Positions 1-30,192 of a DNA stretch of 30,192 bases are shown in pieces. Source of the DNA: a virus (lineage: Duplodnaviria > Heunggongvirae > Uroviricota > Caudoviricetes); IMG/VR virus record IMGVR_UViG_3300029071_000017; one strand, 5' to 3'. The notes beneath the pieces were generated by a model. The model saw only the letters and a program-made list of their open reading frames with translations. It had not been told where the DNA came from and made no database searches. Positions within the stretch are counted from its first letter, which is position 1. Each line of letters starts with the position of its first letter. The position numbers and the translations under genes are program-made.

Positions 1-618
1 GATGATTTCGGTGTATGACGACCAGAGCGTTTTGTTCTGCAGCTGGTCTGTGGTGCTGTCCGGCGTCATCCTGCGCATCCGGATATTGAACGGGCGCGGC
101 GGCAGGTTACCCACCACCACCGATGCCAGATACTGTGAGGTGGTTTTGCCTTTAATGGTGATGTCTTTTTCCGTCACCCAGCCACCATTACGCTGTATCT
201 GAACCAGCAGGCGGACTTCCGACGGATTCCGGTCCCCCTTTGAGGTGGTTTCCACCAGTGCCTGCACACCGAAGGTAAAGCGCAGACGGTCGATGTTTGC
301 AGACGTGATGGTCCGGGTAATCGGCGTGTCGTACTTCACTTCCGTACCCAGCACCGTCTCGGAGCCGGAGGATTCAAATCCCTCCGGCGGTGTCTGCTCC
401 TGCTCACCTGCCCGGAAAACCACCGTGACACCGGAGATATTGGTATTCCCCTCACTGTCCAGCACTGGCGTACTGTTCAGCAGCACACTTTTTAATCCGT
501 CCACCGGACCTTCAATCGGCCCTTCACTGATGGCGTCTATCACGCTCAGCATCTGCGTGGACTTCAGGTTGTCCTTCGCTTCGCGCGGGGTATGCCCCTT
601 ACTGCTGCCTTTACCCAT
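1..618 (-). CDS. J: Tail tip / host-specificity protein J, N-terminal part; gene runs off the left edge of the window
   Basis: Minus-strand translation from ~618 reads MGKGSSKGHTPREAKDNLKSTQMLSVIDAISEGPIEGPVDGLKSVL, near-identical to the lambda gpJ N-terminus as I recall it; GAGG Shine-Dalgarno upstream; no stop seen before the window edge in the stretches I translated. Confidence 0.8.
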   Translation of the reverse strand, partial: MGKGSSKGHTPREAKDNLKSTQMLSVIDAISEGPIEGPVDGLKSVLLNSTPVLDSEGNTNISGVTVVFRAGEQEQTPPEGFESSGSETVLGTEVKYDTPITRTITSANIDRLRFTFGVQALVETTSKGDRNPSEVRLLVQIQRNGGWVTEKDITIKGKTTSQYLASVVVGNLPPRPFNIRMRRMTPDSTTDQLQNKTLWSSYTEII

Positions 619-678
619 TCCTCACGCTCCAGAAACGACAAAACCGCCCTGAGGCGGTTTCACATAAAACGTTTTTCA

Positions 679-1326
679 TCAACGACCAATCACCACAACC
701 TGACCACCGTCCCCCTCGTCTGCCGTGCTGATCTCCTGAGAAGCCACCCGCGACCCCACGCGCATTTCACCGTACAGAACAGGCAGAACATTGCCCTGGG
801 CAACCATGTTATCCAGTGATGAGAAATAGGTGTTCTGCTTACCGTTATCCGTGCTGGTCGCTGTGGGCGTCCGGGCTTTCGGTGCCAGCATCTGGGCCAC
901 ACCACCCAGGATCATACTGGCCCCTGCCGCATACATGCCCGATACAGCCGCGGCACCCAGCCAGCCCACAGGGTTCCACCATGCCACCGCAATCAGCGCC
1001 GCACCCAGCACTGCCTGAAAAACACCGCCACTTTTAGCTCCCGCCAGACGCGGCACAATGTGGATCACGGCACCATTTGCCAGCGACTCATTAAGACGGG
1101 CAGATAATTCATTTTCGCCTGCATCACGCCCGGCAATGCGCACCTGATACCAGCCCTCATTCAGTTTCTGACGAAACGCCGGGAGCTGTGTGGACAACGC
1201 CCGGATGGCTTCAGCCCCCGTTTTTACACGAAGGTCGATGCGGCGGCCAAATCGTTGTAAATCCCCGTAAAGGCAGATGCGTGCCATGCCCGGTGACGCC
1301 AGAGGGAGTGTGTGCGTCGCTGCCAT
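679..1326 (-). CDS. I: Tail assembly protein I
   Basis: 215-aa ORF MAATHTLPLASPGMARICLYGDLQRFGRRIDLRV... matches lambda gpI along its length; sits between K and J as in lambda. Confidence 0.9.
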   Translation of the reverse strand: MAATHTLPLASPGMARICLYGDLQRFGRRIDLRVKTGAEAIRALSTQLPAFRQKLNEGWYQVRIAGRDAGENELSARLNESLANGAVIHIVPRLAGAKSGGVFQAVLGAALIAVAWWNPVGWLGAAAVSGMYAAGASMILGGVAQMLAPKARTPTATSTDNGKQNTYFSSLDNMVAQGNVLPVLYGEMRVGSRVASQEISTADEGDGGQVVVIGR

Positions 1327-1967
1327 TTGTCGGTATACCTCTCTCGTTTGCTCAGTTGTTCAGGAATATGGTGCAACAGCTCACCGTCGCCGCAGTAAAT
1401 GGCGGCATGATTCGGCACCGATGAACCAAAACAGCACAGCAGCACATCGCCCGGCTGCGCCGCTGACAACGGCACCTGATACAGCCCTGTGGCCTCCAGA
1501 TTATCCAGATAGAGATTCTGGCCGTTACACCACCAGTCATCCTCACGATGAAAGTCCGGCATCTCAATCCCCGCCAGATGATAAGCATCCCGGAACAGCG
1601 TGTAACAGTCCGTCACCCCGTGCTCAAAGCGCCGCCCGGTAAGATGCGGCACACAGCGGAATTTATGAATCTCACCCCGGCAGACCAGCCACCAAGGCAA
1701 ATTGCTCTGCACCTGCAGCCGCCTGTCAGCCTCACTCAGCCAGGGCAGACCACCGGGGTGGCTGTGGACCAGCGCCACAATCTCACCCTGCATCTCTGCC
1801 CGCAGCCAGTCCTCCGGCGACATCCGGAAATACGCCTCCGGCTCACCGGAGATATTCACGCAGGGAAAATATCTTTCCCCTTCCGGCGTTCTCACCACGA
1901 AGCCGCACGACTCCGCTGGCGCACATCGCCGGACGTGCGCCAGAATCGCTGATTCTGTCTGTGTCAT
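1224..1967 (-). CDS. K: Tail assembly protein K (JAB/NlpC-type)
   Basis: ORF 1224-2009; start set at internal Met (MTQTESAILAHVRRCAPAESCGFVV...), which matches the lambda gpK N-terminus; overlaps the start of I as in lambda. Confidence 0.85.
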   Translation of the reverse strand: MTQTESAILAHVRRCAPAESCGFVVRTPEGERYFPCVNISGEPEAYFRMSPEDWLRAEMQGEIVALVHSHPGGLPWLSEADRRLQVQSNLPWWLVCRGEIHKFRCVPHLTGRRFEHGVTDCYTLFRDAYHLAGIEMPDFHREDDWWCNGQNLYLDNLEATGLYQVPLSAAQPGDVLLCCFGSSVPNHAAIYCGDGELLHHIPEQLSKRERYTDKWQRRTHSLWRHRAWHASAFTGIYNDLAAASTFV

Positions 1968-1971
1968 GGGA

Positions 1972-2670
1972 TTACTGCGAAAGTTTGTTAATGGAAAGGA
2001 AGCCGCCAAAGTTGCCGACGTTATTGCGAAACTTACAGCCGCTCAGGCATTTGCTGCATTTATCCTTCGTGATATCGGACGTCGGCTGGTCATATTCATC
2101 CGCGACAGCCGGACCATGATAACCGCACTCATCACCGCGATAGGTCCAGGTGCAGGTGTTGGCCAGCATGATGCGCCCCGGAAAAACAGCACCATCCGTT
2201 TCCGTCGGTGTGGAGAGCACAAAGGAGGCACTGACCGCACTCAGTTCGCTGCACTGCTCGATGCGCCAGCGGCTGATCACCTCCTGCTCCGGATCGGCGT
2301 CGCTGTTTCCGTTGACGAAGTTCACCGCATCCAGAAAACGGGCGTAAACCTTACGCCTGACCACCGTTCCGCCGACCAGACTCTGCAGGTCTTCCGCCAT
2401 CCCGGTGACCATGCCGTGCAGGTTAGAGACCGTCAGTGTCGGACGGGCAGCACTGCCCTTACCGTTCAGTTCAAATCCCGTCCCCTGAATGGGGTATGCC
2501 TGATACTGCCGCCCCTGCCAGGTGACCGGCTCACCTTTTTCGTTCTGCTCATTACAGAAAAAATAACGTTCACCACCGACCTCTGTCAGATCGATTTCCC
2601 AGAGCACCACCAGGGCTGACTGAGTAAGGCGTGTCGTCTCATGATGTGTTTCCTGTGGAATATCCTGCAT
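1972..2670 (-). CDS. L: Minor tail protein L
   Basis: 232-aa ORF MQDIPQETHHETTRLTQSALVVLWEIDL... matches lambda gpL, including the C-terminal Cys cluster. Confidence 0.9.
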   Translation of the reverse strand: MQDIPQETHHETTRLTQSALVVLWEIDLTEVGGERYFFCNEQNEKGEPVTWQGRQYQAYPIQGTGFELNGKGSAARPTLTVSNLHGMVTGMAEDLQSLVGGTVVRRKVYARFLDAVNFVNGNSDADPEQEVISRWRIEQCSELSAVSASFVLSTPTETDGAVFPGRIMLANTCTWTYRGDECGYHGPAVADEYDQPTSDITKDKCSKCLSGCKFRNNVGNFGGFLSINKLSQ

Positions 2671-2679
2671 CAGGGCCTC

Positions 2680-3009
2680 CTATGCCACGACCTGTTCAAA
2701 ATCTGCCGTTATGGTTACCCACAGCGCCCCCACGCTTGCCGACCATTTACGACAAACCACCCTGATCGGCCTCCAGTCATAAGGTGGCGTCCACTGAAAT
2801 GCGCGGACGCCACCGTGCCGTTCCAGAAAGGCTTTTAAAGATGGGTGTTCACATTTACGAACACGTATCGTCACGCTGTAAGTCGACAACTGGTTATTCA
2901 GTCCCGCCGCACGACGCTGTTCATAACCATCGCCCAGCTTCACTGTCACCACTTTCGGCTCTGATACCACATTCATATCCGGGCGCACTTTCCAGTGAAA
3001 CGTCTCCAT
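2680..3009 (-). CDS. M: Minor tail protein M
   Basis: 109-aa ORF METFHWKVRPDMNVVSEPKVVTVKLGDGYEQRR... matches lambda gpM; its start overlaps the H stop. Confidence 0.9.
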   Translation of the reverse strand: METFHWKVRPDMNVVSEPKVVTVKLGDGYEQRRAAGLNNQLSTYSVTIRVRKCEHPSLKAFLERHGGVRAFQWTPPYDWRPIRVVCRKWSASVGALWVTITADFEQVVA

Positions 3010-6000
3010 TACCGATATGCTCCACTTAACCGACCACCATCACGGGCCTGCTGTTGCATAAAGTCCGCTGCAGCTTTTTTCCCGAGGTCATAAACCACCT
3101 TCAGGGCAGCCGGACCTATCTGCCCGTTCGTGCCATCGTTATTGATCTCGATGTTGTACTGCGGGGCAAACATCGCCATACCTGAACCACCAATATCCGC
3201 CACAACCCCCAGCTTACCGTCAGCACCACGACGCAGAGGCAGAATGGCTTCAGGCCCAGCTTCCCCCATCACACCTGCACCTTTTGCAAAAGCAAAAAAC
3301 GTCGGACGGTTAACCACCGTGCCACTGTAGCGACTCAAATCAGCAGACTGATAAACACCACCATCAGCATTGGGCGTCACACTGGCAGTTGCTGCACTCC
3401 CCCAGCCAAACGCCGAACCAATCCCCTTAACTGCCTGCATCATGGACATCTGGGCCATGATTTTTGCTAGATCAGAAAGGAGCGAGGCGGTAAAAGATTT
3501 GAAGTTCAGTTTTCCGGTAGTACAGAACGTTGCCAGTGCATTACCTGCACTGTTAAATGCCGCTGTAAGCATCTGCTCAGCAGTGCCTGCCGCATTATCC
3601 GCATCTGCCGTGAAATTCTGAAACGCCCGCATGGCACCGTTTTTCCAGTTACCCTGAGCAATTTCAAGCTGTTGCCAGTAACGGCGATTCTCATTCAGTT
3701 GTCGGTTCAGGCTCTCCGTCAGCGCCTGCTCGGCCTTTCTGTAGTCATCCGTGTTATATGTCCCTTTCTGCTCACTATCCCGCCTCAACTGCTCCAGCTG
3801 TTGCTGGTATTTCTGGCGAAGACTCAGTTGTACCTGATATCGCTGCCGCTGCTGATCACCCATACCCACCGTGGCGATATCCAGGTCATGTTGCTGACGC
3901 TGAGCGCGCTCTTCTTCAGCCAGTTGACTGGTCAGTTGAATTGTTTTTTTCTTCAGCTCGTTGAGTGCCGTCTGTTTCTGAAGCTCCTGCTGTTTTACAT
4001 CCAGCAGCGTCAATGCCTGAATCAGTTCATCTTTACGGGCAAGCACACTCTTTTCATCTGCCGTCAGTTTTTTCCCGTCCAGGTCGCTGATGCGCTGCTG
4101 CAGAGCCAGAAGCTGTTTATGCGCTTCTGTCATCTTTTCAGTGGCAATGCCTGCTGACTGTCTGGCAGCAGCAATCTGCCCTTCCACCTGTGCCTGTTGC
4201 TGACTGTACTGCAGCAATAACCGGGTGGCCTCATCATTACGGGTTTCGCGTGTTTTTTTCTTACCGGATGCCAGGGCTTTCTCGTAACGTTCATTTTCAC
4301 GTTGTATCGCCGCATCCCTGACAGCCTGATCGGCGTACTGCATGGCATTAATACGCGCAATTTCACGCTGATGTCGTGCTGCTTCCGTTTCATTCATCCG
4401 GTTCAGTGCAGCATTTTCAGCATTACGGCGTTTCTGTTGCTCCTGATAATTCCGCTCTGCCTGCTCTTTTGCATCCTGCAAATCCTTCTGGCGTTTTTTC
4501 TCCTGAAGATCGTTAAGACGCTGCTGATCGTATTCAACCTGAGAAGATGATGCCGTCCAGGGGAGTCTTTTCGCCCGCGACACTTTCTCCTGTAAAGCGG
4601 CAATCTGTTCATCCAGCGAGTCTTCACGACCAATATTCATGGCCGCATCCCAGAACTGCTTCCACCAGTCAGACAAGGTTTGCAGCGTGCTACCCAGCGC
4701 ATTGAGGTTATTATCAATATCCGCAGTACGCCGACCGGTTTCCTCTGCCAGTGCAGACATGGCTATCCGTGCAGCATCACTGGACCGTCCCTGATCCCCA
4801 AGGACGCGTATCTGCTCAAGCTGAGTGGCAGTAAGAAAATGCAGCTCATTGTCCAGAGCCTTCGCGGCATTTACAGGATCATCCTTCAGCCGCTTAAACT
4901 GACTTATGGTATCGCTGACCGACTGGCCAACCGATCGCTCCATCTGTGCGGCAGCTCTCGCCACCATACCGATATCGTTTCCACGAAATGCACCACTCCC
5001 CACCACCTGAGCCAGCGCACCGGCTGCAGCATGTTGCGTGATACCATTCCCGGAAATAGCACGACTGAGCGTCCACAGTTGCCCGGCAGTGACTCCGGCA
5101 TAATGCCCCGTCAGCGACAACTGGCGGTTAAATTCTTCCCCCTCCTTCTGACCGTCATACCAGGCTTTACCCAGACCATAGACGGCCGCGGCAATACCGC
5201 CAATAACCCCGCCCAGCATCATGCCTTTCGGTGACATCAGTGTGTCTATCCATCCGGCACGGTTAGCCAGCGTTATCCCGGATCCCCTCAGCGCACCTAA
5301 ATTGCCGCGGGCCAGTTCACCTATCAGAACGCCTATCTCCTGGCGGGCCGCTGCACTTTTCAGACCCAGCGAATGCGTGGCTTTTCCTGCCTGCTCCATT
5401 TTGCGGATATACACTTCTGCAGCACTGCTTACCCCCAGTTGGGCAGCCTTAGCACGAAGCAACTCAGAAGAAGAAAGATTCTGGCGGGTTGCCTGCTCTT
5501 TAAGCTGACGGATAAACGCCACTTTCTGTCGGGTAGACTCTTCCTCAGCCTGTGTAAGAACACGGGTTTTCGCAGTAACCTCAGAAATCAGCGCCAGATA
5601 ATCCTGCTGACCAATCCCGCCACTGTTTCTGGCCTGTCGGATCTGCTGCTGAATACGCTGTAATTCCTGCAGCCCCGCACTGGCCTGTTTCACACTGTCA
5701 ATCTGACGATAAAACGCAGCAGCCGCTTTATCCTGAGCCTCCGCCAGAGCCATGGCCTGCGCCTGTTCCTCGCGCATTTTCTGGCTCAGCGCCTCCATGC
5801 GCTGGTGGGTTTTCTCCACCTCGCGGGCCATGCGTTCATGAGCCTGTGCGTTCTTCTCCACCGTCTGCGCATGGACGGATGCGGCTGTTGCAGCCGAAGA
5901 AGCCGCCTGCGTTGTCTGCCGGGCGGCCTGAGTCTGACGCTCCATAAAACGCTGCATACGGGCAGAAGACCGTTCTGCATCGCTGGCTGCACCATTCAGA

Positions 6001-6083
6001 AGGTTTTTGATACGGGGGATTTCATTTTTAAACTCTGCCGCATCAATCCCCAAATCAATGACCAGGTTGGCTATCTGGTCCAT
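3009..6083 (-). CDS. H: Tail tape-measure protein H (about 1024 aa, longer than lambda H)
   Basis: Long coiled-coil-rich ORF; C-terminus ...EINNDGTNGQIGPAALKVVYD... resembles the lambda gpH C-terminus; start placed at Met 11 (MDQIANLVIDLGIDAAEF), which resembles the lambda H N-terminus. Confidence 0.85.
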   Translation of the reverse strand: MDQIANLVIDLGIDAAEFKNEIPRIKNLLNGAASDAERSSARMQRFMERQTQAARQTTQAASSAATAASVHAQTVEKNAQAHERMAREVEKTHQRMEALSQKMREEQAQAMALAEAQDKAAAAFYRQIDSVKQASAGLQELQRIQQQIRQARNSGGIGQQDYLALISEVTAKTRVLTQAEEESTRQKVAFIRQLKEQATRQNLSSSELLRAKAAQLGVSSAAEVYIRKMEQAGKATHSLGLKSAAARQEIGVLIGELARGNLGALRGSGITLANRAGWIDTLMSPKGMMLGGVIGGIAAAVYGLGKAWYDGQKEGEEFNRQLSLTGHYAGVTAGQLWTLSRAISGNGITQHAAAGALAQVVGSGAFRGNDIGMVARAAAQMERSVGQSVSDTISQFKRLKDDPVNAAKALDNELHFLTATQLEQIRVLGDQGRSSDAARIAMSALAEETGRRTADIDNNLNALGSTLQTLSDWWKQFWDAAMNIGREDSLDEQIAALQEKVSRAKRLPWTASSSQVEYDQQRLNDLQEKKRQKDLQDAKEQAERNYQEQQKRRNAENAALNRMNETEAARHQREIARINAMQYADQAVRDAAIQRENERYEKALASGKKKTRETRNDEATRLLLQYSQQQAQVEGQIAAARQSAGIATEKMTEAHKQLLALQQRISDLDGKKLTADEKSVLARKDELIQALTLLDVKQQELQKQTALNELKKKTIQLTSQLAEEERAQRQQHDLDIATVGMGDQQRQRYQVQLSLRQKYQQQLEQLRRDSEQKGTYNTDDYRKAEQALTESLNRQLNENRRYWQQLEIAQGNWKNGAMRAFQNFTADADNAAGTAEQMLTAAFNSAGNALATFCTTGKLNFKSFTASLLSDLAKIMAQMSMMQAVKGIGSAFGWGSAATASVTPNADGGVYQSADLSRYSGTVVNRPTFFAFAKGAGVMGEAGPEAILPLRRGADGKLGVVADIGGSGMAMFAPQYNIEINNDGTNGQIGPAALKVVYDLGKKAAADFMQQQARDGGRLSGAYR

Positions 6084-6405
6084 AACGCACACCTCCGGAA
6101 ATACCTTCCCCAAGATGCATCAGTTCTTCGTCCGTTCGCTCCGGTATCCCGTTCTCTTCCGGTAAAAGGCTGAAATCAGCCACCGCAGCATCACTGCTGC
6201 CGGACACCATTCTCACGATCAATGCCTTCAGCGAGGCAAACTGCGCATCCATCCACACATCACTGAAGCTCTGCATCCGGAAATAATCGCCCCACTCACC
6301 AAGCTCAGTGGCCGACATTTCCGACAGCATCCGCCGCCAGTCTGCCCGCCGGAACTCCCGGGCAAGCCGCATGACAAACTGCATTTCCCGCGTCAGGACT
6401 TTTCC
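6055..6405 (-). CDS. T: T segment of tail assembly chaperone G-T, reached by programmed -1 frameshift from G
   Basis: ORF 6055-6384 lies in the -1 frame relative to G and stays open upstream to about 6417; a GGAAAAG slippery-like heptamer sits at the 3' end of G (about 6399-6405), at the position of the lambda G-T shift site. Confidence 0.6.
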   Translation of the reverse strand, partial: GKVLTREMQFVMRLAREFRRADWRRMLSEMSATELGEWGDYFRMQSFSDVWMDAQFASLKALIVRMVSGSSDAAVADFSLLPEENGIPERTDEELMHLGEGISGGVRYGPDSQPGH

Positions 6406-6779
6406 GGCGTCAGCGCCTCATGCTCATCATCCCCGGCATTATCAATGGTCCCCATACCGCTCAGCGACAGAACCATCTCCGCCCCCGCACCCAGGGCATC
6501 ATACGACCATGTTGTAATAACGGATGCGCAAAGCGTCTCTACATCCTTAGACTGATCCGCATTCCACAGTGAGCGGGAAACCAGCCAGGCATTGATATCC
6601 ATCCCCATCCGCAGAAAAGCAATCTGTCGTTCAGCCTCCGGCAGTTCTCCCTCTTCGGCATCAAACTTTGCCGTTCGCTGCTGAACAAACGCCAGATATT
6701 CAATTCTCTGCAGCCCGGACAGCTCACTGAGCACCACGGACTGCTTTTCATAATTAAACGTGCCCTGTTTCAGAAACAT
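6393..6779 (-). CDS. G: Tail assembly chaperone G
   Basis: ORF 6393-6821; real start probably the MMFLKQGTFNYEKQ Met (cf. lambda G MFLK...) with GGAG 6 nt upstream; the ORF-track N-terminal extension runs through a terminator hairpin. Confidence 0.8.
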   Translation of the reverse strand: MFLKQGTFNYEKQSVVLSELSGLQRIEYLAFVQQRTAKFDAEEGELPEAERQIAFLRMGMDINAWLVSRSLWNADQSKDVETLCASVITTWSYDALGAGAEMVLSLSGMGTIDNAGDDEHEALTPEKS

Positions 6780-6794
6780 CATGTTCTCCACCTG

Positions 6795-6820
6795 CAAAAA
6801 AGCCCCGGATAACCGGGGCA
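6795..6820 (-). terminator. Intrinsic terminator (or attenuator) between major tail gene V and G
   Basis: Minus strand: GCCCCGG-TTAT-CCGGGGC hairpin followed by a run of 6-7 T, just downstream of the V stop and upstream of the G RBS. Approximate coordinates. Confidence 0.6.
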
Positions 6821-6839
6821 AATGATGAGTATCGTCCTG

Positions 6840-7583
6840 TTAACCTGCGGCGCTGACAGCCACCGTAGCCACTGCCACAAAATCGCCGTCAGAAGTCATG
6901 CCCACAATGCTGACACTGCCCTGCTTCACGCCTTTCACCGTGGCCACAAGCCCGTTCAGGGTCACCGTGGCAGTCTGTGGATCTGTCGAATGCACACTGA
7001 TCGCTTTGTCACTGGCTCCGTCAGGTTTTACTGTAAAGGTCAGCGTGGTGGTTGCTCCCACTTTTACACTGGCAGATGCCGGTGCCACCGTCAGCCCGGT
7101 AACGCCCACAGTTTCAGTGCCTTCCTCTGCCAGATACGGACGCCCCACACCGCTGATTTTCACTGTGCGGGTCATCACGTCTTTTGAGGCAATGGTTTTA
7201 CCCAGTGAGCTCAGCCAGCCACGGAAAACATCAACAGTGCCGTTGGGATATTTGATACGAAACGCACAGACTTCACCGGAGTCGAACAACTGAACCAGTT
7301 TTTTCTGCCCGCTGTCACCCGGACGCCAGGCCAGCGTCGCCGAAGTATCACCAACGGATTTCTGCCCCTGGGTTGTCGTTTTCCAGTCTGCATCTTCATC
7401 ATCGAGATAAGTGTCATCTTCTGCATCAGCAGTCATTTCGCCAGGTTGCAGATCCTTCACCATCGCAAGACGCAGCCAGTCAGTGTCCGACAAAGGGTTC
7501 GCAAATGCGTCGCCGTTGCCGGTATACATCCAGAACGTCGTTCCCGCACCTTTCGTTTTTGCCAGTGGATTTGGTGTGGTCAT
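6840..7583 (-). CDS. V: Major tail protein V with C-terminal Ig-like domain
   Basis: ORF 6840-7658; start set at MTTPNPLAKTKGAGTTFWMY, preceded by AAGGAGGT; matches lambda gpV including ...NGTVDVFRGW.... Confidence 0.9.
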   Translation of the reverse strand: MTTPNPLAKTKGAGTTFWMYTGNGDAFANPLSDTDWLRLAMVKDLQPGEMTADAEDDTYLDDEDADWKTTTQGQKSVGDTSATLAWRPGDSGQKKLVQLFDSGEVCAFRIKYPNGTVDVFRGWLSSLGKTIASKDVMTRTVKISGVGRPYLAEEGTETVGVTGLTVAPASASVKVGATTTLTFTVKPDGASDKAISVHSTDPQTATVTLNGLVATVKGVKQGSVSIVGMTSDGDFVAVATVAVSAAG

Positions 7584-7593
7584 TACCACCTCC

Positions 7594-7995
7594 TTAATTC
7601 GTGTACGTGATCTGGTACGTGATTTCCGCCATCGCCCAGGTGGCCATCTCATTATCACGTTGATAGTTAAAACCGAGTGGGATCAGGGTGTCGATGAGTC
7701 CGGAAAGTGCCGGTACATCATTCAGGGCCGGGAAAATGGTGCTCTCCATCCACATATCCAGCTCTGAATCCGGTGCCTGTGCCCGGATGAAGACAGCAAT
7801 ATGCAGAACAGCCTGCCAGTCATCTTCATCCGTCATTTTTCCGGTGTACTGAGCATCACTCAGCCACACCGCCACGGCAGGCAGTTCCTGCGCATCAACA
7901 AATGCCGGAAGCCCGTCAAAAAACGTGGCGCTGTCTCCACACTGTTCCCGAAGGCGTGCCAGTACGACCTGGCGGATTTGTGTATGTCGGTTCAT
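7594..7995 (-). CDS. U: Tail terminator protein U
   Basis: Resembles lambda gpU (ATFFDG...PAVAVWL...ELDMWMES); start chosen at MNRHTQ, which gives an ATGA overlap with the Z stop. Confidence 0.85.
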   Translation of the reverse strand: MNRHTQIRQVVLARLREQCGDSATFFDGLPAFVDAQELPAVAVWLSDAQYTGKMTDEDDWQAVLHIAVFIRAQAPDSELDMWMESTIFPALNDVPALSGLIDTLIPLGFNYQRDNEMATWAMAEITYQITYTN

Positions 7996-8570
7996 CGGGT
8001 CAGCCATAACCTCAGTTGTTGTTTCAGTGCATACCCCAACTGTTTCGGCATTTCCGCAGCAATGATGCGGTCGCGGGCATCTTCAAATGCCTGTGTCAGC
8101 GGTCCGGACAACGGGATTTTCACCACATCAATGGGGTAACGATTTTTGCCATCAATACGCCGCATCACATGCCAGCGACCATTCGCCAGTTGCTGAATAA
8201 ACGCATCCCGGAAAAGATATTTACCCACCTTCAGCACACTGCCACGGTACTGCAGTTTTCCACCACGCCGGGCCAGTCTGACCCTGGCTGTCCCCAGCTT
8301 AATGGCGGGCAGATTGCCCCGGTTAACGCGGATCCTGGCCGTCATTTTTCCTGACGGACTGGCTTTAAACACCCGGACACGCTGACGTACCAGTTTCAGG
8401 GGGATCCCTTTCACCTGGTTATCTCCCGCAACGGTATTCCCGGCAACCTGCCGGGTGGCAACCGAGACCGCTTTCTGTGCCACACGGTTTATCGCCCATG
8501 CGCTGGCCTGTGGCACCATACGGGTATCAAGGCTGTTCAGATTGCGGATGGCATTCTCAAGCCCCTTCAT
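7992..8570 (-). CDS. Z: Tail completion protein Z
   Basis: 192-aa ORF at the lambda gpZ position, same length, similar sequence. Confidence 0.8.
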   Translation of the reverse strand: MKGLENAIRNLNSLDTRMVPQASAWAINRVAQKAVSVATRQVAGNTVAGDNQVKGIPLKLVRQRVRVFKASPSGKMTARIRVNRGNLPAIKLGTARVRLARRGGKLQYRGSVLKVGKYLFRDAFIQQLANGRWHVMRRIDGKNRYPIDVVKIPLSGPLTQAFEDARDRIIAAEMPKQLGYALKQQLRLWLTR

Positions 8571-8581
8571 CCCACACCTCT

Positions 8582-8857
8582 TTACTCAATAAAGATCATT
8601 GGCTTACCGTTAAAGCGTTCATGCCGTGTGACCGTCCATTGTTGTCTGTCATAAACAACGCGATCCCCGCGCCGTGGGCGGTATCCCGAAGAAAACACCA
8701 CCAGAGAGACCGCAGGTCCGGACAGAGCATTCAGCTCTGCCAGTGTTTCTCCCGGGATCACAGTCATATCGACATCATTAATCGAGGCTGTCTTTCCCAT
8801 CTTTCTGACCGTGATCGCATCCATACGCGCTGCCAGCCGGGAAAAGGGATCAGACAT
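8582..8857 (-). CDS. Head-tail joining protein (at the lambda FII position)
   Basis: 91-aa ORF between the head module and Z; called by synteny only, the sequence is not lambda FII. Confidence 0.45.
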   Translation of the reverse strand: MSDPFSRLAARMDAITVRKMGKTASINDVDMTVIPGETLAELNALSGPAVSLVVFSSGYRPRRGDRVVYDRQQWTVTRHERFNGKPMIFIE

Positions 8858-9173
8858 TGAGTTTTACCGGCACTTCTTCTGCACTGGTTCCGGCATCTGC
8901 CCAGACAACCCCGACCAGCGGATCAGAGCCGCTGTTAGTCAGCTGAACTTTTCCGGACTTCAGATAAACCTTCTTACCCGTTTTCATGTCATCCGTTTTC
9001 AGCTTAGGCAGCATAAACACACCTTCGGTCATGCCGTCGCCTGTTTCACCCTGTGGAATATCGGTCAGCGCCACCGCAAAAACATCACCCACCTGCACCA
9101 GATCTCCGCTGCTGATGGCTGCACTGGCAACAATCGCCACCGTTTTTCCTTCTTCTACAAAATTCTTTGCCAT
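8850..9173 (-). CDS. Small head protein (decoration/DUF2190-like), start at MAKNF
   Basis: ORF 8850-9218; internal Met preceded by GGAG; lies directly downstream of the capsid gene and its terminator. Confidence 0.45.
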   Translation of the reverse strand: MAKNFVEEGKTVAIVASAAISSGDLVQVGDVFAVALTDIPQGETGDGMTEGVFMLPKLKTDDMKTGKKVYLKSGKVQLTNSGSDPLVGVVWADAGTSAEEVPVKLNV

Positions 9174-9187
9174 AACTGTCTCCGCAC

Positions 9188-9236
9188 AGCCCCGTTCAGG
9201 GGCTGATTTCAGGTACAAAAAAAGCCCTTACGGGCC
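9188..9236 (-). terminator. Intrinsic terminator downstream of the capsid gene
   Basis: Minus strand: GCCC-GTAA-GGGC hairpin followed by TTTTTTT about 25 nt after the capsid stop, then a second hairpin AGCCCC-TGAAC-GGGGCT. Approximate coordinates. Confidence 0.55.
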
Positions 9237-9259
9237 ATCAGAGTTGTTGTCTGCGACGT

Positions 9260-11218
9260 TTACGCCGTACATTTCACCAGACCGCGGTGATCAACTGGCG
9301 CGACACCGGCGTCAATACGCACTTTCGTTGTCACGCCATCCACACTGAAGCCCTCCATCTGATCAATATATGGCGTATCCACACCGTTGAGATAAGCCAC
9401 TTCAATCGTATCGGAGCCTTTGGACGCAGCCAGATAAAAGGTGGTCTGGCTGTTATCATCAAGACGAGGCTCTGCAATAACGGTCGCAAAATCTTTCACC
9501 GGGTTAATAATACCGGCGTTAATGTCAGCCCCCTTGACACTTGAGGAGCGAATGACCTGGTTAGCAACAGACTCCATCGCCGTCGGTACCAGTACGAACG
9601 CAGGACGAATATTCAGATGACGCTCCCCCTCTTTCTGAACGCGCATCAACTGGCGGGCTTTATCCAGCGATGCCACGTCCATTGCAGCGCTCTCCAGTAC
9701 GTTTGCATGTTTCGCTTTATCGAACAGACTTACATTATCTGTGGAGATTTTCGGGTTAGACGTCAGAATGGCATAAACCAGATCGGCAATAGTGGATTTC
9801 GCCGCACGGCCCAGTTTCATCGGGACATCGGTCAGCATATTCAGATCATCATTGATAATGGCCTGACGGGTGATACTGAACAGCGAGCCATAGGTCGCCA
9901 GTGCAATAGTGGCCTGTTTATCTCCGGTGGTGACGTATTTATATTCCGCCCCTTCACGCACCTGACGCAGAGCACTGAAGCCCCCCATACCCACACGATG
10001 GGCAATTTTAAAATCAGACAACTGACCTTTCCGCGTCCACTGTTCATAGGTTTCAGGAGCATCTTCCCAGCCCTGCAGAATGGCTTTGTTCGCAACATCC
10101 AGCAGAATATTACCGAAGTCAGACGTACTGTGTGTGAACGCCGCACCGACCATCTGCATCGGGTTATAACTGGAAACCCCAATACCCCGTTCAGTCAGTG
10201 ACATACGGGCATATTCACGCAGGGTCATCCCGTTGTAGACATTATCACGTTCGGTTTTTTCAAATCCGGCACGCGCCATCAGCGCCTGGCGGATCCCGTC
10301 CCCCACAAAATTACCGTTACCGGCATAAATATGAGCCGGGGTATTTTTATTGGATGGCGTGGACTCGCGCCCCATCTCGTTCAACAGCTTTTCGCGGGCC
10401 TGCTCCAGCGAACATTCAGGATCGGCAAGACACTGAGCCTGCAGCGTCTGATAACGCCCGCCAAACATGGCAAACAGATCATTAATACCGTTTACACGCG
10501 CTTTTTGCTCTGCCAGCACCTGCGCACGGATACTGTTTTCATCCACCACGGGTGCTGCTGCCTGCACTGGCGTCCGGGAGGCTGCAGGTTCATCATCCTG
10601 TACGCGTGGAGCACTGTTGCGTGGCGGAGTAATCATGTTTCGAATGGATTCCGGCATCTTTTTAAATTCCTCTGTACGTTTTGACTGAATACATGCCATT
10701 GCCTTAACGGCTGGCGTCACCTGATCAGCAAATCCATGTGCCAGACATTCGGCACCGGACATCCAGGTCTCATCCGCCAGCATGGCAGCAATTTCATCGG
10801 TGGTTTTCCCGGTTTTCTGTGCATAAGCGGGTAACAGAACCGCCTCAACCTTATCGAGCAGGTCGGCATAGGTGCGCATGTCCTCCGCATCACCGCCCGT
10901 AAAGCCAAATGGTTTATGAATCATCATGAAGGTGTTTTCCGGCATAATGACCGGGTTTCCCACCATCGCAATGACCGACGCCATTGACGCCGCCACACCG
11001 TCGACATAAACGGTAATGGACGCACCATGTGTTTTCAGCGCATTAAAAATGGCGATGCCTTCAAAGACATCGCCACCCGGTGAATTGATATGGAGATTAA
11101 TGTGGGTGATATCGCCCAGTGCATTCAGATCACTGATAAACTGCTTCGCTGTAACACCCCAGAAACCAATCTCGTCATAAATATAAATATCCGCGTCACT
11201 CTGGTGACCAGCCTGCAT
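9260..11218 (-). CDS. Prohead protease (ClpP/S49-like) fused to HK97-fold major capsid protein
   Basis: ORF 9260-11479; start set at MQAGHQSDADIYIYDEIGFWG, 13 nt after the portal stop; N-terminal ClpP-like region (...INSPGGDVFEGIAI...), central Ala/Gln-rich scaffold-like linker, C-terminal capsid-like region. Confidence 0.75.
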   Translation of the reverse strand: MQAGHQSDADIYIYDEIGFWGVTAKQFISDLNALGDITHINLHINSPGGDVFEGIAIFNALKTHGASITVYVDGVAASMASVIAMVGNPVIMPENTFMMIHKPFGFTGGDAEDMRTYADLLDKVEAVLLPAYAQKTGKTTDEIAAMLADETWMSGAECLAHGFADQVTPAVKAMACIQSKRTEEFKKMPESIRNMITPPRNSAPRVQDDEPAASRTPVQAAAPVVDENSIRAQVLAEQKARVNGINDLFAMFGGRYQTLQAQCLADPECSLEQAREKLLNEMGRESTPSNKNTPAHIYAGNGNFVGDGIRQALMARAGFEKTERDNVYNGMTLREYARMSLTERGIGVSSYNPMQMVGAAFTHSTSDFGNILLDVANKAILQGWEDAPETYEQWTRKGQLSDFKIAHRVGMGGFSALRQVREGAEYKYVTTGDKQATIALATYGSLFSITRQAIINDDLNMLTDVPMKLGRAAKSTIADLVYAILTSNPKISTDNVSLFDKAKHANVLESAAMDVASLDKARQLMRVQKEGERHLNIRPAFVLVPTAMESVANQVIRSSSVKGADINAGIINPVKDFATVIAEPRLDDNSQTTFYLAASKGSDTIEVAYLNGVDTPYIDQMEGFSVDGVTTKVRIDAGVAPVDHRGLVKCTA

Positions 11219-11231
11219 CCTGAACCAGGAA

Positions 11232-12740
11232 TTATTCTTCGGACTGGTCGTCGGTGTGCTGCGGCTCCTGTCGTTTCGTTGCGGCACTGCTGCCTCCTTT
11301 ATCACTGGCCGGATCGGTATCAAATACCAGATCCAGCTTGCGGTTTTCATCAATTTCGGCCTTGCGCCGACGTTTGACATCATCCGGATTACGACCACCT
11401 GCACGTACCCAGTCTGATTCTGTCGCCGCTCCACCACGAATCTGAATTTTCCAGGCCTCAGCCTCCTTAACAGGGTCAATCCACGGCATCACCGGTCCGG
11501 AATACACCGCGGTATACAGTGAAGAACGATCAAGATCGCGGGGTAGCCTGATAACACCGGATGCCACAGCCTGTTTCAGCCAGGCACGATACATCGGGCG
11601 GGTGACGGCACCAATAAACCAGTCCTGCAGGATCAGGTAGCCATCAGTGGATTCAACCAGCTCCTGACGCTGGGCGCTGTAAGTGCCGTTATAGTTGCGC
11701 GCTGTACTGGAAAAACTCAGACGACTGCCCGCCGCCACGGCACGCAACTGACCATTACGAAAAGTTTCAAGATTAGGATTGGGGCGATCCGACTTCACCA
11801 TTCCGATTTCTTCGCCGGGTTTCAGATCGTCGTAAATAATGCCTGGCTGAATGGTAAGCTCGCGTTCCTTATCCTTGCTGCCATTACCATCCGGTTCATA
11901 GCTCTGCCCGTCGCCTTTCCGGATGTACATCCCCAGAGCAGCGGCGATCCTTGCTGCAGTCAGCTCAGAATCTTCATACTCTTTCAGGGCACTGAGGCGG
12001 ATCAGCACACCGGACAACAAAGACGTCCCGCGCATCTGGTGCAGACGGCGAACAAATTTAAGATGCAGCATTCGCTCTGCATCCACTTCTTTGGTTTCCA
12101 TCTGCCGTCCGGATACAGGACGGCTTTTATACACCAGATATTTTTCGGGGCGCCCCCAGTCATCAACAAACACGCCCTGATTCAGCCTGTTGCTCTCATC
12201 ACTGGTCATGGGAATAAAGTCCGGCTCGAGCGCCTCCAGCCAGAAATGAACACCGGCAGAAGGCGTCAGGCTGTTTATGCGCCCGGAAACCATCTGGGCA
12301 AACACCTCACCATCGCGCAGCCAGGTACGCAGCATCAGACGTTCCAGCATCGGGCGGGTAAACTGCCCGGTGACTTCCGGACTGACAGACCATTCACTCC
12401 ATCGGGTGCGTATCTCCGCTGCCAGGTCACGGGCAATGGCCCCATTGCGTAATACCGGATGTGGCTCGACAATAATCCCGTTTTTCCCCACCACCCGTTC
12501 TTCCAGCTTGTCAAATACACCAATAACCAGATCGTGGTTGTTATCAAGGTAACGGGCCTGCTCACGTAACGACACGGCCCCGTACTGGCTTAACTGGTCG
12601 GCAGTTCGGTTTTCCCGCCGGGCTTTGTGTGTCCGCGTAGTTTTTACGGCCTCATAAGCCTGGATCACCGCCCGGGAACGCAGCCTTGCCGCTTTCCATC
12701 CTGGTGAAAAAACGCCAATCACATCATCAAGAATTGCCAT
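11232..12740 (-). CDS. Portal protein
   Basis: About 500 aa between W and the protease-capsid gene; start at MAILDDVIGVF gives an ATGA overlap with the W stop; acidic C-terminus typical of portals. Confidence 0.75.
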   Translation of the reverse strand: MAILDDVIGVFSPGWKAARLRSRAVIQAYEAVKTTRTHKARRENRTADQLSQYGAVSLREQARYLDNNHDLVIGVFDKLEERVVGKNGIIVEPHPVLRNGAIARDLAAEIRTRWSEWSVSPEVTGQFTRPMLERLMLRTWLRDGEVFAQMVSGRINSLTPSAGVHFWLEALEPDFIPMTSDESNRLNQGVFVDDWGRPEKYLVYKSRPVSGRQMETKEVDAERMLHLKFVRRLHQMRGTSLLSGVLIRLSALKEYEDSELTAARIAAALGMYIRKGDGQSYEPDGNGSKDKERELTIQPGIIYDDLKPGEEIGMVKSDRPNPNLETFRNGQLRAVAAGSRLSFSSTARNYNGTYSAQRQELVESTDGYLILQDWFIGAVTRPMYRAWLKQAVASGVIRLPRDLDRSSLYTAVYSGPVMPWIDPVKEAEAWKIQIRGGAATESDWVRAGGRNPDDVKRRRKAEIDENRKLDLVFDTDPASDKGGSSAATKRQEPQHTDDQSEE

Positions 12741-12952
12741 CAGAACCTCGCCAGCCGGTACCCGGGATGCCCCCGTCGTCGTGTAATCAGAGCCGCAAGG
12801 CGGCGCTCCCACTCCTGCCGCCCCTGCCGGATCTCAGATAAGTTTTCCATGGTCATCTGCTGACCATTAAAGGTGACGGATTTTCCGTCCAGCACCGCCA
12901 TTTCAGCTTCCGTATAACGCTGAATCATGGCTTCGATATCATTCTGGTTCAT
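12740..12952 (-). CDS. W: Head-tail joining protein W
   Basis: About 70 aa, ...ITRRRGHPGY... resembles the lambda gpW C-terminus; ATGA overlap with the terminase large subunit stop. Confidence 0.7.
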   Translation of the reverse strand: MNQNDIEAMIQRYTEAEMAVLDGKSVTFNGQQMTMENLSEIRQGRQEWERRLAALITRRRGHPGYRLARF

Positions 12953-15051
12953 AACCATCCTCCGGAAGTCAGCCAGGGGTTAACATCGTCAGTTACTGTT
13001 TTCTTCCGTTTTTGTTTTTTAACAGGCGTGGATATCGGTTCCGGTGAGGGTGACGGTTCGGTACTGTCCGGGACACACTCCAGCCAGGTTTCCCGGCTCG
13101 CCCACTCCGGTGCATCCGGCCAGCGGATCTTTTCGTATCCATGCAGAATGACCAGAGCCTCGGCATACACCATCAGGTCAAAAGCTTCGTTGGCACCGCG
13201 ACCCGGCTTACTCCATTTCCCGTCACTGCTCCGCTCTTCATACGTCAGTTCGTCGTAAAACCAGCTCCCCAGCCAGTCAGGGAAATGCACATAGCCGGGA
13301 CCTGGTGAGTCACGCCATAACGCGTTATTCACCCGGTCTTTCAGTGCATCCGTCTGAAGAAGCCAGAGCGGCACATCACCTGCGGCCTGCGCCCGTCGGC
13401 CCGTTCGTCCGGTGTTATCAGGGAATGTACGGGTGATCAGTTTTGCGCGCCGGATGCTGTCGCCCTTAAACAGGTAAATACGTTTACCAAGGCCATCACG
13501 ACGGCAACGACGCCAGAATTTATAGGCATTATCAGTGACCCCGTCTTCACCGCCGGAGTCCACCGCCATTGCCATCAGTCGCATTTGTTGAGAAGGATCG
13601 GAGGCCAGCGGCCAGCTTTTATGAAAAACATCCGTCAGCAGGACATCCCAGTCTTCCGGATAGCTGGCCGGATCAATTCGCTGGCTCTCCCCGTCGCTGT
13701 CACCGCGCAATGACTGCGTGATGTTGTAACGATCAATAATCCAGCGTTCGCCACGGCTGCCATAGCCCGTTACCTGAACCACAAAACGGCGATGACGTCC
13801 CGCCTGCACATCCACTGTCGCCACAAGGAAATTAACGCCATCCGGCACACTGCGGGAAGGAACTGGCTCTGCCCGCTGCTCAAGCAGTTCACTTTTTCGT
13901 TGCTCCATGCTGGCGCGGGGAAGATAAGGTAATCCCCAGTCGGTATTGATAACCGTCTTGAGTGTTTCTTCACTTCCGGTTGTCTCGTATTCCTGTTCTG
14001 CAGTAAGCAGTTTGTAAACGAGTTGCGAGAGTGTCTGGTAAGCAGCTGCCGGACCCTCCATCCAGAATGACGCAATACGTGAGCGTCGGGGATCACCATA
14101 ACGACTGCCATCCGCATTGATGGATTCACCATCCCGCAACCAGACCCCACGTCCGTTCAGCTCACGTTTTTGTTCAGGCATAATCCGTCCTGAACAGGAA
14201 GGACACTGAATATAAGCCGCCTCACTTGCCAGCACGGGATCGGCAATATCACGGAAACCAGCAACCACATCGCCGCAGGGCTGAAAATACTCACCACAGT
14301 GTGGACAGGGCCAGTACCAGCGACGGCGATCGCCACGGTTATAGAGCGACAGTATCCCCGTGGTTGGTGGAGCCTCATGCGGTGAAGTCCGTCGCCATTT
14401 CACATCCTTCACATCCCTGCCGGGGGAACTCTCCACCAGCGTCATACCACTGGACATAAATGTTGTGGTACGTTTTGAGGCAAGAGAGAAAGCATCCCCC
14501 TCGCCATCAATATCTTCCGGAAAACGGTCATAATCCGTCAGCGCGACGCATTTATAATCTGATGAGGACATGATATTGACTGACGGCCAGCCGATTTTCA
14601 GGTAGTTACCAGCAAGGAATGTTCTGTCATAAACGTTGTTGTCATTTTTGTTCGGACTCAGGCGACTGACCACTTCCGGGCTGACGCGAAACGTTCTGGC
14701 GAGTCGTTTTTTGGAGTGTTCGCGGGCTTTTTCCTCCGTCATCTGAATAATCAGCATATCAGCAGGATCGCAAATCACGTTGTAAATCACCCAGCCGTCA
14801 ATCAGGCCGATAGTCTTGCCGGTTCGTGCCGGGCCAACAAATATCACTGCGTCGTATTCACGCGAGGCCAGGCAGTTCATCGGCTCAATAACATACGGTG
14901 CCACCAGCGGATCCCACGGGACTGAGTTCCCTGCCCCCATGGGCACCCGCATATACTGAGCAACGGCATCAGCAACCCGCATTCGTCTCGGTGCGCGAAG
15001 GATATAACCTGAATCGGTTCGTGCTGCCTTTGCGGTTTCCTGATTCAGCAT
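12949..15051 (-). CDS. Terminase large subunit (lambda gpA family)
   Basis: 700-aa ORF with Walker A-like GPARTGKT and a Cys/His cluster (CPHCGEYF...CPSC) as in gpA-type terminases; directly follows the small subunit with an ATGA overlap. Confidence 0.85.
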   Translation of the reverse strand: MLNQETAKAARTDSGYILRAPRRMRVADAVAQYMRVPMGAGNSVPWDPLVAPYVIEPMNCLASREYDAVIFVGPARTGKTIGLIDGWVIYNVICDPADMLIIQMTEEKAREHSKKRLARTFRVSPEVVSRLSPNKNDNNVYDRTFLAGNYLKIGWPSVNIMSSSDYKCVALTDYDRFPEDIDGEGDAFSLASKRTTTFMSSGMTLVESSPGRDVKDVKWRRTSPHEAPPTTGILSLYNRGDRRRWYWPCPHCGEYFQPCGDVVAGFRDIADPVLASEAAYIQCPSCSGRIMPEQKRELNGRGVWLRDGESINADGSRYGDPRRSRIASFWMEGPAAAYQTLSQLVYKLLTAEQEYETTGSEETLKTVINTDWGLPYLPRASMEQRKSELLEQRAEPVPSRSVPDGVNFLVATVDVQAGRHRRFVVQVTGYGSRGERWIIDRYNITQSLRGDSDGESQRIDPASYPEDWDVLLTDVFHKSWPLASDPSQQMRLMAMAVDSGGEDGVTDNAYKFWRRCRRDGLGKRIYLFKGDSIRRAKLITRTFPDNTGRTGRRAQAAGDVPLWLLQTDALKDRVNNALWRDSPGPGYVHFPDWLGSWFYDELTYEERSSDGKWSKPGRGANEAFDLMVYAEALVILHGYEKIRWPDAPEWASRETWLECVPDSTEPSPSPEPISTPVKKQKRKKTVTDDVNPWLTSGGWL

Positions 15052-15542
15052 TACTCCTCCTGCTGTAATTCCTCCTCATCATCCGCACCTGCTTCAGTCA
15101 CCCGCAGGGCTATCTGATCGCGCAGATCATCAATAATGGACTGAACACGGCTCACAGCGGCAGGCTGCAGGCCGCAGTCACGTTCAAGAATATCCGGTAA
15201 TGTCTCCAGCACCTGCACGACCGCTTTTGCCCAGATGGCAAACTCCCGTCTGACATCACTGGCCGGAATGAGTTGTGCCGTTTCCTGTTCGAACTTAAGA
15301 CGCTCACGTTCAGACTGATACCAGGCTTTGCGTTCATGTGGATCCATTTCGCCCTCAGCAACCGGCGGTGGTAACCCCATAAATTCAGTCAGAATATCGG
15401 TCAACCGGTATAGCTTGAGTTTGTCATGTCCACCAGCGGGACGAATGTTTTTCAGTCTTGCCACGACAGTCTGGCGGTGCAGACCAGATAAAGCCGCCAG
15501 TTGATTAATATTCAGCACCAGGTTTTTCAACTCATGATCCAT
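15051..15542 (-). CDS. Terminase small subunit (Nu1-like, N-terminal HTH)
   Basis: 163-aa ORF, N-terminal LNINQLAALSGLHRQTVVARL HTH, acidic C-terminus; first gene downstream of cos. Confidence 0.75.
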   Translation of the reverse strand: MDHELKNLVLNINQLAALSGLHRQTVVARLKNIRPAGGHDKLKLYRLTDILTEFMGLPPPVAEGEMDPHERKAWYQSERERLKFEQETAQLIPASDVRREFAIWAKAVVQVLETLPDILERDCGLQPAAVSRVQSIIDDLRDQIALRVTEAGADDEEELQQEE

Positions 15543-15711
15543 ATTTCCTCCGGAGAGCTTTAAACATGCATCGTGCGAACAACTTTAAGAAAACGCGTTC
15601 GATGTCGAACAAAAAACACTCAATTCGACATACAAAAAACAAACAACCATTAATAATCAATAAGATGTAAAGATGATGGTGGCCGATAAAAATGCAAAAA
15701 CTAGCCTTTTT

Positions 15712-15732
15712 CCGCGACGCTCCCGCCCCGTG
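15712..15732 (-). other. cosN-like cohesive-end site
   Basis: Minus strand reads ACGGGGCGGGAGCGTCGCGG, compared with lambda cos ACGGGGCGGCGACCTCGCGG as I recall it, about 180 nt upstream of the terminase small-subunit start as in lambda. Approximate coordinates. Confidence 0.6.
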
Positions 15733-16181
15733 GCAAGACCCCCCACCGGGAGGACCCGTCAGCCTGACAGCTCTGACGAACGTCTGATACCGCGCCTTGC
15801 ATGAATGGCATCGGGATAATCCAGAAAGGTATAGCATCGTACCCACAAGAATCTGTGTGAGTGTCCTGTTTCTTCCACCCCCGCACAGGACTGGCGAGCA
15901 TGAGGGACAAACCCGCGAATCATTAGCGCGGTAAAAACCCGGTGTGCATCGTTTTTGATTATTCCCGCACACTCGCGCAGAAGGAGTTCCCCGTCGGGCT
16001 ACGGTCTCTGTTAATGGGGGAATACGGCGACGATACGGCGCACAGAAATAGATCAGAAATCTATTGCCCACAATCCACATAAAGGCAATACATTGCATGA
16101 GCACAGGTAATCGCCTATGCTCATGTATTGGCATTCTTTTGCCGCCGGCGAATCTTCAGCGGATTATCCTTGGCCGGTTTT

Positions 16182-16625
16182 TTATCTGAGGCATTGCTCG
16201 CTAATATATAGCTGTGCCCCCTCCAGTTGTTTTTGCATCAATATCAGCCGCTCTCTGAGGGTGAAATAATCCCGTTCAGCGGTGTCTGCCAGTCGGGGGG
16301 AGGCTGCATTATCCACGCCGGAGGCGGTGGTGGCTTCACGCACTGACTGACAGACTGCTTTGATGTGCAACCGACGACGACCAGCGGCAACATCATCACG
16401 CAGAGCATCATTTTCAGCTTTCGCATTGGCTAATTCTCTCGAGTACTTTGCATCGAGCGCAGCAACATCACGTTGACGCTTCTGCATATCAGCGATGATG
16501 GATGCGGCTTTATCGCGCTGCTCTTTGTAGGTCATGGCGTTATCACGGTAATGATTAACAGCCCATGACAGGCAGACGATGATGCAGATAACCAGAGCGG
16601 AGATAATCGCGGTGACTCTGCTCAT
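16182..16625 (-). CDS. Rz: i-spanin Rz
   Basis: 147-aa [33 protein letters not shown]..., near-identical to lambda Rz. Confidence 0.9.
16244..16426 (-). CDS. Rz1: o-spanin Rz1 (lipoprotein) embedded in Rz in another frame
   Basis: 60-aa [27 protein letters not shown]...[15 protein letters not shown] with lipobox VVGC; near-identical to lambda Rz1. Confidence 0.85.
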
Positions 16626-17098
16626 ACCTCAATCTCTCTGACCGTTCCGCCCGCTTCTTTGAATTTTGCAATCAGGCTGTCAGCCTTATGCTCGAACTGA
16701 CCATAACCAGCGCCCGGCAGTGAAGCCCAGATATTGCTGCAACGGTCGATTGCCTGACGAATATCGCCGCGGTCAATCATCGGTAAAGCGCCACGCTCTT
16801 TAATCTGCTGTAATGCCACTGAGTCCTGGCTTCTGGGAGAGAAGTCTTTCAGCCCAAGCTGCTTGCGGTAAGCATCCCACCAACGTGAAAGAAGTTGATA
16901 ACGGCCTGCAGCTGTTGATTTGAGTTTCGGGTTTAGCGTGACAAGTTTGCGAGGGTGATCGGAGTAATCAGTGAAGAGTTCGCCACCGACAATAACGTCA
17001 TAACCGTGGTTACGTGTCGGTTGTCGCCCGTTATCCGTTCCTTCTGACCAGGCCACCATATCAAGGAAAGCTTTACGCTGAGGATTTAGTACCTGCAT
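16622..17098 (-). CDS. R: Endolysin R (lytic transglycosylase)
   Basis: 158-aa [27 protein letters not shown]..., lambda R-like; ATGA overlap with Rz. Confidence 0.9.
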
Positions 17099-17101
17099 AA
17101 A

Positions 17102-17437
17102 TTACTCCTTCGAGCTACCAAATTTGTTACCGATTACTCGCATTGCAGCCCCACGAATAGCATCGACACCGATCAGCCCAACGCCGCCACCAATGGCAAC
17201 AGAAAGAGATTTAGGCCATCCGACATACTCAAGAGCGGATGCAAAAGTCAGCGTCAGAGCACCACAGAGCAAAATCTCGAGCGTTTTTCGCTTCCAGCCA
17301 CCACCACCGCCAAAATAGGCAATGCGCAAGCCAGCCATAACGATCGACATAATCACTGCGCCCAGCGGTGTGTCTCCACGCCACCAGCTCTGAAACAACT
17401 CCAGCCAGTCCGGCCAGGTATTTGGGTTATGAGGCAT
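17102..17437 (-). CDS. Holin (not lambda S type)
   Basis: 111-aa ORF immediately upstream of R with about three hydrophobic segments and a charged C-terminus; first gene after the late terminator. Confidence 0.6.
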   Translation of the reverse strand: MPHNPNTWPDWLELFQSWWRGDTPLGAVIMSIVMAGLRIAYFGGGGGWKRKTLEILLCGALTLTFASALEYVGWPKSLSVAIGGGVGLIGVDAIRGAAMRVIGNKFGSSKE

Positions 17438-17576
17438 TTGTAGTTATCTCTCACCTCGCTGATACAGCAGGTGCAAATTGAGGAAACATCATGTTCCGCA
17501 AATCAGAAGCGGAAACGTCAAAGAAGCCGAGTCAAAGGATAACTGCGGGATAAACCAAGCCCAACGAACAACCAGG

Positions 17577-17611
17577 CCCAGAAACGACAAAACCCGCTCA
17601 TCGGCGGGTTT
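17577..17611 (-). terminator. Candidate late terminator tR' (hairpin plus U-rich tract) upstream of the holin
   Basis: Minus strand: AAACCCGC-CGATGA-GCGGGTTT hairpin followed by TGTCGTTTCTGG. Approximate coordinates. Confidence 0.5.
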
Positions 17612-17703
17612 AAGCTGTGTGGCGAAGTAACCACTCTTAACACATTACATGATAAAATGCGGACCGCGTTAGTAATATTTTTCTCATATATTGGGTTCAC
17701 TAC

Positions 17704-18450
17704 ATGCGACATAATTTTTCTAAAGACACTATAAAAAAATTAGCAGAGCGGGCAGCATTCATTTGTTCAAACCCTTCATGCCCTAGATTGACCATTGGCC
17801 CATCAATTGATGGCAATAAATCAATCAAGACAGGAGTTGCTGCTCACATATGTGCAGCATCTCCTGATGGCCCACGCTATGACATGTCACAATCAGAAAC
17901 AGAAAGGAAGTCAATTAACAATGGCATATGGCTGTGTGCTACTTGTTCTGTATTAATAGATAAGAATCAGGGGCTAGACTATCCGGCACCTGTATTAAGA
18001 AAATGGAAAAAAGATCATGAAAGCCTTATAAGCTCCTGTCTTGAAGGTTCGATTAATATTACCTTCGATGCTTTGAAATATATTCAACAGCATGATGAAA
18101 GAAATCTGGCAAAAAAGATTATAAATGAATTGGATGATAAAGGGGCTTTGTTCGTAGAATATCATCTTGAAAACCCCTGTTTTGTTGCCGAATCACTCAA
18201 AGAGTTAAGAACCTGTTTGACCTCTTTGCTTTCTCAAATCCCAGATGAATCACCTCTATTTATCGTTTGCAAGTCAATTCGAGAAGCATGCCGTTATTAT
18301 ATGAACAACACTTCTAAAGACGCAGGGATTAAAGAGTTAGAATTTTCGTTGGGAGCTGTCAGAAAAATCGTAGGTATCAACGTTAAAAGAATATCAGAAA
18401 CCTACGGGGTTAAACCTAGCCCACAATTATCTACCATAATGCCAGATTAA
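17704..18450 (+). CDS. Moron-encoded protein with HNH-like Cys/His motifs; function unknown
   Basis: 248-aa ORF on the strand opposite to the late genes, AT-rich relative to flanks; N-terminal C-x4-C ... AHI ... NGIWLCATC pattern; own downstream terminator. Confidence 0.6.
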   Translation: MRHNFSKDTIKKLAERAAFICSNPSCPRLTIGPSIDGNKSIKTGVAAHICAASPDGPRYDMSQSETERKSINNGIWLCATCSVLIDKNQGLDYPAPVLRKWKKDHESLISSCLEGSINITFDALKYIQQHDERNLAKKIINELDDKGALFVEYHLENPCFVAESLKELRTCLTSLLSQIPDESPLFIVCKSIREACRYYMNNTSKDAGIKELEFSLGAVRKIVGINVKRISETYGVKPSPQLSTIMPD

Positions 18451-18458
18451 ATCTGTTA

Positions 18459-18500
18459 CGCAGCAACAAAGTTAAACTCTATGTTGCTGCCTTAATTTTA
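18459..18500 (+). terminator. Intrinsic terminator of the moron gene
   Basis: GCAGCAACA-(13 nt loop)-TGTTGCTGC followed by CTTAATTTTATT, right after the moron stop and just downstream of the Q stop. Approximate coordinates. Confidence 0.6.
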
Positions 18501-18863
18501 TTACTCCATTTCTAAACGAATATCCAGCATCGAGAGACAACCATCTATAAACCCTTCAGCCAACTGTATCTCTATACGTATCAATTTCTCATCTTTTTTG
18601 TATGCTTTTGCTATCTTCCTTTTCGAGATGCCATACAGGTAATGAGCCACAATCAGAGAGTGCTCATATGGTTTTCTCTTCTTAAGAAGAGCAAGACAAC
18701 CTTCAATAATTAATGCATCACTATCTGAACAAGCCTGACGTGTTTTGCTTGTATAGGGAAGAAGCCCTTTAAACCCAGCAGCTATAGGAGAATAGTCTAC
18801 TCCAGAACTATCACTCGCCGCCCATGCTCCCCAACGATCCAGAACCATCTGAATATCACGCAT
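18501..18863 (-). CDS. Late antiterminator Q (phage 82 / QuuD-like type)
   Basis: ORF 18501-18878; start set at MRDIQMVLDRWGAWAA... with GGAG upstream; C-terminal ...EGFIDGCLSMLDIRLEM resembles 82-type Q proteins as I recall them. Confidence 0.7.
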   Translation of the reverse strand: MRDIQMVLDRWGAWAASDSSGVDYSPIAAGFKGLLPYTSKTRQACSDSDALIIEGCLALLKKRKPYEHSLIVAHYLYGISKRKIAKAYKKDEKLIRIEIQLAEGFIDGCLSMLDIRLEME

Positions 18864-18880
18864 CAACTTTCTCCACAAAA

Positions 18881-19042
18881 TCAGGCCAGCACGCCAGTTG
18901 CCAGTGCACGATCGATAAAACGAAATATCAGCTCCAGCTGGGAGCCATATTTCTCTTCAAATGCCACGGTATCCGCATGCAGCTCGTCGTGATGCTTTCT
19001 GCACAAAGGCAACACAAAGAGGTCATGCGCTTTTGTACCCAT
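18881..19042 (-). CDS. Small hypothetical protein (about 53 aa) upstream of Q
   Basis: Not in the ORF track (under 60 aa); my own translation gives MGTKAHDLFVLPLCRKHHDELHADTVAFEEKYG... with an AGGGTGGA RBS. Coordinates hand-derived. Confidence 0.3.
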   Translation of the reverse strand: MGTKAHDLFVLPLCRKHHDELHADTVAFEEKYGSQLELIFRFIDRALATGVLA

Positions 19043-19099
19043 TCCACCCTGACCGTGGCCTATCAGGTGGTGGGGATCATCAGCAGACTTTCCACAACA

Positions 19100-19184
19100 N
19101 NNNNNNNNNNNNNNNNNNNNNNNNNNNNNNNNNNNNNNNNNNNNNNNNNNNNNNNNNNNNNNNNNNNNNNNNNNNNNNNNNNNN
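19100..19184. other. Assembly gap (85 N)
   Basis: Run of n characters in the sequence. Confidence 1.
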
Positions 19185-19868
19185 ATCCACTTTCAGCGCC
19201 AGCACCTTTTTCGCCTTATCCTGGATGATGCTGGTGGCAGGAACCGAAGGCACAAGGTCACTTTCCCGGGTGACAGACGGCACAACAGGCTTCGGTAATC
19301 TCAGTGCCTTACGGGCTGCGCTTTCCGGTAAGGCATCCGCCAGATCATTACGAACCAGCCACCAGCACAGTTCCGGCATTGTCACAACGTGACTGTCATC
19401 AAAACCGAGATCCCGACGCACAACAGATAACACCCAGCGAGCACAGTTATCCGTTGCCATTGATTCCAGCCGTTCCGTGAACTGATCGCGCAGCTGGTTA
19501 TCACAGTGCCAGCACAGACGGATTGCGCCCGGCGTGTGTCGCATTGTGGTCATGTTCTCGCTGTGCCAGTCGGAATGAGGCCACTGGCAGCCTTTTTCAC
19601 GAAGTAACCAACTTTCAAGACATTCCACGCCACCAGCACGACGGATCACTGCCTCATTGCGGAACACGGCCCGAACGGCAGGATCATCCGCCAGCGGTTG
19701 TGATGCCGCCGGAACGGCACCACTGGCGAAAGATGAATAACGCTCCGGCTCAGGCTCCAGCAGGACACGCCCCTGCATAAACAGGGGCATCAGCTCTGAA
19801 CCTGGCCTGAACAATACGATCCCCATACGCGGGGCAATTTCAGGGGTCAGTAGTGCTCTCACGGTCAC
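19185..19868 (-). CDS. Hypothetical nin-region protein, 3' end lost in the assembly gap
   Basis: Open frame from the Met at 19868 continuing into the N run; contains CWHC; follows the KilA-N gene with a 1-nt spacer. Confidence 0.5.
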
Positions 19869-19869
19869 C

Positions 19870-20667
19870 TCAATGAACGGTATCGAGCAGCTTTAACAGC
19901 TCAGGGAATCGGGATTCGAAGAAATGCGGCTGCGTCTCGCGCGGATTTGCGGGACTGGTGATGTTCTTGCCGAACATGCAACCTTTCGCTGTCAGCGACC
20001 AGAATTTTTTGATGTTGTTAATCGCGGTACGGCTGTATCGTTCGCGCTGCTCGACGATCCCCAGCTTCACCATCTGGTGATATGCCTGATTAGCTGTCAG
20101 GCGGATACCATACTGCTTCAGCAGTGCACTCAGTGACAGCGTGGGGCGGCTTGAGCCATCAGGCGCGTCAGCAGGAGCATCAATGGCATAGCGCGGTGCC
20201 AGATTCGGTAAGCCAACAGCCTCCTGAAGCTTCTGACAGGCTCCAAGCACTGATGAGTTAGACAGGTTTAATTCCCGGCGCATAAAGTCCAGCAGGATCA
20301 CACCAGCCTGCATCTTGTCAGCAGCCTGTCCGGATAATTTTTCCGGTGCGCTGGTTACCATGTCGAAAGTACGGATCACCTTCAGATGGAATGACGGGCT
20401 GATCCACATTGCATAGGCATACACCAGTTCTTTGCAGACATACGTCCCCTGGTTATTTCCGCCACGAATAACGTTAACTGGCTCTATATTGACCGAGTTG
20501 CAAATCTGCAACTCGCTTATTAAATGCTCAGTTTGCTCATTGCGGAGCCAGAATGCAGGCTTATGCTTATCCAGAGAACCAGCAGCCCTGTGCAGATCGT
20601 TCAGGCTGTAACGCCCATAAGCATCACGACGAACTTCAATACCATCAATAACCATCAGATTATTCAT
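19870..20667 (-). CDS. KilA-N domain protein (Roi/antirepressor-like)
   Basis: 265-aa ORF; N-terminal region ...YVCKELVYAYAMWISPSFHLKVIRTF... typical of KilA-N/APSES DNA-binding domains. Confidence 0.5.
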   Translation of the reverse strand: MNNLMVIDGIEVRRDAYGRYSLNDLHRAAGSLDKHKPAFWLRNEQTEHLISELQICNSVNIEPVNVIRGGNNQGTYVCKELVYAYAMWISPSFHLKVIRTFDMVTSAPEKLSGQAADKMQAGVILLDFMRRELNLSNSSVLGACQKLQEAVGLPNLAPRYAIDAPADAPDGSSRPTLSLSALLKQYGIRLTANQAYHQMVKLGIVEQRERYSRTAINNIKKFWSLTAKGCMFGKNITSPANPRETQPHFFESRFPELLKLLDTVH

Positions 20668-20686
20668 ACTTCGTTTCTCCTCTTAA

Positions 20687-21076
20687 TCAGGCGGCTGCAC
20701 CCGCCGTTTTCTCGTACTTACTGATAGTGATCTCGACCTTCCCTTCCGGGATAACCGGTCCCCACTCCACCAGCATTCTTTTCACCTGACTGTCGTCTTC
20801 CCACACACCCGCGTGGGTCAGGGCGTCAAACAGCGCCTTGTTATAGTTGTCCAGATCGCGGATCCGGTTATCCGGAGGAAACAACACGATCTCCACTGAA
20901 GCAGGTGCCGACGTTGGTTTCGGCAGACGACGTAACTGCTCAACTATTGCTGCGCACGCTGCACTCTGGAATTTTCGCCCCGCCGCGCTTATCAGGCTCT
21001 TACCAGCAAACGCCCCTTTGTTGGGGTGTCGCCAGTACGTGTTCACGCTGGGCGGAAAAGGCAGGATCAGCTTCAT
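20687..21076 (-). CDS. rusA: Holliday junction resolvase RusA
   Basis: 129-aa ORF with LPFPPSVNTYWRH ... RDLDNYNKALFDALTHAGVWEDDSQV, the RusA catalytic motif pattern. Confidence 0.85.
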   Translation of the reverse strand: MKLILPFPPSVNTYWRHPNKGAFAGKSLISAAGRKFQSAACAAIVEQLRRLPKPTSAPASVEIVLFPPDNRIRDLDNYNKALFDALTHAGVWEDDSQVKRMLVEWGPVIPEGKVEITISKYEKTAGAAA

Positions 21077-21399
21077 ACTTTCAGGCCCCTCTCATGTAAC
21101 CAGTGGGTTGCACGCAGCCTTGCGTTTTCCTCACCGGCAAGCAGTGCGCGGATAATCCCGACCGCCTCGCTGTCGTCGTCCTTCACCGCGGTATGAAGCG
21201 TTATCCCCCGGGCCACGCCACGCTTTATCGTGATGACGCCTTTTTTCTCCAGTGCGCGAAGATGCTCTACCGCTGCATTCACTGAACGGTATCCCAGCAT
21301 GGTTGCCACCTCCTGATTGGTTGGCGGAAAGCCACGCTCTTTCTGATAAGAAATCAGCATATCCAGCACCTGCTGCTGGCATTGAGTTAACGTCGTCAT
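21073..21399 (-). CDS. LexA N-terminal DNA-binding-domain-like protein (no peptidase domain)
   Basis: Start set at MTTLTQCQQQVLDMLISYQKERGFPPTNQEVATMLGYRSVNAAVEHLRALEKKGVI, which parallels the LexA winged-helix domain; about 108 aa, no S24 domain; ATGA overlaps on both sides. Confidence 0.55.
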   Translation of the reverse strand: MTTLTQCQQQVLDMLISYQKERGFPPTNQEVATMLGYRSVNAAVEHLRALEKKGVITIKRGVARGITLHTAVKDDDSEAVGIIRALLAGEENARLRATHWLHERGLKV

Positions 21400-21893
21400 T
21401 ACGCCCCCACGTAATTCCCTGACAGATACCACTCATCACTCGATACAGCGCGCTTGCTGCTTTTCCGTAAACACAGCTCACGACGCGCCAGAAAATTGTT
21501 TCGTTCTGGCTGGGAGTGGCTTTCACGGAATGCCGCCATCCACACGGTTGCAGCACGACGGTATAAGCCCCTGGACTCCAGTTCTTCAGCCTGGCGGGTC
21601 AGGCACAAAATCACCCGTGGATCGTTAGTGCCGACATAGAAATTGCGCACAGGTCTGGTTTCTCGAACTGGTTGTGGTTCCGGTTCCTGCGCTCTCTCAG
21701 TCAGGCGCGGGAAATGTCTGCGTGTATCTCCTTCACAACGGTGAGCCACACGCCCACTCTGACGTAACTTGCTTGCAGACTGCAGAACGCGCTGCCGTGA
21801 GTAACCTGCAAAAGCATCCGCAATGTCTCCGGAAGTACACCCCGGATGGGCTTCAATGCATTTCTGAACGTCATTTAACAGACTCATGATCAC
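21399..21893 (-). CDS. PerC-like transcriptional regulator
   Basis: 164-aa ORF; C-terminal half ...QAEELESRGLYRRAATVWMAAF...RRELCL resembles the PerC/Pch signature as I recall it; translationally coupled to the replication initiator. Confidence 0.4.
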   Translation of the reverse strand: MIMSLLNDVQKCIEAHPGCTSGDIADAFAGYSRQRVLQSASKLRQSGRVAHRCEGDTRRHFPRLTERAQEPEPQPVRETRPVRNFYVGTNDPRVILCLTRQAEELESRGLYRRAATVWMAAFRESHSQPERNNFLARRELCLRKSSKRAVSSDEWYLSGNYVGA

Positions 21894-22846
21894 CCTCTGA
21901 ATCCTGCCGGGATCTGGCTGTAGTCCACGTTGTCGTAACTGGCTTTGAAGTACGGGTCCTCGCGTTTTTCGGTGTACGTGCTGACGGACGGCGATAAGCG
22001 CAGGGAAAGCTCATCCCATTTTTCCCGCAGCTTCGACGGGCTGAGCACGTTACGGCACCAGAACGGATCGCGGCTGACACGGCTGTACATCTCGCAGATT
22101 TGTTTGTGAGTACGCCCATCCTGTACACACATCAGGCGAATTTCGTTTGCCCAGGCTGTCCAGTTCGGTTCTTTGGGACGAACCACCTCGCCGTCACATT
22201 CGGCAGCCTGCTCGTACAGGGCGATGATTTTTTTCCAGAGCCACTGTGCGCAGGTCAAATCATCCTGCGTCCCCCACTGGCGCTTTTTAGGGCTGAATAC
22301 AACCGCATCAGGATGGCGAGTTAAAAAATCCTGTTCAGCCGTCTGCGTGTCCGGTTGCGAAGCGTCCGGACGAGAAGGTTTTTTATCTGACGGATCATGT
22401 TTTGATTTTACTGACGGATCCCCGCCAGATTCTGACGGGTGAAAACCCGCTTTTTTGCCAGATTTCGACGCATCAAATTTTGACGGGTCAGATTTTGATG
22501 CGTCAGATTTTGATGCGTCAGATTTTGACGGGTCAGAATCTGACAGTTGAGAAAATGCCGCTGCCTGAAGCTTCGCAACGTTAAGCTGATAAACATTCGA
22601 CGCATTGCGGTTACCCTGGCGACGCGCCTTACGCGTTAACCAGCCTTCTGCTTCCAGCCGTGCGATAGCCGTTCTGACGGTACTCATCCCCGCGCCAATC
22701 TGACGGGCAATGGTTTCAATTGATGGCCAGCACACACCTTCGTCATTACTGAAATCAGCCAGGCGGGCCATAATTGCCACGCTGGATAACTTCATGCCTG
22801 ATGCAGCGCAACCATCCCATACATAGCCGGTTAATTTAGTGCTCAT
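21890..22846 (-). CDS. Replication initiator (O-like) with HTH N-terminus and iteron-encoded SKSDA repeats
   Basis: 318-aa ORF; N-terminal HTH-like region; central SKSDASKSDASKSDPSKFDASKS repeats encoded by tandem 15-bp DNA repeats; position after the cro/cII-like genes. Confidence 0.65.
   Translation of the reverse strand: MSTKLTGYVWDGCAASGMKLSSVAIMARLADFSNDEGVCWPSIETIARQIGAGMSTVRTAIARLEAEGWLTRKARRQGNRNASNVYQLNVAKLQAAAFSQLSDSDPSKSDASKSDASKSDPSKFDASKSGKKAGFHPSESGGDPSVKSKHDPSDKKPSRPDASQPDTQTAEQDFLTRHPDAVVFSPKKRQWGTQDDLTCAQWLWKKIIALYEQAAECDGEVVRPKEPNWTAWANEIRLMCVQDGRTHKQICEMYSRVSRDPFWCRNVLSPSKLREKWDELSLRLSPSVSTYTEKREDPYFKASYDNVDYSQIPAGFRG
22426..22548. repeat. Origin-like iteron array: about 7 tandem 15-bp repeats CAGATTTTGAYGSGT inside the initiator gene
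   Basis: Direct repeats read in the sequence (cagattctgacgggt, cagatttcgacgcat, caaattttgacgggt, cagattttgatgcgt x2, cagattttgacgggt, cagaatctgacagtt). Approximate coordinates. Confidence 0.65.
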
Positions 22847-22855
22847 GACCGACCT

Positions 22856-23194
22856 CTATTTCCCTGAATTTACGACGAAACTGTTCGAGCGGACTGAAGC
22901 ATTCATGCTCATAACCTTCGCGGAGGTAGATAACCCGTTGTGTTTCCGGCTCCCAACGAATGACTCTGACGGGCACTCCGTAGTGATCTTTGAACCAGCG
23001 GTTAACTTGTCGCAAAGGACTGTCTCCTTCTGCCGGTTGAAATCACCCACAGCCCACTCTGCAAAGCTGTGGGTTACAATTTCCCTGTCACCTGGTACAT
23101 TCACTGCATAGCAATATTCCACCTTCGCTTTTCCACCCGGTACAGGAAGCGCAATCAGTTGCGAGCGACGGTAGTGTGTTGTTAAACTGTTCAT
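22856..23194 (-). CDS. Hypothetical protein
   Basis: 112-aa ORF whose start overlaps the upstream gene stop and whose stop lies about 10 nt before the initiator start; no recognisable motif. Confidence 0.4.
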
Positions 23195-23760
23195 GCGTTA
23201 GTTTCTCCACAACCAGAAGCAATCGACGCCACGACGCCCGGAGCTGCACACTCGCGGGCGTCATTACTTTCTGAAATGCAAAAAATTTTGTAGACAAGTG
23301 CTGCATGCTCCTGCAGCTTCGAAATTGAGAGATACAGCTCGTCGTTAATTGCTGTCTTCTCATGCGGTTCCACTACACCGTCTTCGATTGCTGAACGAAT
23401 CTGTTTTGAATAACTGCCGATCTGTTCAATGACTTCCAGCAGACGCTGGTTAATATCGGCGTTGTCCACATCCTCGACGTCAGGAAGAGACACAAAGACG
23501 CCATTTGCAGACTGCGCCACAGCATCAGCAATGAAGTGAGTGCCACCAGCACGCTGTAAAACCATTGCCCATCCCAGCGGGAAAATCTGATCGCCATCTG
23601 CACGAAGGCGGTTGAATAAAGCGTTTTCTGTTACATCGAGCCAGTCAGCCGCTTCAGCGTAACCACCCGGCAACGCCGCGATAGTTTTTCTGACAGCTTT
23701 CACGTACCACTCAGGCTGTTTTTCTATTTTCCAGTGATGCTTACCCACGATTAGCCTCAT
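23191..23760 (-). CDS. Putative early regulatory protein (CII/YdaT-like position)
   Basis: 189-aa ORF immediately downstream of the cro-like gene; the family assignment is a weak recollection. Confidence 0.4.
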
Positions 23761-23791
23761 CGTTCTGTGGTTAAAAATTGAAAGTGTTCTG

Positions 23792-23992
23792 CTAATCTTT
23801 CGGATAGATATCCGGTCTTAAGTCAGATTTCGTAATTGCACCTGACGTGCATTGCTCAAGTTTTTTAGCCAGCACAAAACTGGCTTTTTTATAGCCATTG
23901 AAAACCAGCCGTAAGTAGCCAGGTGTTGAGCCAACTTTTCCGGCCAACTCGCCCTGCTGTTCTTTGGTTAAAGAGTCCCAATACGCCTTCAT
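23792..23992 (-). CDS. Cro-like HTH regulator
   Basis: ORF 23792-24295; start set at MKAYWDSLTKEQQGELAGKVGSTPGYLRLVFNGYKKAS (HTH) with GGAGG upstream; divergent from the repressor gene. Confidence 0.65.
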   Translation of the reverse strand: MKAYWDSLTKEQQGELAGKVGSTPGYLRLVFNGYKKASFVLAKKLEQCTSGAITKSDLRPDIYPKD

Positions 23993-24082
23993 ACAATATG
24001 TACCTCCGGTATACATATTACATGATTGAAATGAACCTTCAAGATACTTGTACCTTAACGGTACAAGGGTTTTAATTTTGTT
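23993..24082. promoter_or_regulatory. Immunity operator/promoter region (OR; divergent pR and pRM)
   Basis: Perfect 21-bp palindrome CTTGTACC-TTAAC-GGTACAAG (about 24046-24066) and imperfect palindrome ATATGTACCTCCGGTATACATAT (about 23994-24016); pR candidate TTGAAG-16-TAATAT on the minus strand; pRM candidate TTGTAC-17-TTTAAT ending about 7 nt before the repressor ATG. Confidence 0.6.
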
Positions 24083-24757
24083 ATGAAAACAATCCATGAC
24101 ATCCGGCGGTCTAACGCCAGAAAACTGAGAGATGGTGTTGGCGGGAATTCTTCCTTTGCCACTATGATTGATCGCGAGCCAACCCAGACCAGCAGGTTTA
24201 TGGGAGATGGTGCTACTAAAAATATCGGTGACAGCATGGCACGACACATCGAAAAATGTTTCGACCTGCCTGTCGGATGGCTCGATCAAGAACACCAGAC
24301 AACGAACATCACAAAAAAACCTGATGTTTCAATCACTAATAAACAAATCACATTAGTCCCTGTCATATCATGGGTACAGGCCGGAGCATGGAAAGAAGTT
24401 GGATATTCTGAGGTTGATTTGAGCACAGCAGAAACGTATCCCTGCCCTGTCCCCTGTGGGGAAATGACTTATATCTTGCGGGTGATAGGTGATTCAATGA
24501 TTGATGAGTACCGCCCGGGAGACATGATTTTTGTCGATCCTGAAGTACCTGCCTGCCACGGTGACGACGTTATTGCATTGATGCACGATACAGGTGAAAC
24601 CACCTTCAAAAGGTTGATAGAAGATGGGACACAGCGTTATCTCAAAGCGTTAAACCCAAACTGGCCTGAGCCTTACATTAAGATCAACGGTAATTGCTCT
24701 ATAATTGGTACAGTGATTTTCTCAGGAAAACCAAGAAGATACAAAATCAAAGCCTAA
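24083..24757 (+). CDS. CI/C2-type repressor (HTH N-terminus, LexA-like S24 autopeptidase C-terminus)
   Basis: 224-aa ORF; C-terminal ...ISWVQAGAWKEV...VIGDSMIDEY...ETTFKRLIEDGTQRYLKALNPNWPEPYIKINGNCSIIG parallels P22 C2 and the LexA catalytic Ser/Lys region. Confidence 0.85.
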   Translation: MKTIHDIRRSNARKLRDGVGGNSSFATMIDREPTQTSRFMGDGATKNIGDSMARHIEKCFDLPVGWLDQEHQTTNITKKPDVSITNKQITLVPVISWVQAGAWKEVGYSEVDLSTAETYPCPVPCGEMTYILRVIGDSMIDEYRPGDMIFVDPEVPACHGDDVIALMHDTGETTFKRLIEDGTQRYLKALNPNWPEPYIKINGNCSIIGTVIFSGKPRRYKIKA

Positions 24758-24769
24758 TCAATGTTTATG

Positions 24770-24792
24770 AACCTGCTTCGGCAGGTTTTTTT
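24770..24792 (+). terminator. Intrinsic terminator of the repressor gene
   Basis: AACCTGC-TTCG-GCAGGTT hairpin followed by 7 T directly after the repressor stop. Approximate coordinates. Confidence 0.7.
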
Positions 24793-24796
24793 ATAC

Positions 24797-24830
24797 TTGA
24801 CAATGTACCTTTTAGATACATAATGTACCC
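24797..24830 (+). promoter_or_regulatory. pL-like early promoter with operator-like AATGTACC repeats
   Basis: TTGACA-16 nt-CATAAT; AATGTACC occurs at -35/spacer and again overlapping -10, the same TGTACC core as the OR palindromes. Approximate coordinates. Confidence 0.6.
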
Positions 24831-24991
24831 AGGCGAAACAACAAACAGGCAGGACGTCCATGAAGTAGCCCCCTGGAGCATATGAAGTCCAGGATGATTC
24901 GTTAGCAACAAAAAAGCGCCCTACAGGACGCTTAGCTCTTTAACAATCTGGTCCCCATCAACAAGTAACTGATAACTTGAGGAGGTGTGAA

Positions 24992-25198
24992 ATGCACAAA
25001 ACAGAACCCAAAATCGTCGCGCCCGGATACACAAATGAGGAAATTTACGAGTGGATGGCAAAGAAGCTGGCAGCTATAAACCAGCTTCGTGAAGTGCTGT
25101 CTTATCGACAGGAAACAATAGACTCCTTAAAAAAACTGGATCAGGAAATCACGGTTTTATCACAGGATGTTACTTTAGATATTGTGCAGACAAATTAG
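24992..25198 (+). CDS. Small hypothetical protein (68 aa), first ORF of the rightward early operon
   Basis: ORF 24977-25198; start set at MHKTEPKIV with GAGGAGG 6 nt upstream; no Arg-rich motif, so not an N-type antiterminator. Confidence 0.45.
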   Translation: MHKTEPKIVAPGYTNEEIYEWMAKKLAAINQLREVLSYRQETIDSLKKLDQEITVLSQDVTLDIVQTN

Positions 25199-25604
25199 GA
25201 TCCCATTCATTTTCGTCAAAATCATCAAAGTGATGAATTTGTGATCTCCAGTCTCGATAATCTAAAAATTTCTGGGCGGTTACGCTTATTTTATCAAGTG
25301 TGAGTTCATCCTGAATTGAAAGAAGAAGTTCATCAAATTTCATCTCATTAATCTGTTTTGGCATCCAGTGATGCTTCATCAGAATAAGGTGAACCAGAGC
25401 CTTTTTCCCATTCAACTGATTATAGGGAGTGCCGAATTTCTTCCGGTGCTCATGTAAGACAAGGTCCAGAAGAGTAAGTAATGTTGCCCTTGATTCGACT
25501 TTGCTTATTTCGACTGATGACACTACCCCACTGATTTCAATGCCCCGATACTTTCCAACATTTTCACAGTGGGATTTGTACAGCGTGTAGATATTACCGG
25601 ACAT
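25170..25604 (-). CDS. Hypothetical 144-aa protein, AT-rich, convergent to the early operon
   Basis: Clean ORF antisense to pL-direction transcription, AT-rich relative to flanks, AAGGA RBS; 3' end overlaps the 68-aa ORF by about 29 nt. Confidence 0.5.
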   Translation of the reverse strand: MSGNIYTLYKSHCENVGKYRGIEISGVVSSVEISKVESRATLLTLLDLVLHEHRKKFGTPYNQLNGKKALVHLILMKHHWMPKQINEMKFDELLLSIQDELTLDKISVTAQKFLDYRDWRSQIHHFDDFDENEWDPNLSAQYLK

Positions 25605-26148
25605 TTCTTTTCCTTTTGCGTTGTTGGGGATAACCAGATTAACCGAATCCTTGTTGTTGGGGAATAACCAGGTCCACCTCGCCTGATGTGGCTAAAAGCA
25701 GGCACATAACAGCTAAGTATTTTCAACCAGAGAGAATCCTTAGCGTTGTGGTGAATGCGGCTCAGCGCACGCGGGTTAAGGTTGAGGCTGACAGTCGACC
25801 TTCTGTGGATACCCACCCGCCTGGTGTGCAACCTTCGCCAGGCACCGGGAGGCACCCGGCACCACAACTTTATGCTGTGTGTAGTCCTGGCGGTACCAGT
25901 TTGTACCCTTGCTTCCGGCTGGTACCGTCCTTTTTACAAAACAGAGAAGAGCATCACCGGACGACGGGCTCATAACCCAATCCATCCGGGCGGCTGCCAC
26001 CGCAGGTGTTCTTCTCTGTTTTGTGGAGAAACTAACCGCCCCTACGGGGGCATTTATGGAAATGTAATTGACTCAATAATCGCCGGACGGTGAGGGCTTC
26101 CTTTTACCCGAATTCAGCGCGGTGCAGCGCATATACGTGGAGAACAAA
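25605..26148. other. GC-rich non-coding region with direct and inverted repeats (candidate structured RNA / regulatory region)
   Basis: No credible ORF. Direct repeats TTGTTGGGGATAACCAG and TTGTTGGGGAATAACCAG (about 25621-25671); 9-bp inverted repeat CGGTACCAG/CTGGTACCG (about 25891-25927) followed by TTTTT; 15-bp perfect inverted repeat ACAAAACAGAGAAGA/TCTTCTCTGTTTTGT (about 25936-25950 and 26010-26024). Confidence 0.4.
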
Positions 26149-26685
26149 ATGTCATTTATTAAAACTTTTTCCGGGAAGCATTTTTATTATGACAGGATAA
26201 ATAAAGACGACATCGTTATTAACGATATCGCGGTTTCCCTTTCAAATATCTGTCGCTTTGCAGGACATCTTTCACACTTCTACAGTGTCGCCCAACATGC
26301 GGTGCTTTGCAGCCAGCTGGTGCCGCAGGAATTTGCTTTTGAAGCTTTAATGCATGATGCAACAGAAGCATATTGCCAGGACATCCCCGCACCACTGAAA
26401 CGACTTCTTCCTGACTATAAACGGATGGAAGAAAAAATAGACGCCGTAATCCGTGAGAAATACGGGTTACCTCCTGTTATGAGCACGCCAGTGAAATATG
26501 CCGATCTCATTATGCTGGCAACCGAACGCCGCGATCTCGGGCTTGATGATGGCTCTTTCTGGCCTGTGCTGGAAGGTATCCCGGCAACAGAGATGTTCAA
26601 CGTGATTCCACTGGCTCCAGGCCATGCCTACGGGATGTTTATGGAACGCTTTAACGAATTATCGGAGTTACGCAAATGCGCATGA
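26149..26685 (+). CDS. HD-domain phosphohydrolase
   Basis: ORF 26122-26685; start set at MSFIKTF with GGAG upstream; His...HD pattern (...SVAQHAV..., ...LMHDATEAY...). Confidence 0.6.
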   Translation: MSFIKTFSGKHFYYDRINKDDIVINDIAVSLSNICRFAGHLSHFYSVAQHAVLCSQLVPQEFAFEALMHDATEAYCQDIPAPLKRLLPDYKRMEEKIDAVIREKYGLPPVMSTPVKYADLIMLATERRDLGLDDGSFWPVLEGIPATEMFNVIPLAPGHAYGMFMERFNELSELRKCA

Positions 26686-27038
26686 ATGTTTTCGAAATGG
26701 AAGGGTTTCTTCGTGGGAGATGTGTACCGCGAGATCTGAAAGTGAATGAAACGGATGCTGAATACCTGGTGCGTAAATTCGATGCGCTTGAAGCTAAATG
26801 TGCAGCACAGGAAAACAAAGTAATACCAGTGTCAACTGAACTGCCACCAGCAAATGAAAGTGTTTTGTTATTCGATGCTAACGGAGAAGGCTGGCTAATT
26901 GGCTGGCGTTCTCTCTGGTACACCTGGGGACAAAAAGAAACCGGAGAATGGCAGTGGACATTTCAGGTCGGGGACCTTGAAAACGTCAATATCACTCACT
27001 GGGCAGTAATGCCAAAAGCACCGGAGGCTGGAGCATAA
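26676..27038 (+). CDS. Hypothetical early protein (Trp-rich small protein)
   Basis: 120-aa ORF overlapping the HD gene end by 10 nt; same strand and operon as xis/int. Confidence 0.5.
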   Translation: MRMNVFEMEGFLRGRCVPRDLKVNETDAEYLVRKFDALEAKCAAQENKVIPVSTELPPANESVLLFDANGEGWLIGWRSLWYTWGQKETGEWQWTFQVGDLENVNITHWAVMPKAPEAGA

Positions 27039-27343
27039 TGACCACTTTTACCGACAAAGAACTGATTAAAGAAATTAAAGAGCGTATCAGCAGCCTTGAC
27101 GTGCGAGACGATATTGAGCGCCGTGCTTATGAAATCGCACTCCTATCTCTGGAAGTAGAACCAGATGAACGCGAAGCTTATGAATTATTCATGGAAAAGC
27201 GTTTTGGTGACTTAGTAGATCGTCGGAGAGCAAAAAACGGCGATAACGAATACATGGCATGGGATATGACTCTCGGTTGGATCGTCTGGCAGCAACGAGC
27301 TGGTATCCATTTCTCAACAATGTCACAGCAAGAGGTGAAATAA
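27038..27343 (+). CDS. Hypothetical early protein
   Basis: 101-aa ORF with ATGA overlap upstream and TAATG overlap with xis. Confidence 0.5.
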   Translation: MTTFTDKELIKEIKERISSLDVRDDIERRAYEIALLSLEVEPDEREAYELFMEKRFGDLVDRRRAKNGDNEYMAWDMTLGWIVWQQRAGIHFSTMSQQEVK

Positions 27344-27693
27344 TGGAGCCATACAGCCTCACACTCGATGAGGCCTGTCATTTTCTCAAGATATCCAGAC
27401 CGACTGCCATTAACTGGATACGCACAGGGCGTCTTCAGGCAACACGCAAAGATCCCACTAAGAATAAATCTCCTTACCTCACAACACGACAAGCCTGCAT
27501 TGCGGCTCTTCAGTCTCCGCTGCATACTGTCCAGGTGAGCGCGGGTGATGGCATAACAGAGGAAAGAAAATGTCACTCTTCCGCAGAGGTGAAATATGGT
27601 ACGCCAGTTTCACATTGCCGAACGGTAAAAGATTTAAACAGTCTCTTGGAACAAAGGACAAAAGGCAGGCGACAGAACTCCATGACAAGCTAA
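27343..27693 (+). CDS. xis: Excisionase (P22-type)
   Basis: ORF 27259-27693; start set at [38 protein letters not shown], which resembles P22 Xis as I recall it; immediately upstream of and overlapping int. Confidence 0.75.
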
Positions 27694-28733
27694 AGGCTGA
27701 AGCATGGCGGGTCAGCAAACTTGGTGAAATACCTGATATAACGTTCGAGGAAGCGTGTGTCAGGTGGCTTGAAGAGAAAGCACATAAAAAATCACTGGAC
27801 GATGACAAAAGCCGGATCGGATTCTGGCTTCAACATTTCGCAGGAATGCAACTAAGAGACATTACTGAATCAAAAATTTATTCAGCAATGCAGAAAATGA
27901 CGAACCGGCGTCATGAGGAAAACTGGAAACTCAGGGCAGAAGCATGCAGAAAAAAAGGGAAACCTGTTCCAGAATACACGCCAAAACCAGCGTCCGTTGC
28001 AACGAAGGCTACGCATCTTTCATTTATAAAGGCCCTACTAAGAGCCGCAGAGCGTGAATGGAAAATGCTGGATAAGGCACCAATTATTAAAGTGCCTCAA
28101 CCAAAGAATAAACGGATCCGCTGGCTGGAGCCCCATGAAGCACAAAGGCTGATTGATGAATGTCCGGAGCCATTAAAGTCTGTTGTTGAATTTGCACTGG
28201 CAACAGGCTTAAGACGCTCGAACATCATCAACCTTGAATGGCAACAAATAGATATGCAGCGCCGGGTGGCATGGATAAACCCGGAAGAGAGTAAATCAAA
28301 CCGCGCAATTGGCGTTGCGCTGAATGATACTGCATGTCGCGTATTGAAAAAACAAATCGGGAATCATCACCGTTGGGTATTTGTGTACAAGGAAAGCTGT
28401 ACCAAACCAGACGGAACGAAAGCGCCAACAGTAAGGAAGATGCGGTATGACGCAAACACAGCCTGGAAAGCGGCGCTGAGACGGGCTGGTATTGATGATT
28501 TCAGATTTCACGACTTGAGACACACCTGGGCAAGTTGGCTGGTTCAAGCCGGAGTCCCGTTGTCAGTGTTACAGGAAATGGGAGGCTGGGAGTCTATCGA
28601 AATGGTTCGTCGATATGCTCACCTTGCACCTAATCACCTTACCGAACACGCACGGCAAATAGACTCGATCCTGAACCCATCGGTCCCAAATTTGTCCCAG
28701 TCAAAAAATAAGGAAGGTACTAATGATGTGTAA
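27570..28733 (+). CDS. int: Tyrosine integrase (P22 Int-like)
   Basis: 387-aa [51 protein letters not shown]...; C-terminal R...HDLRHTWAS...MVRRYAHL catalytic signature; ends 14 nt before the tRNA 3' end. Confidence 0.9.
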
Positions 28734-28747
28734 CTTATTGATTTAAA

Positions 28748-28823
28748 TGGTGCCGATAATAGGAGTCGAACCTACGACCTTCGCATTACGAATGCGCTGC
28801 TCTACCAACTGAGCTATATCGGC
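28748..28823 (-). tRNA. thrW: tRNA-Thr (anticodon CGU), thrW-type; prophage attachment site at its 3' end
   Basis: Reverse complement reads GCCGATATAGCTCAGTTGGTAGAGCAGCGCATTCGTAATGCGAAGGTCGTAGGTTCGACTCCTATTATCGGCACCA: 7-bp acceptor stem, CGT anticodon in a 7-nt loop, T-arm GGTTCGACTCC, 3' CCA. Coordinates within 1 bp. Confidence 0.9.
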
Positions 28824-28938
28824 CCTGAAAAGGACATGTTCACGAACGTGAATCACGGTGGACAAGGTTAAAACTAACCGGGCGATGCGTCAATGGCCTT
28901 GTGAATCAAATGGCTACTTTTGCATCACCCGGTTTTAT

Positions 28939-30192
28939 TTACGCACGAACGGTGTAATCACCAATACCGATCCACTTGTAGGTGGTCAGCGCTTCCAGCC
29001 CCATTGGTCCGCGTGCGTGGAGTTTTTGCGTGCTTACCGCCACTTCCGCGCCAAGACCAAACTGGCCGCCGTCGGTGAAACGTGTAGACGCGTTAACGTA
29101 AACAGCAGAGGAGTCCACTTCATTGACAAAACGCTGGGCATTGCGCATATCACGCGTCAGGATCGCATCGGAGTGTTGCGTCCCGTGTTCACGAATATGG
29201 GCGATGGCGTCGTCAAGATCGCTGACGATTTTGACGTTCAAATCTAACGACAGGAATTCATCGTCATACTCTTCCGCCTTAACAGCCACCACTTTCGCAG
29301 ATCCTGCCTGCAACTGCGCCAGTGCCGCAGCATCGGCGTGTAACGTCACGCCGCTTTCCGCCATTTGCTTGCTTAACGCAGGCAGGAAGTTATCAGCGAT
29401 GTTTTTATTCACCAGCAACGTTTCTACCGTATTGCAGGTACTCGGACGCTGGGTTTTCGCGTTGACGATCACTTTCAGGGCTGCAGAAATGTCAGCACTT
29501 TCATCAACGTAAATATGGCAGACGCCAATGCCGCCAGTGATCACCGGAATTGTCGACTGCTCGCGGCACAGCTTATGCAAACCAGCACCACCACGCGGGA
29601 TCAACATGTCGATGTATTTATCCATGCGCAGCATTTCACTCACCAGCGCGCGATCCGGATTATCAATCGCCTGCACTGCGCCTGCCGGTAAACCGCAGGA
29701 TTTCAGGGCGTCCTGAATCACCGCTACCGTTGCAGCGTTAGTGCGACAGGTTTCTTTGCCGCCGCGCAGGATCACCGCGTTACCGGTTTTCAGACACAGC
29801 GAAGCGACATCAACTGTCACGTTCGGACGCGCTTCATAAATTACACCTATAACACCCAGCGGCACGCGGCGACGCTCCAGACGCAGACCGCTGTCCAGCA
29901 CACCTCCATCAATCACCTGCCCTACCGGATCGGCAAGATTACACACCTGCCGCACATCGTCGGCAATGCCTTTCAGGCGCGCGGGCGTTAACGCCAGACG
30001 GTCAAGCATCGCTTCGCTAAGGCCATTGGCACGCGCGTCAGCAACATCCTGGGCGTTAGCATCGAGGATGCTTTCGCTCTGTGCTTCCAGCTCATCAGCG
30101 ATCTTTTCCAGCACGCGATTTTTTTCGCGGCTGGAGAGTTGCGCTAATTTATACGAGGCTTGCTTCGCAGCAATGCCCATTTGTTCCAGCAT
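28939..30192 (-). CDS. proA: Gamma-glutamyl phosphate reductase (host gene, complete)
   Basis: 417-aa [41 protein letters not shown]... matches E. coli ProA; start codon is the last three bases of the window. Confidence 0.95.

What the first reader, a model, noticed from the sequence alone, without database searches (positions are those of the whole stretch)
25605..26148. About 540 bp of GC-rich, repeat-rich non-coding sequence: candidate structured RNA
No six-frame ORF here looks like a protein (the candidates are Arg/Pro/Cys-rich and overlapping). The DNA contains two near-identical direct repeats TTGTTGGGGATAACCAG right upstream of the 144-aa gene start; a 9-bp inverted repeat CGGTACCAG/CTGGTACCG with a 19-nt loop followed by TTTTT, which looks like a + strand terminator or attenuator; and a perfect 15-bp inverted repeat ACAAAACAGAGAAGA/TCTTCTCTGTTTTGT enclosing ~59 nt. 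The GGTACC/TGTACC cores recur in the repressor operators, which hints at repressor-controlled regulation. It may encode a structured RNA (antitermination element, sRNA or RNA partner of a flanking protein) or be the control region for the convergent gene.
Basis: seen in the sequence. Interest (0 to 1): 0.7.

Follow-up and report, generated by a model that had tools for sequence, protein, structure and literature searches.

The report
Structured RNA leader of prophage early operon
This 540-bp gap codes for no protein: it is a chain of conserved folded RNA modules, including a divergent copy of the known prophage small RNA STnc100, a terminator and a previously uncatalogued three-way hairpin, placed ahead of the early-left genes of a lambda-like prophage that has no N antiterminator.

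Summary
Window 25605-26148 is non-coding and relatively GC-rich, and its + strand folds far better than shuffled sequence (z -5.2; - strand z -1.4). The region is the leader of the early-left (PL) operon of an SfV/e14/ST64B-type prophage at thrW, and it is modular.

- Two direct repeats and a conserved 38-nt element lie beside the start of the 144-aa gene.
- A 125-nt five-helix core (25745-25868) belongs to the STnc100/PasD/EcOnc27 prophage sRNA family. It scores 43.1 bits in Rfam, below the cut-off of 47, and is a distinct subtype with a compensatorily swapped helix.
- A conserved linker leads to a strong intrinsic terminator, T1 (25889-25935).
- A 99-nt three-way-junction hairpin, "H2" (25931-26029), is not in Rfam.

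Covariation supports both the core (92.5% of pair cells paired against 37-45% in slid controls) and H2 (96% against 43-47%). The annotated ORFs over the region, including K-12 ymfH, have no conserved frame. The GGTACC "operator" hint is wrong. The function is inferred: an sRNA module, a transcriptional gate and a processing hairpin. A further conserved RNA sits directly after PL, outside the finding, and is a candidate N-independent antiterminator.

The parts
25605..25671 (.). Spacer between the 144-aa - strand gene start (25604) and the conserved RNA modules. It holds the two direct repeats (25621-25637, 25654-25671). It may be the promoter/5'UTR of the - strand moron or part of the + strand leader.
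   Evidence: repeats. Klebsiella phage Kp4866-6 has the same layout (repeat, AUUAACCGAWUYC, repeat) with a different repeat sequence, and one search shows a different - strand gene there. No sigma-70 consensus was found on either strand.
25674..25711 (+). 'M38': the conserved element (A)CCACC-NN-GCCUGAUGUGG-NN-AAAAG(A)CAGGC. It contains two overlapping helices (CCAC/GUGG and GCCUG/CAGGC), so it is a possible H-type pseudoknot.
   Evidence: 97% identical over 38 nt to Cronobacter phage phiES15. 38 sequence variants were found among the fetched loci. In phage LLS it sits directly downstream of PL. The helices are invariant, so there is no covariation test. The MFE alone is not significant (z -0.3).
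25715..25744 (+). 5' hairpin and lead-in of the STnc100-like RNA (Rfam model positions 1-30).
   Evidence: Rfam alignment; MFE hairpin 25715-25741.
25745..25868 (+). STnc100-family core, subtype B. Closing helix P1 is GUUGUGGUG/CACCACAAC. Then come J AAU, P2 (GCGG CUCAGCG C-A-CGC), long-range P3, variable P4 and the invariant hairpin P5, CCGGGAGGCACCCGG.
   Evidence: Rfam RF02076: 43.1 bits, E 1e-7, full model 1-206, gathering score 47. On the 85-sequence alignment A2, 11 of 23 predicted pairs carry compensatory changes. 92.5% of cells are paired against 37-45% when slid, and the covariation score is 0.359 against <=0.114.
25869..25888 (+). Conserved single-stranded linker, CUUUAUGCUGUGUGUAGUCC (consensus UUAUUGCUGUGUGUAGUCUUG). 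It is a candidate seed region.
   Evidence: Conserved in e14, ST64B, phiES15, Kp4866-6 and LLS although the adjacent terminator stems differ. No complementary site exists elsewhere in the window.
25889..25936 (+). Intrinsic terminator T1: 13-bp stem, 15-nt loop, then CUUUUUA. It would form the 3' end of the STnc100-like RNA and is weakly DicF-like.
   Evidence: dG -20.5 kcal/mol, z -4.06. Other phages have different stem sequences but the same position and U-tract. 92 of 98 early-left H2 copies have a U-tract directly 5' of the H2 stem. Rfam DicF scores 15.7 bits here and 28.5 bits in e14, against a gathering score of 48.
25931..26029 (+). 'H2': a three-way-junction RNA. Its 25-bp closing stem begins with T1's U-tract paired to GGAGAA. 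Hairpin A has the conserved sequence GAYGACGGGYUCAUAAYCCAAUCCAYC. Hairpin B is variable.
   Evidence: -51.2 kcal/mol, z -6.78. Model R1 scores 121 bits on the sense strand and 42 bits antisense. Across 56 unique sense copies, 96% of cells are paired against 43-47% when slid, with 163 double-change cells against 4-31. Stems are completely different in L199, L250 and P1 but the architecture is the same. No Rfam family matches.
26037..26052 (+). Small GC hairpin 'H3' (GCCCC UACG GGGGC), following the conserved GUGGAGAAACUAAC.
   Evidence: dG -12 kcal/mol, z -2.0. An equivalent hairpin with a different sequence follows GGAGAAAC in ST64B, LLS, Kp4866-6 and L100.
26053..26148 (+). 5' untranslated region and ribosome-binding site (GGAGAACAAAATG) of the HD-domain YfdR-like gene, which starts at 26149.
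   Evidence: This segment travels with the HD gene in SfIV, mEp460 and K-12 CPS-53. Pfam finds YfbR-like/HD_3 in the 178-aa product.

Best explanation
Window 25605-26148 is the non-coding, + strand RNA leader of the early-left (PL) operon of an N-less lambdoid prophage of the SfV/e14/ST64B type, integrated at thrW. It is built from reusable RNA modules.

Shown:
1. A divergent subtype of the STnc100/PasD/EcOnc27 prophage sRNA family: a 5-helix core, a conserved linker and an intrinsic terminator T1. If made as a separate RNA it would be about 220 nt (25715-25936).
2. An uncatalogued three-way-junction hairpin, H2, whose 25-bp stem incorporates T1's U-tract.
3. A small hairpin and the 5'UTR of the first early-left gene in this phage, an HD-domain YfdR-like gene.
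4. None of the ORFs over the region is a conserved reading frame.

Inferred mechanism:
- Transcription comes from PL (TTGACA-16-CATAAT, 24797-24824), about 0.9 kb upstream. It runs through a 68-aa ORF and antisense to the 144-aa moron.
- Polymerases that stop at T1 release an Hfq-type sRNA, as the classical members of the family do.
- T1 also shields the early-left genes (HD gene ... xis, int) from leaky or unmodified transcription.
- After induction, polymerases read through T1. They may have been made termination-resistant by the conserved RNA element that sits directly after PL.
- H2 then forms and acts as a long double-stranded processing or stabilising site, most plausibly for RNase III. 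It would separate the sRNA part from the downstream mRNA, by analogy with DicF in the dicB operon and the RNase III hairpin of the lambda N leader.

The confidence of 0.6 is for the whole statement. The shown parts alone (non-coding, + strand structured RNA, STnc100-family core, terminator, conserved H2) I would put at about 0.9. The inferred mechanism I would put at about 0.4.
For: Position:
- The S24 repressor is at 24083-24757, followed by its terminator and a PL-like promoter that overlaps ATGTACC half-sites.
- The same order (repressor, morons, this RNA region, then yfdP/yfdQ/yfdR-like genes, xis, int) is found in SfIV, e14, ST64B, mEp460, phiNP, LLS, phiES15 and 118970_sal3.

Non-coding:
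- No Pfam hits for the ORFs.
- 1-nt indels between homologues.
- The YmfH frame is a chimera of two window frames.

Strand: + strand z -5.16, - strand z -1.44.

Family:
- Rfam STnc100 full-length hit, 43.1 bits, E 1e-7.
- Loci fetched with the core's 3' motif score 70-104 bits as STnc100 proper.
- The window's P2 is a compensatory version of the family's P2 (GCG/CGC in place of CCC/GGG).
- Covariation statistics.

Family members are real RNAs:
- EcOnc27 is Hfq-crosslinked and lies downstream of stx2B (PMC4104026, PMC12711010).
- PasD was found by RIL-seq and confirmed by northern blot, and is related to STnc100 (bioRxiv 10.64898/2026.05.13.724894).

Terminator.

H2.

Read-through on induction:
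- e14 ymfH, which spans the 3' part of the core, T1 and H2, is listed with xisE, intE, ymfJ and ymfT in the YmfT iModulon and is treated as one operon with xisE-intE (PMC12133099).

No N gene:
- The only ORF between PL and the region has no Pfam hit.
- Casjens, Smith and co-workers state that LLS, which has the same early-left operon type, has no N homologue (PMC12315714).

Spread: part of the region occurs in 3004 of 5426 complete E. coli genomes.
Against: - The Rfam score is below the curated threshold.
- No sigma-70 promoter consensus lies directly upstream of the core, unlike classical STnc100 genes. A free sRNA would therefore depend on PL or on processing.
- T1 has only five U's and a large 15-nt loop, so its efficiency is unknown.
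- No expression data for this locus were available.
- The core is present upstream of only 31 of 98 early-left H2 copies. The modules are therefore separable and need not act together.
- RNase III cleavage of H2, Hfq binding and any target are inferences.
- The invariant nucleotides of the core (GGUGAAU, CCGGGAGGCACCCGG) suggest a specific ligand or protein partner that the sRNA model does not explain.
- The family alignments were ascertained by exact match to conserved motifs, and the H2 alignment was fitted to the model. The paired fractions are therefore somewhat inflated, although the slid controls keep the same bias.
Confidence: 0.6

Rival explanations
1. An RNA-based processive antiterminator, working like HK022 put. 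One of the modules inside the finding (the STnc100-like core, M38 or H2) would bind the elongating RNA polymerase and let it read through T1 and later terminators, replacing the missing N protein.
For: - These phages have no N homologue, yet a strong terminator lies ahead of all early-left genes (PMC12315714 raises put-like antitermination for LLS).
- The modules are structured, conserved and in the right operon.
- M38 sits directly after PL in LLS.
- The repressor and operators are HK022-like (ATGTAC half-sites).
Against: - Classical STnc100 copies are stand-alone genes with their own -10/-35 and a terminator 30-60 nt downstream, often in tandem arrays. Antitermination would make no sense there.
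- The core is optional (31 of 98).
- H2 lies after T1.
- There is no sequence similarity to HK022.
- There is only one copy per genome, not an L/R pair.
- The better-placed candidate is the PLL element at 24839-24904, outside the finding, and even that is not detectably related to put.
Confidence: 0.15
2. A control region (promoter, operators, 5'UTR) for the 144-aa - strand gene, with the repeats acting as protein-binding sites.
For: - The direct repeats lie 17-67 nt upstream of the 144-aa start.
- In many phages a different - strand moron starts 35-70 nt to the left of M38.
- Kp4866-6 has the same repeat layout next to another - strand gene.
Against: - This can account for at most the first ~110 bp.
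- No sigma-70 consensus was found.
- M38 also occurs with no - strand gene beside it (LLS, phiES15).
- The remaining 430 bp is conserved independently of the 144-aa gene and folds strand-specifically.
Confidence: 0.3
3. A protein-coding gene: the YmfH-like 112-aa ORF 25755-26093, or the phrog_3651-like - strand ORF 25776-26000, as annotated in many genomes.
For: - 'Hypothetical protein' or 'protein YmfH' is annotated over the match in many records.
- The - strand ORF matches phrog_3651 with E 6e-50.
Against: - 1-nt indels separate close homologues.
- YmfH joins two different window frames.
- In SfIV the ORF runs on into unrelated sequence to give 226 aa.
- ORF lengths and frames differ in every homologue.
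- No Pfam hit.
- PHROG families are built from annotated ORFs, so conserved DNA alone produces them.
Confidence: 0.03
4. Decayed tRNA genes and recombination scars: the conserved pieces are relics of a phage tRNA/moron zone and mosaic-boundary sequences with no present RNA function.
For: - Hairpin A of H2 has a CUCAUAA loop like a tRNA-Met/Ile2 anticodon loop.
- H2-like modules sit just 3' of tRNA arrays downstream of Q in Klebsiella phages, and among tRNA genes in the P1 ban operon.
- 118970_sal3 has a T-arm-like fragment next to the core.
- STnc100 copies abut tRNA genes.
Against: - ARAGORN and the Rfam tRNA model find nothing in the region.
- Relics would not keep 20-25-bp stems through wholesale compensatory replacement, nor keep 92-96% pairing.
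Confidence: 0.07

Closest known systems
STnc100 (Rfam RF02076) and its relatives EcOnc27/sRNA103 and PasD1/PasD2
   Same: The window aligns to the full length of the model. It has the same closing helix, the same GGUGAAU junction, the same invariant hairpin CCGGGAGGCACCCGG and a 3' intrinsic terminator. It is prophage-borne in Enterobacterales.
   Different: It scores 43.1 bits against a gathering score of 47. P2 is replaced by a compensatory version (subtype B; 17 of 118 unique cores). No promoter is recognisable directly upstream. It is embedded in the early-left operon downstream of the repressor rather than in the late 'moron' site after Q or stx. It is followed by H2. The function of the family itself is still unknown.
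DicF in the dicB operon of the Qin prophage
   Same: An sRNA module inside the PL-equivalent operon of a defective lambdoid prophage, ending at a terminator. T1 shares GGCGGUAYCAGUUUU...GCCGCCCUUUUU-like sequence with DicF (weak Rfam hits). The P1 ban operon, which carries the subtype-B core, also has an annotated dicF-like region.
   Different: The Rfam DicF score (15.7 bits here) is far below the gathering score of 48. DicF has no five-helix core. Complementarity to ftsZ was not examined.
HK022 putL/putR antiterminator RNAs
   Same: An N-less lambdoid phage with HK022-like operators, carrying structured leader RNA in an early operon ahead of terminators.
   Different: No sequence or covariance-model similarity. 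The size and architecture differ: put is ~70 nt with two stem-loops, against a 125-nt five-helix core or a 99-nt three-way junction. There is a single copy. The modules lie 0.9-1.1 kb from PL. put is not followed by its own terminator.
RNase III hairpins of the lambda PL operon (N-leader site, sib)
   Same: A long, nearly perfect duplex (25 bp) in the leader just upstream of the first early-left gene.
   Different: No sequence relation. Cleavage was not tested. H2 carries a conserved three-way junction on top, which the lambda sites lack.
Non-coding part of the phage P1 ban operon (between the tRNA genes and tciA)
   Same: It contains the same subtype-B core (33.4 bits) directly preceded by an H2-like module, plus a second H2-like module.
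   Different: In P1 the order is H2 then core, with no terminator, and the core abuts the tciA start codon. These elements are not annotated as RNA features in the P1 record.

Membership tests
STnc100 (Rfam RF02076) | Covariance-model score at or above the curated gathering score (47 bits) | tested here: not met
   43.1 bits, E 1e-7 in a 1.2-kb scan. It is not reported in the gathering-threshold scan of the window. Classical members score 70-104 bits.
STnc100 (Rfam RF02076) | Full-length match with the family's helices and invariant junction/hairpin sequences | tested here: met
   Model positions 1-206 are aligned. P1, P3, P4 and P5 are present, and P2 is a compensatory variant.
STnc100 (Rfam RF02076) | Stand-alone gene: promoter directly upstream of P1 and an intrinsic terminator 30-60 nt downstream | tested here: inconclusive
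   A terminator is present 21 nt after the core. No sigma-70 consensus lies upstream. The nearest promoter found is PL at 24797-24824.
STnc100 (Rfam RF02076) | Expressed, Hfq-associated RNA | not testable with these tools
   Known only for relatives (EcOnc27 in PMC4104026; PasD in bioRxiv 10.64898/2026.05.13.724894).
HK022 put antiterminator RNA | Sequence/structure similarity to putL/putR | tested here: not met
   blastn of 25500-26200 against HK022 gives no hit. The put sequences read from HK022 share no architecture with the core or H2.
HK022 put antiterminator RNA | Located just downstream of an early promoter, with one copy in each early operon | tested here: not met
   The core starts ~910 nt and H2 ~1100 nt downstream of PL. 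There is a single copy in the window and in the complete SfIV genome.
HK022 put antiterminator RNA | Promotes read-through of terminators in cis | not testable with these tools
   Needs reporter fusions or in vitro transcription.
DicF (Rfam RF00039) | Covariance-model score at or above the gathering score (48 bits) | tested here: not met
   15.7 bits at 25876-25930; 28.5 bits in e14.
tRNA / tRNA-like gene | Cloverleaf recognised by ARAGORN or the Rfam tRNA model | tested here: not met
   The only tRNA in the window is tRNA-Thr at 28748-28823.
Type III toxin-antitoxin (ToxIN-like RNA repeats upstream of a toxin gene) | Tandem full-length repeats followed by a terminator and a ToxN/AbiQ-like toxin | tested here: not met
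   Only two partial copies exist (17-18 of a 33-nt period). The 144-aa protein has no PADLOC or Pfam hit.
Lambda-type N/nut antitermination | An N-like protein gene downstream of PL, with boxA/boxB | tested here: not met
   The only ORF between PL and the region (68 aa) has no Pfam hit and no Arg-rich N terminus. No boxB-like 5-bp stem with a GNRA-like loop was seen (reading). This was a limited test: no dedicated N profile search was run beyond Pfam.

The most novel reading that the evidence does not exclude
The early-left leader of this large class of N-less lambdoid phages (SfV, e14, ST64B, LLS, phiNP, many Stx2c phages) may be an RNA-only regulatory machine unrelated to put. In this reading the PL-proximal element (PLL, 24839-24904) and/or M38 makes RNA polymerase termination-resistant. 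T1 is the checkpoint. H2 is a tRNA-derived processing module shared with late operons and with the P1 ban operon. The STnc100 core, with its invariant GGUGAAU and CCGGGAGGCACCCGG, would then be a protein- or ligand-binding domain rather than a passive sRNA scaffold.
Probability: 0.25. Interest if true: 0.8.

Novelty: new variant of a known kind. Interest (0 to 1): 0.55.

Why it matters
- Part of this region occurs in more than half of complete E. coli genomes, and it is routinely mis-annotated as hypothetical proteins, including K-12 ymfH. Recognising it as RNA corrects those annotations.
- It extends the STnc100/PasD family to a subtype that Rfam's threshold misses, and to a new genomic position, the early-left operon.
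- It defines at least one uncatalogued structured RNA with strong covariation (H2), plus two further candidates (M38, and PLL outside the finding).
- It makes an open question directly testable: how N-less lambdoid phages get past terminators in their early operons.
- It may explain why over-expressing 'ymfH' triggered a retron toxin (bioRxiv 10.1101/2020.06.22.160242). The active agent could be RNA.

Tried and rejected
- Rfam at gathering threshold over the whole window found only tRNA-Thr.
- Permissive Rfam scans gave no match for H2, M38 or PLL.
- HK022 comparison: blastn gave nothing. An inverted-repeat search located the HK022 operators but no shared element. The put sequences were read from the genome and folded and have no common architecture with the window's modules. 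The covariance model of PLL does not hit HK022.
- A second, putR-like copy was looked for and not found.
- Coding hypotheses were tested with Pfam, PHROGs, PADLOC and a frame comparison, then rejected.
- The Type III TA idea for the direct repeats was rejected.
- The operator link for GGTACC was rejected.
- A cis-antisense target of the conserved linker within the window was not found.
- Sigma-54 reading of M38 (TGGC..N..GC) was rejected from reading the sequences, because the spacing differs by 1 nt between homologues.
- A leader-peptide reading of GUGGAGAAAC... was rejected because the would-be start codon is GUG, AUG or ACG in different phages.
- Literature searches for ymfH, ST64B sRNAs and the 2011 paper on put-like RNAs gave no description of these modules. 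The 2011 paper itself could not be read.
Full report
**Context.** The window carries a lambdoid prophage next to tRNA-Thr (28748-28823, - strand) and proA.
- An S24-family repressor gene lies at 24083-24757 (+), followed by its terminator (24769-24788).
- A near-consensus promoter, TTGACA-16-CATAAT, lies at 24797-24824 (+) and overlaps two ATGTACC half-sites. A third half-site lies in the repressor/cro intergenic region. I take this promoter to be PL.
- Downstream come a 68-aa ORF (24992-25198, +), a 144-aa gene on the other strand (25604->25170), the finding region, an HD-domain YfdR-like gene starting at 26149, and then xis and int (27570-28733).
- The 544 bp are 100% identical to E. coli PCN061. 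At least part of them occurs in 3004 of 5426 complete E. coli genomes.

**Observation.**
- The direct repeats are at 25621-25637 and 25654-25671, with none found in 100 shuffles.
- The 9-bp inverted repeat extends to a 13-bp stem followed by CUUUUUA (dG -20.5 kcal/mol, z -4.1).
- The 15-bp inverted repeat is the centre of a 25-bp stem (hairpin 25931-26029, -51.2 kcal/mol, z -6.8).
- GC is 54-56% across 25650-26100 against 37-47% around it.
- The + strand of the whole region folds at z -5.2 and the - strand at z -1.4.

**Not coding.**
- The four ORFs of 74-114 aa have no Pfam match.
- Close homologues differ by single-base indels.
- The annotated K-12 e14 protein YmfH reads first in the frame of window ORF 25688-25975 and then in the frame of ORF 25755-26093, because of a 1-nt deletion.
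- In SfIV the same ORF is extended to 226 aa into unrelated DNA.
- The PHROG hit of the - strand ORF only reflects such annotations.

**Modularity.** Comparison with phages and E. coli genomes splits the region into blocks that occur independently:

| Block | Where else it occurs |
|---|---|
| 25605-25673 | travels with the 144-aa gene |
| 25674-25888 | SfII, SfV, e14, ST64B |
| 25888-26049 | many more phages (mEp460, cdtI, Stx2c phages) |
| 26038-26148 | travels with the HD gene |

In every phage the blocks lie between the repressor and the first early-left genes (yfdP, yfdQ, yfdR-like ... xis, int).

**The core.**
- A permissive Rfam scan gives one meaningful hit: STnc100 (RF02076) at 25715-25937 (+), 43.1 bits, E 1e-7, over the whole model. 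This is just under the gathering score of 47.
- The same sub-threshold hit is found in SfIV and e14. The core alone hits in ST64B and in the phage P1 ban operon.
- Scanning one genome per species with the 3' motif ACCGGGARGCACCCGGCACC returned 120 loci, nearly all from Enterobacterales. These gave 118 unique cores.
- Most are 'subtype A' (AAUCCCCCUnnGCGGnGGGG) and score 70-104 bits as STnc100 proper. They usually have a -10/-35 just upstream and a terminator 30-60 nt downstream, often form tandem arrays, and sometimes sit next to tRNA genes.
- Seventeen cores, including the window's, are 'subtype B' (AAUGCGGCUnAGCGCaCGCG). There the P2 stem is the compensatory version (GCG/CGC for CCC/GGG, G-C for C-G).
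- On 85 non-redundant cores, RNAalifold predicts five helices, and 11 of 23 pairs carry compensatory changes.
- Counting pairs gives 92.5% paired against 37-45% when the partners are slid. There are 289 double-change cells against 57-101, and the covariation score is 0.359 against <=0.114.
- Caveat: P5 and the inner part of P1 are invariant by ascertainment.
- Relatives of this family are real RNAs. EcOnc27 is Hfq-crosslinked downstream of stx2B (PMC4104026; PMC12711010). PasD1/2 are abundant RIL-seq sRNAs judged to share an ancestor with STnc100 (bioRxiv 10.64898/2026.05.13.724894). Their function is not established.

**Linker and terminator.**
- Between the core and T1 lies a ~20-nt stretch (UUAUUGCUGUGUGUAGUCUUG) that stays conserved in E. 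coli, Salmonella, Cronobacter and Klebsiella phages while the terminator stems differ. It is the natural candidate for a seed. No complementary site exists in the window.
- T1 resembles DicF weakly (15.7 bits here, 28.5 bits in e14, gathering score 48). DicF occupies the equivalent operon of the Qin prophage. That placement is from my own knowledge of the dicB operon.

**H2.**
- The hairpin 25931-26029 is a three-way junction.
- Its long stem starts with T1's U-tract paired to a conserved GGAGAA. Hairpin A is conserved (GAYGACGGGYUCAUAAYCCAAUCCAYC, loop CUCAUAA). Hairpin B is variable.
- A scan of viral contigs with the hairpin-A motif gave 120 more loci. Individual folds show the same architecture with entirely different stems, for example in L199, L250 and two copies in the P1 ban operon.
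- A covariance model built from 17 early-left copies scores 121 bits on the window's + strand and 42 bits on the - strand.
- In 56 unique sense matches, 96% of pair cells are paired against 43-47% when slid, with 163 double-change cells against 4-31. The alignment was fitted to the model.
- H2-like modules also occur just 3' of tRNA arrays downstream of Q in Klebsiella phages, and in Pantoea phage PA-1.
- Of 98 early-left H2 copies, 92 are preceded by a U-tract and 31 by the STnc100 core.
- H2 has no Rfam counterpart.

**The 5' part.**
- The 38-nt element at 25674-25711 is 97% identical in a Cronobacter phage and has 38 variants in the loci. Its two overlapping helices could form a pseudoknot, but they never vary, so this cannot be tested.
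- In phage LLS the element lies directly after PL. Elsewhere a different - strand moron usually begins 35-70 nt to its left.
- The direct repeats lie between this element and the 144-aa start. Kp4866-6 has the same layout with a different repeat sequence and a different - strand gene.
- I could not decide whether the repeats act on the - strand gene or in the + strand RNA.

**The operator hint.**
- GGTACC occurs 4 times in the window against 3.65 expected. The two copies in the finding are the two arms of T1.
- The same GGTACC terminator is found in mEp460 and phiNP, whose operators are unrelated.
- The hint is therefore not supported.

**How transcription reaches and passes the region.**
- No promoter consensus lies between the 144-aa gene and the core, so PL is the likely source.
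- Directly after PL I found another conserved RNA, PLL (24839-24904). It has a closing helix CGAA/UUCG and two hairpins.
- PLL is present after at least nine different promoter/operator types. In 45 loci it is always on the same strand, 0.35-1.5 kb upstream of H2.
- On 19 sequences, 90.6% of cells are paired against 20-52% when slid, with G-C/A-U and C-G/G-C/U-A exchanges.
- PLL has no Rfam match. Its covariance model does not detect HK022 putL/putR (best 11 bits) or a second copy in the window.
- Casjens, Smith and co-workers note that LLS has no N homologue and may use put-like antitermination (PMC12315714). In e14, ymfH is co-regulated with xisE, intE and ymfJ (PMC12133099).
- These points fit read-through of T1 on induction, but the mechanism has not been shown.

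**Verdict.**
- Shown: a non-coding, + strand structured RNA leader made of a divergent STnc100-family module with its terminator, an uncatalogued three-way-junction hairpin, and further conserved elements.
- Inferred: production of an Hfq-type sRNA at T1, T1 acting as a gate for the early-left genes, and H2 acting as an RNase III-type processing or stabilising site.
- Rivals: an antiterminator role for the modules in the finding, a control region for the 144-aa gene, a protein gene, and tRNA relics. All are less well supported, for the reasons given under each.

Noticed in passing
window 24839-24904 (+): A conserved ~66-nt two-hairpin RNA ('PLL') begins ~8 nt after the predicted PL start. It is found after at least 9 unrelated operator types and always upstream of H2. 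It shows covariation in its closing helix and second hairpin. It has no Rfam match and is not detected as HK022 put. It is a candidate N-independent antiterminator.
   Followed up: partly
window 24992-25198 (+) and 25170-25604 (-): A convergent, 3'-overlapping gene pair (68 aa, phrog_1744; 144 aa, phrog_5286) sits between the repressor and the early-left genes, the position of rexAB/sieB-type exclusion genes. Neither has a Pfam or PADLOC hit. A bidirectional-looking terminator lies at 24914-24933.
   Followed up: partly
L003 (phage P1, AF234173.1 69.1-69.9 kb; locus 1900-2630): The non-coding part of the P1 ban operon, between the tRNA genes and tciA, is a chain of the same modules. It holds two H2-like three-way junctions, a miniature core-like hairpin and a subtype-B STnc100 core that abuts the tciA start. 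The P1 record annotates a - strand ORF (upl) over part of it.
   Followed up: partly
L051 6323-7018, L114 1903-2346, L016 5491-5933, L103, L129: Classical STnc100 genes occur as tandem arrays of two or three copies, each with its own terminator. They are repeatedly adjacent to tRNA genes. In two loci a tRNA-Ile2-like (CAU) gene starts 9 nt after the core.
   Followed up: partly
L006 409-597 (ST64B) and L007 323-511 (mEp460): A C4 antisense RNA plus isrK pair (Rfam 64-84 bits) lies on the PR side next to antirepressor-type genes in these relatives. The window has no such element.
   Followed up: no
L005 3076-3387 (K-12-type e14 ymfH); literature: Over-expression of 'ymfH' was reported as a trigger of the retron-Sen2 toxin RcaT (bioRxiv 10.1101/2020.06.22.160242). 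The ymfH frame is not conserved and the clone carries the 3' part of the core, T1 and H2, so the trigger might be RNA.
   Followed up: no
L001 26860-27540 (SfIV gp34) and many 'hypothetical protein' calls under: Gene callers place ORFs of varying frame and length over this stop-poor, GC-rich RNA region. SfIV gp34 (226 aa) fuses it to what is probably the real yfdP-like gene.
   Followed up: partly
window 26020-26036 and equivalents (L096, L100, L047): The motif (U)GUGGAGAAAC-UAAC followed by a GC hairpin comes directly after the core in some phages and after H2 in others. The 3' strand of H2 (UUGUGGAGAA) resembles the 5' strand of the core (UUGUGGUGAA). This suggests the modules arose by duplication and recombination of one unit.
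   Followed up: no
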